Shown here one piece after another: positions 1 through 64,000 of a DNA stretch of 64,000 nucleotides. The DNA is taken from IMG/VR virus record IMGVR_UViG_3300035670_000065, positions 47,993-111,992 of that record; one strand, written 5' to 3'. The notes beneath the pieces are model-generated. The model did not search any database. It saw only the letters and a program-made list of their open reading frames with translations, and had not been told where the DNA came from. Source of the DNA: a virus. The number at the start of each line of letters is the position of its first letter. The stretch's first letter is position 1. The translations under genes were made by a program, and so were the position numbers.

Positions 1-2587
1 TAGTTACTACACCAGCAGATTCGACACCAGGTAAAGTAGATAGTCCATTGATATCAATCGCTACGATTCTGGCATACGTAGTAGTCGCCGCCATTGATCC
101 GCCTGATGCGGATGGAGTTCCTGAAGGAGTTCCTGGGGTGGTTAGTGCAACTATTGTGACACCGTTGGTAATGGAAGTACCTGCTCCCAATAAAGAGGCT
201 GACCCAGTAGTTCCAGATAGTGTAAATCTTGTAGTATTATTAGTTGATAAAGCTATTTGACCTGCTTGCTCTGTAGTAAGCACTAGGGTTCCAGTACCTT
301 TATGGCGTATTCCGGAGCCTGCATTAGTTCCGCCATTATCTCTTATTATACGTAAACCATAATCCGTATAAGTTGTATCTCCTATTAGATCTATATAGGA
401 ATTACCACTACCAGTTCTACCATTTCCTAACTCAATTCTACAAGATCCTGTAGATACAGTAGTATCTCCTACAAATAACTGTCCGGAGCTTACAGTAACG
501 GTGCCTGCCGAGTCAATCCGCATACGTTCAGTTAATGTATTTGTCGCGCCAGCGGTGTAGAACCGCATATTTGACAGGTAGGCACCTTCTACATAACTAC
601 GAATGGAGCCTAGGTAGTTTGCTCCTATAGCAACCATGTCCACGGCGGCGTAATCACTAACATCACCACCCATAACATCAATGGTTATAGCCGCGTTATC
701 CGCTCCAGCCACTCCATCTCTTACATGAAGCTTAGATAGAGGAGCGCTGGCACCTCCTAAAGACATTCTCTGTGTTGAAGTAATTCTCATCGCTTCAGTC
801 GGACTACTCGCACCGTCAGCCGTGGTGCTGAATGCAAGATACGTCGGCATCTCCGTAGTGGTTGGAGTGCTTTCGCAGTAGGCAGTGATGTATGCGCCAT
901 CGCGCATGATTGGGGTACCACCATCAACACCTGAGAATGTTAGTCGTCCAAGAATGTCTCCCGTCTGGACTGTGCCGCCCGTGTAAGTATCGACCGTCGT
1001 TGCGCGGTTGCGGGCAAGAAACAACATTGGGTTATTCGTTGCACTGTTGGCGAAGATGCCAATAGATGATGAAGATGCACTAGAACTGGCTGAGTTGACT
1101 TGCAGTTGAGGAATAAGACCAGCACCGCCACCTTGCGACGATCCCGGTACAGTTGCGCCCACTACAGTTCTTCCGTTCGCATCAATCACAAACGGCGTAC
1201 TATCCGGCGAAGCACTATCCTCCACCACAAACGCATTACCTGTGCCGGTGTTCGTCACCGTCAGCGCAGCACTGGCACTGTTGCTCAATATCGTCGTCGC
1301 GCCTTTGATCGCGTGGGTGTCGGTGGCTTCAGCGTCACCTATAGTTGCATTTCCAGTTATTACTACATCATTAAATACATTACTACCAGATACTGAACCT
1401 AGAGATACAGTCCATAAGGCATAGGTACCGGAACCTGCTATAATAGTTACATCTATAGTTAAGGATCCAGTACCACTATTATAAGCGGTTACTACGCCTG
1501 CCATCCTAGTGGAAGGTACTGTAGTATATGCAATAACTAGGTCCATACCTACTACTATTGCTTTACCTGTTTGAATAGTTAATGTTTTAGAACCTGTCCC
1601 TATAGTTAAACTAGTAGTACTAGTAGCATTAGTACCGGGGGCATTTAAAGCCGTTAGTGCAGAGGCTGCAGCATTAGTGGCGTGTGTACCTGCTGTAGTA
1701 GCTGAATTAGCTGCCGCAGTAGCGGAGTTAGAAGCATTAGTAGCGTGAGTAGAAGCAGTACTAGCCCAGTTAGAAGCTGTAGTTGCTGAGTTAGCTGCAT
1801 TAGTAGCATGAGTAGAAGCAGTACTAGCCCAATTAGAAGCTGTAGTTGCTGAGTTAGCTGCATTAGTTGCTTGGGTAGTAGCAGTACTAGCTTGATTTGT
1901 AGCTGTAGTAGCTGAATTAGCTGCATTAGTTGCTTGAGTGGATGCTGTCGTGGCTGAATTAGCTGCCGCAGTAGCGGAGTTAGAAGCATTAGTAGCGTGA
2001 GTAGAAGCAGTACTAGCCCAATTAGCTGCAGTAGTAGCTGAGTTAGCTGCATTAGTAGCGTGAGTAGAAGCAGTACTAGCCCAGTTAGAAGCTGTAGTTG
2101 CTGAGTTAGCTGCATTAGTTGCTTGGGTAGTAGCAGTACTAGCTTGATTTGTAGCTGTAGTAGCTGAGTTAGATGCCGCAGTAGCTGAATTAGAAGCATT
2201 AGTAGCATGAGTAGAAGCAGTACTAGCCCAATTAGCTGCAGTAGTAGCCGAGTTGCTAGCACTGGTGGCATAGTTGGAAGCTGTTGTAGCCCAATTAGAA
2301 GCTGTTGTAACAGATGCTGCTGCAGAAGTTGCTGCAGAAGTAGACTGTACAGCTACCCATGCTGACCCGTTCCAAACTCTCATTTCTGGAGTTACAGTAT
2401 TCCAATAAATAGCTCCCGTAACTAAAGCAGCTCCTTCATTATCTAAAGTAGGGTTTGCCGCTTTACTACCTAAATATTTTTTATTAAAGTCTGTTAACCC
2501 AGTACTAACTCCAGTAATTTCTGAAGTAGTGGCTAAGGTATTAAGTACATCTATGTAGTCCAGTTGTCCAGGATAAAAAGTGCTCAT
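1..2587 (-). CDS. L-shaped (lateral) tail fibre, runs off the left edge of the window
   Basis: ATG at 2587 reads MSTFYPGQLDYIDVLNTL...KYLGSKAANPTLDNEGAALVTGAIYWNT; the same frame is open at position 2. Ala/Thr/Ser/Asn heptad repeats and ERMRI-type fibre motifs. Missing from the ORF track because no stop codon falls in the window. Confidence 0.85.
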   Translation of the reverse strand, partial: MSTFYPGQLDYIDVLNTLATTSEITGVSTGLTDFNKKYLGSKAANPTLDNEGAALVTGAIYWNTVTPEMRVWNGSAWVAVQSTSAATSAAASVTTASNWATTASNYATSASNSATTAANWASTASTHATNASNSATAASNSATTATNQASTATTQATNAANSATTASNWASTASTHATNAANSATTAANWASTASTHATNASNSATAAANSATTASTQATNAANSATTATNQASTATTQATNAANSATTASNWASTASTHATNAANSATTASNWASTASTHATNASNSATAAANSATTAGTHATNAAASALTALNAPGTNATSTTSLTIGTGSKTLTIQTGKAIVVGMDLVIAYTTVPSTRMAGVVTAYNSGTGSLTIDVTIIAGSGTYALWTVSLGSVSGSNVFNDVVITGNATIGDAEATDTHAIKGATTILSNSASAALTVTNTGTGNAFVVEDSASPDSTPFVIDANGRTVVGATVPGSSQGGGAGLIPQLQVNSASSSASSSSIGIFANSATNNPMLFLARNRATTVDTYTGGTVQTGDILGRLTFSGVDGGTPIMRDGAYITAYCESTPTTTEMPTYLAFSTTADGASSPTEAMRITSTQRMSLGGASAPLSKLHVRDGVAGADNAAITIDVMGGDVSDYAAVDMVAIGANYLGSIRSYVEGAYLSNMRFYTAGATNTLTERMRIDSAGTVTVSSGQLFVGDTTVSTGSCRIELGNGRTGSGNSYIDLIGDTTYTDYGLRIIRDNGGTNAGSGIRHKGTGTLVLTTEQAGQIALSTNNTTRFTLSGTTGSASLLGAGTSITNGVTIVALTTPGTPSGTPSASGGSMAATTTYARIVAIDINGLSTLPGVESAGVVT
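1670..2300 (-). repeat. Tandem 21-nt/63-nt coding repeats (ATTASNWASTASTHATNAANS-type heptads) in the tail fibre
   Basis: Recurring gtagaagcagtactagccca and gctgaattagctgc units; boundaries approximate. Confidence 0.85.
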
Positions 2588-2590
2588 CTT

Positions 2591-3511
2591 TTAAATCTCC
2601 TCAATATCTATCGTGGAACTATACATTTCGTATATAGGATGAGTTACTCCCGGCAACTGAGATAGCTTTCCATATATTTGGTGGGTTTGTTCCTTGGCCC
2701 AATCTGTGCTATTATCAGGAAATAGACTAATAAATAAAGGTTTAGACAACCCATTACCTTTTAATATTCTCATCATCTCTAACCTATCTGACGCATCTAG
2801 CCACTGTAGGTCGAAAGATAAACTATTATAACTAGTATTTCGGACGGTTACTAAATTACCAGACTCACTTCTAACGTGGGAGCTTAGATCTTTGATAGTA
2901 TTAGATAGACCGAAACTTGTATTAAATTTAGGTGACCAATGTCTGCCTATAATCAATCGGGAAGCTTCTATGTACTGTGCGGAGTTACTTGTATCTTCTA
3001 TTTCAATTGATAGAGATGTAACTGCTAGTCCTACAGCTGTAGAGGGTAGCCAAACTCTAGCATACGTTCCACCTCCATAAGAATAACTATTGACCCCTAG
3101 TGGTACAGAACCCCAGTTCCATAAACCTAACTGCTGGTAAGGACAGGCATTTATAGCACCTGTATCAAAGACTGTGGTAGCGCCTGTAGTACTAATTGTA
3201 GGTACAGCCGTTGTTCCAGTATGTGTTGGCGTTGTTCCTGTGTATCCTCGAACTCTAATAGTAGCTACTGAAGATAGATTACAGAAGGGTATAATTATAC
3301 CAGTTAGGGTCTGAGAAGGGAAACTCACTATTAAGTTCGCCTTCGCAGTGTCAGTAGTGCCAGTAGTTAGAGATCTCCACACCAGCGATTTAGCATCTAG
3401 CTTAAGATTAGTTACTACTACCTGGGCCGATGCCGTGCTAGATGGTGTCATAGTGGTAGTGCTAGCATCTACCAGATTTTCGTATATAATTCTTAAGTTA
3501 TTAGATGCCAT
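2591..3511 (-). CDS. Virion tail-tip/baseplate structural protein
   Basis: 306 aa, Thr/Ser-rich, located in the tail module between fibre genes. Confidence 0.55.
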   Translation of the reverse strand: MASNNLRIIYENLVDASTTTMTPSSTASAQVVVTNLKLDAKSLVWRSLTTGTTDTAKANLIVSFPSQTLTGIIIPFCNLSSVATIRVRGYTGTTPTHTGTTAVPTISTTGATTVFDTGAINACPYQQLGLWNWGSVPLGVNSYSYGGGTYARVWLPSTAVGLAVTSLSIEIEDTSNSAQYIEASRLIIGRHWSPKFNTSFGLSNTIKDLSSHVRSESGNLVTVRNTSYNSLSFDLQWLDASDRLEMMRILKGNGLSKPLFISLFPDNSTDWAKEQTHQIYGKLSQLPGVTHPIYEMYSSTIDIEEI

Positions 3512-3520
3512 TTTTACTCC

Positions 3521-3844
3521 TTATTGTTGAGCTCTAAGCGCATCTCGTGCTGTGGCCGCTTGCATATACAGACTATATAAAATTACGTATAGTTCTGTAT
3601 GTGTACAGGTTGTACCTAAAGGTGCTCCTGTTTCTGGATTGAGTAGGTCAATTGATCCATTTTCTGCATCAAAATCTAGTATGCAGGAATCGTTGCCTAA
3701 TCTAGCTAGATTGCTATCAATTAGGGTCACTATTTCCTCTTCGAAAATAGCTACAGGCAATCTACCGTAGTTATTCTTTATAGTTACTGTCTTACATCTT
3801 TGCCACTTAGTACCAGATACTGCAGATTCGTTATAATTTGCCAT
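3521..3844 (-). CDS. Hypothetical tail-associated protein
   Basis: 107 aa, tightly packed in the tail operon. Confidence 0.55.
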   Translation of the reverse strand: MANYNESAVSGTKWQRCKTVTIKNNYGRLPVAIFEEEIVTLIDSNLARLGNDSCILDFDAENGSIDLLNPETGAPLGTTCTHTELYVILYSLYMQAATARDALRAQQ

Positions 3845-3847
3845 AAT

Positions 3848-5710
3848 TTAACCACATAAATAAATACAACCTATCATCTTAACTTCAGTGGGAGAACTAA
3901 ATACTAAGTTCTCTCGTGCTTTTGCCACTGTGTATCCTCGAACAATATCATCAGACTGTTTCATACCTTTTCCAGGTATTGAGGATGCAGTAATTAAATC
4001 ACCTATTTCAATATTACCGTTTTCCCCACATACATTAACCTGTCCTTCTCCCAAAGCATTTATAGCCACTAAGCTATAGTTATTTTTAATAGTATCATAT
4101 TCCGGAATGGGGGTAGGTGCATCTGTGTAGTCTGACTTTATGATGTTAGTAAATACAGCAGGAGTGTACCCAGTAGCTAGTAACTTAGGTATGCTAGCAA
4201 TAACTCCTACGGTACCTTTCTGATTTGGGGATGTAGTTAGTGTTACGCGACATATAATATTTGAAACACCTTTTTTATACACTACTTCAGAGTCTACTAC
4301 AATATCCCCTGTTTCTACAATATCAGATAATGCTAGTAGGGCATCGTGCGCTCCAGTAAATGGTCCATAGTTAGTACCACCACCCTCAGCATAAAAATCA
4401 AAACCATTAGCAGCACCTATTAGACCACCTGTAGACGTTCCACCGTACCTCGTACCTCTAATAGCATGTGCGCTTGCCCCTGCATTATTGGAGGTACCTA
4501 ATATAGCTACATCATTTCCATTATTATCCCCTTTGATGCCAATGGCTCCCGAGGAGTACCCATACACACCAAAAGAGCTGCCTGTGCCATATACACCGTA
4601 AGATCCTCCTGCCCCATAGAGCCCATAGGAGGAGGCGTAGCCGTAGACCCCATAAGTACCTGTAGCTACGTTAGCATAGCTACCGGATGAACCAGTAAAA
4701 TTACCTGCAGTACTACTAGTATTATATCCAATTACTGGAGCTACTGAACCACTCCAGCCTAGCGCAGCGTATGCTCCAGCAAAGGAGAGACTTTCTACAT
4801 ACATTCCTTTTACGGTTGCCTGTAGATTAGTACCATCCCAACGTAGATAGTTAGTAGAACTTCCTATAGAGAACTTGTACGCTCCGCCACTATACCCTAG
4901 ATAGTATCCCGTTCCAGTAGCATAATCTGTCTGGCCCCCCTTCATGTGTCCAGAAGTACCTACAGTTAGAGCACCTGAAACATTTAAAGCTCCAGTATCT
5001 ACAGTAAGAGCGCTTAAAGCACCTACCTTAAAAGTTGCTAGGTAAGAGGGGCTTACCCAAGTATATGATCCGGAAAGTACAGTTCCATCAGCTATGAATA
5101 GCCATTCACTGCTGGATAGGGCTCCTGAAGGTGGTAAAGTATACCAAGTTGTATACCCTGTAGCATTTCCTGCTGTAGGAGCACCTATAGGTACTGCTGG
5201 TGCGGCGGGTAAAGAACCACCACTTTGTATTTTGTAAGCTTTTACGGCTGTTGCACCTGTAGCTCCAGCGGTCCCTGTAGGGCCTGTGGGCCCTTGAACT
5301 CCTGTAGGACCAGTATTACCAGTCTCGCTGTAAGGTACAAACATAGTACCGAATGAACTGAGTATACCTGTCTGTGCCGCAGTAGCTTTATAGTGAACTA
5401 CAGCACCACTACCCTTCTGAGTAAGATAAGTAGCCGAAGATATAACTGCGGTTGCTACAGCGGTCCCAGTGCTAGTAGATATCTGAGTATACGTTCCCTC
5501 GGACCCAGTAGGGCTATAGTAAAACGTAATCAGTGGTGAAGTCATACCAGTGACTGTAGCCGTAAGTGTAATGTTAGCTGGAGTATATCCACCACCATCA
5601 GCTAGCTTAGTCATAGTACCGGAACTAGATGTTAAGGCTACAGCGCTACTTGCTAACCTGTTAGCCGCTGCGTGCAACTTTAGGTCTCTATCGTTAACAA
5701 TGGTTGCCAT
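3848..5710 (-). CDS. Central/straight tail fibre with a collagen-like segment and a C-terminal intramolecular chaperone-like domain
   Basis: GPTGVQGPTGPTG collagen repeat; GVYG repeats; FTGAH...GEGQVNVCGENGNIEIGDLITASSIPGKGMKQ C-terminus. Confidence 0.7.
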   Translation of the reverse strand: MATIVNDRDLKLHAAANRLASSAVALTSSSGTMTKLADGGGYTPANITLTATVTGMTSPLITFYYSPTGSEGTYTQISTSTGTAVATAVISSATYLTQKGSGAVVHYKATAAQTGILSSFGTMFVPYSETGNTGPTGVQGPTGPTGTAGATGATAVKAYKIQSGGSLPAAPAVPIGAPTAGNATGYTTWYTLPPSGALSSSEWLFIADGTVLSGSYTWVSPSYLATFKVGALSALTVDTGALNVSGALTVGTSGHMKGGQTDYATGTGYYLGYSGGAYKFSIGSSTNYLRWDGTNLQATVKGMYVESLSFAGAYAALGWSGSVAPVIGYNTSSTAGNFTGSSGSYANVATGTYGVYGYASSYGLYGAGGSYGVYGTGSSFGVYGYSSGAIGIKGDNNGNDVAILGTSNNAGASAHAIRGTRYGGTSTGGLIGAANGFDFYAEGGGTNYGPFTGAHDALLALSDIVETGDIVVDSEVVYKKGVSNIICRVTLTTSPNQKGTVGVIASIPKLLATGYTPAVFTNIIKSDYTDAPTPIPEYDTIKNNYSLVAINALGEGQVNVCGENGNIEIGDLITASSIPGKGMKQSDDIVRGYTVAKARENLVFSSPTEVKMIGCIYLCG

Positions 5711-7287
5711 TATACAAGTACCTCTACGTCTATTGTGCTATCTAACCAACTAGGTGCTAAACTAATAACTTGCCCTGTAAGTCCATTGGTAAGTCCGAAT
5801 CTAGGATACTTCAAGCTAACTTGTTGACCTAATTTTAAGCCTAGTAACTTAGAAGTACCAGTTAGGGAGTATACGTTGTGCTGCTGCCTATAGTACGTCA
5901 TTATTCTATCAGCTTCTGCAGTAGCATCCGTACCTTTTACTAGCAAAGTATTCTTTTGCTCAGGGTCTATATTTAAGCCATATAGTGCTTTTACGCCTGT
6001 GCCATCCGTTGCAGTTTTTGTTAAGTATTCTGTTGCGTAATCTGTTTTGTGATCCTCAGGAATTGCTGTTAGTAGATCACTTTGCACTGTCCAGTTCTTA
6101 CAGTACCCAATTGTGCATGTGGCACGAACTGGTACACGTTGGGATAAGTTAAAGGATCCTTGAATTATATCATTATCAGTTATTTCTGTAATATCTGAAT
6201 TGACAAACGGTACACCATACTTAAGAAGCTGTAACTTACCTTCCTTAGACATTACCAATTGCGCGCCTACGCTGGCCGCTAGTTCTGAACAGATTGAAAA
6301 GACTGATTCTGACCCAGTAACTTGAACGCCGGTTGGTTGAGTATTAGCCGTTGAAAATGCTAAAAGGTTTGGCAGATCTAAATCTGAGGCTGTAAACCTT
6401 TGGTAAGAGTTGCCGTACTCTTTAACTAATAACGCAATTATTTGTGCAATATTATTAGAGTATGTACTATCCGTAGCACCAGTAGTTAAGTTAATTGACT
6501 TCTGTACTCCTTGAACCGACATTGTAATAGTGCCTGCTGGAGTATATGCCAACTTAAACTTACCACTAGGGGCTGTATAAGTAATACCTGATAGTAGGTC
6601 TCCGGGCCCGTCTTTATCTGTATAAAGTGGAACTCCATTATCTCTAACTTCTATAATACGTTCTGAGTTATCTCTACAGAACATATACTCTAGCTGAGCT
6701 GGATCTACGTATAGAGGTTCTATATTATGAACTTCTCCAAATACTAAAGGTTTAATAGTATCTTGATTAGTTTGTCCGTCTGCCCAGGTTCCATAAGTAC
6801 CTAACTTATCTTCAGTTATAGGGGAATTTAGTTTCTGTAGTTTATCAATAAAACGAATATTTAATAAGCTACGTTTCTTTGAGTCTATATCAGCAATAAT
6901 ACCGCTAAATATTAGTTTGAACTTTGTTTTAAAATCTGCTAAATCTGTGGAGACCCAGAAAGGGTCTCCCAAATATATATTAATGGATTTATTAACCCAT
7001 AGGTACTTTGTATTATCTAACCAATCATCCAATTCTCCATTAGGGTTTAGGATCTCTACATCTCCATAGGACAGCGACGAATCGCTGTCCGATATGGATT
7101 CTGAAAACTTAATCCTATTTCCTAGAACTGGATTAAAACTAACTAGAGAGTCTTCCGTTAGGTAACCAGTGGATGAAAGATACAACGTTTCGCTAGCCCA
7201 TCCGCCACTGTACTTTGAGATAACTACCTCAATAAATAAAGCTTTTATTGCTTTAGGGTCTTCCAACCACGATTGTGAATAAGACAT
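5710..7287 (-). CDS. Baseplate hub/tail-tip protein
   Basis: 525 aa directly downstream of the tape measure; KPLVFGEVHNIEP motif typical of siphophage tail-tip proteins. Confidence 0.65.
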   Translation of the reverse strand: MSYSQSWLEDPKAIKALFIEVVISKYSGGWASETLYLSSTGYLTEDSLVSFNPVLGNRIKFSESISDSDSSLSYGDVEILNPNGELDDWLDNTKYLWVNKSINIYLGDPFWVSTDLADFKTKFKLIFSGIIADIDSKKRSLLNIRFIDKLQKLNSPITEDKLGTYGTWADGQTNQDTIKPLVFGEVHNIEPLYVDPAQLEYMFCRDNSERIIEVRDNGVPLYTDKDGPGDLLSGITYTAPSGKFKLAYTPAGTITMSVQGVQKSINLTTGATDSTYSNNIAQIIALLVKEYGNSYQRFTASDLDLPNLLAFSTANTQPTGVQVTGSESVFSICSELAASVGAQLVMSKEGKLQLLKYGVPFVNSDITEITDNDIIQGSFNLSQRVPVRATCTIGYCKNWTVQSDLLTAIPEDHKTDYATEYLTKTATDGTGVKALYGLNIDPEQKNTLLVKGTDATAEADRIMTYYRQQHNVYSLTGTSKLLGLKLGQQVSLKYPRFGLTNGLTGQVISLAPSWLDSTIDVEVLV

Positions 7288-10200
7288 TAAACCATCCTAA
7301 CTTTTGATCTATCGGCCCAAACTACCTCTGAAACTGCAGTATCTACAGCCTCTGCGACAGCCTCTGCCATTCTATTAGACGAATCATACGTTGAAGTTAT
7401 TAGGCTTCCAGTATGCTTAATCTGCTCTTCTCTCATTCTCTTAACTTCTTCACGAAGATACTTAAGTTCCTGCAACAGTTCGGTATTGTTAGTAGATAAC
7501 ATTCCCATAGTCTGTCCAGCTGGATAAACTCGTGCAGGTGTCGCGAAGTCGACCAACTCAGGACCCTCTTCACCCACTAGAGACATACCACTAGCTAGAC
7601 CACCTCTGGCGTACTGTCTAAATACTTCACCATTCTGTGAGGCTGAATGGGCAAACACACCCTTAATATTAGATAGACCTACTGCTCCTGTCTGCAACTG
7701 GGTTAACCAATAATCATACCCGGCCTGTTCTGGTGCTCTACCTAGACCCTTATAGTATAGGTCGTTTACTATTTCTTTATAGGCTTCGTTGTTAAACGCC
7801 TTAGTAATAGTAGTAGTATCTAAGGCACCTGAAGACAGCTGACCCATCCAGTAATCCATACCAGTGGATTCACCTTTACGCCCTAAGGTATCTTTATATA
7901 AGCCGCTAACTAGATCGTTATAGATATTGGGCTGAGTGTATGATCCTCCTGCTGCTCCTGATCCAGCAGCTATTGCAGCTCCTAGGGTATTTTTAACAGC
8001 ATCCATTGCAATACCTAATTGAGCTGTTAATTGTGCTGTTGTCTGAGTATTAGTAGCAATGATACCTAGAGCATCTAACTGCAGTTGCTCTACGTCTGCC
8101 TGTGCACTTAGAGAAATTGCCGTACTGTCTAGCATCTGTAGTACACTATTGAAGTCTTGTGTATACTGTGCTGAACTAGCAAATAGACCTCTTGAAGCTT
8201 CTAAGAACTTATCACTAACTTCTGGTAGCTTGTCGATTGCTGCTTGTTGGGCAGTTTTCTCTGCTTCCGTTGATCCTCTTGTAAGGGCTGCAATTACTGT
8301 AGCTTCGTACTGAGACTTAGCTTCGCCGTACTTTTGGGTCGGAGTTAGTGTAGAACTATCACTTAGCAGTAATGACTTCTTGTAGTCTCTTAGAGCTTTT
8401 ACGTTATCTCTTAGAACTTTAACTGATTCAGTGTAGGTATCGTTTAGCTTTTCTTGAATCTCTTTCGCATCTTCTAAAGCGTATATATACTCTAGGATAG
8501 GTTTGAACTGTTCGCTGGTTCCTGACAGTTCTTGCTCTCTGGAAATAGCGTTAGCCTGACTCTCTCTGCCTGTTAAGTTATATATGCGTTGCTCTAGGGT
8601 CAACTTCTGATTGTTTAGTGCGAGCTGTTGTTGAGCTACCAGAGCTTTTCTGAACGTACCTATTAGCTTCTCTGTTTCTGAAGTTAGTTGGCCGATATCC
8701 TCAAAGAACTTGGTAAACGCGGCGGTCTGCTTATCTATATCTACTAAAGCTTTCTGAGCTGCGGTACTAGTTATCTCAAATATTCTATCAGTAATCTCTG
8801 TAACTTTATTATCAGCTGCGCGCTTATTTTGAGCTTTGTATAGAGCTAGTTGAGCAGCCGCATAAGTTGAAGTTGAAGAGGTAACTTGTTCTAGCGTTGC
8901 TCCTACTTCTAGTAACTTCGCTGTGTAGTCCTCTACCTTATCATTAACTTCGGCTTGTTGTCTCTCCCAAGTTGATAGTCCTAGACGGGCTAACTCTCTC
9001 TCAGCTTTCTTTGTATCTTCAGCCAGCTGCTTTAGTATGTCGGCCAGTTTCTTGGCTGAATCTTCTGCGTCTTTTTTGGAGTCTTTTTCTGCGTCCTTAC
9101 GTAGCTGAATATCTCGTACGCCAAAATCTGGCATATCTATATTAAATCCACTACTTAAGCTTGCTATAAGATTTTTCCACTCAGGGCTACTTAATAAGGT
9201 TTTAAATACCGTAGATAGCTTAGTAATTTGCTCTTGTGCAGTTGTAATCATACCTGCCACCGATATATTGGAAGCCAGTTTTACAACGCCCTCACCAATT
9301 ACTACATTCTTCATTAGAGGAGTTACAACGGTATTCATAATGATGGAACCTACTTGACTAGCAAAAGTATTGGCTAATCCAATACTTAAACTATCTGCTA
9401 GATAAGTGCCTAATTCCTTACCTACATTTTTTCCATCCTTAAAGGAATCCATTATGTTATCTTGCATTCCACTTATTGAGATTCCGAAAAGTTCGGCCTT
9501 CTTAGCGCCATCTTCTAGTTTCCACAGGCTTTCATATGCTGCAATATTCGCTGAACTTAAGTCTTCTGTCGCTAGTATGTTAGCTCTTGTGCTAGTAGTT
9601 AGAGCCTCCTGAGCCTGGAACTGATCTAACATTCCTCCAGATACTTCCTGTATCGCCACATTAGTGTCAAACAGTAATTGTGCTCTAGCCTCTTCAGCGG
9701 ATGCTACTGCCTCAAATGCGGGCATTACATCAAGTAGGGAGTTTAGTAGATCTATTCCGGCTTGTCCCGTTGTAGAAAGTGACTCAGATACCGTAGTAAA
9801 TGCGCTCTTAAATTCTGCTTTAGTTTTAGGTACTTGTAATCCAAAGTCCTTTAATTGTTTACCAAGTCCAGGTATTGCGTCACCTAGAGCATTATCCTTA
9901 CCACTAGCTGCTCTAGTATCTTGGAAGGTATTGAAGAGTCTGAATCTTACAGGGTCAAGTTTTTCAGTCTCAGTCAAGAAGTTGTCTGTATAGAACTCCA
10001 TCTTTTCAGTGAAGGATTCTAACCCACCTGCTCCTTTAACTAGAGAATCTTGTAGCTTGATTACTTGATAAACAAAAGCTTCTGCGTCATTTGCACCGGT
10101 TCTAGTAGCGTCGGCGAGTTCTTTTTCAGCATCCGCTAATTCTTTAGCGGCACTCTGAACCTCCTTACTAGAGGACGTTAACATGTTATTTGCTAGTACT

Positions 10201-13200
10201 TCCTTATACGCTTCTTTTTCCTTAGTTGTAGCAGCTCGGGTATTATATACTGGGTCGGAATCTGCACTTCCTTGACTGACAAGGTCCTTTACCAGATAAG
10301 AATCTACTTTATCTTTTATTATCCCATCTAGCTTTGATTTGGCTGAGGCTACTTTATCTTGAGCTAATCCTATAGAAGCACTATTGACAACCGGATTTGC
10401 AATAGTGGGGCCAAACTGAGGAGTCTTAGGATTTAGAAATCCCAGTACTCTTTCCCCTCTATTATATTTATCCAGTAACTCTTGGGAATCTAGGAAATTA
10501 ATACCTGCTTGCTCGAAGGATAGTGTTACAGTACGTAGTTGGCCAGCTAATCTTATGAATGTTTCTCCGAGCCCCTCACCTACTTGTTGGAAGGCTTCAA
10601 TCCACGGAGTGGCTTTAGTTATTAAGCTATCAAATGCCTTACTAAATACACCTTGTAGAGCATCTGCAATTTCATCCCCTTTTAGTCCCTGTAAAGAGAC
10701 TCTTAGATCAATAGGTACATCCTCTAAAGATTTCATTATAGGGTCAATAGCTTGGATAGTGTATCCTAGGGTACTGAGCCCTTCAGATATTGAGGTATCC
10801 ATTTCCTTGAATACTAGGGATAACTGTTTAGGGACTTCCCCAGTTACCTTCTTAATATTTTCAGAGATGCTAGTACCACTGTCTGCTCCAAAACCTAAAA
10901 ATCCCGAATCTTGCCAATGTGTGGCTACTGTCTCGTACTCATTAACTATTGCAGTTACATTCTTAATTGCGGAACTGGTACCTTTAATTATTAGACCTTT
11001 ATCTACAATTTCTGTAGAACTAGAAGAGCTTCCAAATATTAAGCTGGCTAATCCACCTCCGCCTCCGCCACTCTTTCCTTCTACAGTTCCGAATGATGAA
11101 GTTTTACTTAGGATATTAGTACTTCTAGCAATTCCTCCTGCCATCTCTGCAATATTAACATCGACGCTTCTTAAGGCGCGTAGCATAGACTGGTTGTAAT
11201 CTAGCATTTCAAAGCTATGTTCTGCTAGAATTTCAATACCTGAACGGATTGAGTCAGACTTGGCTGTAGAGTCACCTAGTACAGATCCTGTGCCTTGTTT
11301 TTCTTGTCTTTCTTCGGCGGTAATTCCGGTTGGGATGGATACTGAAGCACTACTACCACCACCTAGGCTAGACATAATTGCTAACATAGCGGCTACGGCC
11401 GCAAATCCTAGGGGTCCCATAGTACTAAACATGGAGGCTGCTCCGGCGGCTGTTTTTACAGGTATACTAGCAGCATGCGCTGCTGTTACAGCCCCTTCTA
11501 CAGCTACTTCTGCAGTTCCTCCGGCTATTATAGCAGAAATTTTAGATCCTAATAAACTTATCTCTTTAGTAAATTCTACCACCATCATGGCCATTTTAGC
11601 CATATGCATAGTTTTCTCTATACCATCAAGTACTTTGTAAGCTACTGTCTTTTCAGAGAACATCTTCTTGAAAGCGCCAGCACCTGTACCTATTACATCT
11701 AATTGGTTCTTTAGAGAGTCTTTTTGATACTTCTTCTCTATTTTAGCGTCGGCCTCATAGAACTCTTTAGTATCAGCTCCATACTCCTTCAATGCTTTTA
11801 ATTTTTGATCTATAAGATTTTTATCTAGGCCTTCTTGCTTAGAAGTAAAGTCCGTTAAAGCCTTAACGCCTTTAGACAGTCCATCAGCAATTGAATCCCC
11901 TACGTCGCCAAATACTGCAGACAGAGATCTACCGAATTCCTCTGTATCTTTTAGGAGTGCGGAAATTCCTGCCATTTCTTCTTTATACTTGGCTGCTGCA
12001 TCTGCTCCGGCGTTGGTTGCGTCATTAACAGCAATAGTACTATCTCTTACAGCATTTTGTTGTAGTACTAGTGCAACAAGTAGGTCTACCTGTTTCTGTC
12101 TTGAAGCATTTAAGTCATCTATTAGTGCAGTATTTGGTTCTGAACTGTCTTTGGCAGCCTGTATACTAGCATCAATATTGGATATTTTTCCTTGTACCCC
12201 TGTCTGTGCTTCTTTATCTGCTAAGGCTTGTTTTTCTAGTTCTAAGGCTTGTTTTCTTTGTGAGGCTTCTGCTTCAATTCTATTTAAGCTCTTTACATGC
12301 TCAAGTTCTGTTATAGCCCCCAATTCTTTTAGCCTATCTAGCTGGGAGGTTGCATTAGACTCTTGTGCTTGTGTTAGGTTCTCTAAGTTAGTCTTATCTT
12401 TTAGGCTATTCTGATCTTTAATACTGGCTATTTTTGCTTCGTTAGTAAATGCTACTTCTGCGGCAGCACCTGCTTTCTCTATGTATGCAAATCTAGCCTG
12501 TTCAATTTTCTCATCAAATCCCTTATTACTCTGGGCCTTTAAACCTTCCTGCTGAGCTATAAGCTTTTTATTTCCTTTAGAACGACTTATTAGCTCTTCA
12601 AATTTTGCAGCTTCAGCGACCTGTTCAGTAGCTAACTTGCTAATCTCTAGGTCTCGTTGTTGGGCGTCTATAGCTAGTTTAGCCGAAATAGATTTATTAG
12701 CGTAAATACCCTCTTCCTTAATAAGGAAGTCTAGTCTTTTTGCCTCATTATCTAGTTCTTCTTTCTTTAACGCTAAAGATTTTTGGGTCTGCTTTAGGGC
12801 CTCTGCTCGTATTTCTCTCTGATTAGTTAGGGAGGCTTCTTGAGACTTAAGAGCTGCTGCATACTTTTGCTCATCTCGAGCCATTAAAGCCCCTTGCGCT
12901 CCAGATAAGTTGTCGTCACCTTTTAAGCTTTTTCCATCTGCAGTGCCTGCTTGTACTGCTTTAAGCTTACCTTCTGAAACCTTTAGACTATCAATTAGAT
13001 CTACTAGTTTTTTGGCCGTTGGATCTTCTTGACCAGGTTTTAAGGCATCTGGATTATCTTTAAGTTTTAGAGCAAGTTGGTTAACTGCAATTAATCTTTC
13101 ATTTGATAACTTTAGACCCTCTTGGGATAGTAATAATTTAAATCTGCTATCTATAGCCTGCTGCTCAATACCTATTTCTTGCTGTGCAATGGCCCCTCTG

Positions 13201-16094
13201 GCTTTAACAGCCTCAGTTCCTTCAGCACCTGATAGAATAGCTTTAGATAACCCTAAAGAAGCTTTAGCTTTAGCCCTCTCCATGCCTGCTTCCATTTCAA
13301 CTAAGGAGGCTCTTATTCCTTCTAGCAGACTAGCTTTTAGGGATTCTTTTAACTTTTCTTGCTCAGTTTTTAAGTCCTTTATTCTGTTAGTAACTCCAAT
13401 TATTGCAGTACCATATAAACTCATCTGACGGGATTGTTCCTCAGTTATGCCTTCGCCTGCTTGCATAGCGTAGTTAATTTCATCCCGTAGTTTAGCTTCT
13501 TCTTTCTGAAATTTAGCTTTATCTTCGGAGTACTTTTTCTCTAAATTAGCTATCTCCTCAATTGCCGGTCTCATGGCTAAGAGTTTCTGTTGCTCCCCTT
13601 CGGGCAGTAGCTTTAAGGTTCCCGTATCAGAGATAATTTTAGTTAAGGAGGCCATACCCTCTTCAGCGGTTGTTATACCAGTAACCAGTTCTTGGAAACC
13701 TTTAGCAGAAGTTTGAGCAATTTTAGCTACAGGATCTGACACGGCTAGAGAATTAACATACGTGTCATATTCTTTAGTGGCTGCGGTTAGACTCTCGAAA
13801 CCTGATTTGATTTTAGAAATAGGGTTATTAATGTCATTACTAGCTTCTTGCCAAGCTTTGCCAATTTGTTTAGCAGCTTCCGGAGCTTTGTCCATTAAGT
13901 CATTTAAAGCAGCTTCTAGCAGCTTAGGGTCACCCAGCAACAATTTAGGGTCAAGGCCGGCTTTTGTTAGCTTGCTATTTAACCTATCTTTAACATCGGA
14001 ACTATCAATTAACTTAATACCTTCAGTTAAAGATTTTGATAAACTTTTCGCAATATCATTTTTAGCACTACCTCCAAATAGTCCCTTAACCCAGTCTTTA
14101 GCCTTATCCCACCCAGAAGCTTCGTCTAAGGTCTTAGCAAAAGATTTACCTGTTTTATTAATAGAGTCACTTAACTCATTAAAGGCCTGAGCTTTAGCAG
14201 ATATGGATTCTACTCCTATACGCTCTAAGGGGTCTTTTTCAGCTATAAAAGATAGGGTTCTCTGGGCTCCTTCTGCTGCGGAATCCAGGGTTTTTAAGTC
14301 CTCTGAAAATTCTTCGGCAGCTTTTCCATTTTTAGAGAAAAGTTTATCAAGCCCTGCAAGTGCTATGGCTCCTATAGCTATCACCATAAATATCTGGTTA
14401 ATAGCGGCACTTAGTAGCTCTACCCCTACCATAGCCAATCTTGCCGCGGCACCTAGTCTAATATACGCCGCCCCTAGCATTCCTATTCTGGCTCCACCTT
14501 CTCCTACGGCGGCATTGTGTCTAGCAATGTCTGCTCCTATCTCTTTCCAGGCATATTTGATGCCACCAGTTTCCGCATTTTCTACTACGGAGTTACTAAT
14601 ACGGCGAGATCCTGCACGTCTAGTTAGTCTATCAGCATTTCTCTGTCTTAAATCTAGTTCACGGTCTGGAGCATCACTTCTACCTTCTGCAGCTTCTGCA
14701 GCTTGTTGAGCCGCAGTTACGGCCCTTATTTCCCCCTGTAAAGCAATGTACGCTAATCTCTTGTCATTTAGGGACTTAAGGGCTGCCTCATTCGCCAGTT
14801 TTTCGGCTCCGCTACTTTGTTGTACTTTAGCAGACATATTTGTAATAGCAGTATCTATGGCAGATAGTTTTTTACCTGTCTCTGCCGCAGCTAGTCCAAG
14901 ATCTTTGGCCCCTCCTGCTATTGCATAAAATGTGGCGCTTTTCTTACCAAATAATTTGTTCTCTTCCATTAGCTGTACGGCTTTAACTCTCGAAGCTTCT
15001 GCAACTTTGTCGTATTCCGCAGCTTCAACACCATACTTATTAGATTTAAACTCAGCTAAACTAGTATTAATGCGCTTTGCTCTGGCTTCTGCCTCGTCTG
15101 CTGCGGCTGCTAATCCCCCTCTCCATTGAGAGAGGGCAGGGATGGCCTTACTTAGAAGCATTCCAGCTATTCCAGCCATTGCAGCCCCTAAAGCTACTGG
15201 AGATTCACCCAGTATTTTAGCAATGGGTCCTAAAACTTTATTTATTAACTGTCCACCAGCTATTGCTAAGTTGGTAAATGTTGCCAGCAATTTCTGATAC
15301 GGGTTAGCGTCTATATTAATAGATCCAAACTTCTTCTCACCCTGTTCAAGTACTGCAATAGCAAAAGACTGGCGTTTTTCAAATTCTGTTAACTGTGTAG
15401 CTGTCTTTCCTAGGGTTATAGCATAGTCTCTGGCTGCGCGGTCTACCTTAACCATAATGCCTAGTTCGTCTAGTAATTCTGGCTCAATTTTAGTAATACC
15501 ACGGGATAGGCGACTAAGAGCATCTCCCATATCACGACCTAGTGCCTGTGATGCAGTTTTTGCAATCTTAGTCATACGTTCCATCTGTTGACTTGTAAGA
15601 CCTGCTGCGTTGCCCTGAGCTACCGCAGCCATACTTTCCTTCATATTTACTGCGCCATCACTGATCTCAGACATGCGTTTAGCAAGAGTACCAAGATTCT
15701 TTCCACTAGCTGCGCCTAGCTGATTTAAGCCCTCTACCATGTTTGTAACGTCTGCGGCTTTGCTAAGAGCATTGAACGCGGCACTAACGGCGAAGATATT
15801 GGCGGCGAATGTAGCATAGACGTGCACAAGCCCGCCTAAGCCTTGGGCTTGGCGTGCGAAGTCTCGGGATCCTCCACGTTCCATACTACCAGCAGTTCCA
15901 CGTCCTAAGCCTTCGGCTGTAGGACCATCTTGGGGCCTGGCTGCGCGTGCAGCGCTGGTTTGCGAAGCTGGTCGAATATTATTAGCAATATTCTGCGCTC
16001 TACTTAGTTCTCTGTTTAACCCCTGGGCATCTCTTGTAGCTTGTGAGATGTCAGTATTAAGGTTAAGACGCATATTAATAGTATTACTCGTCAT
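7287..16094 (-). CDS. Tape measure protein (T5 pb2-like)
   Basis: 2935 aa, helical and Ala/Lys-rich; N-terminus RDFARQAQGLGGLVHVYATFAANIFA...ELLDELGI is T5 pb2-like; C-terminal YARGG...LVGEEGPELV. Confidence 0.93.
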   Translation of the reverse strand: MTSNTINMRLNLNTDISQATRDAQGLNRELSRAQNIANNIRPASQTSAARAARPQDGPTAEGLGRGTAGSMERGGSRDFARQAQGLGGLVHVYATFAANIFAVSAAFNALSKAADVTNMVEGLNQLGAASGKNLGTLAKRMSEISDGAVNMKESMAAVAQGNAAGLTSQQMERMTKIAKTASQALGRDMGDALSRLSRGITKIEPELLDELGIMVKVDRAARDYAITLGKTATQLTEFEKRQSFAIAVLEQGEKKFGSINIDANPYQKLLATFTNLAIAGGQLINKVLGPIAKILGESPVALGAAMAGIAGMLLSKAIPALSQWRGGLAAAADEAEARAKRINTSLAEFKSNKYGVEAAEYDKVAEASRVKAVQLMEENKLFGKKSATFYAIAGGAKDLGLAAAETGKKLSAIDTAITNMSAKVQQSSGAEKLANEAALKSLNDKRLAYIALQGEIRAVTAAQQAAEAAEGRSDAPDRELDLRQRNADRLTRRAGSRRISNSVVENAETGGIKYAWKEIGADIARHNAAVGEGGARIGMLGAAYIRLGAAARLAMVGVELLSAAINQIFMVIAIGAIALAGLDKLFSKNGKAAEEFSEDLKTLDSAAEGAQRTLSFIAEKDPLERIGVESISAKAQAFNELSDSINKTGKSFAKTLDEASGWDKAKDWVKGLFGGSAKNDIAKSLSKSLTEGIKLIDSSDVKDRLNSKLTKAGLDPKLLLGDPKLLEAALNDLMDKAPEAAKQIGKAWQEASNDINNPISKIKSGFESLTAATKEYDTYVNSLAVSDPVAKIAQTSAKGFQELVTGITTAEEGMASLTKIISDTGTLKLLPEGEQQKLLAMRPAIEEIANLEKKYSEDKAKFQKEEAKLRDEINYAMQAGEGITEEQSRQMSLYGTAIIGVTNRIKDLKTEQEKLKESLKASLLEGIRASLVEMEAGMERAKAKASLGLSKAILSGAEGTEAVKARGAIAQQEIGIEQQAIDSRFKLLLSQEGLKLSNERLIAVNQLALKLKDNPDALKPGQEDPTAKKLVDLIDSLKVSEGKLKAVQAGTADGKSLKGDDNLSGAQGALMARDEQKYAAALKSQEASLTNQREIRAEALKQTQKSLALKKEELDNEAKRLDFLIKEEGIYANKSISAKLAIDAQQRDLEISKLATEQVAEAAKFEELISRSKGNKKLIAQQEGLKAQSNKGFDEKIEQARFAYIEKAGAAAEVAFTNEAKIASIKDQNSLKDKTNLENLTQAQESNATSQLDRLKELGAITELEHVKSLNRIEAEASQRKQALELEKQALADKEAQTGVQGKISNIDASIQAAKDSSEPNTALIDDLNASRQKQVDLLVALVLQQNAVRDSTIAVNDATNAGADAAAKYKEEMAGISALLKDTEEFGRSLSAVFGDVGDSIADGLSKGVKALTDFTSKQEGLDKNLIDQKLKALKEYGADTKEFYEADAKIEKKYQKDSLKNQLDVIGTGAGAFKKMFSEKTVAYKVLDGIEKTMHMAKMAMMVVEFTKEISLLGSKISAIIAGGTAEVAVEGAVTAAHAASIPVKTAAGAASMFSTMGPLGFAAVAAMLAIMSSLGGGSSASVSIPTGITAEERQEKQGTGSVLGDSTAKSDSIRSGIEILAEHSFEMLDYNQSMLRALRSVDVNIAEMAGGIARSTNILSKTSSFGTVEGKSGGGGGGLASLIFGSSSSSTEIVDKGLIIKGTSSAIKNVTAIVNEYETVATHWQDSGFLGFGADSGTSISENIKKVTGEVPKQLSLVFKEMDTSISEGLSTLGYTIQAIDPIMKSLEDVPIDLRVSLQGLKGDEIADALQGVFSKAFDSLITKATPWIEAFQQVGEGLGETFIRLAGQLRTVTLSFEQAGINFLDSQELLDKYNRGERVLGFLNPKTPQFGPTIANPVVNSASIGLAQDKVASAKSKLDGIIKDKVDSYLVKDLVSQGSADSDPVYNTRAATTKEKEAYKEVLANNMLTSSSKEVQSAAKELADAEKELADATRTGANDAEAFVYQVIKLQDSLVKGAGGLESFTEKMEFYTDNFLTETEKLDPVRFRLFNTFQDTRAASGKDNALGDAIPGLGKQLKDFGLQVPKTKAEFKSAFTTVSESLSTTGQAGIDLLNSLLDVMPAFEAVASAEEARAQLLFDTNVAIQEVSGGMLDQFQAQEALTTSTRANILATEDLSSANIAAYESLWKLEDGAKKAELFGISISGMQDNIMDSFKDGKNVGKELGTYLADSLSIGLANTFASQVGSIIMNTVVTPLMKNVVIGEGVVKLASNISVAGMITTAQEQITKLSTVFKTLLSSPEWKNLIASLSSGFNIDMPDFGVRDIQLRKDAEKDSKKDAEDSAKKLADILKQLAEDTKKAERELARLGLSTWERQQAEVNDKVEDYTAKLLEVGATLEQVTSSTSTYAAAQLALYKAQNKRAADNKVTEITDRIFEITSTAAQKALVDIDKQTAAFTKFFEDIGQLTSETEKLIGTFRKALVAQQQLALNNQKLTLEQRIYNLTGRESQANAISREQELSGTSEQFKPILEYIYALEDAKEIQEKLNDTYTESVKVLRDNVKALRDYKKSLLLSDSSTLTPTQKYGEAKSQYEATVIAALTRGSTEAEKTAQQAAIDKLPEVSDKFLEASRGLFASSAQYTQDFNSVLQMLDSTAISLSAQADVEQLQLDALGIIATNTQTTAQLTAQLGIAMDAVKNTLGAAIAAGSGAAGGSYTQPNIYNDLVSGLYKDTLGRKGESTGMDYWMGQLSSGALDTTTITKAFNNEAYKEIVNDLYYKGLGRAPEQAGYDYWLTQLQTGAVGLSNIKGVFAHSASQNGEVFRQYARGGLASGMSLVGEEGPELVDFATPARVYPAGQTMGMLSTNNTELLQELKYLREEVKRMREEQIKHTGSLITSTYDSSNRMAEAVAEAVDTAVSEVVWADRSKVRMV

Positions 16095-16208
16095 GTGTTA
16101 CCTCGCACGAATTTTTGCATATAATTTCAATTGTCCTATTATACCACTACACATACCCTATGTCAAGGATAAAATTTTTTGAGCATTAGCAATAAAAAAG
16201 GCCACCAA

Positions 16209-16517
16209 TTACTTGGTAGCCTTTTGTTTGTGCTTTGCATTTAGTATTTCACTTCGCTGTCTATCAAGAAGATTTAGTATGAAGTATATAGTTTTTGGAT
16301 CCTCTATACCTACGATATTAAATACATCCGATACACCTGCCATGACTTTACCCATGTAGACACCGTTCATATCATCCCAATTATCTTGGAGCATGTTATA
16401 AACAGTCATTGCCTCCTGGACCTCGTCTGGTAAATCAGCGTATTCAAGCGGAATTTCCTCATCTATAGGGTCAGTACCCATCATTTCACACATTTCAAAG
16501 TACTGATCTTTGGTCAT
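16209..16517 (-). CDS. Tail assembly chaperone, C-terminal (-1 frameshift) part
   Basis: Lies between the upstream chaperone and the tape measure; its frame stays open upstream to the slippery site at 16583-16589. Confidence 0.75.
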   Translation of the reverse strand: MTKDQYFEMCEMMGTDPIDEEIPLEYADLPDEVQEAMTVYNMLQDNWDDMNGVYMGKVMAGVSDVFNIVGIEDPKTIYFILNLLDRQRSEILNAKHKQKATK

Positions 16518-16546
16518 TCCTGCCTGACTATTCTGATAGAAGGACT

Positions 16547-16978
16547 TTATTTGGTCGTTGACTTTGTCCCACTGGGCAGCTGAAAATTTGATAGTTCGGT
16601 CACCGTTTCGCTAACGAAAGAGTCAAAGTTAGAACTAGCCTTCATTAGATACAATGCGTTTTCACGAGAGTATCCTAGGAAATCATCTGGCTTTTGTCCA
16701 GATACATCCACAGGGGCTAACTGTTCTAAGTAAGAAAACTTTAGGCCTTCCCAGCCGCGGATACAACTATCAACATATAGTTGTAGGAATAGATCATCAT
16801 TCAGCGACTCTACTGGTTGACGATTTTTATACTCCAGTTTTGTGGCCTTTTTTCTAATTTTCATTAGTTCTTCACGAGAAAGGAAGGATAGTTTTAGTTT
16901 GAAATCCTGCATTCCAGGATATTCTACTTCCACTTCTTTAGTAGGAACTAGGAGGCTCTTAAGACTGATTTCTGACAT
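16547..16978 (-). CDS. Tail assembly chaperone
   Basis: 143 aa downstream of the major tail gene; T5-like synteny. Confidence 0.8.
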   Translation of the reverse strand: MSEISLKSLLVPTKEVEVEYPGMQDFKLKLSFLSREELMKIRKKATKLEYKNRQPVESLNDDLFLQLYVDSCIRGWEGLKFSYLEQLAPVDVSGQKPDDFLGYSRENALYLMKASSNFDSFVSETVTELSNFQLPSGTKSTTK

Positions 16979-17047
16979 TTAGTGTTACCTTATTATAGTT
17001 ATAGAAAAAAGAGGGTGGGCAAGCTTAAAACCCACCCCCGTAAAACA

Positions 17048-18508
17048 TTAAGCTGAGTAGTAACGAGCCGTTAAGTCGTTAGTGTTCTCAATATCGAACG
17101 TACCAGTAGTATTAGCAGTATCTGTACCTTGTGCGTTGAAGGTGATCGTTGTAGCAACAACGTCAGCAATATCAACAGAAGGAATACCGATCATAGCACC
17201 AGGCATATCTAGCTCAACACGAGTAGGAGCTGTAGATCCACCAATTTGGAAACCTAAAGCATACTTAGTGTCAGTTGCAGTTGCGGAAGCAGTTAGAAGA
17301 TCCTTTAGAAGAGTAGCTGTTTGAGGTTTATTCTCAAAAGTACCTGTTCTTAAGTATGCATTCATACTACCAGAGATAGAACGTGCACCTGTGTAGTATC
17401 CGATAGGAACGTTTAGGGTTCCGATATTGTTAGGTGTAATATAGTTAATGTTGTTAGCAATAGTAATATTACCACCAGTTAGAACGACAGAGTAGGCTGT
17501 ACCATCAGTACCGCTATTTTTACTTACTAGAGTTACGGTTGATAACTTGTTTGTAATATAGTTAGCTGTAGTAATCTTACCTGTAGCTGTTCCTGTTAGA
17601 CCACCAGAGAATACTGGATCTTGATCTGTACTTAGGGCAGCATTAGTAGCTAGCTGATTCAGTTTAGTACCTTTAGCTGTCCAATTGATCATTGCGATAG
17701 CATCTAGACCGAAATCAATCTGAGCCTGATCTAGTGCGCAGTTATCAATAGTATAAGTTGAGCCATCTACTACGAAGATAAACCCTAGGGTTTGTAGTTG
17801 ATTACGTCCTGATACTGCTGAAGTAACTTGACCGTACGACGTTGTGATACCAGTAGCGGTTGGGTACTCTACCCATGCTGCCTCAGTAAATTTAACTGAC
17901 GCGCTGGCGGTCACACCTGTGAATCCTGTACCTAGACCAACTGCTGGAGCTGTTAGATACTCGAAAACAATTGCGCTAGCGGTATTACTAACAATCTTAG
18001 CAGGAGCGTTAGCTTCTTTAGGAGCTGCAGTACCTGTTAGACCACTAATATTGTAGATCTTGCCTACAGTTAGTGTAGTGGCCATCGAAGTACCGGTTAA
18101 GGTAGCTGTAGGGGTGGCTGTAGTTGTGCGTGAAAGCGCGTGGCCTGTTCCGCCAACTGTAACACCTGTATCACCGATCGCTACAGAACCTAGTAGGGCG
18201 TTCCATAGAACACGCTCTTCGGCGGTAGCTTGGTTAGTTGCTAAACGTGGACGAATGTATGTTGAGAAAGTAATATCCACAGGGTTAAGAGCAGTATTGA
18301 ACGCACGCTGTCCACGGATAGGCGTTGTACCTGCTTCATTGATCTGGATATTAGTTGTATTCGTTGCCTGTGAGAACTTAAAACCATCAAGAACCTGAAC
18401 TTCAAAGGTATTTGCAGTTGTAAGACCAGTAGTAATTACTGCACCTGTGGCAGTATTAACGTTCGTAGTAACGAATACTCTAGAATTTCTTGCTAAATTA
18501 TAGGCCAT
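17048..18508 (-). CDS. Major tail tube protein (T5 pb6-like)
   Basis: NLARNSRVFV...FEVQVLDGFKFSQ...FNTALNPVDITFSTYIRP and YITNKLS motifs. Confidence 0.9.
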   Translation of the reverse strand: MAYNLARNSRVFVTTNVNTATGAVITTGLTTANTFEVQVLDGFKFSQATNTTNIQINEAGTTPIRGQRAFNTALNPVDITFSTYIRPRLATNQATAEERVLWNALLGSVAIGDTGVTVGGTGHALSRTTTATPTATLTGTSMATTLTVGKIYNISGLTGTAAPKEANAPAKIVSNTASAIVFEYLTAPAVGLGTGFTGVTASASVKFTEAAWVEYPTATGITTSYGQVTSAVSGRNQLQTLGFIFVVDGSTYTIDNCALDQAQIDFGLDAIAMINWTAKGTKLNQLATNAALSTDQDPVFSGGLTGTATGKITTANYITNKLSTVTLVSKNSGTDGTAYSVVLTGGNITIANNINYITPNNIGTLNVPIGYYTGARSISGSMNAYLRTGTFENKPQTATLLKDLLTASATATDTKYALGFQIGGSTAPTRVELDMPGAMIGIPSVDIADVVATTITFNAQGTDTANTTGTFDIENTNDLTARYYSA

Positions 18509-18573
18509 ATTTATTCCTCGATATGGTTATTGTACCTACTAACACTATAACTAGACATTTATCTGTTGTTGTG

Positions 18574-19017
18574 CTAGGACAGTACGGGGTACTGGACAGT
18601 AATGTTAACTTCACCCACTCCGTATGGCTCTAACAGTCCTTCATCTGTTACGATTGAATTGATTAGTATTTCAGTCGTTTGAGCTCCGGCGGTTTCAGTA
18701 TCATACACTAAAGTCCGGTTTGCGTCGATTACCTTCTCTACATCTTCTAGAAGGTTCTCTAGTTCGATTGCAGGGTCTTCACCCTTAACATAAAGCTTAA
18801 GAGATATTCCTAGAAAGCCCCATTTGAAGCCTCCAGGGTGATAGTCTCTGGATTCTGATCCGGTTGACATATAAACGGCGGGGAAATCCATAACTTCGTC
18901 CCAAAATTTCAATTTAGGGTATGCATTACCATATATATTAGTAGTATATGGTGCCTCACCGTTTATTAACTTTAACTTCTCTGCTAGAGCCTTGGCAATA
19001 GATGTTCTTACGCTCAT
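18574..19017 (-). CDS. Tail terminator protein
   Basis: RTSIAKALAEKL...KFWDEV.DFP...TDEGLLEPYGVGE, T5-like; synteny. Confidence 0.85.
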   Translation of the reverse strand: MSVRTSIAKALAEKLKLINGEAPYTTNIYGNAYPKLKFWDEVMDFPAVYMSTGSESRDYHPGGFKWGFLGISLKLYVKGEDPAIELENLLEDVEKVIDANRTLVYDTETAGAQTTEILINSIVTDEGLLEPYGVGEVNITVQYPVLS

Positions 19018-19020
19018 AGT

Positions 19021-19662
19021 CTAAGTTACCTCGAAATAATTACTTTTTCGTAAATTTTCCTCGGGCGTAAGGTATTGCAAATTGAAAATATTATGCAAGC
19101 CACTAACTAGAGGGTGGTTTATAGGTACTATATGATCTATATGTACCCCTTTTGGTCTGTTATTATAGAAGTCTGCTAAACCTTCCTGACCAAATAGCGT
19201 AGTCTGAGATTGTACTTTAACTCTCCTACGCTGCTTTTTATTATAATAGTAAGCCTTGTTTTTAGAATAGTGTGCTTTACAATACTCTCTATGATATTGA
19301 ACATCCCTTGTTTCTTTAGAGCATTCTTTGCAAGTATACCTAATTCCTTTAGTATTCACGTTAGTTTTACTAAAGTTTTCTAGTTCTTTTATCTGATTGC
19401 AAATAGTGCAACACGCTTTACCTACCTGCTCAAGTAACGCTAGTCTTAACGTTCTATTACCAATACAGTTTAACTGGGGATAGCAAGGTAAGTATTCTTT
19501 TAACCTATTCCGGACAACTATTCTACCGATTTCATAGAATTCTGCAATATTATTAATAGTTTCCAAAGTTAATACTGCATCACAGAACTCAGATATAGGA
19601 ATGGATAGGTTATTACGTTTATTTAAAATGAAAGTTTTGGTGTTAAATAATTGCTCTATCAT
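19021..19662 (-). CDS. HNH homing endonuclease
   Basis: CxxC pairs plus HIDHIVPINHPLVSGLHNIFNLQYLTPEENLRKSN. Confidence 0.85.
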   Translation of the reverse strand: MIEQLFNTKTFILNKRNNLSIPISEFCDAVLTLETINNIAEFYEIGRIVVRNRLKEYLPCYPQLNCIGNRTLRLALLEQVGKACCTICNQIKELENFSKTNVNTKGIRYTCKECSKETRDVQYHREYCKAHYSKNKAYYYNKKQRRRVKVQSQTTLFGQEGLADFYNNRPKGVHIDHIVPINHPLVSGLHNIFNLQYLTPEENLRKSNYFEVT

Positions 19663-21575
19663 ATAGATACTGATCTTAGCCTATTTCCTACGATTGTTGA
19701 GGCAATCTCTCTAATAGACTTAGAAATTAGGGTTTTTGGGTTTCTCTTTTCGGATCCTTGTAAGAATCCAGGTTGGAATGTTTGATACGGGTTCTTCATA
19801 TAAGAGTAGAAAGCGGTAATCATACCTGCTCTAGACTCTGAAAGACGCTCTACTTTAGCAGACTCTGCAAAACGCCCTGTTCTATTTACTAGGGCGGGTT
19901 TCTTCATATTTCGCTTAATTTGGTCGGCTAGTTGTGAATTAAGTAGGGTCTGTAAATGTACTAGATTCGTGGGTCTGACTGCTGAAGAGCTTGAACTAGT
20001 ACCTACCTTTACGGTGTGCTCTCTAGTTTTTGAAGGCTTCGTTTTCGAAGGCTTGATAGACGTCTTAGTCTTACTACTCCGTACACTATCGATAGCTTTT
20101 TTAACACTATCAATAGCTTCCTGAATACTATTATTCTTCGTATTCTTAGTAACTTTAGGAGTTACAGTATTTCCAGGATTAATAATGTTTTTACCAGTCT
20201 TTATAATACTAGCAACATTTAGCTGTATAAACTCAAGAATACTGGGGCTGCCTCGGGCACCTAGAAGCTCTTGCCCTGTTTTTACACTATTAAGAGTTTT
20301 AATTAAATGTGCTCGTAATTCCTGAGTAATCGTGGTGTCTCTCACTACCTTTCTAATCATCCATCTCGACTGAATCATTGCTGCCCTTAGGCTATCTAAT
20401 ACCTTACTTAGGCGTTTATCTTGTTCTAATTTGTTTAGCTCTGCGTATACTGCGTCATAAAGATCTTTTTGTATTAAGTCCTTCAACATCTCTTCATATG
20501 TAGCAGCTACCGCTTCTTTGTACTCCTTAGTTCTTATATTAGATATAACTTTTTGTACCTCTTGCTTAGCATCTTGCTCAGCTTTTTGTCTAAAATCTCG
20601 TAGTTTAAAGGATACTATATTATTTACATCTTTTTCTATTTTGGAGATGGCCTCACCTATTGCACGAACCTGAGCTCCGGCTTTATTATTTAAAGTACTA
20701 AATTGTAATTCAATAGTAGCGCTTGGGGAGGTAGCTGAGGTCATATTTTTTCTAGCTATGGCCCACAGTTCACTGGTTACAGACAGGTTAGAAGTTAACT
20801 CGTCTAAAGAGATCACGGACTTCATGATACCATCTGTAATACTATCTACACTAGCACTTAGGGAGCCCGTAACTCTATTTAAATAGGCATCGCGAGAGTT
20901 ATTATAGTCCGCCCCCAGTAGGTTTCTTAATCTTAGGGTTAGTACTCCTGCTAAGTGGCCTGCCTGTAGGTTTACATTAATAAAGTCTATTACAGATATA
21001 CCGCTGGTATTTTTATAGTTGCTTTCTGAAGGATGTGTTTCCTTAAGGTACTGTATTACCAGTACTCTTAGTTGGGAGTGATTTAAGTTTTTAAATACTG
21101 CTTCAGTATCATATAGCCGAGCCTCCGTTTTTCTCCCATCTAATTTTAAATCTAATACTTTATTGGCGGTTCCTGTGGCTTCCTTATTTCTGGGGTAGTA
21201 ATTTTTCTTCTCAACTAACCACTTAGAGAAGGTAGGTTTAGAAATATCTGCATCTACCATCCGGAAGTTCTCAAGTAGTGAGGCGGCTCTTTCAGCAATC
21301 TTTAGTAATTCAGGTGAGTCTGCGATAGATACCTCAGAGCCTTTTGTTGTTTGTACATAAAATGTATTAGATTTATCCTTAAACTGTTTGGCCAAGATAC
21401 TAAAGGCATCTATACTAATGACTCCAGTATTTCCTTGAGACCCCTTCTCTAGTGCAGGTCTGAGTACATCCTTAGCATCTAAAGATTTGGTTAAGTCTCT
21501 TCTATTTTGTACGGCTAGGATTACATTTTCTAAAATTCTTTTACCAAGTACAGAAGTAAACTCATTAACGCTCAT
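19659..21575 (-). CDS. Tail completion/neck protein with a long N-terminal extension
   Basis: C-terminal LVNRTGRFAES...YSYMKNPYQTF...RNPKTLISKSIREIA resembles T5-like tail completion proteins; synteny. Confidence 0.7.
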   Translation of the reverse strand: MSVNEFTSVLGKRILENVILAVQNRRDLTKSLDAKDVLRPALEKGSQGNTGVISIDAFSILAKQFKDKSNTFYVQTTKGSEVSIADSPELLKIAERAASLLENFRMVDADISKPTFSKWLVEKKNYYPRNKEATGTANKVLDLKLDGRKTEARLYDTEAVFKNLNHSQLRVLVIQYLKETHPSESNYKNTSGISVIDFINVNLQAGHLAGVLTLRLRNLLGADYNNSRDAYLNRVTGSLSASVDSITDGIMKSVISLDELTSNLSVTSELWAIARKNMTSATSPSATIELQFSTLNNKAGAQVRAIGEAISKIEKDVNNIVSFKLRDFRQKAEQDAKQEVQKVISNIRTKEYKEAVAATYEEMLKDLIQKDLYDAVYAELNKLEQDKRLSKVLDSLRAAMIQSRWMIRKVVRDTTITQELRAHLIKTLNSVKTGQELLGARGSPSILEFIQLNVASIIKTGKNIINPGNTVTPKVTKNTKNNSIQEAIDSVKKAIDSVRSSKTKTSIKPSKTKPSKTREHTVKVGTSSSSSAVRPTNLVHLQTLLNSQLADQIKRNMKKPALVNRTGRFAESAKVERLSESRAGMITAFYSYMKNPYQTFQPGFLQGSEKRNPKTLISKSIREIASTIVGNRLRSVSI

Positions 21576-22144
21576 GACACATCCGCTAAATATAACTCCA
21601 ACACGCGCTGGATATGGGAAGGTAATGTATTCTTGGTAATGTACTCGATCTGTACAGTATTAGATCCAGCATCTCGCTGTGACTTAACTGACATATCTGA
21701 CTTCAGATAATAAGTAATTAGATCAAGACAAGCGACCTTAATATCCTCTGGCAGTGTTTCGTATCCAGCCGTGTACACAACGCGATAGGCATTCAGTTGC
21801 TGTGGTATAATCTCCCAGTTAAGAAAGTCTATATAGCCATCTTCTAAGTTAACTACATAATCTGTGAATTCTACTAAAGCGGTATAAGTAGCACCATAAT
21901 CTGAACTATACTCAACTGAGGAGATAGCTAGTACTGGGAACTCTTTTAAGTAGACACGTGCTGAACCGCTAGCGAATACATCCGTCTTAGCGTCATTAAC
22001 GTAATCTACAAAGGTTCTACGACAAGTACTTTTAACTAATGCAGAGGCTTTAGGGATAATAGATTTAATAGCATTATCTTGCGTAGCACTAGTAATTCCT
22101 ATGTAGCTCTTATATTCTGCTAATGTAACGAGATCTGTTGCCAT
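21572..22144 (-). CDS. Head-tail adaptor/head completion protein
   Basis: LVTLAEYKSYIG...YTAGYETLPEDIKVACLDL; follows the capsid gene. Confidence 0.85.
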   Translation of the reverse strand: MATDLVTLAEYKSYIGITSATQDNAIKSIIPKASALVKSTCRRTFVDYVNDAKTDVFASGSARVYLKEFPVLAISSVEYSSDYGATYTALVEFTDYVVNLEDGYIDFLNWEIIPQQLNAYRVVYTAGYETLPEDIKVACLDLITYYLKSDMSVKSQRDAGSNTVQIEYITKNTLPSHIQRVLELYLADVS

Positions 22145-22192
22145 TTATTACTCCTTATATTCTTCTATGTAGACTTGTTAGAATCCACATAG

Positions 22193-22220
22193 AAGAAGAG
22201 GGACCGAAGTCCCTCTTCGA
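22193..22220 (-). terminator. Intrinsic terminator after the capsid gene
   Basis: gaagagggac-cgaa-gtccctcttc hairpin (UUCG loop on the minus strand). Confidence 0.65.
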
Positions 22221-22227
22221 AGCTATA

Positions 22228-24156
22228 TTAGCTCCACTTAAATGTGCTAACTCCTAGACCATTGGTCGTAGAGATTTGTGTCATACCAGTACGTAGGGAA
22301 GCTACGAATACCTTACGCTGAGTTTCAACTAGATCTTGCGTATCGAAACGTAGACCACGCTGATTACCAACGATGAAGTTACCTGGAGCAAGACAGATTG
22401 CACCGATGTTTGTAGTAGCAGTATTTGCGCCACCAGCCTTAGTTGGGAATGCATCGCTAACTAGAATAGGTGTATTACCTACTGAACCAACTTGTCCAGT
22501 TAATAGCGTAGCAACAGCGCCTACCTTGTCAACTGTCTGGAATAGGGTGTCATCTAGAAGATCGTAATAGATCTCTGTAGAAACAACGAATACTAGCTCA
22601 GAAGGATCAAGACCCCAAGCACCTAGGTCCTTACGTAGTGCACGTAGGTTAGCAATAGATGCAGCACCTGTGTTAGTTGCTTGAACTGCTGCAGTCGCAT
22701 CATAGATAGCAACGCCTTTAACAGGGTCAGCACCAGAACCAGCACCTAGTAGGAATGCCTTATCGACAGCCTTAGCAACACGACGAACCATTGCATCACG
22801 TACGATAGGAAGAATAGCGATTAGAGAATCTTCATCTTCTTCGTAGTTTAGGTACTCGTTAGTCGCTACTTTATATGCGCTTAGAGTAATTTCTGAGAAT
22901 GGGTGAGTTTGTGTAGCACCTGGAGAAGCAGTAGTACCAAATGATGAATTAGCCATCCAAGTAGCAAATCCAGCTTCTGGATTTACAGGGATCTTCATCA
23001 CGTTAGTATTCATGCTTAGGTTACGGAATAGAGGAGCCATAACTAGACGACGGCGAATCTCGTTTTCCATATTTAGAGAAACTTCGGTTTCCCAAGTAGA
23101 AGAGTTGTCAGGCTGGTGAGGAGAAATACGAGCCTTTTCTAGAAGTGCATGACCGTACTTGGTAGCTTCTACGCTCTTGTTCATGATCTTAGCAGCTAGA
23201 ACAGCTAGTTCTTTTTCTTTGTAAGAGATGCCGTCGCCGGAAGTCTTATCGCTGAAATTCATCTTGCTCTTCTGAATAGCTTCTAGTTCTTTAGCTTTTT
23301 CAGCAATAGCAGACTCTAGACCTTCTAGGGCTTTCTTTGAGCTATCTGATTGCTCGTTTAGGCGCTTTTCAACTTCGGCTAGAAGCTTTTCTGCACCGGA
23401 CTCACGTACTTCGATGGCTGCCTTAACAGCTGCATCAATTTCTGCCTTGCGCTTAACTTCAGCTTCAGCAGCAGCTTTTTCAGCTTTTTGCTTGTCTTCC
23501 ATAGCTTTAGTAGCTGCAGCAGCTGCATCAGTAGCAGCCTTGGCAAGTAGTTGTTCAAGTTCTTTTGGATCCATATTCCATTCCTTTTTAATATCCGTAG
23601 CTTGAGGCGATGGAGGCGTAGACTCTTTAGTCTCTTTACTCTTTGCCACAAACTGGTTTTTAAATTTACTATAATCCTCGTCATTTTCGAATGACTTAGA
23701 AAGACTAAACGTACTATCTTGATTACACGGTACTGATACTACTGAAATTTCTAGAAGTTCAAGCTCTTTTATTACGAAGAGATCAGTTACTGAATCATAA
23801 ACAGCATCTTTGACGATAAATCCTACGCTAAAGGCTGTAAGGACTTCGTCTTTTATTAGGTTGTATACCTCTTCCGCTGCGGAAGAAATACGAGCTTTAA
23901 TCCAAAGACCCTTCTCATCAATCCTATGATCAACCATTCTACCGATAGGGTCGTCATGGTCATGATAAGCTAAAATGATAGGATTCTTTAGATAGTTGTT
24001 TAAGGCCTCATTCCATGCGGGCATTGGAATTACGTCTCCGGAACGATCTACTGCAGTTGTATTTGCATACCCCTCAATATAGATCGAGCCTCCAGATTCA
24101 TCATCTCCGGCTGCCTTCTTGAAATACTGGTTTAAGTATAATATCTTATTTTCCAT
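22228..24156 (-). CDS. Prohead protease fused in frame to an HK97-fold major capsid protein
   Basis: N-terminal IEGYAN...DRSGD...HDHDDPIG...AFSVGF...LLEISVVSVPCN protease; coiled-coil scaffold domain; T5 pb8-like capsid. Confidence 0.92.
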   Translation of the reverse strand: MENKILYLNQYFKKAAGDDESGGSIYIEGYANTTAVDRSGDVIPMPAWNEALNNYLKNPIILAYHDHDDPIGRMVDHRIDEKGLWIKARISSAAEEVYNLIKDEVLTAFSVGFIVKDAVYDSVTDLFVIKELELLEISVVSVPCNQDSTFSLSKSFENDEDYSKFKNQFVAKSKETKESTPPSPQATDIKKEWNMDPKELEQLLAKAATDAAAAATKAMEDKQKAEKAAAEAEVKRKAEIDAAVKAAIEVRESGAEKLLAEVEKRLNEQSDSSKKALEGLESAIAEKAKELEAIQKSKMNFSDKTSGDGISYKEKELAVLAAKIMNKSVEATKYGHALLEKARISPHQPDNSSTWETEVSLNMENEIRRRLVMAPLFRNLSMNTNVMKIPVNPEAGFATWMANSSFGTTASPGATQTHPFSEITLSAYKVATNEYLNYEEDEDSLIAILPIVRDAMVRRVAKAVDKAFLLGAGSGADPVKGVAIYDATAAVQATNTGAASIANLRALRKDLGAWGLDPSELVFVVSTEIYYDLLDDTLFQTVDKVGAVATLLTGQVGSVGNTPILVSDAFPTKAGGANTATTNIGAICLAPGNFIVGNQRGLRFDTQDLVETQRKVFVASLRTGMTQISTTNGLGVSTFKWS

Positions 24157-24164
24157 AAGACTCC

Positions 24165-25358
24165 TTACTTCTCCGGATCTTTCGGTTTAGGGCCCGTAGC
24201 GGGTCGTCCACCTTGGTCTGGGTTTGTAGCAGAGCCTGCTATATTTGCCGGTACTCTTATTTCATCCTGACCCGAAATTGCAGCATAGCGTAGCTCTGCT
24301 CGGGCTTCGTTCGGGGTAATCACTCCACCGTTTACTAACGAAACATGATATGTAGCTATGTCTTTTATATCGGGTTGAAGGGCGGATACTGTAGAAGTAA
24401 CGACCTCAACATCGTAACCAAAGAAGCGTTCCATTGCTGACGTATAACGCTTCACAATAGGTACCACTGTCTCTAGATAAAATAGTCTTAGATTTGGAGA
24501 GATATTGGCATTATTTCCACCGTAGATCAGAACTTCCGGTACGCCTAATGCTAATAGAATCTTAATGTCATGGGTCTTGATAGAGTTATCAAAGTCCATA
24601 TCTTTAAAATTTGTGTCTCCGATGCTTTTTAGTTTTAAGCCAGAATCTAGGATCATGGGACGCTTAGCCCCGTTTTTGACGGAGTACTTAGTCATCCATC
24701 CTTGAATTGTGCGATCTTTCGCAATCTGGCTTAGAGTATTTTCTGTTTCGATAACGATACCTGCAATGGCGCCGTTATCGAAAAACTGTTCTTGGAAGGT
24801 TTGCATCTTATACATAATCTTAACAGATCTATCTGCTGCCATTAGGCGACTAGATCCTCTATATACTGAGGAACTGCTAAGATCTTTAATATGTATAATT
24901 TCGCTTGCTTTAAAATCGGTTTGGCCATTGTAAGTATACTTACTTACAAAGGTCTTAGTATCTGGTGTGACTGTAACATTTGCTGCTGGTAGATGGTATA
25001 AAAACACTCCATCGTAGTACAGGAAGATATTACCTTCTAATATAAAATCTGTGAATATATGAGTTCTAAACTCTTGAGCAGATTGGTAAGGGTTAGGGCG
25101 GAAGTTCAGTAAATTAATTAATGCCTTCTGCTTTACACCTACTACTACGCCTTCAATAGTCTTGTCCTTAACATCGAAATCCAGGCTTGCACACGCTGAA
25201 ACAATTAAGTTAGTACCGCGGTTAACGGCTTCCAACTTATCGAATGCTTGAGCATATGTAATACTAGCATCTGTGCCAATGAACATTCCTTCGGCTTGGG
25301 CTATCTGCTCCTGTGCTGGGTTCGCTTTACGAAACCAGTTTATAGGATTCCAGTTCAT
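24165..25358 (-). CDS. Portal protein
   Basis: HK97-type portal (LLNFRPNPYQ, GVITPNEAR), 397 aa. Confidence 0.92.
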   Translation of the reverse strand: MNWNPINWFRKANPAQEQIAQAEGMFIGTDASITYAQAFDKLEAVNRGTNLIVSACASLDFDVKDKTIEGVVVGVKQKALINLLNFRPNPYQSAQEFRTHIFTDFILEGNIFLYYDGVFLYHLPAANVTVTPDTKTFVSKYTYNGQTDFKASEIIHIKDLSSSSVYRGSSRLMAADRSVKIMYKMQTFQEQFFDNGAIAGIVIETENTLSQIAKDRTIQGWMTKYSVKNGAKRPMILDSGLKLKSIGDTNFKDMDFDNSIKTHDIKILLALGVPEVLIYGGNNANISPNLRLFYLETVVPIVKRYTSAMERFFGYDVEVVTSTVSALQPDIKDIATYHVSLVNGGVITPNEARAELRYAAISGQDEIRVPANIAGSATNPDQGGRPATGPKPKDPEK

Positions 25359-25366
25359 GTTGTTCC

Positions 25367-25786
25367 TTAGTAGAACGAGCTAAACATTCCTTTTGGCTTG
25401 TCGTCAACAAGTCCTAAAGCTTTAGCTTTTTGCTTCTCTATCCAACGACACTGTTTATCTGACGTATGAAGTGCGGGCGCTTTTCCAAATACGCGATGTA
25501 ATGCAACGTGATGTTTATTACAAAGTGTAAACACTAAATCGTAGATCTCAGAACGATGGGCGTCAATGAACTGATCTCGGATGGCTAATACTGCTTCGTC
25601 ACTACTAATATCGTGGTTATGCTCTTTAGCCCACTTTTCAAGCAGTAGGGTCAATGAGTTCGTATGGTGCAATTCTAGGTCAACTGCAGAGGAACAAATA
25701 AAGCAAGCGCTCTGTTTCTCGTATGCTGCCTTCGCACCGTCTCGGATCCATTTGACAGCCACCCGCTTATTAGTATTTACAGCCAT
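25367..25786 (-). CDS. HNH endonuclease (T5 nicking endonuclease-like)
   Basis: CFIC...LELHH...TLCNKHH..LH..FG; T5 position between portal and terminase. Confidence 0.8.
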   Translation of the reverse strand: MAVNTNKRVAVKWIRDGAKAAYEKQSACFICSSAVDLELHHTNSLTLLLEKWAKEHNHDISSDEAVLAIRDQFIDAHRSEIYDLVFTLCNKHHVALHRVFGKAPALHTSDKQCRWIEKQKAKALGLVDDKPKGMFSSFY

Positions 25787-25904
25787 TCATTTTTCCTACT
25801 TCAGTTTATTTTTAACTATTATACCCCCGGAGCTAGCCAATGTCAAGAATAAAATTTTTCATGCTCTATAGATACAAAAAAGCCCGCACAAGGCGGGCTG
25901 ATTG

Positions 25905-26456
25905 TTACCAGTTAAAAATGCGGGCTAGTAGCCCTCGGTTCTTGACCCTAGAAAGCTCTTTTAATAGGTGTTCTTCTTTTTCTGCTAATTTATGAAACTC
26001 TACTGCAAGTTCCTTGAACGCCTGGGCATTTTTAATTACCTTCATTTCGGCAATATGGTCTAGTTCCTGCTGTTCTAGTTCTTGCTCTAAAAGAGCTATC
26101 TTATCTTGGTTTATTTTATTTCCATCTAGCATATTAGCAACTGAGTATTTTAGTAGGGGCAGGTGCCATTCCTGCAGGTTAGGGTCGAAGTCTTCCCTAG
26201 TAGTGTTTAGGATCTCATCCGACCAATAGTTATGAATGAATATAGGCTCTACTAAACTAAGGTGATCTGCATGGCACTCGAAAAGAACTTCACCCTCAGG
26301 ATGCCCCTGCCTATCAAATTCAGCTTGCATAGCTTTAGCAGCTTTGCCTTCAGTCATCTTCTTAAAATGCTCTTTCCAACGACGTACTATGTCGTTGGAT
26401 TTGCCTATGTAGTAACGCCCACTCTTGAAGGTGAGTTTATATATTCCGCTAGTCAT
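25905..26456 (-). CDS. GIY-YIG endonuclease-domain protein with a coiled-coil tail
   Basis: SGIYKL...YYIGKS.DI.RRWKEH. Confidence 0.75.
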   Translation of the reverse strand: MTSGIYKLTFKSGRYYIGKSNDIVRRWKEHFKKMTEGKAAKAMQAEFDRQGHPEGEVLFECHADHLSLVEPIFIHNYWSDEILNTTREDFDPNLQEWHLPLLKYSVANMLDGNKINQDKIALLEQELEQQELDHIAEMKVIKNAQAFKELAVEFHKLAEKEEHLLKELSRVKNRGLLARIFNW

Positions 26457-26667
26457 TTATCTTGTTCCATGCTTCAATTAGTATATCTTCGTAGTCTTCA
26501 TAGTAGTGAGGATCGCAGTCCATCCTAAGAGAGGCTCCACATTTCTGACCTAAAGTGTCGGAGCATTGCACACTCATAGATTGCCAAGCCCATCCATAAC
26601 ACTCTGACGCAGCTCCTCCATAATCAACTGAAGCAGGAGATCCACATTGTTTGCAGTTCTTAATCAT
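26449..26667 (-). CDS. Small Cys-rich (Lar-like zinc ribbon) protein
   Basis: CKQCG...QC...C...AWN pattern. Confidence 0.5.
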   Translation of the reverse strand: MIKNCKQCGSPASVDYGGAASECYGWAWQSMSVQCSDTLGQKCGASLRMDCDPHYYEDYEDILIEAWNKIND

Positions 26668-27977
26668 ATTGTAAAGGTATAAAGTGCGTATCTAAGGGCA
26701 TCCGCTATGTGCGACGCCGAGTTGTGAATAGGTTTCTCGCGTTGTAGAGCTTCGTTAGGATCCCATTGGTATTGGTCTAGAGAATCTAAAGTATGAATAC
26801 ATTTATGTAGCACTTTTAAACGACCCTGTTGTACTAGGGTCTGAACGTACGCGATTCCTTCTAGAACTGCCTTGTTTGCTTTAATTGTAGCTATATCATA
26901 GTTGTAAGCTAAGTCAGCTCCGAACTGAGCTGCAGCAGAGTCGATGAAGATCGTCTCTACATCATGCCGTCTAATGATTTCGCGCAGTTCTTTAGCGTGT
27001 TGTGCGGTTGTTTTTTCAGCTTCTAAATAGTCCTCGATAACACAGAACCAGTCTTCTTCCACGTTGTAAGCTATAACTACGAAAGCAGTAGGGTCTTTGT
27101 ACCCTGGATCTAGGCCGCCAAATATCTCGTACTTACCTTCTGGTAGTTCTTCAATTATGTGCTCGGCTTCTAAAGTATAGATTTGACCTTCGAAGCTGTT
27201 GAATGACGCTTCGTATTCTTGCTCGAATTCAGCCTTGGACATGGTCAGCCGCGCTTCGGCAACGTCAGCTTCGCTCATCCTAGAATTCTCTCGCCAGTCG
27301 GCGTGGATCGAGATCCATTCTTTCATGTCTGGAGATACGCCGCGGTTAAAGAACTGGCTAAACCAGTTTTTCTTACCTCGAGGCGTCGAAATGAATATAG
27401 CTTTCGAACCTGGTCTATCTAGGGTCGGACGCAACGACACATTAAAAGCAGCCTCACCGTCGCTACTCAGAGCAGCCTCATCAAAGATAATCAAGTTGTA
27501 GGATCTTCCCACACAAGAATCCACCATTGACACGCTACCCATGCGAATTGTACTACCGTTTGATAGCTCTAGTACGCGTTCTTTAAGGTTATCTCGCTCC
27601 AATTCTAGGTCGAACTGCCGTATGAGTTTACGTTGTAGCTCGAACGAGATCGTCGACAAAGCATAGTTAGGTGACATAATCAGCACGTTCTGGTTTGGCA
27701 CTAGAGCGACCATTTGACCGATGATGTTCGCGGCAAAAGTTTTGCCCAGACGACGCGAAAGTGCTGCGCAAACGAATCTGTACTGAGGGTCATTAACTGC
27801 GTTAATTAATGCAATTTGGGGTGCGTTCAAGTCATCAAAGACTGTACGTGGCTCTGCACTAGTAACAGGACTAGGAAGAAGTTTCATATAAGAATCAATA
27901 GGAAGCTTAATAAACCGCTTGTCCCCAAAGTTAATCAAGTGAGTAGTTGTTACACCCGGTCTACTAACTTTAAGCAT
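26664..27977 (-). CDS. terL: Terminase large subunit
   Basis: Walker A SRRLGKT, Walker B IIFDEAA, ISTPRG coupling motif, GLDPG and HIADALRY nuclease motifs. Confidence 0.95.
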   Translation of the reverse strand: MLKVSRPGVTTTHLINFGDKRFIKLPIDSYMKLLPSPVTSAEPRTVFDDLNAPQIALINAVNDPQYRFVCAALSRRLGKTFAANIIGQMVALVPNQNVLIMSPNYALSTISFELQRKLIRQFDLELERDNLKERVLELSNGSTIRMGSVSMVDSCVGRSYNLIIFDEAALSSDGEAAFNVSLRPTLDRPGSKAIFISTPRGKKNWFSQFFNRGVSPDMKEWISIHADWRENSRMSEADVAEARLTMSKAEFEQEYEASFNSFEGQIYTLEAEHIIEELPEGKYEIFGGLDPGYKDPTAFVVIAYNVEEDWFCVIEDYLEAEKTTAQHAKELREIIRRHDVETIFIDSAAAQFGADLAYNYDIATIKANKAVLEGIAYVQTLVQQGRLKVLHKCIHTLDSLDQYQWDPNEALQREKPIHNSASHIADALRYALYTFTI

Positions 27978-29190
27978 AAACTAACTCACGTAAATCTTTC
28001 TCAACGCAGTCAAATACATATTCCCACGATTGAGGATTATCATATATTTCAACGTCATTATACCACACACTACGTCGTACACCATTACCCCATCTAAAGT
28101 CAGTCTCCTTATACGGCTGCAATACCCAAGTTCTAGCCCCAAGAGACCCAGCTAAATGAACTACAGATGTATCTACCGAAATTACGAGATCAAGTCCGTT
28201 AATACACTCCGCCGTATCAGTCCACGAGCCAATGTCCAACGAACGCACATACGGAGGAACGATAGCACCGGGCGCCAGACTATATAAGTTGCAAAAATTA
28301 GCAAGCCGCTTAAAACGCCCCACACTAGTGCTACGATACCTATCATTAGCATGAGTAGGAGAGCCAGCCCATACAATACCAACATTGAAGCCCGGACCAA
28401 TATCTCTAACACTGAATTTACCACGTAACCAATCTCCACTAGGAATATCACTAAAACACTCGCCTAAACTACAAATAGGGTAGGCCACTAAATCAGACGA
28501 CGAAATATCCACCGCATCCCGCACACACTCATAATCGCTAAAAAGTACCTCTAAAGAAGGGTGGCATTGGACGAATACTCGCTCAAACTTTTCAGCTAAT
28601 AATGACAAGTACCTACCAAACATAATATTATCCCCAATACCTTGTTCGGTTAAAACTACTATATCCTTACCAGGACTAACACGATCCCAGTAGTTCAGTC
28701 CTTCCCGTGTATTCTTTAGCTTAATAGGAGGATTCTTTAGGAACCTAGCACGGTACTCCTCCCAAGCTGGTGGAAATACATCGAGCTTTCCAGAACTAGC
28801 TTGACGTAAAAGAGCAGTAGATAGATTCCAATGCGCTTCCCAGAAATCTCCCTTGCGCATGATAGCCTTCATGTACGTATCTACAGCACGAGTATCGTCC
28901 CCATACATATAGTACGCTAGACCTAAATTGTTGAGAGCGTGCAAATCGGTTCCGCTATTAGGGTCTAGGAAAGGGACTTTATCTTCTAAAGCCAGTTTAT
29001 AGCAGCGTATCATATCTTTGTCTTGGCCTAATGCTTTATAGCAGTTGCCAATATTTACATACGCTTCTTTACATGGATACTCCGCTAATACTTTTTTAAG
29101 CATTGGAAGTGCCCTTTTCACGTTACCTTTAGTTAGGTACTCTGTTGCCTTATTATAGTCTAAGGTTATTTTAGTTAAGTTTTCTATCAT
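27970..29190 (-). CDS. TPR-repeat protein fused to a GT-B (GT9/heptosyltransferase-like) glycosyltransferase domain
   Basis: AYVNIGNCYKALG and ALNNLGLAYY TPRs; EQGIGDNIMFGRY, VGIVWAGSPTH.ND..R, LDLVISVDTSVVHLAGSLG, DFRW. Confidence 0.85.
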   Translation of the reverse strand: MIENLTKITLDYNKATEYLTKGNVKRALPMLKKVLAEYPCKEAYVNIGNCYKALGQDKDMIRCYKLALEDKVPFLDPNSGTDLHALNNLGLAYYMYGDDTRAVDTYMKAIMRKGDFWEAHWNLSTALLRQASSGKLDVFPPAWEEYRARFLKNPPIKLKNTREGLNYWDRVSPGKDIVVLTEQGIGDNIMFGRYLSLLAEKFERVFVQCHPSLEVLFSDYECVRDAVDISSSDLVAYPICSLGECFSDIPSGDWLRGKFSVRDIGPGFNVGIVWAGSPTHANDRYRSTSVGRFKRLANFCNLYSLAPGAIVPPYVRSLDIGSWTDTAECINGLDLVISVDTSVVHLAGSLGARTWVLQPYKETDFRWGNGVRRSVWYNDVEIYDNPQSWEYVFDCVEKDLRELVYA

Positions 29191-29663
29191 TCTTTCGGCG
29201 CTAAAAGTTTTGCTATAAGGCTACCATACTTGGTGCCGTCCCCGCCAAACTCATTCATTTGAACATTTACCTGAGTCTGGACTTTGTTTCCTTGTTTTAT
29301 CTTCTCTAATTGAATCTCCCGGTCTAAGATATCCATTGACATCTTGTGAGACATCTGTAGTAAATCTGCGATATCCTTTGACGATCCGACCTCAGCCTCA
29401 TCTAACTCTTCAAGCTTTTTCTGGATGAGTAAATCCATGACTTGTCGCATTCTAAAGCGATTGTTGAACCCTATGTCAGCGAACACGGAATTAATGTACG
29501 CTCGCACTTCAGGGCGCTCTAGGATCTCTGCGATGTGATCTTTAGGGTAACCTAAAGCATCTGATACTTTTTGGATCGAATTACATCCAAGATATTCATT
29601 TGCGACCTCTAACCCCTCAGGGGAGATCTGTACTGCTTGGGCTGGAGAGGCTACTGGTAACAT
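29187..29663 (-). CDS. terS: Terminase small subunit (T5-like)
   Basis: ISPEGLEVANEYL...SSKDIADLL...YGSLIAKL, T5-like; upstream of terL. Confidence 0.85.
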   Translation of the reverse strand: MLPVASPAQAVQISPEGLEVANEYLGCNSIQKVSDALGYPKDHIAEILERPEVRAYINSVFADIGFNNRFRMRQVMDLLIQKKLEELDEAEVGSSKDIADLLQMSHKMSMDILDREIQLEKIKQGNKVQTQVNVQMNEFGGDGTKYGSLIAKLLAPKE

Positions 29664-29692
29664 AATAGGATAAAAGTTGTGGCAATGATGAT

Positions 29693-29721
29693 ATTATAGC
29701 AGGTTTAGGGAATGTTGTCAA
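29693..29721 (-). promoter_or_regulatory. sigma70-type promoter for the terminase/late operon
   Basis: Minus strand TTGACA-17-TATAAT; similar promoters near 16137-16166 and 25817-25846. Confidence 0.7.
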
Positions 29722-30265
29722 GTGTGAAAATTTTGGATGGGTGTGGACACGATGCTACACCTTAGGGTCGATAGCGAAAAAACCAAAATATTTTCTCTGC
29801 GTGCTACACTTGTTACACCTTAGGGTCAGTCGAAAAATCTCATAATATTTTCTCTGGGGGTGGGCCCTGCTGTTGTAGGAAAACAACAAGTCTACTAACC
29901 CCCTCTATTATAGCACACTTCCTTCTCACGTGTCAAATCAAATTTTCTTATGTATATAATAAACTTTCCTTATATGCCTGGAGCATACCCTGGCCCTGTT
30001 ACAATTTGTTACAATTAGATGCTTGCATTGCGATGCGAATCGGAGCATAATAGCTTCATTGGATGACTAACGAGGTAACACGAAATGACACAGAAACTGT
30101 TTAACGCATACGCAACAAAGCATGGCATCTTCACCGCTATCTCGTTGTTCCATGTGCTCACGCAAGACAAGGCTCTCATCAAGAATTTGGTTACAGAATT
30201 TCGCACTTGATTTTGTTGTTTAACTGATTTATAATAGATTCTTACACACTACGAAAGGAAACAAA

Positions 30266-30610
30266 ATGACTACCAAAACCGTGAATTACACTCCTGAGCA
30301 AACTGCTGCCGTTGTTGCTGATTACCAAGCAGGCGTGAGCGTTGAGCAAATTGCTGTTGCTGTGGGCAAGAGCGTGCGAAGCGTGGTTGCGAAACTGTCA
30401 CGTGAGGGCGTATATGCCAAGAAGGTATATACTACGAAGAACGGTGATGCCGTTGTCAAGAAGGACGCACTAGCGTCTGAGCTGATGCTGTTGGTCGGTC
30501 TGACCGAGGCCGAGGCCGATAGCTTGGCTAAGGCTAACAAGACAGCGTTGGCTAAGATCGTGGCCGTTGTCAAGGCTAACGTGGTGAGCGATGCTAATGA
30601 CGTAAGCTAA
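30266..30610 (+). CDS. T5 A2/D3-like DNA-binding protein, paralogue 1
   Basis: NYTPEQTA...IAVAVGKSVRSVVAKLSREGVY HTH-like motif. Confidence 0.7.
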   Translation: MTTKTVNYTPEQTAAVVADYQAGVSVEQIAVAVGKSVRSVVAKLSREGVYAKKVYTTKNGDAVVKKDALASELMLLVGLTEAEADSLAKANKTALAKIVAVVKANVVSDANDVS

Positions 30611-30673
30611 TAGCATAACATTATGCCGATGGCGTAAGCTGTCGGCATAATGTTAGCATTATGTGAAGCGAAT

Positions 30674-30743
30674 AAAAAAGGCCTTATAAATCAAGGACTT
30701 AGGCCAGGGGCCTGGCTAACCTATTGATTTATAAGGCTTTTTT
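30674..30743. repeat. 70-bp palindromic element, copy 1 of 5 (inverted pair of IHF-consensus sites)
   Basis: AATCAAGGACTTA-15-TAACCTATTGATT flanked by A/T tracts. Confidence 0.85.
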
Positions 30744-31302
30744 GGGTGTTGTAAAAATACCACAGGCGCGCCATTATACCACATCCCCCTAGGGATGTCA
30801 AATAGAATGTTTTTATAATCAGCATAAGGTGAGCTTATATGCTGTTAGCATACTAGCCTATGCTAACAGCATAATGACACGAGCATACCCTGGCCGATTC
30901 CTGTTACATCTTGTTACAATTAGGCGCTTGCATTTCCTGGGCGATGAGAGCATAATACATTCATTGGATAAATGAATGAAAGGAAACAAAATGTTCGGAA
31001 GCACTTTTAACAGCAATTACATCATCGCGATGATGGACGTTTATTTCGAATCCGTAGAAGATACTAATCTCGGAATGGAAGAAACTGTTTATATTCTTTT
31101 TAGCATGGGATGCGAGATCTAATCATGTTTAACATTATTCTTACCGATACTTATAACGACTATTCAAAGACGGTTTTCCGTTCTAATTCGCGTGAAATGG
31201 CAATTCAGATTCGCGATGAAATGAATCGCTTGAATGCTGAGGCTGCCCGCTTGACTGGTCGCGCTATCCGTTATGCTTATTCGATTCTTCAGGTAAAATA
31301 AA

Positions 31303-31686
31303 ATGGCTAAATATGATACCGTTAAATTGCAGCGCATCGCGGAAACGTGGGCGATGGAATGGTGGAAGGCTGCGCGTAAAATATGGGGTGATAATATCGG
31401 CGCAATGCCTGCAATTAGAATGAATCCGCGTTTAACTGCTACGGGCGGGCGTGCATTCCTAGATCATAACTATTGCGATTTTTCATGTTATCTCATGGAA
31501 CGGGAACCGGACTATTATAAATCAAATACTATTCCGCATGAATTGGCGCATCATATTGCATGGCGTTTATATAAAGATAATGGACACGGCAAGGCATGGA
31601 AGGACGTTTCTAAAATGTTATATGGCGATGATAATCGCTGTCACTCCATGGGAACAAAATACCATCATCAAAAGGCGGGTAAATAA
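31303..31686 (+). CDS. SprT-like zinc metalloprotease
   Basis: RLTATGGRA...IPHELAH...HGKAWK. Confidence 0.8.
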   Translation: MAKYDTVKLQRIAETWAMEWWKAARKIWGDNIGAMPAIRMNPRLTATGGRAFLDHNYCDFSCYLMEREPDYYKSNTIPHELAHHIAWRLYKDNGHGKAWKDVSKMLYGDDNRCHSMGTKYHHQKAGK

Positions 31687-31791
31687 TATGCTTGGGCTAA
31701 TAATGTTTATTTCAATTATGATACTTATCAATGCCGTATTATTGGAAATATATTACGACGATGACTAGGCAAGGAACGTGCCAGGAGCAAT

Positions 31792-31865
31792 AAGAAAAAG
31801 GCCTTTAGAATCAAGGACTTACGGGGGCCCTGGCCTAAGCCTTTGATTTATAAGGCTTTTTTCTT
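31792..31865. repeat. Palindromic IHF-pair element, copy 2
   Basis: AATCAAGGACTTA-14-TAAGCCTTTGATT. Confidence 0.85.
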
Positions 31866-32106
31866 GCACTTGTCATTATGAAATGTTTTTATGGGCACAT
31901 AAGCGCAGCTTATGGGGTGCGCCAAAATTATACCACACTATTTGACCACGGTCAAATCAAATGTTTTTATGAAGGGCATAAGCCTGGCTTATGATGCTTG
32001 TTACAATTTGTTACAATTCCTGGGCGATTATTTTCAAAAAACGCTTGCATTCTTTTCTGGAAGGACTATAATTCTCTACATGGACACAACGAAAGGAAAC
32101 AGCAAG

Positions 32107-32571
32107 ATGATTAAAAAGGTTGAAATTTTCGACATGGATGGCACGATTGTTGATTCGACGCATCGCTATCGGACAATGCCATGTGGCACGAAAATTGATT
32201 TGCAATTCTGGCGTGATAATCAAGATAAGGCAATGGATGATAAACTGTTGCCGCTTGCGGATTACTATAAGGAATGCTTGGCAAATCCTAATGTTTATGT
32301 TATTATTGCGACTGCGCGTGTATTAAATGAACCGGATTATAAATTTATTAACGAAATTCTCGGAAAACCAGATTATATTATTTCTCGCAAACCCGATTCT
32401 AACATTTCTGGCGGGTTGCTTAAAATAAATGGATTGGCTAAATTCTTTAATCTTCGCAATTTCAAAAACGCAACATTCACTTTTTATGAGGATAATGTAA
32501 GCTACTTAAAAGCGGTTTGCGATAAATTCAATATAAACGGCGTATATTGTCCGTCGAAACAGGGGCACTAA
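32107..32571 (+). CDS. HAD-family phosphatase (PNK 3'-phosphatase/nucleotidase-like)
   Basis: IFDMDGT motif I, ATAR motif II, FYEDN motif IV; ATG at 32107 after an AAGGA RBS. Confidence 0.8.
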   Translation: MIKKVEIFDMDGTIVDSTHRYRTMPCGTKIDLQFWRDNQDKAMDDKLLPLADYYKECLANPNVYVIIATARVLNEPDYKFINEILGKPDYIISRKPDSNISGGLLKINGLAKFFNLRNFKNATFTFYEDNVSYLKAVCDKFNINGVYCPSKQGH

Positions 32572-32719
32572 AATGATAGAAAAGATTTTCAATTTTGTAT
32601 CAATAATCGTTATTTTTCTGTTTATTACGATTGTTCCCTATGCTTGCACTACTAAAATAGTTAATCTGTAATTAAACGCGATAATCCGGCGATTCCGGTA
32701 TTAAATAAAGGGTAATAAA

Positions 32720-33415
32720 ATGAGCAAAAAACAATTTTTTCTAATCGTTGATACTGAAACCACAATTACAGATAAGGTTTTTGATTTTGGCGCAATTGTT
32801 GCAGATCGCAATGGTAATATCGTGGCGCAATGCGCGGTTATCGTTTCGGATTTTATGGGCGATGAATTGTTTTATGATGCAAAAGATAATGGTTTTTGGG
32901 GTAAAAAGGCTGCCGTTGAACGTAAAATTAAATATGATGCAATGGTTAAATCCGGTGCTCGGATGGTTGCATCTGCTAATGCTGTGAATCGTTGGCTTGA
33001 AAAAGTTGCTGCAAAATATAATCCTACTCTCACGGCTTATAATCTTGCATTTGATCGCAATAAATGCGCGAATACTGGAATTGATTTAACCATGTTCTCG
33101 AATTCTTTTTGTTTGTGGCATTTGTCTTGCGCGGTATTTGCTAAGACTAAGGGTTATCGTCAATTTGTTTTGAATAATCATTATTTTGGTAATCGTACCG
33201 ATAAGGGCAATATGACTTATAAAACAAATGCTGAAGTTATGGCGCATTATGTTATCGGACAATTTAGCGAAGAACCGCATACAGCATTAGAAGACGCACA
33301 ATTTTATGAATTGCCAATTTTGGTTTCTATTCTAAAGAAACGCGATTATAAAGATAAAATCGGTCAAGCTTATAATTGGAAAGATTACCAATTAAAAGAT
33401 AATTTCACGGCTTAA
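32720..33415 (+). CDS. DEDDh 3'-5' exonuclease
   Basis: IVDTET, AYNLAFD, HTALEDA. Confidence 0.85.
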   Translation: MSKKQFFLIVDTETTITDKVFDFGAIVADRNGNIVAQCAVIVSDFMGDELFYDAKDNGFWGKKAAVERKIKYDAMVKSGARMVASANAVNRWLEKVAAKYNPTLTAYNLAFDRNKCANTGIDLTMFSNSFCLWHLSCAVFAKTKGYRQFVLNNHYFGNRTDKGNMTYKTNAEVMAHYVIGQFSEEPHTALEDAQFYELPILVSILKKRDYKDKIGQAYNWKDYQLKDNFTA

Positions 33416-33503
33416 TAAGCCGTTATAATAGCCGGATTATATCCGGCTATTATTTCGCCCAGGCCTGTTACAATTTGTTACAATTTTTCTATGCTCCCAG
33501 CAT

Positions 33504-33575
33504 CGAAAAAACCCTTTAAAATCAAGGACTTAGGCCAGGGCCTGGCTAACTCATTGATTTTAAAGGCTTTTTTCG
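33504..33575. repeat. Palindromic IHF-pair element, copy 3
   Basis: AATCAAGGACTTA-14-TAACTCATTGATT. Confidence 0.85.
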
Positions 33576-33828
33576 GGTGGTGGCTGGCACGGTTATTGCT
33601 CTGTTACATCTTGTTACAATTCCTGGGGCGTATCATGCAAAAAATGCTTGACTTCGCTATCCGTGGGCGTATAATTCACTACATGGACAAACAACAAGGA
33701 AACAGCAAAATGAACAACGACAAAATTTATATCTACAACCGCGAATGGAAATGCGTGAATAATGCACTGGCTGCGTTTATTCTAATAAAGGTTTCGGGTT
33801 ACACTCTCATGGCTAAAGGTAAATAATA

Positions 33829-34038
33829 ATGATTAAATGGATTGGAACAATTGCGGGAATTATCGGTTCCCTATTGGTTGCGATGAATAACGGTTTGCAG
33901 TTTATCGGATATTCTGCTTTCCTGATTGGTGCGGTATCGTGGCTAATCGCTTCTATTCAAAATAAGGATAAAGCGGGAATCGCACAATGGGGATTTTTTA
34001 CTGCCGTAAATATTATGGGGATTATAAATTATGTTTGA
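33829..34038 (+). CDS. Small membrane protein
   Basis: 69 aa with about three hydrophobic segments. Confidence 0.55.
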   Translation: MIKWIGTIAGIIGSLLVAMNNGLQFIGYSAFLIGAVSWLIASIQNKDKAGIAQWGFFTAVNIMGIINYV

Positions 34039-34151
34039 TTTGGTCGATGAAATGATGGGGGAAGAATTGGTTGATTTTGAAACTTTGGAATCTGCCGGAT
34101 TAGAAGATTCTTATTGCGGGGATACTGTTCCCGCTGCACAAAAGGCATATT

Positions 34152-34496
34152 ATGATGATGAACAATAAAGAATTAGAGGTTTTAGATTTTGCTTATGACT
34201 TCTGCAATATGATGAAATGGGAATTACCAATCGAACGCGTTAGAATAACCAAAATGATGCGTTATAAGGGATTATGCACAAATGACGGCGAGCGCATTTA
34301 TCTGGTATTATCCGAAACGACTAACGAAGATAATAAAGACTTTTTCGCTACGCTAATTCATGAGTTAATCCATGCGAAATTGATTATGACAAAGCACTGG
34401 AAAAAGGCGCATAAACATGGTAAATTGTTTAAGCGAATAGCTAAGAAAATCGAAAAGAAAACAAATGGATTTTATACTGTAAAGGAAATAATATAA
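34152..34496 (+). CDS. SprT-like zinc metalloprotease (second copy)
   Basis: TLIHELIH...HGKLFK. Confidence 0.75.
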   Translation: MMMNNKELEVLDFAYDFCNMMKWELPIERVRITKMMRYKGLCTNDGERIYLVLSETTNEDNKDFFATLIHELIHAKLIMTKHWKKAHKHGKLFKRIAKKIEKKTNGFYTVKEII

Positions 34497-34519
34497 CCGC
34501 CGAAAGGCGGTTTTTTATT
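34495..34519 (+). terminator. Intrinsic terminator
   Basis: aaccgcc-gaaa-ggcggtt plus T-tract; an identical hairpin lies at about 35624-35648. Confidence 0.8.
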
Positions 34520-34579
34520 GCCATATAATCCAGGCTGGCACGATTCTTGCGCCGAAATTTTCGTGCCAGGCAGGGCCAG

Positions 34580-34649
34580 AAAAAAGCCTTTAAAATCAAG
34601 GACTTAGGCGGGCCCCTGGCGTAAGTCATTGATTACAAAGGGAATTTTT
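34580..34649. repeat. Palindromic IHF-pair element, copy 4
   Basis: AATCAAGGACTTA-15-TAAGTCATTGATT. Confidence 0.8.
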
Positions 34650-34901
34650 AGGTGCTCGTCATAATATGCCTGGAGGATGCTTTAGGTTTCAAGTAATGAT
34701 GGAGGCATTATGCACATGGGATACTTGACATTTCAAATAAGACCTGGGCATCCTGTTCTGTTACATCCTGTTACACTTCCTGGCGCACAATGTTGAAAAA
34801 ACGCTTGCAATATTTTTGGAAGGGCGTATAATTCTTTACATCGGATGATGAACTGACCTAGCGAAACCCGATACTCTCAATCAGGTCAAGGAGAATCAAA
34901 A

Positions 34902-35258
34902 ATGGCTGCTAAAACGACTGTTGCGAACTACTCGGACGATCAAGTTGCCCGCATCGAACAAGCTGCGGTTGCGGCTGGTGGCAAAATCAATGCCGCTGTT
35001 GCTGAAATGCTTGCGGTTGAAATGGCGAAATCGGTTCGCTCACTGGTTGCGAAAGCCTCGCGTATGGGCCTCTACGCTGCGAAAACCTACGTTCGCAAGG
35101 ATGATACTCCGGTTCAGAAAAAGGATGAGTTTGCGACTGCGATTGGTAACATTCTTCGTCTGAGCGAAGCTGATACCGACTCGCTTGCGAAAGCTAATCG
35201 CAAGGGGCTGCAGGCGATATTTAACGCCCTTGCGAATTCAACTCCGATTGACGGCTAA
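34902..35258 (+). CDS. T5 A2/D3-like DNA-binding protein, paralogue 2
   Basis: NYSDDQ...KSVRSLVAKASRMGLY...KKD...DSLAKAN; clearly paralogous to 30266. Confidence 0.7.
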   Translation: MAAKTTVANYSDDQVARIEQAAVAAGGKINAAVAEMLAVEMAKSVRSLVAKASRMGLYAAKTYVRKDDTPVQKKDEFATAIGNILRLSEADTDSLAKANRKGLQAIFNALANSTPIDG

Positions 35259-35731
35259 TCGGTAAAAGGTTTGCCGGATTACCTTGGAAATCCGGCTTAT
35301 TCTAATAAGGGATTATATTATGATGCGACTGACTCTTGATTATTCTGATTTTGGCGTCGATTCGATTGTAGATAGCGAATCGGTTATTGTTGAGAAACTC
35401 GAAAAGAAACTCGAAGATGAATTCTGTAATTGGGATATTGATATGGCTTTTGATTGGGATACTCTGCAACTCGATCACGTTAATGGTTATATTGAAATCG
35501 GGTTTTCCGAATTTAACTAAGGGGATACAATGAGCGAATATGATACCTATATGATGATTGAAGAATACGTCTGGTTTATTCAATTTATACTCCAGATGCT
35601 AGGATTAGATATTGAATTCTTTTAACCGCCGAAAGGCGGTTTTTATTTGTCTGGGCAACTCTTATATAAGACATAAGAACTCTTATATAAGACCTGTCTT
35701 ATGTCTTATATAAGACCCAGGAGCCTCACTA

Positions 35732-35807
35732 ACGAAAAAAGCCTTTAAAATCAAGGACTTAGCCCAGGGCCCCCATAACCTATTGATTTGTCAAGACTAT
35801 TTTTCGT
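35732..35807. repeat. Palindromic IHF-pair element, copy 5
   Basis: AATCAAGGACTTA-14-TAACCTATTGATT. Confidence 0.8.
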
Positions 35808-36865
35808 AACCACCGGCCTCGGCGTGGAAGTGAGCACTCACTCCCGACCCTAAATTGTAGCAAGTTTCGTGCCACCGAAAAGAGGATAAACCTGTCCCAA
35901 TTTAGGGTCAATGTGTTGCGTGGAACCAACAGGTGTATGTTTCACGCAACACCGGAGGTGAGCACTCACTTCGCACCTGGCGCGGTGCGCCCCAGTGCAA
36001 AAACTTCAAGTGCAAAATCTCCATGGTTCTGCGCCCATTATAGCAAGTGCAAAACCTCTGTGTCAAGATCAAATTTTTAAGCCCTGACCCTAAATTGAGC
36101 AAATACCTCCAGCCACAGCCCGCCTGCGCCGGCCGCCGCAAGTGCAAAAACTTCAGTGTGGCCGCTGCAACTTAGGGTCAGGGCTGTCAAGATTATTTTT
36201 TAAGAGCCACCTGCGCCCATTATACTCCGGCACCTCCCCAATTGTCAAGACAGGATTTCTGACCCTAAATTGGGCAAAGTCGAGCAGATTCGAGTAAAAG
36301 CGAGCATATTTGAGCAATTTGATGCAATTTGCGTTAATTTAGGGTCAGGACGTAGCAAATTGGACCACCAATAAAAAATCGGGGGTAGGCTACTTTGTAA
36401 GCAGTTACAACCTGCGTAATTTCCGTCTTGATTTAGAATCCTGGTCAGCGTATAATACTAATCATTGGGAGAGAAAAATATCTTCCTGGTGTCAGAGAAG
36501 AAAAATTGAACTTGAAGAACGATGATTAAGCGTTTATAATATGTAAATGATGTGAGAGAAAGGGAACGATATGAATGATGAACAAGTCACATCGCTTTGG
36601 TACGATACGACTGAAACCTGGGGTGTTACCGTAGATGAAGCACAATTCGTGACATTGCAAGATACCTTAGTAGCTTTCGACTTACTTGAAGATTTTGAGT
36701 TTTGAAAATTTGATGTTGATTCAGTAACTGAGACGCTTTATAATACTTACATAGGGTGATGAAACAGACTGACCCTAAATTGAACGAACTGTAACAGACT
36801 GACCCTAAGTTGAACAAACTATAGCAAACTTTTATATCACTAACCAGTCCAAGGAGACTCTAATT

Positions 36866-37165
36866 ATGACCACCAAGACCGTGAACTACACCCCCGAAAT
36901 GACTGCCGCTGTTATTGATGCTTACAAGAACGGTGATACCGTCGAAGCAATCGCTGTTGCAACCGGTAAGTCCGTCCGTTCCATCGTTGCAAAGCTGTCC
37001 CGCGAAGGTGTCTACGCAGCGAAAGCGAAGACTGCGGGTGCTGTAAAGGGTGCTACCAAAACCGAGCTGGTTGCTCAGATTGCTGAAAAGCACGGTGTCG
37101 AAGCTGACGCACTTGCTGGACTCGAAAAGGTAAACAAGGACGTATTGCTTATCCTGTGTTCCTGA
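36866..37165 (+). CDS. T5 A2/D3-like DNA-binding protein, paralogue 3
   Basis: MTTKTVNYTPE...GKSVRSIVAKLSREGVY, N-terminus nearly identical to 30266. Confidence 0.7.
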   Translation: MTTKTVNYTPEMTAAVIDAYKNGDTVEAIAVATGKSVRSIVAKLSREGVYAAKAKTAGAVKGATKTELVAQIAEKHGVEADALAGLEKVNKDVLLILCS

Positions 37166-37305
37166 CCCTCCTGGGTTGACCCTAAATTGCAGCAAGCAGT
37201 AGCTCCAGATCGAAAGGTCTGGAGCTTTTTTATTATTGTATAAAAAGACAAAGAGCTCTTATTTTGCATAATAAAAAAGGGAGCCGATTTCTCAGCCCCC
37301 TTAAC

Positions 37306-37638
37306 TTAAATCTTCTCCCGCAGCGACTTCTCAATTAAAATCAATGCAGTTTTCGTTACCTTCTCCATCGACTCTAATAAATCAATATTCAAATCCAATA
37401 GAGTAGCGATGCGTTGGATATATTCTTCTTTACGAACAGGGGGTTCCCCCCGTTTATTTAAGTACTCTTTCTTTTTATAAATTCCTAGAGAACTCAGCTT
37501 AGCGATAATTGACCTAGGTGGAATTTGCTCATTCACTTGTTCAGATACCCAGTCTGCTATTTGCTCAATACTTTTTCCAGACTTATAGTCTGATACAACT
37601 TGATTAGTTATCTCTATAGTGTATTTCATATTACTCAT
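37306..37638 (-). CDS. T5 A2/D3-like protein, paralogue 4
   Basis: RSIIAKLSSLGIYKKKEY...SMEKVTKTAL. Confidence 0.6.
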   Translation of the reverse strand: MSNMKYTIEITNQVVSDYKSGKSIEQIADWVSEQVNEQIPPRSIIAKLSSLGIYKKKEYLNKRGEPPVRKEEYIQRIATLLDLNIDLLESMEKVTKTALILIEKSLREKI

Positions 37639-38398
37639 CCCAAGGTAGTCTTGTGCCAGTCTTTGCTGGAGCTAAGTCTGAACTAATTAAGGATTTAGGT
37701 GTCTCATCCCAATTACTCGGATTTAGTACCATATACTCATGTCTAAAACTAGGATGAGCTAACCAAACTTGGGTTAACATAATCTTAGCTAACCTAGGAA
37801 GCTTATCAAACTCATCAATCCCAGTAACTGTAATACTTGTAACACTAACAGGATTCTTAACCGTTCCTGCTTTATCACCAGTTTTAACAGTCGACCCTAA
37901 CTTGCGTAATTCTAGTAACTCATCAGGAGTATAGCTAGGGGGATTACAGGTCATTGCAGAGTATAAATCCTTATCAGTAACAGTTTGAACATTAATCCAA
38001 GTGCTGTAAGGAATACTTTGATACTTCTTAAATGCAGCTAGGAATAAAGGAACTAAAGCACTAAAAGGAATCATGTCATCTGATGTAGCTTTAACTCCCG
38101 TAGGAATAATTGTTCCTCTAGGAGTAGACATCAAATAGAACAACAAACCCTTCAACCAATCTGACCCTAAATCGCAGCTAGCTAAAGCATTCTTGATTGT
38201 TAGTACTGCGTCATTCTTACCATTACTATCTTTCACTGCCTTCCAATTACCAATGTATGCTAAAGCTTGGGGTAAAGCCCAGGTGCTGTATTTAGCAAAA
38301 GCCTTGCGTTGATCAGTACCATCTGGACCATCTTCATAAACCAGTTGAAACGGTACACTCTTCAAATCCTTCTTACTTAGGGTAAATATCTTATTCAT
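37631..38398 (-). CDS. T5 D2-like protein
   Basis: WALPQ and SALVPLFLAAFKKYQ.IPYSTW motifs recalled from T5-like D2; adjacent to a D3-like gene. Confidence 0.55.
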   Translation of the reverse strand: MNKIFTLSKKDLKSVPFQLVYEDGPDGTDQRKAFAKYSTWALPQALAYIGNWKAVKDSNGKNDAVLTIKNALASCDLGSDWLKGLLFYLMSTPRGTIIPTGVKATSDDMIPFSALVPLFLAAFKKYQSIPYSTWINVQTVTDKDLYSAMTCNPPSYTPDELLELRKLGSTVKTGDKAGTVKNPVSVTSITVTGIDEFDKLPRLAKIMLTQVWLAHPSFRHEYMVLNPSNWDETPKSLISSDLAPAKTGTRLPWDE

Positions 38399-38719
38399 TT
38401 TAGTCTCGGTGGATGCGGAATTTTCAGCAGTTTGCTATATCCGCTTAATTTAGGTAAAAAACGTGAAAAAACATGCATTACAAAAAATTAAAACACTTTC
38501 CCCAATTTATCAAGTTGGGTTAAGCTTACAGCGGGTCGTCAGCAGATTTAGGAGAATGTCTAGTGGACCGTACTCCCGAAATTGATCTTTACGTTTTGGG
38601 AATTCGCAAAAGAACATTTCGGGGGTCCACAGAATTCTACAAATCTGCAACACCCTTAAATTAGAACTCTTTAGTTCAATTTATATAATATTATAGCATA
38701 CATAATCATTTGTTGCAAG

Positions 38720-39805
38720 TCAATTTTTTTCATCCCCATAAGCTAGAGATAATATTTCTGATTTAGTGGCTAAGGACCAGCCTTTAGTTGACTTTTGATC
38801 TCCTTTAATTACTAGAGAAAGGGACTGTTTTAGCAGGCTATGAGTTGCTGCGAATGCAGATACTCCTCTTTCGTATATTCTATAGAGTTTATTGTCCGGA
38901 GATTTAATCGTGGCTATTTGCTTAGCAGGCTGTAGATACCAACCCTCATATATCTTTAAATACCCATTTAGAAGCTGCTTGACCCTAGTCTGTTCTAGGT
39001 TGTGAGACTGGCAGAATTGCTTAACATCTAGAACCTCTGTCTTTTTGCCATCTTTATATAGGTAGATAGATTCTATAAACTTATGTCTTTTCCGGTCTAT
39101 TCTATCTATGACTAGGAACGCTTTAGGATGTTCCTCTCTTAGATAGTGATGGGACCTACCTGCTAGAATGGATCTAATAGTATCTTCAGCAACTCCCGTG
39201 GATTCTTCAATCTCTCTAACTAACAATTTAGGGTCTTGAAGAAGCTCTAGTACCTTTAGGATCTGTTCTTCTGTGAATTTTGCTCTCTGATGTGAGTGTC
39301 CTTGTTTACGACGAGAAGTCTGCAATATCTTTAGGAACTCTTCGGGGAACTCCTCCTGAATCCAGGTATGAGTTCTGCCTGCTTTAATATTATATAGCTG
39401 CCCTTCACTAATACCTGTTATTTTCTCTATATCTTTAAGAGATAATTCCGGATCTTGCAAAAGAGGTAGAGCCTGTATAATCTGTTCTTTACTGTATTTA
39501 GCTCTAGGGTGCTCTGTACCTCCTCTAAATATATCTACTTCCGCAATATTGAGACCTTGATTAATAGAGTTTAACCTATCAATCCAGTAAGCTTCTCTAG
39601 AGTTGAGATCAATTATCCTACATTCTTCTATAATTTCTAAATTGGGTAGCCCACACATTTCATACGCTTCATTCAACTTAGGGTTATAATGCCCCTGTTC
39701 AAAAGAATACTTATGTGCTTTAAACCTTGCTTCTATATTTCTAGACTGCCCAACATAGGGCCAATCTTCCAACCCTTCAAACACTAACTTGTAAATACCT
39801 ATCAT
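38720..39805 (-). CDS. GIY-YIG homing endonuclease with repeated HTH-like domains
   Basis: IGIYKL...YVGQSRNIEARF; duplicated H.RAK(Y/F)..EQI...L.LLQDP.L repeat. Confidence 0.85.
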   Translation of the reverse strand: MIGIYKLVFEGLEDWPYVGQSRNIEARFKAHKYSFEQGHYNPKLNEAYEMCGLPNLEIIEECRIIDLNSREAYWIDRLNSINQGLNIAEVDIFRGGTEHPRAKYSKEQIIQALPLLQDPELSLKDIEKITGISEGQLYNIKAGRTHTWIQEEFPEEFLKILQTSRRKQGHSHQRAKFTEEQILKVLELLQDPKLLVREIEESTGVAEDTIRSILAGRSHHYLREEHPKAFLVIDRIDRKRHKFIESIYLYKDGKKTEVLDVKQFCQSHNLEQTRVKQLLNGYLKIYEGWYLQPAKQIATIKSPDNKLYRIYERGVSAFAATHSLLKQSLSLVIKGDQKSTKGWSLATKSEILSLAYGDEKN

Positions 39806-40377
39806 TTTTGTACCTTCTTTGTGATATTAACTTTTGGCAATAATAAATTATACTATATTTAGGGTAAAATGTCAAGTATAAAATTTCTTTTGGTGCTTGG
39901 TTAATAAAAATTGACTTGAAAATTATTGTGTGTTAGTGTATAATAATATTTTAGTGGGGAGATTTATGTTTGATCGAGAGTACGTTACTGCGTTAGAAGA
40001 TATAATTATGGACGAACTATTGCCTATGTATATTGTAGGTTGTAGATCTGTTGGTCGTGACCCTAAATCTAACCTAATTTTAGAGAAACTAATGACTGCT
40101 AGGATGAACCGGAGAGAAACACCTTGGATACTAAAGAAAAGCGAGTAATATACAAATATAATGTTGGTCGTAGCGTGCCTGTTGGAATGAATGATGTAGT
40201 TGTACAGGCTAATAAAGACTACCTATGGATATGGCATAAAGGTGGCGAAGAAGGAATGAGCCTAGAAACTGAGGTAGTTGGTACTGGCTGGGACTTAGAA
40301 GAATACGGAGAAGAATGGTTCCATATTCAAACCGTAGAAGAACAGCAGTACGTTTGGCATATTCTAGGACGTTATGT

Positions 40378-40686
40378 ATGAATGGAGAACCTATTATGAT
40401 GTCTACAGTGTTACATACAGCAAAGCAAACAGATTTCGAACAAAGACTAAGTATAGAACTAGGCAACTTAAAGAATATGCTTCTATCTAAGAACAAAGCT
40501 TATGGCAATAGTGCATTAGAACCTGTACGTATATTTGCTCGTTCGGATAAACTTGAGCAACTTAGGGTCAGGATAGATGATAAACTGAATCGTTTGAAGC
40601 AAGGCCTACCAGACGACGAAGATGTAGTATTAGACTTAATAGGCTATTTAATCTTATATAGGATCGCAAAAAATGCGCATTTATAA
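40378..40686 (+). CDS. Nucleotide-modification-associated domain (DUF1599-like) protein
   Basis: LLSKNKAYGNS...VRIDDKLNR...DLIGY. Confidence 0.65.
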   Translation: MNGEPIMMSTVLHTAKQTDFEQRLSIELGNLKNMLLSKNKAYGNSALEPVRIFARSDKLEQLRVRIDDKLNRLKQGLPDDEDVVLDLIGYLILYRIAKNAHL

Positions 40687-41391
40687 AACGGTTCAGACCT
40701 TCGTAGTCACATATGAAGTACGAGAAGAGGAAAACCATAGGTTCCTGGATATGTTAGCAGACCAGGACGATCTGTCTGAGTTTGAGGTAGAACAGACTTA
40801 CATCGGAGAGCAGATAGTTCATGCAGAATCCGATTGAGCCTGCGGACGAAGAAGTAGTCTTTGCTCCGGAGGACGAACCGATTGAGTTAGGTGGGATAGC
40901 TGATAAGCCTCCCGTGCCTCATATGGTTAAGCACGTTATGGAAGTGCTGGCACAGAGCGCAGAAGCTTCTTATTTAGTATGGCTAAAGCTCAGCCTAAAG
41001 TACGGCAGTATGCAGAAAGTAGTATGACTGAACTTACTGAAATACTGTACAGAACTAACAGGTCTATTTCTAGCGCTTGTGAAGAACTATCAGCTGTCTT
41101 TGCTATGGAAGACTTAGAAGACCTGGAACAATGCAGCCACTGCAACGTATGGTGGCACGACTATGAACTAATACCTGATCAAGACGATAACCAGGTGTGT
41201 AAATTTTGTGGAACTTATTATGGCTTATAATATATCAATAGAGAAAAAAGAATTAGATGGGCTTCTCAACTACTTGTTAGACGCCCCGACCCGAAGTGGT
41301 ATGTACCCTATAGTTGTTGCAATTTTGGGTCAGGTGGAAGCACAGAACGCTAAAGCTAAGGCAGAAGCTGACCCTATGCCCCGGCCTGAGA

Positions 41392-41970
41392 ATGACTAAG
41401 ACTCTCCTTAGCCTATTTGATTTTAGTGGGCGGTGGAGTCGACCCTACGTTGAGGCAGGTTGGGATGTGTACCAGGTAGACATAAAGCTGGGGATTGATA
41501 TACTTAGCTTAGAACCGTGTGATCTACCCCCTAAGATAGATGGAATACTAGCGGCTCCTCCTTGCACAGACTTTGCCGGGAGTGGCGCACAATACTGGAA
41601 AGCGAAAGACTTAGATGGAAGAACAGAACATTCACTCGCGCTTCTTGACAAAACCCTTAGTCTGGTACGGCACTATGAACCAGTATTCTGGGCCTTGGAA
41701 AATCCGGTGGGTAGACTCCCTACACTACGTCCAGAAATCGGAAAGCCCTGGTACTTCAACCCAAATGAGTTCGCAGGATGGCTTGAAGGAGAATGTTACA
41801 CCAAGCGAACCGGTCTTTGGGGAGTATTCAATAAACCCGAAAAACTGGCCCTTCCCGTCTCAGGAACCTCCCCAATAATGTCATTAGGAGGGAAATCTGA
41901 GAGAACGAAAGAACTACGATCAATGACCCCATTAGGATTTGCATATGCTTTCTACAATTCGAACCACTGA
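41392..41970 (+). CDS. DNA cytosine-C5 methyltransferase-like protein
   Basis: LSLFDFSG motif I, APPCTDF catalytic PC, ALENP motif VI. Confidence 0.8.
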   Translation: MTKTLLSLFDFSGRWSRPYVEAGWDVYQVDIKLGIDILSLEPCDLPPKIDGILAAPPCTDFAGSGAQYWKAKDLDGRTEHSLALLDKTLSLVRHYEPVFWALENPVGRLPTLRPEIGKPWYFNPNEFAGWLEGECYTKRTGLWGVFNKPEKLALPVSGTSPIMSLGGKSERTKELRSMTPLGFAYAFYNSNH

Positions 41971-42838
41971 AGCCTCATTAGAATTTACACAAGCTACAGT
42001 TGATGAAACTATTACAGCTGGGTTACTAAAAAGCTGGACCACCTGCGATAAAGACGGGCATATATTAGCAGTAATGTGGGCAGATCCTTTATTTATGTAC
42101 CAAATGGGAAACGAACTATGAACTACTACATTACATATAAGAACGGAAGAATCGACGCTAAGTTTGCGTACCGTAGCAGCTTGAACTATTATCTATTAGA
42201 GAACCGTGATGCAGTATACCGTGAATTCAGTGCCTGAAGAGTTTGTTACAAGCTTGAACGTAAATACCACTATTGATACTTATGACCCCCATGGCCAGTA
42301 CATACTACGAGCTGCTTGGGATATGTTTAACAACTGGCGTAGGCAATGGCATTATAGAGACCTAACAGAAAAAGAACAGCTAAAACTATATGAACGACTC
42401 ACAGGTATCACAATCATTGGGCATCCAGAATTTCGATCTTGAATCGGAAGCCGATCCTTGCTATAATATTATTTCTGTGATCGGGGGAAAAGTAATGATT
42501 AAAGACATCATTCGTTTCATCATGAAATCTGAAGGCGTATCGGCTAAAGAAGCTATCGAGATTTGGGAAGAAGAACTGAAAGTTTGCGACAACGATTGGG
42601 AAGAAGCTCTTTACAACTTTGGAATGGAACTGGACTACGCGCTATGAAAATCGAACTGCACGCTTCAACCCGTTGGGCTAACTGTTCTGTGAATGCTGTG
42701 ATTGACACCTGGGAAGACTTGGGTGTGTCTGATGAAGAATGGGATAATATGCCGGACGTAGACCGTCAGTATATGTTACAGGATTGTGCTTTGGATATGG
42801 TTGGTTTTAGCTTTGCTGCCAACTATTAAAATTTGAAC

Positions 42839-42867
42839 TTGACCCTAAGCCGTAACAATGCTATAAT
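42839..42867 (+). promoter_or_regulatory. T5-type strong early promoter (representative of about 15 copies between 36.4 and 61.6 kb)
   Basis: TTGACC-17-TATAAT with an A/T UP element; same form at 47907-47935 and 57870-57898. Confidence 0.8.
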
Positions 42868-43083
42868 ATTATTTCTGAGTGAGTGAAAGGGAAAGAAATG
42901 CTTAACATCATCTTGATTTACACTCATCCAATTCATGGCCGTTGCTATCTATGGTCGGCGGGAGAAATGCAGTATAGCCTGGGTACGGTTAGCACAACCT
43001 ACTGTAAGTTTGATGGATACACTCTAGATGAAGTTAAGGCTAGAGTGGAAGCAAAAGGATTTGCCCTGGTAGTTTAACACAAT

Positions 43084-43159
43084 GCCCTCTTAGCGTAGTG
43101 GACGACGCAGCGCTCTTCTAAAGCGTTATACGGGGGTTCGATTCCCTCAGAGGGTGCCA
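43084..43159 (+). tRNA. tRNA-Arg(TCT)
   Basis: Cloverleaf, anticodon loop CTTCTAA, CCA end. Confidence 0.9.
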
Positions 43160-43283
43160 TAAATGCGATTATTAGAAGCTTGTAAATTTGTATGTGAATT
43201 TTATAGTATAGATATCGAAACTTGTCGTAATCTATACTGGGACGAAGTACTTGCTTATCTAAATATTTTGAATTGGAAAGATA

Positions 43284-43610
43284 ATGTACACACCAGATCG
43301 TTGGGTAATTTTGACGTTGCGTCATCCTGAGTATGCCCCGTTCTCTAGGGTGTTTGCAGGTTGGTACGGCGGATATACTGGATCGGACTCATGGAAGATG
43401 AACTCCGGTATTAAAGGCTGGATGCAGCATAAAGATTACTTCGAATTTGATGGGGCTAGTGGTAGCGTGTACCGTTGCTACAAGAACGCTCATGGAATGT
43501 CTGCTTACATGGGGTCTGTTTTAGCTAACTTCCAGGATCAACTGGCAGCGCAAGGTGGACAGCTCGTGATTGAAGATGAACATAATCTAGAAGGAATTAT
43601 ACTATGCTAG
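43284..43610 (+). CDS. Conserved phage hypothetical protein
   Basis: YTPDRWVIL...GWYGGY.GSDSWKMNSG motif common in large phages. Confidence 0.6.
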   Translation: MYTPDRWVILTLRHPEYAPFSRVFAGWYGGYTGSDSWKMNSGIKGWMQHKDYFEFDGASGSVYRCYKNAHGMSAYMGSVLANFQDQLAAQGGQLVIEDEHNLEGIILC

Positions 43611-43754
43611 AAGCTAGGGAGCATTTTGAATCTTGGTATCAAAGAGTTTATTGGGACTTTCGAAATCATGGAGTTAGGTATGACAAAGAAAAAGACCAAT
43701 ATAACCACTATGATGTAGATTTGGCATATAATTCATTTATGGAAGGATGGAATT

Positions 43755-43889
43755 ATGTTAGTGAAACCGCGTGACCCGTTTGCCAAGGCGGTTCGTACCG
43801 ACCCTATGTTTAGGCAACGTGTAGTAAAGAGCAAAAAGTGCTTCAAGCGGCATGAAAAGCATCGGACTGACCGTGCCCAAACAGCTTGA
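43755..43889 (+). CDS. ArfA-like (alternative ribosome rescue factor A) peptide, 44 aa
   Basis: MLVKPRDPFAKAVRTDPMFRQRVVKSKKCFKRHEKHRTDRAQTA versus ArfA core DPLFRQRVEKNKK...RKGKH; RBS upstream. Confidence 0.6.
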   Translation: MLVKPRDPFAKAVRTDPMFRQRVVKSKKCFKRHEKHRTDRAQTA

Positions 43890-44704
43890 AGATCGTCGGA
43901 TTGAAAAATTAGAGTATCGACTAGACCAGGCTCACCGTGTGATTCGGGAACTTCTCGGTGCTCTAACTTGCCCGTCTGAGGAACTTAGAATGTTGGTTCA
44001 CGATGTAGCTAAAGAATACATGGAGGAAGTATATGACAGAATGGGACGAGACGGAACACTTCCTGCCTCACGGAATGGGGGCGAGGGAGTTGTGGATGAC
44101 GGAAGAACAGAAGTACCAGTACTTTGATCGTGCTTTAGGGCATTTGATTGGTACGATCATGACGACTCCTCGCAGTGTATTAGAGGAAGTCATGGAAGAA
44201 AAAGTATCAGACAGGTTGGTAGAACAGTTTGAGGAGTATATGACCCAGGGTGACCTGGTTACAGAGTGTAACTGCTGTGGCTGGTGGCAGAACGATCACG
44301 ATGGCATTCATGGCGACTTGTGTTGGCGTTGTGCTGAAGACGAAGAAGATTTTGATCTTGAAGACGAAGCCTAATTGCTTTATAATATTACTTGTTGTGT
44401 GAGAAAAAGAGTTTCAACCCTAACCTAAAAAGGCAAAATAATGGCTAAGACTTATACGTTTGTGTGTTATGATAACGAAGATAAATGTACGACTGAAGTA
44501 ACTTTTAAGACCGATAATGACTGTTGGGATGGCTTTGATGGCCCAATGTCCAAGTTCTTTGACTTCCTGAAGGGCTGCGGTTTCGTGTTCGATATTAACT
44601 CTGAGATCGGAGTTATGGATGACGATGGTGATTTTCGCAGTTCAGTGAATCAACATTTTTGATCTTGAATTGACCGCTTAAACCCTGTATAATATTACTT
44701 ATAC

Positions 44705-45000
44705 GATGAGGGAACGCAGCCGACACCGACAAATAAATATCGCCACTATGTGCACAATATTGTCGAGTACGTCCTAGAGCAAGTACCCATTATCAGTACC
44801 ATGAGTTGAGGCTCTCAGAAAAGCCCCTAATATCATGAGTTTACGCTGTCTCAGAAAACAGGATGAGGGAGGCATCTCAATAGACAAGGCCCTTAGTGCT
44901 ACTAATTTCTAGCTAGGTCGATTGGTTACCTATCTGCGTTCGCAAACCCAGCGAAAACCAATGTGTTGCGGGGGTACGGGCTTCACCATACGAAGCCCCT
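44705..45000 (+). ncRNA. Structured non-coding RNA with tandem H-type pseudoknots
   Basis: Own promoter; closing helix GAACGCAG(44712)/CTGCGTTC(44934); repeated TGAG...CTCAGAAA units; boundaries approximate. Confidence 0.6.
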
Positions 45001-45813
45001 TTAGTAAGCATCAACTTGTAGGACTTTACCAGTGCTTCGGTATACGGGACAGCCAAAGATGATGCTTTCTAAAGGAGGTAGTTATGACACACTTTGCTAT
45101 TATATGTAAGGATACCTGGAAAGTTCTAGGGTACATTCCTGCCGTTAATCATAATCAAGCTACGGTAATGGGACAAATTGTATATCATAAAAATATTGTT
45201 GCAGTACTTCCGGAGGATAACTGTGCAACTTCAGACTAATGATTTGGATCAACTAGAGTTCGAGTGGGATATGTCAATGCTTCATGCCCAACTGGACATT
45301 TTGAATGCCGTTCGTAGAGAAATGCCTGAGGATCAAAGAGGTATAGTTGAGCGTTACATGGTTGAAATCGAGGACGAAATTGCCGGAATGACTATAGGTG
45401 AAGAAATTCTGACTTGATTTTGTTTTGTGTTCGGCGTATAATATTATTTCTGGGTTGAAGAACACTTCAATGAAAGGCAAGTTCTTTCAAGCGTTTAATC
45501 TTCACCCCAGAGTATTTAAGGTAGTTCACTTGGTGTTTCTAGACTCCTCAAATTGGGGAGATGAAAACTTAATATATGGTAAACATCTACCCCATGTACC
45601 AAGTACACTACCTTAAATGCTTTTAAGTAAAGCTAGCAGCAAGACTGTACCTTAGCAATAGTTCATTCGAGAAGGGGTAATGGCCTTCAGCTACCTAGGG
45701 AGCGCATACAGTCCCAAGTGTGAGACTCGCTCTGACTGATTCGAACAGATCAAGAGATAATAACTAAGGTGAAACACGAGTACTTAGTAGCTTTTCTTAA
45801 AAGTAAGTAATTC

Positions 45814-45903
45814 CGGGAGTGCAAGTAAGGTAGGTTGGACCTACGCAGCGCTGTAAACGCTGTCCTTCTAGGCACGAGGTTCGATTCCGTCCATTCCCGA
45901 CCA
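45814..45903 (+). tRNA. tRNA-Tyr(GTA), atypical
   Basis: CAGCG-CTGTAAA-CGCTG anticodon arm, long variable arm, CCA; extra nucleotides before the D-arm and an irregular T-stem. Confidence 0.7.
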
Positions 45904-45910
45904 AGTTTAT

Positions 45911-45987
45911 GGAGCTATCGTCTAACTGGTTAGGACATCACCCTTTCAAGGTGGGAACGTGGGGTTCGAATCCCCCTAGCTCTACCA
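45911..45987 (+). tRNA. tRNA-Glu(TTC)
   Basis: Cloverleaf, loop CTTTCAA, CCA. Confidence 0.92.
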
Positions 45988-46499
45988 AATAGAAGTAGAA
46001 CAGTGGCACACCTGGCGACGTGCGAAGCCACCGCATGAAGTAGCCGCTACCATCGAAACATTTAGAAAATTTGGGTAAATCCGACGACTCTAGTTGTTTT
46101 AGAGGCCTAACGTCCGCCAGACGCGGTAACTGGCTTAGTATCCTAAAATGTATTAACTGACCCTAAGTTGCGAAACGCGGAGACTGAGTGGAATCAGTCT
46201 AGCAAACCCAATACGGTGGGAAGATGAAAAAATTCAGGATTCACGACGACGCCCGAACCTACGAGATTCCACTCTGGTATACGGCCTAATAGTGACGAGC
46301 AACAAGTAATCTTACAGTTAATACTTTTTAGTATATTAAGGAGTTATTATGATACAGATAGCAATGTGGCCTGATGGCACATGGTGTGAACTTGAGGACA
46401 TAGAAGCGTACTTGCACTTCATGTCAGATGACTACGAAATTAAACAAGTTACTACACTAAAGTATTACGAATTATGCTTTGGTGATTAAGAAGGTATTT

Positions 46500-46585
46500 G
46501 GGGCGGTGGCGTAACCCGGTAGCCGCGCTGGTCTTAGAAACCAGTTCCGAAAGGAGTGAGAGTTCGATTCTCTCCTGCCCCACCA
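46500..46585 (+). tRNA. tRNA-Leu(TAG)
   Basis: Loop CTTAGAA, long variable arm, CCA. Confidence 0.92.
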
Positions 46586-46607
46586 GATAAGCAGTTCAAG
46601 ATATAGA

Positions 46608-46690
46608 GCCACCGTGGAGAAATTGGTATACTCACAAAACTTAAAATTTTGCGCTTCGGCATGCCGGTTCGATCCCGGCCGGTGGTACCA
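46608..46690 (+). tRNA. tRNA-Leu(TAA)
   Basis: Loop CTTAAAA, long variable arm, CCA. Confidence 0.92.
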
Positions 46691-46928
46691 AATACTATGG
46701 AGCTAAAATGAAAATCAGAGTAGAAAGAGATACATCGTATAGCTATTATCTTTTAGATGCCGAGTATCTAGCTATTATTGATCCAGATAGTTACTACAAT
46801 ACGATTACGGTTTCTGATGAGTTTGTAGCTAAGTACAGAGCATTACAAAAGTTAAATAACGAAATGCAAGATGCGCTAAAGGCGATACACGATGAAAGTT
46901 TCCGCACGGTATACAAGGCAATCTAAAT

Positions 46929-47003
46929 GCTCCGGAAGCTTAACGGTCAAGCGATGTCCTCATAAGACAGGGAAAGCTGGTTCAACTCCAGTCCGGAGCA
47001 CCA
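46929..47003 (+). tRNA. tRNA-Met/Ile2(CAT)
   Basis: Loop CTCATAA, CCA. Confidence 0.88.
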
Positions 47004-47004
47004 C

Positions 47005-47079
47005 GGGTTGCAAGCTTTAATGGTGAAGCATACGGCTCTTACCCGTAAGAACACGGATCGTTACCGTGGCAACCCACCA
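47005..47079 (+). tRNA. tRNA-Lys(CTT)
   Basis: TACGG-CTCTTAC-CCGTA; T-loop ATCGTTA; CCA. Confidence 0.85.
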
Positions 47080-47149
47080 AATTTTAATCTTGAATTGTAG
47101 TAAGATTCTTGCTATAATATTATTTCTGAATTGATGAAAGAAGAATACT

Positions 47150-47671
47150 ATGGCAAACATCTTTTTTGCTAGCGATCACCATCTAACTCATACAAACATA
47201 CTCACTTTTAAGCGCTCAGATGGAAGTCCTCTTAGGGATTTCCCTAATATCACCGAACACGATGAGTACATCATTGCTCAACACAATAACCGTGTTCGTG
47301 ATTGCGACAAGACCTACTTTCTAGGTGACGTGGTCATGAGCCACAAGAATCTTCACCTCCTGGGTAGGCTGAATGGAGAGAAGGTTCTAATTAAGGGCAA
47401 CCATGATTGTGCTAAGCTAAGTCAGTACGAGCCTTACTTCAAGGATATTCGTGGCAGCCACCAGTTTAGCGGTATTATCATGACTCATATCCCTATTCAT
47501 CCAGAGAGTCTGGCTAGATGGGGCGTCAATATTCATGGCCACCTACACTACCATCGTGTTCCAGATCAGTACGGTAATCCGGACAAACGATACTTTAATG
47601 TTAGTATGGAATGTCTAGACGACTATACACCGATCAGTCTTGAGGAAATAAAATCTAGACTTGATCTCTGA
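47150..47671 (+). CDS. Calcineurin-like metallophosphoesterase
   Basis: SDHH, LGDV, GNHD, HGHLH. Confidence 0.88.
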   Translation: MANIFFASDHHLTHTNILTFKRSDGSPLRDFPNITEHDEYIIAQHNNRVRDCDKTYFLGDVVMSHKNLHLLGRLNGEKVLIKGNHDCAKLSQYEPYFKDIRGSHQFSGIIMTHIPIHPESLARWGVNIHGHLHYHRVPDQYGNPDKRYFNVSMECLDDYTPISLEEIKSRLDL

Positions 47672-47941
47672 GTTAAAACAGCGTATAATATCTTTATTGA
47701 ATGGGAGAACACTATGAACGAAACGACACTAGAAATTGTGAGACTTTTGAATGATGTTGGCCTGTTCCCCGGAGAGACTGTATTAGTAGAGATCAATGAC
47801 CTGGTTCAATCCACGCTTGATGAAGCGTACAGTGATGGATACCTCGAAGCACAAGCTGAGTTTGATGTACCGGAAGAATACGAGTACGACTACTAAAAAT
47901 TCAGACTTGACCCTAAACTGAAATTGCTTTATAATAGTTAT

Positions 47942-49210
47942 ATACACTGAGGAAAACGAATAGCGATAATTGACGAATTATCTACTCGGGCGCAAACGGC
48001 GGGTGACGCGTCCTGATATAATCTGATCTCCGCTGCGGACAGTTAGCTACTGACTCCAAAATTGATCCCTAAAGTGTATACATATGGTGGTAGAGACAAC
48101 GAAACTCTCCAACGCTTCTAGGTAAGTGCTTGCAGAACGCTACGGCGTCAATATTCTGCATAAACCTAGTACCCTACTGATGAGCTAGTGAAACTCTAGC
48201 GAAACGGCAGACAATCTAGCGAATAGGTGCGGAGAGGCTTCAATCCAATCCCCTACATAGCGGTCTGTTCGTATAGGTAAAATCAAGAAGTGTGGAACTG
48301 TCAAGCCACTAGCGGAGAAGTCAACGCTCTCCAATATACTGCTAGCGCTAGCTATGACGCAGTTGACCCAAGCTGTAGGGGGACTATAATTCTAAATGAC
48401 CCGTAATAAAGCATTATTGGATATCTACATAGTGCTTACGGAACAATATAGAATCTTGGTAAAACGGGTTACTTTAGACGACCTGGGAACAGAATAAGTC
48501 CACAACTTAGACCGTGTTAAGTATAAAATACGTTTAGTGGTGGTAGTGCGAGGCTATTGTTAAACGGATTGCTAAGATCCGGCCACTTAAATAAATCCAG
48601 CGCGAGTGCAGCGTTCCAACGATAGAAAGCATCAACGGTAATAGTTGGATTATCTGGTACTAAGGTGAGTATGTAAGGGAGCCAGTAGAAGTCTGATGAA
48701 CGAGGGTCGCCTCACCCCCTGCATAAAGGCCGATTGAGAATCGACCACCTAAAAGTCCAAGGACACAAGTGACTATAAATATAGTGTTAGTGCGACATTG
48801 CCCTGTTTAAGCACTTAAATCCTAGAAACTGGCAAAGGGGTATCCGCCCTATGTATAACTGGATAGGCCGTGCCTACAAGCCGAATGTAACTGGAGACTG
48901 CCTAGGCCACCCGTGCCTCGATCGCAAACGGTAGGGATACAGGCCAACCCCGGAGTGAAGAGTTTTCCACTAACTTGGTTTCTTCTTCAATCTACCTCCG
49001 CCTCAACGGTAAATCAGCTGTAGATAGCTCGTAAATCCGTATGAAAGATATTGTTAGCGGTGTTTCCTCGATTCTTCCGTAAAAGTAACGAAGTGTAGCC
49101 TGACGCTGGCTATGAGTCCCGTAAAGACAGTACGTTGTGATATGAGCCTGACCAAATCACAGAAATCTCGTGGTTAGGACTCAAAGCCTCCTGTGTAAGG
49201 AGGCTTTGTT
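47942..49210 (+). ncRNA. Candidate giant structured non-coding RNA (about 1.27 kb)
   Basis: No ORF of 60 aa or more in any frame from 47897 to 49304; promoter 47907-47935; terminator 49183-49214; many hairpins. Confidence 0.6.
48170..48279 (+). ncRNA. Type I hammerhead ribozyme
   Basis: CTGATGA(48177)-GCTAG/CTAGC stem II-GAAA(48201)-stem III CGGCAGAC/GTCTGTTCG-GTA cleavage triplet (48271-48273)-TAGG pairing with CCTA (stem I). Confidence 0.8.
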
Positions 49211-49214
49211 TTCT
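49183..49214 (+). terminator. Intrinsic terminator
   Basis: AAAGCCTCCT/AGGAGGCTTT hairpin plus T-rich tail. Confidence 0.7.
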
Positions 49215-49725
49215 GTAGGTTCTTGTAGGTGGACATAGGTCGTTGAGATACACGACTGAGAATGTCGAATCCTTTAGAATCTACAGAAAACAAAAGGAGA
49301 GTATATGATCCGAGAATTTCAGCAAACATTAGAATCACAACTAAAGACATTTGACCCTAGGGATGTAACGGATTTAGCACATTTCAAGTCCCTACGTTTC
49401 GACGGTAAGCAAGGCTGCCGTCGTTACATCGTTGAGCATCCGTTTCCGGATGTAATGTCGATGATGCTGCATAAGATTGCTGTAGCTTATCTAAAAGATA
49501 GTAAACAATATACTGCGTCAGAACTAGCGAGGTACTAAAATGAACCTAATAAACTGCGAAAACTGTGGAGTTGTTCTAAATAAGAAAGCGGTACACTTTG
49601 CACACGATATATGGAATGAAAACGGCGAATTAGACGAGGACTTTGGAACATATAGTTTCAAAGAGGAAATGATGGTTGCCTACGTCAGATGCCCTGTCTG
49701 TAACGAAAAAGTATTGGACGAATAA

Positions 49726-50475
49726 ATGTTAGTTAAACTTCTGTCAGACCTACACATTCATAATAACAACCCGTTCCGTTATACGGATCACGGAGAGTAT
49801 GTTTGCGTTCTAGCAGGAGATATTAGCGAAGGTATGCATGGTGTGGAGTGGGCGTTAGCTTGTATTCCAGACCACATTAAAGTGCTGTATGTTCCTGGGA
49901 ACCATGAGTACTATGGTCAGATTTACCAGGTGCTAAATGCACGTTTTGCTCACCATAATAAGAGAGGTACTCATGTAACTGTGCTGCAGGAGCAGTCTGT
50001 TACGATTGGTGACATTGAGTTTGTAGGCACGACCCTATGGTCAGACTTTGCGTTGTATGATAACCCTTCAAGGCACGCTATCTACTGGAAGAACGGCCTA
50101 AACGACTCCAGGTGGATTTGGCGGGAAGAAGGCGGTGGGATTGGCCCACAAGACTTCCTAGACTGGAATGCAAGGTCACTCGCGTTTCTGCGTTCAGTTG
50201 CAGAGACCCCCAAAGATAAGACAAGAGTTCTTATCACTCACTACTGTCCAGATCTTTCGGTGGCGCCCAGGTACCGAAACGATGAGCTAACCCCTGGTTT
50301 CGCTACGCATATCCCTGTGGAGACACATGAAACATTCGACTTCCATTTTCACGGCCATACCCATGATAGTATGAAATATGAGTACCCATTCGGTACTAAG
50401 GTATTCTGTAATCCTAAGGGTTACGGTATGGAGAACGTATCGGGATTTAATCAGGAGCTAGTACTGGATATTTAG
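49726..50475 (+). CDS. Metallophosphoesterase
   Basis: SDLH, AGDI, PGNHEYY, HGHTH. Confidence 0.88.
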   Translation: MLVKLLSDLHIHNNNPFRYTDHGEYVCVLAGDISEGMHGVEWALACIPDHIKVLYVPGNHEYYGQIYQVLNARFAHHNKRGTHVTVLQEQSVTIGDIEFVGTTLWSDFALYDNPSRHAIYWKNGLNDSRWIWREEGGGIGPQDFLDWNARSLAFLRSVAETPKDKTRVLITHYCPDLSVAPRYRNDELTPGFATHIPVETHETFDFHFHGHTHDSMKYEYPFGTKVFCNPKGYGMENVSGFNQELVLDI

Positions 50476-50488
50476 AAAAGGAGTCCTT

Positions 50489-51067
50489 ATGGAACCTAGA
50501 TCTAGCTACTACTACGATGGCAAAGTTTTCCGCCTTAGAAGCAAATGGAACAAAAGATTCAGATTATTTTTAATGTTAGTATGTTTTCTAGGATTAAGTG
50601 GATATTCTAAGGATATTTCTGATGGTGAAGTAGTACCACAGAAACACGCTTTAGAGTCTCACGTTCTAGAAGAAAATCCCAAAGTATCAATCAACGACGC
50701 AAAGAGTATAGTTAACGCAGTTATTAAATGGGGGACTGAGTTTAGTATCGACCCTAAATTGTTACTAGCTATAGCTAAAGTGGAAAGTAACTATAACAAA
50801 CACGCTATATCGCCTTCTGGTGCTTATGGACTAATGCAGGTTATTCCTGTGTGGCATAAAGATAAGATTAAGAAGGCTAAAGAAGAACTTGGAAATCCTG
50901 AGGTCTTCGATATTCACACTAATATATATCTAGGTGCTAGTGTGCTTAGAGAGTGTTATAACAAGAACCCTGGACTCAGTAAGGCGCTTTTGTGTTATGC
51001 TGGCCAAACGCCAGGGTATGATAAGAAAGTGTTAGCAGCATATAGGGCTTTAAAAATATTCACTTGA
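50489..51067 (+). CDS. Lytic transglycosylase (SLT domain) with a signal/TM segment
   Basis: LLAIAKVESNY...AIS.SGAYGLMQV...NIYLG...Y. Confidence 0.88.
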   Translation: MEPRSSYYYDGKVFRLRSKWNKRFRLFLMLVCFLGLSGYSKDISDGEVVPQKHALESHVLEENPKVSINDAKSIVNAVIKWGTEFSIDPKLLLAIAKVESNYNKHAISPSGAYGLMQVIPVWHKDKIKKAKEELGNPEVFDIHTNIYLGASVLRECYNKNPGLSKALLCYAGQTPGYDKKVLAAYRALKIFT

Positions 51068-51429
51068 TTTTTCTTTTTGTTCCGTGTATAATATTATTTA
51101 TCAACTGGAGAAAACATCATGGCAGGGTATAGTAAAGAATTGATTGTAGGTGCTTACCTACACAAGTTCATTCATTCCGGTCTAGTGGATATTGATACTC
51201 TTGTGGTTTTAGAAGATAATGCTAATCGCTTCTACGATAAGGTAGGTAAAGATGAATTCAGAAAATACGCCGATGTTACACCCGATAGAATTAGAGAATT
51301 CCGGTGTAGTGTATAGATTTGTATATTCTGACGGATTCTCTAGACTTCGGACATTTCCTTCAGACGAAGAAGCTAGATGGTTTGCTCATAACGAAGGAGA
51401 CCATCTAATGACATATATTAAGATTTAAT

Positions 51430-51503
51430 TGCGGGTTTGTGGCGGCACGACTAGAGTCTCATAAGCTCATAGGAAGGGAGTTCGACTCTCCTGCCCGCAA
51501 CCA
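51430..51503 (+). tRNA. tRNA-Met(CAT), possibly initiator-like, short D-arm
   Basis: Loop CTCATAA, acceptor TGCGGGT/GCCCGCA, CCA. Confidence 0.75.
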
Positions 51504-51505
51504 GT

Positions 51506-51581
51506 TGGCAAGTAGCTCAGTGGTAGTAGCCGTGCACTGTTAATGCACTGGTCGTAGGTTCGATCCCTACCTTGCCAGCCA
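51506..51581 (+). tRNA. tRNA-Asn(GTT)
   Basis: Loop CTGTTAA, CCA. Confidence 0.92.
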
Positions 51582-51744
51582 CCAAATTAAAGCGGATACT
51601 AAAGATGTATGACGTTCTGCCTCCACAGACCCCAAACGATCATACCTCCCAACTAAGAGGGAAACAACGTTCCTTGGACAAGGTTACCAACTATCGGTGT
51701 AAAAAGTCTTAGTCTGCTTTAATTTGTAAACTAAAGTACTTTGT

Positions 51745-51820
51745 CTAGGTATATTGTCAGCCTGGCCAGACGGCCGCCCTTGGAAGGCGGAGGACGGTGG
51801 TTCAAATCCACCTACCTAGA
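51745..51820 (+). tRNA. tRNA-Pro(TGG), no encoded CCA
   Basis: CCGCC-CTTGGAA-GGCGG, T-loop TTCAAAT. Confidence 0.8.
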
Positions 51821-51834
51821 CAAAGTACTTTTAA

Positions 51835-51910
51835 GGGGGATGATTGAGCTGAAGTTCTTGGATGCTTTGCAAGCATTTGCCGCAGGGTTTGATTCCCTGA
51901 TCCTCCACCA
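51835..51910 (+). tRNA. tRNA-Ala(TGC), atypical D-arm
   Basis: Loop TTTGCAA, G3-U70 pair, CCA. Confidence 0.8.
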
Positions 51911-51964
51911 CCAACAACACCCGTCACACTTCCTGCATAGCATAGTGCTCCAACGATGGGTTAT

Positions 51965-52040
51965 CCCGTTCAAGCTAATCTGGTGAAAGCGACTGGTTGA
52001 AGCCCAGTAGAGCGAAGCTCGAAACTTCGGAACGGGGCCA
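51965..52040 (+). tRNA. tRNA-Phe(GAA)
   Basis: ACTGG-TTGAAGC-CCAGT, CCA. Confidence 0.85.
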
Positions 52041-52047
52041 GAACAAC

Positions 52048-52132
52048 TACGGTGTCGCATAGCGGCGATTGCAGCAGCCTCCAAATCTGTCGGAGAAATC
52101 CCCCGGGGGTTCGAGTCCCTCCACCGTAGCCA
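52048..52132 (+). tRNA. tRNA-Trp(CCA) with a long variable arm
   Basis: Loop CTCCAAA; GGA-GAAA-TCC variable stem; CCA. Confidence 0.8.
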
Positions 52133-52142
52133 ACAAATTTTG

Positions 52143-52315
52143 TTAAATTAACTGTTGCGTAGTAATGCGTTACTTCACATACTATGAGCCTATAGATCCC
52201 GCAATTGAAGGGGATTTCTGGGGTTAGAAGATGACGAAGCTAACCCGACATTTGTCCGTTGCGCACGTCCGTAAGGCGGCAAAGAACGTACTACGACCTT
52301 TCTCAGTTAATTTAA
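52143..52315 (+). ncRNA. Y-RNA-like RNA 1
   Basis: Terminal stem TTAAATTAACTG/CAGTTAATTTAA, GTTGCG...TTACTTC, CTTTCT loop; upstream of Ro60. Confidence 0.75.
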
Positions 52316-52426
52316 TTAAGTTTGTTGCGTAAGTATAGAGATACTTCATGGATGAAAATTTGACTTCTAATCAAAACTTGTGGGTTCAAACCCCACTTTC
52401 TCTATCTAACTATTCTCAAACTTAAT
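52315..52426 (+). ncRNA. Y-RNA-like RNA 2 (anticodon-arm plus T-arm cargo)
   Basis: ATTAAGTTTG/CAAACTTAAT stem, GTTGCG...AGAGATACTTC, TTTGA-CTTCTAA-TCAAA and GTGGG-TTCAAAC-CCCAC. Confidence 0.78.
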
Positions 52427-52432
52427 AGTATT

Positions 52433-52521
52433 TTATTGCTGCGATATAAAGAGTTACTTCCTGCCAGCTTTACTAGGATAATCGAGGGATTACCCGAACT
52501 CTCTATAATTTTTCTCAATAA
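52433..52521 (+). ncRNA. Y-RNA-like RNA 3
   Basis: TTATTG/CAATAA stem, GCTGCG...AGAGTTACTTC...AACTCT...TTCTC. Confidence 0.7.
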
Positions 52522-52528
52522 CCCTAAT

Positions 52529-52598
52529 TTTTTCGTTGCGTTTTATACAGTTACTTCATTTAGCGGAAATAAACACTGTATATACCCTTTCTCGGAAA
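52529..52598 (+). ncRNA. Y-RNA-like RNA 4 (minimal)
   Basis: GTTGCG-TATACAG-TTACTTC...CTGTATA...CTTTCTC, ends 9 nt before the Ro60 ATG. Confidence 0.7.
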
Positions 52599-52607
52599 CC
52601 CTAAAAA

Positions 52608-54173
52608 ATGTCAAGACTAAATCAAAAAATTACACAACCTCAAGTTGAAATCGCTGTGTCTGCTAATGGAAACGTACAAGTTGCCAAAAGTGCAGCCCAG
52701 GTTTTCTTCGAGACCCTAGTGGGTCATATGTACGGAAAAGATCGCTTCTATACCTCTAACGAGGATATTTGTAAGCGTCTTAGCGTAGATATTAGCAAAC
52801 TGGTACGGGCTGGAAAGTCCGACTACGTTGCTAATGTAATTCTGTATGCTCGTGAACAGGCAATGATGCGGTCTATGCCTATTCTGGCTACAGTCTATTT
52901 TGCCAAAGCACTTCGTGAAACCGGAGTTGCCTTTCCACAACTGCGTCGTCTGGTATCTTCGGTCATCCAACGAGCTGATCAGATTACTGACACCTACGCA
53001 GTCGCCCTGGAGGTTTTCGGTGGAAAAAACAAAGTGCCGATGGCTCTCAAGCGTGGTGTAGCGGACGCAATGAACAAGTTTACCGAATACCATTTCGGTA
53101 AATATAACCGTGCAGCCGGTGTCACATTCAAAGATGTGGTGCGTATCGTACATCCAGAACCAAAGGATGAGAACCAAAGCGTCGTGTTCAAGAAAATTCT
53201 TGAAGATAACCTCGCTGTGCCATATACATGGGAAACTGAACTCTCCATGAACGGTCAACTTCCGAAAGAAGTTCAAAAGTCAAAGGCTCAAATTTGGGCT
53301 GAGCTCGTTAAATCCGGCAAACTCGGATATATGGCACTACTTCGCAACCTTCGTAACATTATTCAGTCAGGAGCTGACGTTACGGATGAGGTGGCGAAAC
53401 GGATTTCTGATCCAGAACAAGTCTCGCGTTCTAAGCAGCTTCCCTTCTCGTTCATCAAGGCTTTTGATGCCGTTAAGGATGCTCCCACTCAGTTGAAATG
53501 GGCGGTTAGTGAAGCTCTTGATGCATCCTGCGCGAATATTCCTTCGCTAGGTAAGAACGTGTGGATCATTGTCGATGGTTCCGGCTCTATGCTGGGTGGG
53601 CAGATGTACAGGGCTGCCCCTCTGTATGAGACGCTTGGAGATTCCCCGTTCCAGACCGCTGCCGTGTTCTGCGCGGCTCTGGTGAAATCTAGTAAGGAAG
53701 CGACTAATATCGCGGTTTCCATCTTTAGCGACAACGCTCAGATGGTTGATCTTAATCCTCGTGATACAGCTACGTCCATCGTGGACAAGCTCACGAAGAT
53801 GGTACAGGGTGGTGGAACTAATCTACAGGCAGCCCTGAATCTAAAATCCAAGCTAGGTTTCGAGCCAGATACAGTAGTAATCCTTTCAGACATGGAAGTA
53901 AACTCCTTGTCGACTGGGGATTCCAGCTATCGTGGTTATACTTATAACCATTACCGCGATTCTACTGTAGCAAACATCGCTAAGATGTTTGATAAGACCA
54001 CTCAAAAAGTGGCGGTAAACCTAGCTAGTGGTGTGTCGACACCTGTTCCAAAAGAACATGGATTTATCCAACTGGCAGGATTTAGTGAGCGAATCTTCGC
54101 CCTACTTCCTGAACTGCGGAATAGTGAGAAAACAGTCGAAAGATTGTTTAGTCAGCCGTTCCAGCCAGTTTAA
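52608..54173 (+). CDS. rsr: Ro60/Rsr-like TROVE plus vWA RNA-binding protein
   Basis: YARE...MRSMP, IQRAD, YHFGKYN, HPEP, YTWETELS, LGYMALLRNLRNI, SKQLPF; vWA MIDAS VDGSGSM, GGGTNL, ILSDM. Confidence 0.92.
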   Translation: MSRLNQKITQPQVEIAVSANGNVQVAKSAAQVFFETLVGHMYGKDRFYTSNEDICKRLSVDISKLVRAGKSDYVANVILYAREQAMMRSMPILATVYFAKALRETGVAFPQLRRLVSSVIQRADQITDTYAVALEVFGGKNKVPMALKRGVADAMNKFTEYHFGKYNRAAGVTFKDVVRIVHPEPKDENQSVVFKKILEDNLAVPYTWETELSMNGQLPKEVQKSKAQIWAELVKSGKLGYMALLRNLRNIIQSGADVTDEVAKRISDPEQVSRSKQLPFSFIKAFDAVKDAPTQLKWAVSEALDASCANIPSLGKNVWIIVDGSGSMLGGQMYRAAPLYETLGDSPFQTAAVFCAALVKSSKEATNIAVSIFSDNAQMVDLNPRDTATSIVDKLTKMVQGGGTNLQAALNLKSKLGFEPDTVVILSDMEVNSLSTGDSSYRGYTYNHYRDSTVANIAKMFDKTTQKVAVNLASGVSTPVPKEHGFIQLAGFSERIFALLPELRNSEKTVERLFSQPFQPV

Positions 54174-54178
54174 GACTT

Positions 54179-54212
54179 AAGGGCGCGTTAGCAATAACGT
54201 GCCCTTTTTCTT
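54179..54212 (+). terminator. Intrinsic terminator after Ro60
   Basis: AAGGGCGCGTTA-GCAA-TAACGTGCCCTT plus T-tract. Confidence 0.8.
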
Positions 54213-54279
54213 TCTTGATTTCATTCGGTTAAAGGCGTATAATATCTTTATTGAGTGAGATTTGGAAAGAGAATATAAA

Positions 54280-54735
54280 GTGAATATATTTATACTTGAT
54301 AACGATGTAGAGCAATCTGCTAAGTATCACTGTGATCAGCACGTTAATAAAATGATCCTAGAGGCGGCGCAAATTATATGCACGGTACGTGCATTAAAAG
54401 GCGCGAAAGACAGTCCGTATAAAGCTACTCATCCTAAGCATCCTTGCACTATTTGGGCAGGTAGAACGCTAAAGAATTACTTGTATGTTCTAGATTATGC
54501 CCACTATCTTAATGAAGAAGCTAAGTCTAGGTACAAGAAGAAAGTTAATCACAAGTCGTGGGACGTTCTACAAGAACTAACATTCCCTGACTTTGATCTG
54601 ATAGAGCGAACTGAATTCGCTAGAGCAATGCCGGAACAATTTAAGCGTATTCCAGATACAGTAGAAGCGTATCGTGAATACTACAAGACAAAAGAATTCG
54701 CAACTTGGAAAACAGGAAAACCCGAATGGCTTTAA
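54280..54735 (+). CDS. Pyrimidine-dimer DNA glycosylase (DenV-related) family protein
   Basis: NIFILD...A.YHCDQHVNKMILEAAQ...YKATH.KHPC..W...AYREYY. Confidence 0.75.
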   Translation: MNIFILDNDVEQSAKYHCDQHVNKMILEAAQIICTVRALKGAKDSPYKATHPKHPCTIWAGRTLKNYLYVLDYAHYLNEEAKSRYKKKVNHKSWDVLQELTFPDFDLIERTEFARAMPEQFKRIPDTVEAYREYYKTKEFATWKTGKPEWL

Positions 54736-55023
54736 TGACCCTAGAGTTTCAGCTAAATGGTGGTAAGAAGATTAACCTTACCTATCAGGAAGCGGAACTA
54801 ATGTATAAAGATTTGCAACGTATTTTTGGACAGCCTCAGGTACACTTTAGACCACCTACAGTCCCCGATAGTTATCCAAGAGGATACCCTAAAGAAGTCC
54901 CGGGGACTTGGTGTGGTAGTAATCCAGTAGATAATGCCGTAGCACATACAGCAGCACCTGGAGTACATTATAGGGATAACCATTTTCAAACACAAAAAGA
55001 AGCATTAGCAGAGATTAGGTTAA

Positions 55024-55809
55024 ATGGCGAAGCGCACTAATATTGAGGAACTTCCAGGGTTTCACTATCTAGTACATGGTCGACACGGTGTATTTCTAGC
55101 TAATAAGAATGATATATATGTAGGTGGGGCACTTATCACTTATGGTGAGTTTAGCGAGTTAGAGACGGACACTTTTAAGCGTTTCGTAGATAAAGAAACC
55201 ACAGTAATTGAGATTGGTGCTAATATTGGTGCACACACTGTATGGTTGGCTAAGAATGCTAAACGAGTAATTGCTATTGAGCCTCAACCTTTCATTTTCT
55301 ATACTCTATGTTCTCAAATTGCATTAAATAGCTTACAGAATGTAGAATGTATTAACTCCTGTGTAGGATTTAGTGGAAATGGATTTATTGATATTCCTAG
55401 TCTTGATTATTCTAAGCCAAATAATTTTGGTGGATTGGAAATGTCTGCTCCTTCGGATGAGCGAGTTCGTGTCCGATGTGAAACACTCGATGAGATTGTT
55501 CAATCCAGAAATATAACTGGAAAAGTATTTCTTAAAGTAGATGTAGAGGGAATGGAGGAGCAGGTATTGCGTAGTGGAGCACATTTCATTAGAGATATGC
55601 AACCTGTTATGTATGTAGAAAATGACCGACCAGAAAAATCAGAAGGTCTAGTCTCTTATATTAAGAGCATGGGTTATAAGCTAGAAAGAGACGCTCCTAC
55701 ACTATTTAATCCTAATAACTTCTTTAAGAAGAAAGATAATAAGTTCGTTAATGCACAAGGTAATGCTTTTGCCAGCTTTAACGAAATATGTACCCCAATT
55801 CTGGTGTAG
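55024..55809 (+). CDS. FkbM-family methyltransferase
   Basis: IEIGANIGAH, IEPQ, LKVDVEGME, YVENDR. Confidence 0.88.
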   Translation: MAKRTNIEELPGFHYLVHGRHGVFLANKNDIYVGGALITYGEFSELETDTFKRFVDKETTVIEIGANIGAHTVWLAKNAKRVIAIEPQPFIFYTLCSQIALNSLQNVECINSCVGFSGNGFIDIPSLDYSKPNNFGGLEMSAPSDERVRVRCETLDEIVQSRNITGKVFLKVDVEGMEEQVLRSGAHFIRDMQPVMYVENDRPEKSEGLVSYIKSMGYKLERDAPTLFNPNNFFKKKDNKFVNAQGNAFASFNEICTPILV

Positions 55810-55874
55810 CTCAGCGGTAGAGCAGTGTCTTGATAAGGCATTGGCCACTGGTTCAATCCCAGTCACCAGAACCA
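55800..55874 (+). tRNA. tRNA-Ile(GAT)
   Basis: Loop TTGATAA, CCA. Confidence 0.9.
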
Positions 55875-55879
55875 AACAT

Positions 55880-55968
55880 GGAAGGTTATCTAGCCGGGGA
55901 AGCTAGCCTAGTCTTGAAAACTAGTGGAGCCGCAAGGCCAGGAGTTCGATTCTGCCATCCTTCCGCCA
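55880..55968 (+). tRNA. tRNA-Ser(TGA)
   Basis: Loop CTTGAAA, long variable arm, GCCA end. Confidence 0.85.
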
Positions 55969-56126
55969 AATACTATGAAAACAATATTAATAGTATTATT
56001 TTTGACTGGATGCGTTATACACGTTCCAGTCTACTTCAAAGATGATTCTGGTAAGTGTCACGCTGTGACACCAGAGGGAGTTATGTTTGACGTAGATTGT
56101 GACTTTATACCTAAAAGGAGGTAATC

Positions 56127-56690
56127 ATGTCCCTAGTACTCGGTTTAGACCAAGCCGGTACTCCCCATAGTTGGTTAGATATTGAACACGCAGCCATGCA
56201 CTACGCTAAAGGCCATGTTGCATGGGAGGCTGGAAACAGTTTTGTTACGCTGCACGGGGGTACTAACGCTAGAACCCAAAAGCGTTCTGAACTAAATATC
56301 AATTCAATTATATCGGTAAATGGCGATGATTACTTTAGTAAGAACTATAATTCAACGATATCAATTAGCCGTCGAATGCTCTTTAAGAGAGATAGACATA
56401 TGTGTGCTTACTGTGGAACGGTTTTTCACGATAAATCGTTAGAACTGGAACACGTTATCCCTAAGTCTAAGGGGGGTGCTACAAGCTGGACTAACATAGT
56501 TAGTGCTTGCCGTACTTGCAATGCCAGGAAAGATGATAGAACTCCTGAGCAGGCACATATGCAGTTACTATATGTACCGTATACTCCTAATAGGCATGAG
56601 GCGTTTATTTTAGCAAATCGTAACATCCTAGTAGATCAGATGGCATTTCTACTACAGGGTGTCCCAAAACATTCAAGACTTTTGACATAG
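56127..56690 (+). CDS. HNH endonuclease (bacterial-type)
   Basis: LFKRDRHMCAYCG...EHVIPKSKGG..SWTNIVSACRTCNARK..RTPEQA. Confidence 0.88.
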   Translation: MSLVLGLDQAGTPHSWLDIEHAAMHYAKGHVAWEAGNSFVTLHGGTNARTQKRSELNINSIISVNGDDYFSKNYNSTISISRRMLFKRDRHMCAYCGTVFHDKSLELEHVIPKSKGGATSWTNIVSACRTCNARKDDRTPEQAHMQLLYVPYTPNRHEAFILANRNILVDQMAFLLQGVPKHSRLLT

Positions 56691-56766
56691 GCCAGGTTGA
56701 TCCGAGAGGTTAGGTGACATCCTTACAAGATGTATTATACTGGTTCGAGTCCAGTACCTGGTACCA
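56691..56766 (+). tRNA. tRNA-Val(TAC)
   Basis: Loop CTTACAA, CCA. Confidence 0.9.
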
Positions 56767-56777
56767 TATATATATAT

Positions 56778-57392
56778 ATGAATATACTAGAATTTCTAAA
56801 GTTAGCATTTCTATCCTCAGGGTATAAAATACCTAAAAATACTAAGGGAATTAGTGAGGAAATACTGCTGGAGTTTATAGCCCACGGTATGTCGGTTAGA
56901 AGCGGTGGACTAGGGTATACTTCCGCGGGCGGTATTAATAAGTTTCTAAAGAAATGCTTCCCTGATAAATCTTCCAGTATTTCCTATAGATCATTCCTGC
57001 TAGGAAAAATACGACATAAATTATGTACAAAATGTTTAGTAGTAAAACCTTTTGAAGACTACCATATAAATGGTAGTAATATAGATGGTATAGCTGACTA
57101 TTGTAAAATATGTCAATGCTCTACTAGAAAGGACTACTATAAGAATAATTCTTCTAAAGAGATTACTAATAATAGTGTAAGGGATGGGAGGTTACGCATG
57201 TTGCAAACTCCAAAGTGGGCCGATAATACGAAATTGGCAAAATTCTACAGAGATTGTCCCGAAGGATACCATGTGGACCACATTATACCTTTAAATGGTA
57301 TACTAGTTAGTGGGTTAAATGTACATAATAATTTGCAGTATCTGACAGCCAGAGAAAACCTTTCAAAAAGTAATAAATATACTATAGAATAA
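56778..57392 (+). CDS. HNH homing endonuclease (paralogue of 19021-19662)
   Basis: HVDHIIPLNG.LVSGL....NLQYLTA.ENLSKSN. Confidence 0.85.
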   Translation: MNILEFLKLAFLSSGYKIPKNTKGISEEILLEFIAHGMSVRSGGLGYTSAGGINKFLKKCFPDKSSSISYRSFLLGKIRHKLCTKCLVVKPFEDYHINGSNIDGIADYCKICQCSTRKDYYKNNSSKEITNNSVRDGRLRMLQTPKWADNTKLAKFYRDCPEGYHVDHIIPLNGILVSGLNVHNNLQYLTARENLSKSNKYTIE

Positions 57393-57397
57393 ACAAT

Positions 57398-57471
57398 AGC
57401 TCAGTAGTGTAACGGCAACACCCCGCTCTTTGACAGCGGTATTTCTGGTTCAAATCCAGACTGGGCCACCA
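57398..57471 (+). tRNA. tRNA-Gln(TTG)
   Basis: CCGCT-CTTTGAC-AGCGG, CCA. Confidence 0.88.
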
Positions 57472-57477
57472 AACAAC

Positions 57478-57552
57478 AATGCCGTGGCCGAGAGTATAGG
57501 CAAACGTCTGCAAAACGTTTTCACGTCAGTTAGAATCTGACCGGCATGTCCA
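57478..57552 (+). tRNA. tRNA-Cys(GCA)
   Basis: Loop CTGCAAA, U73, CCA. Confidence 0.85.
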
Positions 57553-57557
57553 AATTT

Positions 57558-57693
57558 AGTTGCTGCGTATAAAAGAGTTACTTCACACTTGTAATGTCGT
57601 GGTCGGTGGTTCGAATCCACCCCGAAGCCGAAAGCTAAGGTAGCTCAGCTGGATAGAGCACGTAACGTCACTCTTTTAGATCCCTTCCCAACT
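57558..57693 (+). ncRNA. Y-RNA-like RNA 5 (YrlA-type permuted tRNA domain)
   Basis: AGTTG/CAACT ends, GCTGCG...AAAAGAGTTACTTC; T-arm GGTGG-TTCGAAT-CCACC precedes D-arm TAGCTCAGCTGGATAGAGC. Confidence 0.82.
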
Positions 57694-57696
57694 TTT

Positions 57697-57772
57697 GGCT
57701 CGTTCGTATAATGGTATATTACGGCGGATTGTCTATCCGTTCATAACAGTTCGATTCTGTTACGAGTCGCCA
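57697..57772 (+). tRNA. tRNA-Asp(GTC)
   Basis: Loop TTGTCTA, GCCA end. Confidence 0.9.
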
Positions 57773-57778
57773 AACAAT

Positions 57779-57852
57779 GCGTGCATAGTTTAGAGGTAAA
57801 ATCATTGGCTTCCACCCAATAGTCCTCGGTTCGATCCCGAGTGCCCGCACCA
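57779..57852 (+). tRNA. tRNA-Gly(TCC)
   Basis: Loop CTTCCAC, CCA. Confidence 0.9.
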
Positions 57853-57919
57853 GTTACAAAATTTTAATCTTGACCCTAAAGCTAAAACGGCTTATAATAT
57901 ATCTTTAAGTGAGAGAACA

Positions 57920-58087
57920 ATGACCGCGAAGATAATAGAATTTGACCCTAAACCGCAGAAACCTCAGAAGTGTTCGTTCTGTGGCACGTCTAAAAGTAAA
58001 GCCACTAGAATGATACAATCCTCAACCGGAAAGTGTATCTGTGATAAGTGTCTAGCTAAAGTAAAGGCATTATCTGATGCGAATTGA
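57920..58087 (+). CDS. Stand-alone ClpX-type C4 zinc finger, 55 aa
   Basis: MTAKIIEFDPKPQKPQKCSFCGTSKSKATRMIQSSTGKCICDKCLAKVKALSDAN; first gene after promoter 57870. Confidence 0.7.
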   Translation: MTAKIIEFDPKPQKPQKCSFCGTSKSKATRMIQSSTGKCICDKCLAKVKALSDAN

Positions 58088-59162
58088 AGACCCTAAGCTG
58101 TATCCGCTAGAAGCCTTTTTAGATTGGATTCCAGATGCGGGAATCAGTATTACAAAAGAAGTACTAACAAACATTGCCACGTTTTTTAACCTGGGCGGAG
58201 TTATCTGCGAAACCCATGACGAAGTTGTAGATTGTTTAGAATACTTGCGTAAGTGGTACAATATCATAGAACTAGAAGCAAATAATCACGAACTAATACT
58301 AAGGAAAGCAAATGGCCTCTAAATCACGCTCAGCCCATCAAGGCAACCTGTACAAGTCCTACAAAGCTGCAAACCGTTACGAAACTAACCGTAAGCGTAA
58401 GCTGACTCGTCTTGCCAAAGAGCAACCAAACAACGAGCAGATCGCTCAAGCAATGAAGAACATTCATTACCGCCGTAAGACTCCTAAGGCTGCACAGTGG
58501 TCTAAACAGGAGAAGGCTTGGGCACAGATGAAGAAGGACTTCTCTAAGCCGAACTTTGGTTCTCAGCGTAAGATGACTGAGAAAGAGATGTTCAAGCTGC
58601 GTGCGCGAGCGCACGACGGTGAAGGGAATTCGGTGTGGAATTTTTAATCGGATATGCCTTATTTGCCCTAACTACAGCACTCACGTCAGCAATATTACTA
58701 ATGAGGCCAGTCCTTAAAGACTTAGAGCGTGAGGAGCCACTAAACACTATGATCGAGTATAAGTTCATTACTTATCTGACTTTCGGGGTTATCTCCATTC
58801 TAGTGGCTCCTATTATGTTTCTAGCTTGCATTGTGCCAGACAAAAATAACACATTTCGAGATACCCTAGCCAAATCACTGCGAGACTAAAATGAAAATCA
58901 TGTCCTTCACCTATACTAAAGCTAATGGTAATAAGAGTTTCCGTACTGTCGCGGCTCTGTCTGAGCCAAGTGAGAATGTTTTTGGAATTGATATTACTGA
59001 GTTGGAAGATGAGCGTCAAGGACAGTTTCTCTACGAATTGGAAATGTTAGTAGAGAAGCGTAAGATGGAAATGGAAAAGCTGATGGCAGACTTTGATATT
59101 AAGTCTAATTACCGTAGCTTTAAGCCAAGCGGCATGAGCGATATTCATGTAGATGTATAATT

Positions 59163-59254
59163 GGAAGGTTCCCATAATTGGTATTGGAGCGGTTTGCTAA
59201 ACCGTCGGTCTGCTAACCACAGGCTTGTGGGTTCGAGTCCCACACCTTCCGCCA
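59163..59254 (+). tRNA. tRNA-Ser(GCT)
   Basis: Loop TTGCTAA, long variable arm, GCCA end. Confidence 0.92.
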
Positions 59255-59900
59255 CTAAGGAGATTGTTATGCGAATGTAGATAACTTTACAGGAGTATAA
59301 TATGTCTAGAACTTTTAGAAAACAGCCATACACCTGGCGTAGTACAGATCCTTTGTTTGACTGGACGTGTTGCGAGGACGAGGTAGTATGGGAAGATGTA
59401 GAATATGCTTTTATTAACAGAGACTTTGGTCAGTGGTCACGTTACACTTACTATACTGTTAAGTACAAAGCAGATAGCAAAACAGGGAAGAGACTGTTAG
59501 CGCGTAGCAAGATGGACAAGGTTATTACCTTCAAAGAGCCAGGACCCTCGTGGTTTCGTAACCTTTTTGAAGAGCGTCCTCTGCGTCGTAATAGCAAACG
59601 TGAACTTCAGAAGTTCATGTACGATGAAGGCTACGAACCTATCATAGATTCTATCCCGCGCAAAAAGATTTACTGGACATGAACAGCTACACTCGATAAC
59701 CGATAAGAAGCCGGAGTTTCCGGAACTACTGGTGGAAGGCCGAGGAAGTAGGGCTGGCGTTGATTCAATCTCATTCATGTTCATCCTATTCAAGCTAGAA
59801 CAAAACGAGAACGGGATGCGAACCCTAGATATCGACAAAACTAGCCCCTGTCGCAAGGGAACGGTGGACTACCCTGATAAAGTGGCTGCCGTGAAACTAA

Positions 59901-60125
59901 TTCGGTGATGGCAAAGTAAAAGTATTCAAGACACGGGTTCGACTCCCGTCATTTCCAAGACTACGGGAATGTAACGGCTTCGATTGGGTATGACTAGCAA
60001 TGCCGGAGAATCGTCAGCTAAGACGTAAAAACAACGCATAATAAATGCAAACGATGAAAGATATAGCCTAGCTGCTTAAGTTAGGCGAAGGTTTCGGGAC
60101 TGTCCCTTCTTACCAATACAGTCCC
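59901..60125 (+). ncRNA. ssrA: Circularly permuted (two-piece) tmRNA, tag ANDERYSLAA
   Basis: T-arm plus 3' acceptor CATTTCC-A (59950-59957) precede 5' acceptor GGGAATG (59965-59971; G3-U70); tag ORF 60047-60079; 5' boundary approximate. Confidence 0.88.
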
Positions 60126-60513
60126 ATTTTGTTACTATCTTACTCGCCACTTAAGCTAATATATGCGGAGTTTCGTCGACAATAACCTTCCGCGGGTAAT
60201 CAGGAGCACCTGACTTGGGTAGGGTAGTATCAAAATATAAACGGAGTAAATATGGAAAAACTATTAGAGAAGTATGTTGAAAACGAAACTAAAATAGCTA
60301 CCATTAATGGACTCCTAATTGCAGAAGCAATGTGTGCTAGGAAGCTCCAAGAAGTTTACAGTAGAGATATTTTAGATATTATGGGCGACATTGCCGCAGC
60401 TATAGAGGACATTAAAAATGCTTAAGAAATTACTGAAATGGATTGTCACGTTAGAAAGTCCATCTCACAAAAGATTTGCAGAACTAATGTTTCTGACTAA
60501 AAAATAAACTAAT

Positions 60514-60588
60514 GCTACGCTAGCTCAGAGGTAGAGCTCTCGCCTTGTAAGCGAGGGGTCGTCTGTTCGATTCAGACGCGTAGCACCA
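60514..60588 (+). tRNA. tRNA-Thr(TGT)
   Basis: Loop CTTGTAA, CCA. Confidence 0.92.
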
Positions 60589-60589
60589 T

Positions 60590-60665
60590 ATCCCATGAAG
60601 TGTAATGAATTTGCACGCGACGCTACGGACGTTGAAGAACGGTTTGATTCCGGCATGGGGTGCCA
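60590..60665 (+). tRNA. tRNA-Arg(ACG), atypical 8-bp acceptor and short T-stem
   Basis: CGACG-CTACGGA-CGTTG; ATCCCATG/CATGGGGT; CCA. Confidence 0.75.
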
Positions 60666-60671
60666 AACAAC

Positions 60672-60745
60672 GGGGGTAAAGCTTTAAGGTGAAGCAACTG
60701 GCTTTTAACCAGTAGAAGAAGGGCCACTACCTTCTACCCCTACCA
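60672..60745 (+). tRNA. tRNA-Lys(TTT) with a non-canonical T-loop
   Basis: ACTGG-CTTTTAA-CCAGT; T-arm GAAGG-GCCACTA-CCTTC; CCA. Confidence 0.82.
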
Positions 60746-60836
60746 AGATTAGGTAACTGACTCCCGTACAGAGTTGGTGAGGCGCAGAGGACTGCAAGTA
60801 CAGCCAACGGGTTCGAATCCCGTCCTATTAAACAAC

Positions 60837-60912
60837 GCGTGCTTAGCTCAGCTGGTAGAGCGGAACGTTGCCAACGTTCAGGTCGCAGGTTCGAACCCTG
60901 TAGCCCGCGCCA
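60837..60912 (+). tRNA. tRNA-Gly(GCC)
   Basis: Loop TTGCCAA, CCA. Confidence 0.92.
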
Positions 60913-60918
60913 AGTTTA

Positions 60919-61022
60919 ATACGTTGCGTTGTTTAGAGATACTTCATAGGTTCGAATCCCATACCCGGGGCCACTATCCCGGGTCGCCGTTGGTGGCACA
61001 CTCTAACAAATTTTCCTCGTAT
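60919..61022 (+). ncRNA. Y-RNA-like RNA 6 (YrlA-type)
   Basis: ATACG/CGTAT ends, GTTGCG...AGAGATACTTC, T-loop GGTTCGAATCC, closed acceptor CCCGGG/CCCGGG, D-like arm GCC-GTTGGT-GGC. Confidence 0.8.
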
Positions 61023-61029
61023 ATTTAAC

Positions 61030-61497
61030 ATGAAAATACTATTTCTAGATATTGATGGAGTATTAAATAATACTGCCACGTTTATTCACAATAGGCAGAT
61101 GCAAAAGAAGTACGTTGGTTACTCTCATCGTCATTTTGATGAGATAGACCCTAAATTGCTAGCACTTGTAAGACACATATGTGAAGAAACTGGTGCAAAG
61201 ATAGTAATTAGCTCCAGTTGGAGAATTCTTCATACAATGGGTCAAATAATAGAAGTGTTTGAAGCCCAGGGCTGGAAGAACCCACCAGTTATTGATATGA
61301 CTGGACGTTCTGATAATGGATTCAGAGGGCAGGAAGTATACAATTGGATAGAAGGTTGCGAATCCTTAACTGGATATGCTATCCTAGATGACGATGGAGA
61401 CTTCTTTCCTAATCAGCCTTTGTTTAGAACAGATACTAGAATTGGTCTGACTTTCCCAATTGCTGAAGAAGTAATAAAGCATCTACGGTGTTGCTAG
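61030..61497 (+). CDS. HAD-domain protein of the Swiss-Army-knife RNA-repair type
   Basis: ILFLDIDGVLN, IVISSSWR, RGQEV..W, YAILDD, GLT. Confidence 0.82.
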   Translation: MKILFLDIDGVLNNTATFIHNRQMQKKYVGYSHRHFDEIDPKLLALVRHICEETGAKIVISSSWRILHTMGQIIEVFEAQGWKNPPVIDMTGRSDNGFRGQEVYNWIEGCESLTGYAILDDDGDFFPNQPLFRTDTRIGLTFPIAEEVIKHLRCC

Positions 61498-61560
61498 TGT
61501 AGTGGCTGCACGATTGTCTGTGAAACAATCAGAGAGGGTTCGATTCCCCGCTTCACCCCA
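61487..61560 (+). tRNA. tRNA-His(GTG)
   Basis: Loop CTGTGAA, G-1:C73, CCA. Confidence 0.85.
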
Positions 61561-61894
61561 AAAGATTAAAAATTTCTGACTTGATTTTATTCATCGTTGA
61601 GAGTATAATATTATTTATGGCTGAGAGAGATCCGATTAACCCACGAAAGTTTAGAATCTGGGATACCGCAATTCTGCATGAGGCCATGACCGATGCAGTC
61701 GAAATTAAGCATCAACTAGAATCAATTTGTATTAAAGAAGACACTCCTATCAATGAGATCAAACCTACCCTAATTAATAGCAGAATGCTTTATGTATTAG
61801 CTTCCTCATATGTAGAATCTTATGAAAAGCTAATCGCAGAGAATCTGCTGCATATTGGTAGTAAAATTGATAAACTTAAACCCACAATTCACTA

Positions 61895-62584
61895 ATGATA
61901 GGTATATACGCACTTAGATGGGAGGATGAAGATCTTACCTATATAGGTCAATCAAAAGATATTGAAAGAAGATTTGACGAGCATATGCATAGTATGCTTA
62001 AGGGGAAGCACTCCAATATACGAGTGCAAGAAGCATACAATAAGTATGGGCCTCCTATCTTCGCAATTTTGGAAGAGTGCCCTATTGAGAACTTAAATAC
62101 TTCAGAACTTTATTGGTTCAAAGAATTTAATGCAAAATTAAACATTGCTTATCCAGGAAATTACAATATATTACCTTGGGAGCACGCTAATGCTAAATAC
62201 AGTAAATTACAGATTCTGTTGGTTTTTAGGTACTTATCCTTAAGTAGGTTTCATAGTACCGATGAAATTTCGCAGTTGACTGGAGTACTTAAAGATAGTA
62301 TAATATCTATACTTTCTGGGAAATCGCACTTATGGCTAAAAGAAACATATCCGTATGTATATAATCGTATGTTGTCTATTAGACATATTAGGAATGTTGA
62401 AGCCAGTATTAAAGGTAAGTTAGTTCACTCAGTAATACTAATTTCTCCAGAGGGTAAAGAGGTACCTGTAAATAATATAACCGCGTTTGCGAAAGCTAAT
62501 AACTTAGATCAAGCGTGTTTATCAAAAGTTGTAAACAAAGATAGAAAGACCCATAAAGGGTGGAAATTAAAAACTTTTAACTAA
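61895..62584 (+). CDS. GIY-YIG homing endonuclease (related to 38720-39805)
   Basis: IGIYAL...YIGQSKDIERRF; HANAKYSK; C-terminal HKGW. Confidence 0.85.
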   Translation: MIGIYALRWEDEDLTYIGQSKDIERRFDEHMHSMLKGKHSNIRVQEAYNKYGPPIFAILEECPIENLNTSELYWFKEFNAKLNIAYPGNYNILPWEHANAKYSKLQILLVFRYLSLSRFHSTDEISQLTGVLKDSIISILSGKSHLWLKETYPYVYNRMLSIRHIRNVEASIKGKLVHSVILISPEGKEVPVNNITAFAKANNLDQACLSKVVNKDRKTHKGWKLKTFN

Positions 62585-62602
62585 AAAGAAGGATACAAAA
62601 TA

Positions 62603-62968
62603 ATGGCCGCTTGGACAGATGAAGATAAGCAAAAGGTAATCGCAGCGTATAAAGCAGCTAACCCTACTCTCGAGAACTCAACTGAAATTATCAAAGGCAT
62701 TGCCGAGGACATGGATCAATCCCCTAATGGGATTCGTATGATCCTAGTGCAAGCTCAAGTATATGTAAAGAAAGAAGCCGCTAAGGGCGGAGACACTAAG
62801 AAAGAAGGCTCCGGCGAAGGCACAAAGCGTGTTAGCAAGGAGTCCCAAATTGCCGCACTTCGCGCGGAAATCGAAAACATTGGAGCAAACGTAGACGACG
62901 AAATTCTGGAGAAGCTTACTGGTAAGGCTGCTGCTTATTTCGTAACGGTGCTCAAGCACGTTAAGTAA
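62603..62968 (+). CDS. Conserved T5-like hypothetical protein (A2-related HTH)
   Basis: WTDEDK...SPNGIRMILVQAQVYVKK...KLTGKAAAYF. Confidence 0.6.
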   Translation: MAAWTDEDKQKVIAAYKAANPTLENSTEIIKGIAEDMDQSPNGIRMILVQAQVYVKKEAAKGGDTKKEGSGEGTKRVSKESQIAALRAEIENIGANVDDEILEKLTGKAAAYFVTVLKHVK

Positions 62969-63287
62969 AGTAAAAGGCAGCCATAGTGCTGCCTTTTTTC
63001 ATTGGAGAATATATGCCTGCATATCCTACGAAATGGTACATTAGTTGGATTAGCTTCTTTGATAATGAGCTGCACATGGACGAGTGTTACGCGGTAAGTC
63101 ACGAACACGCCCTAAAGCAAGCCTACGCTAGACTTACAGATACCGAGTACGAAGAAGAATGTAATGTAGATGTTAGACAGGCTGCTTTCGACTGTGATGG
63201 AATGATAGCTGCATTTAGTGATAACTATACTACATCATTACAGCAAGAAAACAGGGAACTTCTTAGAGAACTAAAAAGGACACAGTA

Positions 63288-63890
63288 ATGGCTCGTAAAC
63301 GCGCAGGTAGTGATGAGGAACGCCTTGATGACGCTTCTATGGAGCGCGTTATCGGCTACCTAAAAGAAAAGGGCGCTACTAAGAAGGCCGCTTGCCAGAT
63401 GCTCAACATTAGTTACAATACTACACGTCTGGATAAGCTGATCGAAGGGCATCTTAAGCGTAAAGAGGATGAGGCACGTCGGAGAGCAGAGAAACGTGGA
63501 AAACCAGCAACTAAAGAAGAAGTCAGTTACGTTATCACAGAGTACTTGTCAGGCAATACGCTCGAAAGTATTTCTAGGTCTATTTACCGTGGCACAACCT
63601 TTGTGCACAACATCCTACGTGAGTACGCGGTTCCTGAGAGAAACACCTCAGTGGATTACTTCCGCCCGCGTCTCATCCCCGATGACGCAGTTCGTTCAGA
63701 GTTCTCTCTCGGAGAGCTTGTCTACTCTGCGAGATATGATACACTGGCAAATATCGTGTCGGAAATTCCACACAGAGATGGTAAAGTCTATCGCGTATGG
63801 CTAAAGGGTGATTGGCAGCAGTACGCTGCACAACCAGCCTGGGAGCTGGCATCTTTAGCTAAACTGAGAGAAGAAGGAATAACAGTATGA
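63288..63890 (+). CDS. Conserved T5-like hypothetical protein (HTH)
   Basis: GATKKAACQMLNISYNTTRL...AAQPAWELASL. Confidence 0.6.
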   Translation: MARKRAGSDEERLDDASMERVIGYLKEKGATKKAACQMLNISYNTTRLDKLIEGHLKRKEDEARRRAEKRGKPATKEEVSYVITEYLSGNTLESISRSIYRGTTFVHNILREYAVPERNTSVDYFRPRLIPDDAVRSEFSLGELVYSARYDTLANIVSEIPHRDGKVYRVWLKGDWQQYAAQPAWELASLAKLREEGITV

Positions 63891-64000
63891 TGTTTAATTA
63901 CTGTATAGGCAGATACTACAAGGAAGAATCAGAGTGGCATCAGAAACAATTTGGAGATCTGATATCTCCTTATAGCTTCTTTAATAGAGACATACAGTAT

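What the first reader, a model, noticed from the sequence alone, without database searches (positions are those of the whole stretch)
52143..61022. Phage Ro60 with a family of six Y-RNA-like genes: one scaffold, six different cargoes
Four units are arrayed head-to-tail directly upstream of the TROVE/vWA gene (52143-52598) and two more sit among tRNAs (57558, 60919). All share: terminal stem, G(T/C)TGCG, second stem, WTACTTC, variable insert, partner strand, pyrimidine-rich loop, terminal stem. The stems differ in sequence but still pair. Inserts range from ~20 nt (unit 4) to ~110 nt multi-hairpin (unit 1), anticodon+T arms (unit 2) or permuted tRNA bodies (units 5, 6). Established: bacterial Ro60 binds Y RNAs, YrlA mimics tRNA, and Y RNA can tether PNPase. 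Inference: a modular RNP platform in which Ro60 displays interchangeable RNA baits or adaptors, e.g. decoys for tRNA-targeting defence nucleases or tethers for RNA decay/repair enzymes. I am not aware of such an expanded repertoire in a T5-like phage.
Basis: partly seen in the sequence, partly recalled or inferred. Interest (0 to 1): 0.92.

Follow-up and report, generated by a model that had tools for sequence, protein, structure and literature searches.

The report
Phage Ro60 with six Y RNAs
An uncultured T5-like phage encodes the ring-shaped RNA-binding protein Ro60 and six small partner ("Y") RNAs that share one docking stem but carry different second parts; the pairing is a known kind, and similar multi-RNA sets sit beside Ro60 genes in many other phages.

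Summary
The composite motif GYTGCG-N10/11-TACTTC occurs exactly six times in the 112-kb genome. All six are on the Ro60 strand, and each folds as terminal stem / internal loop / second stem / variable insert.

A covariance model built from 14 short units found 243 matches in 161 Ro60-bearing loci. Every match lies on the Ro60 strand. In the 79 viral loci measured, they sit a median of about 290 nt upstream or 450 nt downstream of the gene. Compensatory changes are abundant.

The handle matches published YrlA features: the 5' GNCGAAN0-1G motif, the YUAY box and the Rfam YrlA stem-loop-stem layout. Unit 5 aligns with YrlA-like RNAs of other phages, including the one beside the Ro60 gene of CcrColossus. 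The six units are therefore Y RNAs of the YrlA/YrlB kind, although Rfam's model does not call them.

Three carry tRNA mimics: units 5 and 6 are permuted, and unit 2 is an ordinary cloverleaf. Three carry other hairpins.

Six is high but not unique. I counted up to seven per locus, and five in cultured Streptomyces phage GiJojo. Earlier notes of this scan report the same handle in arrays of 8-10 on other DNA.

The decoy/adaptor idea is untested. Expression and binding could not be tested.

The parts
51064..51092 (+). Sigma-70-type promoter-like site (TTGATT-17-TATAAT), the likely start of the tRNA / Y RNA / Ro60 transcription unit
   Evidence: Consensus scan. Relative L007 has the same hexamers just upstream of its first unit. 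Inferred, not shown.
51506..52132 (+). Four tRNA genes (Asn, Pro, Phe, Trp) directly upstream of the array, so the units lie in a tRNA operon
   Evidence: ARAGORN; Rfam tRNA.
52143..52315 (+). Unit 1: Y RNA handle (12-13 bp terminal stem) with a multi-hairpin insert of about 110 nt
   Evidence: Motif; fold z = -3.85. The insert is conserved in L135 and L007, and its start in L141 and L142. The covariance model misses it because the insert is long.
52317..52424 (+). Unit 2: Y RNA handle whose second stem continues as the acceptor stem of an unpermuted tRNA-like cloverleaf (anticodon loop CUUCUAA, T arm, mini D arm)
   Evidence: R1 34.5 bits; ARAGORN tRNA-Arg(tct) and Rfam tRNA 42.3 bits. It is the only one of 171 units called a tRNA and is not a copy of the phage tRNA-Arg.
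52433..52521 (+). Unit 3: Y RNA handle with a two-hairpin insert
   Evidence: R1 54.3 bits. Compensatory changes against L007 and L135.
52530..52598 (+). Unit 4: minimal Y RNA (YrlB-like): handle plus a 3-bp hairpin. It ends 10 nt before the Ro60 ATG.
   Evidence: R1 58.8 bits. Orthologues at L007:9919-9993 and L135:768-835.
52608..54173 (+). Ro60/Rsr orthologue (521 aa): TROVE ring plus vWA domain with a DGSGS (MIDAS-type) motif
   Evidence: Pfam TROVE 6.4e-25 and VWA_2 2.1e-10; PHROG 850 RNA-binding protein; phiLo Ro60 structures 9KOP and 9L5Y at E 3.6e-18; invariant D323-G-S-G-S327.
54179..54206 (+). Intrinsic-terminator-like hairpin (12 bp plus a T run) closing the Ro60 unit
57558..57693 (+). 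Unit 5: YrlA-type Y RNA between tRNA-Cys and tRNA-Asp: handle, anticodon-arm-like hairpin (loop CUUGUAA), T arm, capped acceptor-like stem, D arm
   Evidence: R1 35.7 bits; Rfam YrlA 32 bits over model positions 19-90, below the cut-off of 69. Aligns with YrlA-like RNAs of eight other phage or metagenome loci, including CcrColossus.
60919..61022 (+). Unit 6: compact YrlA-type Y RNA right after tRNA-Gly(gcc): handle, T arm, 6-bp hairpin, 3-bp D-like arm
   Evidence: R1 27.1 bits. The syntenic orthologue after tRNA-Gly(gcc) in L007 has compensatory changes in stem 2 and the T stem.
61030..61497 (+). HAD phosphatase of the 'Swiss Army Knife RNA repair' type, starting 8 nt after unit 6 (context only)
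   Evidence: Pfam HAD_SAK_2 3.3e-25.

Best explanation
The six units are genes for bacterial-type Y RNAs, the small RNAs that dock on Ro60. The constant part is the docking handle: terminal stem, internal loop (YUGC opposite a pyrimidine run ending (A/U)CU), a second stem of about 10 bp with a conserved A.G/A.A mismatch, and the invariant UACUUC box. The variable insert is the effector part. Units 1-4 are most likely transcribed with four tRNAs and the Ro60 mRNA from one promoter to one terminator. Units 5 and 6 lie inside two other tRNA clusters. All six would then be cut out by the host enzymes that mature tRNAs. Each RNA then binds one phage Ro60 ring through the handle. Its insert sets what that particle meets. 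Three inserts are tRNA mimics, which by analogy with YrlA would draw in tRNA-handling enzymes or, as in Deinococcus, Salmonella and phage phiLo, host PNPase. Three are other hairpins. Shown here: the shared structure, its covariation, its strict linkage to Ro60 genes and its match to YrlA features. Inferred: transcription, processing, binding and every downstream function.
For: Six composite motifs, all on one strand, backwards control 0. Ro60 identity. Covariation in 14 short units: 84.5% of cells paired against 46-50% when the partner is slid, 16 of 18 pairs changed on both sides, 0 of 500 shuffles as high. In 132 distinct sequences: 88.4% against 39-47%, 17 of 17 pairs (on a model-fitted alignment). 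Model R1 gave 243 matches at E<=1 in 161 Ro60 loci, all on the Ro60 strand. In the 79 viral loci, 67 have a match, 121 upstream (median 288 nt) and 26 downstream. Of 100 loci that hold only the bare sequence pattern, five gave strong matches; four of those lie in records with a TROVE gene, and the strands agree where the loci allow a check. G-U alternates with G-C at a conserved pair (56 against 51), which fits RNA and not DNA. The Rfam YrlA consensus has the same layout, with a UGC-containing 5' loop and CUA after stem 2. Chen et al. 2014 describe GNCGAAN0-1G near the 5' end and a conserved YUAY (PMC4201824). Relatives read UGCGAAG. Unit 5 aligns with YrlA-like RNAs, including the one beside CcrColossus Ro60. 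Phage Ro60 binding two upstream Y-like RNAs and host PNPase is shown for phiLo (PMC12135203).
Against: There are no expression, end-mapping or binding data; the phage is known only from a metagenome. Rfam YrlA scores only 32 bits against a cut-off of 69, and only over the tRNA-like core of unit 5. The literal GNCGAAN0-1G is absent from all six units. Single-sequence folds of units 3-6 are no more stable than shuffles, so the case rests on comparison, not on folding energy. R1 missed unit 1, and found nothing in phiLo, whose Y-like RNAs are the ones proven to bind a phage Ro60.
Confidence: 0.85

Rival explanations
1. Decoy or bait version: the tRNA-like inserts, with intact anticodon-type loops, are shown to host anticodon nucleases or other tRNA-directed defences. 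Ro60 holds the bait or hands cut RNA to decay or repair.
For: Unit 2 carries the loop CUUCUAA and unit 5 carries CUUGUAA, the same loops as the phage's tRNA-Arg(tct) and tRNA-Thr(tgt). In 23 of 57 distinct T-arm units, a hairpin with a 3-5 bp stem (5 bp in 15) and a 7-nt YU-NNN-R loop lies between the box and the T arm (shuffled 2.6 +/- 1.6, maximum 8), and NNN varies between loci. Inserts are swapped on the same handle between close relatives. A HAD 'RNA repair' phosphatase follows unit 6.
Against: The evidence is mimicry only. Nothing is known about the host or its defences. The genome lacks RtcB, Rnl2-type ligase and AAA_33-type (polynucleotide-kinase-like) kinase domains. Three of the six units have no tRNA-like part. 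An anticodon-type loop may only be needed for a tRNA-like shape.
Confidence: 0.12
2. Cis-acting leader: units 1-4 are mainly the structured 5' untranslated region of the Ro60 mRNA. Ro60 binds its own leader to limit its translation, and no free RNAs are made.
For: Unit 4 ends 10 nt before the ATG, with no promoter-like site between the array and the gene. Most matches elsewhere also lie just upstream of Ro60.
Against: Units 5 and 6 lie 3.4 and 6.7 kb downstream, past a strong terminator and inside tRNA clusters. 26 of 147 matches elsewhere are downstream of Ro60. YrlA upstream of rsr in M. smegmatis is a discrete RNA that Rsr binds (PMC4201824). The two roles could coexist.
Confidence: 0.08
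3. Decayed or rearranged tRNA genes and spacers of the tRNA operons, with no function of their own.
For: The units sit among tRNAs. Units 2, 5 and 6 contain tRNA arms. ARAGORN and Rfam call unit 2 a tRNA.
Against: The handle is not a tRNA feature. It covaries, has an invariant box (147 of 147), and in the loci searched it turned up beside Ro60 genes in all but one record.
Confidence: 0.03
4. A DNA-level repeat: an operator, recombination site or promoter element.
For: Short conserved boxes at fixed spacing.
Against: All 243 matches are on one strand. Compensatory changes keep the pairing, and G-U wobble occurs where the other strand would read A-C. The box spacing of 10-11 bp does not fit a sigma-70 promoter.
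Confidence: 0.02

Closest known systems
Bacterial and phage YrlA/YrlB Y RNAs with Rsr (Ro60): S. Typhimurium, M. smegmatis, mycobacteriophages, CcrColossus (Chen et al. 2014, PMC4201824; Rfam RF02553)
   Same: Encoded beside Ro60 on the same strand. The 5' and 3' ends pair into stem / internal loop / stem. A conserved 5' motif and a YUAY box follow stem 2. One RNA type carries a permuted tRNA-like domain (T arm, acceptor-like hairpin, D arm), and a shorter type shares only the handle. Unit 5 aligns with the CcrColossus RNA.
   Different: Six RNAs where two were characterised per species in that work (three further ncRNAs lie near D. radiodurans rsr). The 5' motif reads GYUGCG(U/A)(A/U) and not GNCGAAN0-1G. 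The box is a longer invariant UACUUC. Rfam's model scores below its cut-off. Unit 2 is an unpermuted cloverleaf. Many tRNA-like units have an anticodon-type hairpin where YrlA has a 'variable' arm. Two units are scattered in other tRNA clusters.
Thermus phage phiLo Ro60 with Yrl1 and Yrl2 (PMC12135203; PDB 9KOP, 9L5Y)
   Same: A phage Ro60 with Y-like RNAs just upstream. Binding is proven by gel shift and cryo-EM, and a complex forms with host PNPase. The protein here matches it at E 3.6e-18.
   Different: phiLo has two RNAs with a CGAA loop motif. My handle model finds nothing there, so its RNAs belong to another handle variant.
Deinococcus radiodurans Rsr-Yrn1-PNPase (RYPER) machine
   Same: The working model: the Y RNA docks on Ro60 with one module and tethers an effector with the other.
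   Different: The Yrn1 handle keeps both strands of the animal-type helix, and its tRNA-like part is arranged differently (PMC4201824). No PNPase link could be tested here.
Animal Y RNAs (up to four per vertebrate) and nematode stem-bulge RNAs
   Same: Several paralogous RNAs share one Ro60-binding stem and differ in the loop. A pyrimidine-rich strand lies in the internal loop.
   Different: They have no tRNA-like modules, are separate polymerase III genes, and have different handle sequences.

Membership tests
Ro60/Rsr protein | TROVE (HEAT-repeat ring) domain followed by a vWA domain with a MIDAS motif | tested here: met
   Pfam TROVE 88.7 bits, VWA_2 41.6 bits, VWA 27.5 bits. DGSGS is invariant in 11 relatives. 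Sequence match to phiLo Ro60 structures.
Bacterial Y RNA (YrlA/YrlB type) | Encoded within 4 kb of the Ro60 gene on the same strand (criterion of Chen et al. 2014) | tested here: met
   Units 1-4 lie 10-465 nt upstream and unit 5 lies 3.4 kb downstream, all on the + strand. Unit 6 is 6.7 kb downstream and so outside 4 kb, but it shares the handle and has a syntenic orthologue in L007.
Bacterial Y RNA (YrlA/YrlB type) | 5' and 3' ends pair into a long stem interrupted by an internal loop, supported by covariation | tested here: met
Bacterial Y RNA (YrlA/YrlB type) | GNCGAAN0-1G motif near the 5' end (proposed Rsr contact) | tested here: inconclusive
   The literal motif is absent from all six units, which read GYUGCG(U/A)(A/U/G). 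It stands at the same place as gCgaAUGC of the Rfam consensus, and relatives read UGCGAAG. This looks like a variant, not an absence.
Bacterial Y RNA (YrlA/YrlB type) | Conserved YUAY after the second stem | tested here: met
   UUAC in units 1, 3, 4 and 5; AUAC in units 2 and 6. UACUUC is invariant in 147 of 147 matches. The YUAY statement is in PMC4201824.
YrlA subfamily (Rfam RF02553) | Permuted tRNA-like domain: T arm, acceptor-like hairpin, D arm | tested here: met
   Unit 5 (alignment) and unit 6. Not met by units 1, 3 and 4 (YrlB-like), nor by unit 2 (unpermuted).
YrlA subfamily (Rfam RF02553) | Score at or above Rfam's gathering cut-off (69 bits) | tested here: not met
   The best score is 32 bits for unit 5, over model positions 19-90 only. 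No YrlA call in nine related loci.
Bacterial Y RNA (any type) | Physical binding to Ro60 and existence as a discrete RNA | not testable with these tools
   The genome comes from a metagenome and no transcript data are to hand.

The most novel reading that the evidence does not exclude
The Ro60 handle is a general display stand on which phages mount fast-changing tRNA mimics. These include complete anticodon arms whose triplet differs between relatives. They would act as baits, sensors or shields against host nucleases that cut tRNA anticodon loops, and the cargo swapping between close relatives would record that arms race.
Probability: 0.12. Interest if true: 0.85.

Novelty: new variant of a known kind. 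Interest (0 to 1): 0.42.

Why it matters
What bacterial and phage Y RNAs do, and why they copy tRNA, is still open. This locus gives six natural variants on one handle, including a whole cloverleaf and two permuted tRNA bodies, in an operon small enough to express in a laboratory strain.

A by-product may be more useful than the locus. A model of the handle alone finds both tRNA-like and short Y RNAs, and Chen et al. 2014 say the short kind escaped their computer searches. It shows that most phage Ro60 genes examined come with several such RNAs, none annotated as a Y RNA in the cultured-phage records I read, and one overlapping a feature annotated as a tRNA.

The locus is not a new kind of system. 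It is also not the largest array: this scan has already noted the same handle in larger arrays on other DNA.

Tried and rejected
- **megablast against cultured phages.** The array plus Ro60 found nothing.
- **Bare pattern search in viral contigs.** GTTGCGT-N9-TTACTTC gave 119 or more loci, almost all chance single hits. I reused 100 of them as a negative control.
- **The look-up of encoding contigs.** L135 (87%) and L007 (76%) came from the search for related loci instead.
- **Rfam at the gathering cut-off.** It calls only tRNAs and tmRNA, here and in nine related loci.
- **Sigma-70 promoter reading of the two boxes.** Rejected, because the spacing is 10-11 bp.
- **Unit 2 as a recent copy of the phage tRNA-Arg(tct).** Rejected by alignment.
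- **Phage-encoded RNA ligation repair.** No RtcB, Rnl2-type ligase or AAA_33 kinase domain was found.
- **Supplementary tables of Chen et al. 2014.** They are not held, so I could not see how many YrlA-like RNAs that study listed per phage. The review PMC10870794 is not held either.
- **Not done.** I did not fold the Ro60 protein, and I did not refine the model to capture unit 1.


Full report
**What is in the sequence**

The window is bases 47993-111992 of a 111,992-bp IMG/VR virus record. Its large terminase is 47-48% identical to those of T5-like phages of Salmonella, Escherichia and Vibrio. "Distant T5-like phage" is therefore a fair label.

The ORF at 52608-54173 (+) has a TROVE domain and a vWA domain. 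It belongs to the PHROG "RNA-binding protein" family 850. It matches the solved Ro60 of Thermus phage phiLo at E 3.6e-18. It keeps the DGSGS metal-site motif that is invariant among its closest relatives. It is a Ro60/Rsr orthologue.

None of the 40 listed cultured-phage records, out of 104 that hold a Ro60 relative, is a T5-like phage, and Escherichia and Salmonella are absent from the ten commonest organism names.

**The six units**

The composite GYTGCG-N(9-12)-TACTTC occurs six times in the whole genome. All six are on the + strand, and the pattern read backwards occurs 0 times. The heptamer WTACTTC alone is not enriched.

Four units lie head to tail between tRNA-Trp and the Ro60 start (52143-52598). 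One lies between tRNA-Cys and tRNA-Asp (57558-57693). One follows tRNA-Gly(gcc) (60919-61022).

In every unit the lowest-energy or centroid fold has the same parts:
- a terminal stem whose closing pair is the first G of the motif and the last C of the pyrimidine run;
- an internal loop, YUGC opposite about 7 nt ending (A/U)CU;
- a second stem of about 10 bp;
- the UACUUC box and a variable insert.

Folding energy alone is significant only for units 1 and 2. The argument therefore rests on comparison with other loci.

**Comparison with other loci**

Two close relatives were found: L007 (Ro60 76% identical) and L135 (87%). They carry the same kind of array at the same places, with compensatory changes in both stems.

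The same composite motif also lies just upstream of Ro60 genes that are only 28-47% identical.

Fourteen short units aligned well. On the structure I wrote for them:
- 84.5% of cells pair, against 46-50% when the partner is slid;
- 16 of 18 pairs change on both sides;
- 0 of 500 shuffles reach the observed values.

**Searches with the handle model (R1)**

- In 161 Ro60-bearing loci (2.3 Mb, both strands), R1 gave 243 matches at E<=1. Every one is on the Ro60 strand.
- In the 79 viral loci, 67 have at least one match. 121 matches lie upstream (median 288 nt) and 26 downstream (median 454 nt). UACUUC is invariant in all 147, though the model favours it.
- On those 147 matches, 88.4% of cells pair against 39-47% slid, and all 17 pairs show double changes. 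One pair splits G-C 56 to G-U 51, which points to RNA of this strand. That alignment is fitted to the model.
- As a control I searched 100 loci that contain only the bare sequence pattern. Five gave strong matches. Four of those five lie in records with a TROVE gene, on the same strand where the loci allow a check. The fifth record is 64% complete.
- In the phage's own genome, R1 finds units 2-6 and nothing else (unit 5 only weakly in that screen, against 35.7 bits). It misses unit 1, whose insert is too long.

**What family it is**

The Rfam YrlA consensus has the same plan: stem, 5' loop aUGCu, stem, CUA, then the tRNA-like core, a 3' loop with ACU, and the closing stem. Chen et al. 2014 describe two conserved features. 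One is GNCGAAN0-1G near the 5' end, which they consider likely to be involved in Rsr recognition. The other is a YUAY that begins the next loop (PMC4201824).

The handle here has GYUGCG(U/A)(A/U/G) and (U/A)UAC at those places. Relatives read UGCGAAG.

Unit 5 matches the YrlA core (T arm, capped acceptor-like stem, D arm) at 32 bits, below the cut-off of 69. It aligns along its whole length with RNAs next to Ro60 in L135, L139, L142, L222, L216, L217, Streptomyces phage GiJojo, Arthrobacter phage Atuin and Caulobacter phage CcrColossus. CcrColossus is one of the phages for which Y-like RNAs were reported (PMC12135203).

The six units are therefore Y RNAs of the YrlA/YrlB kind with a handle variant that Rfam's model does not reach.

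**The cargoes**

- **Unit 1** has a multi-hairpin insert of about 110 nt. It is conserved in L135 and L007, and its beginning is conserved in L141 and L142.
- **Unit 2** is an ordinary, unpermuted cloverleaf whose acceptor stem is the handle's second stem. It is the only one of 171 units that ARAGORN calls a tRNA. It is not a copy of the phage tRNA-Arg. Its handle matches L135:651-759, which carries a different insert. Inserts are therefore exchanged on a kept handle.
- **Units 3 and 4** are short hairpin types.
- **Units 5 and 6** are permuted tRNA bodies.

Across 147 matches elsewhere, 48 have a T arm (median length 133 nt) and 99 do not (median 74 nt). Of 42 loci with two or more units, 32 have both kinds. 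This is the published YrlA-plus-YrlB pattern.

In 23 of 57 distinct T-arm units, the stretch between the box and the T arm forms a hairpin with a 3-5 bp stem (5 bp in 15) and a 7-nt YU-NNN-R loop. The stem often uses the UUC of the box. Shuffles give 2.6 +/- 1.6. The triplet differs between loci. I did not find this feature in the papers I read.

**How unusual is six?**

Within 10 kb of Ro60, the counts per locus (among the 67 viral loci with a match) were:

| Units per locus | Loci |
|---|---|
| 1 | 25 |
| 2 | 19 |
| 3 | 13 |
| 4 | 7 |
| 5 | 2 |
| 7 | 1 |

. GiJojo has five units in tandem and Atuin has four. None is annotated as a Y RNA, and one GiJojo unit overlaps a feature annotated as tRNA-Arg.

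Earlier notes of this scan report the same UACUUC handle in arrays of eight to ten on other genomes. I did not check those. Six is in the upper range but not unique.

**How it probably works**

A promoter-like site at 51064-51092 and a strong terminator-like hairpin at 54179-54206 bracket four tRNAs, units 1-4 and Ro60. Units 5 and 6 sit inside other tRNA clusters. Release by the tRNA-maturing nucleases is therefore the simplest route; this is inferred.

By analogy with the Deinococcus and Salmonella Rsr-Y RNA-PNPase complexes and with phiLo (PMC4201824; PMC12135203), each RNA would dock on Ro60 through the handle, and its insert would choose the partner or substrate.

The genome has no RtcB, no Rnl2-type ligase and no AAA_33-type (polynucleotide-kinase-like) kinase domain. 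Any repair would need host enzymes. A HAD phosphatase of the "RNA repair" type follows unit 6.

The bait or decoy idea fits the anticodon-type loops but has no direct support.

**Limits**

- There is no transcript or binding evidence.
- E-values from the quickly calibrated model are rough.
- The large alignment is model-fitted.

Noticed in passing
window 59860-60134: A permuted (two-piece) tmRNA: Rfam tmRNA_permuted 93.7 bits, tag ANDERYSLAA. The same family is also present in the Ro60-bearing loci L007, L142 and L217.
   Followed up: partly
A3 units; window 57578-57610 and 52358-52378: In 23 of 57 distinct tRNA-like Y RNAs, a hairpin with a 3-5 bp stem (5 bp in 15) and a 7-nt YU-NNN-R (anticodon-type) loop lies between the UACUUC box and the T arm. 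Shuffles give 2.6. The triplet varies (GUU x6, UGU x4, CUU, UCU, UUU and others).
   Followed up: partly
L316:2274-2888 (Streptomyces phage GiJojo, PP725410.1) and L312 (Arthrobacter phage Atuin): These cultured phages have five and four handle-model matches beside their annotated Ro-like gene. None is annotated as a Y RNA. The GiJojo unit 2744-2888 overlaps a feature annotated as tRNA-Arg(cct).
   Followed up: partly
L135:651-759 against window 52317-52424: The handle is nearly the same at the same array position in two close relatives, but the inserts differ: a two-hairpin insert in L135 and a tRNA cloverleaf in the window. This is cargo exchange on a kept handle.
   Followed up: partly
window 46929-47000, 60672-60742, 55880-55964, 51431-51499: Rfam finds tRNAs that ARAGORN missed at 46929-47000 (52.8 bits) and 60672-60742 (47.9 bits). 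There is a long-arm tRNA-like match at 55880-55964 (tRNA-Sec model, 37.5 bits, below the cut-off) and a weak tRNA-like remnant at 51431-51499.
   Followed up: no
window 61030-61497, 55024-55809, 57920-58087: Three neighbouring genes: a HAD phosphatase of the 'Swiss Army Knife RNA repair' type starting 8 nt after unit 6, an FkbM/TRM5-like methyltransferase, and a free-standing ClpX-type zinc finger of 55 aa.
   Followed up: no
window 52598-52610; L007 9990-10003; L135 835-848: No Shine-Dalgarno-like purine run precedes the Ro60 start in the window or its two close relatives. The leader is A-rich, which may hint at the host group.
   Followed up: no
L102 (IMG/VR record of 150,677 bases, 64% complete): A strong handle match (57 bits) lies in a record where no TROVE gene was found. 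Either the gene is in the missing part, or this is a handle RNA without Ro60.
   Followed up: partly
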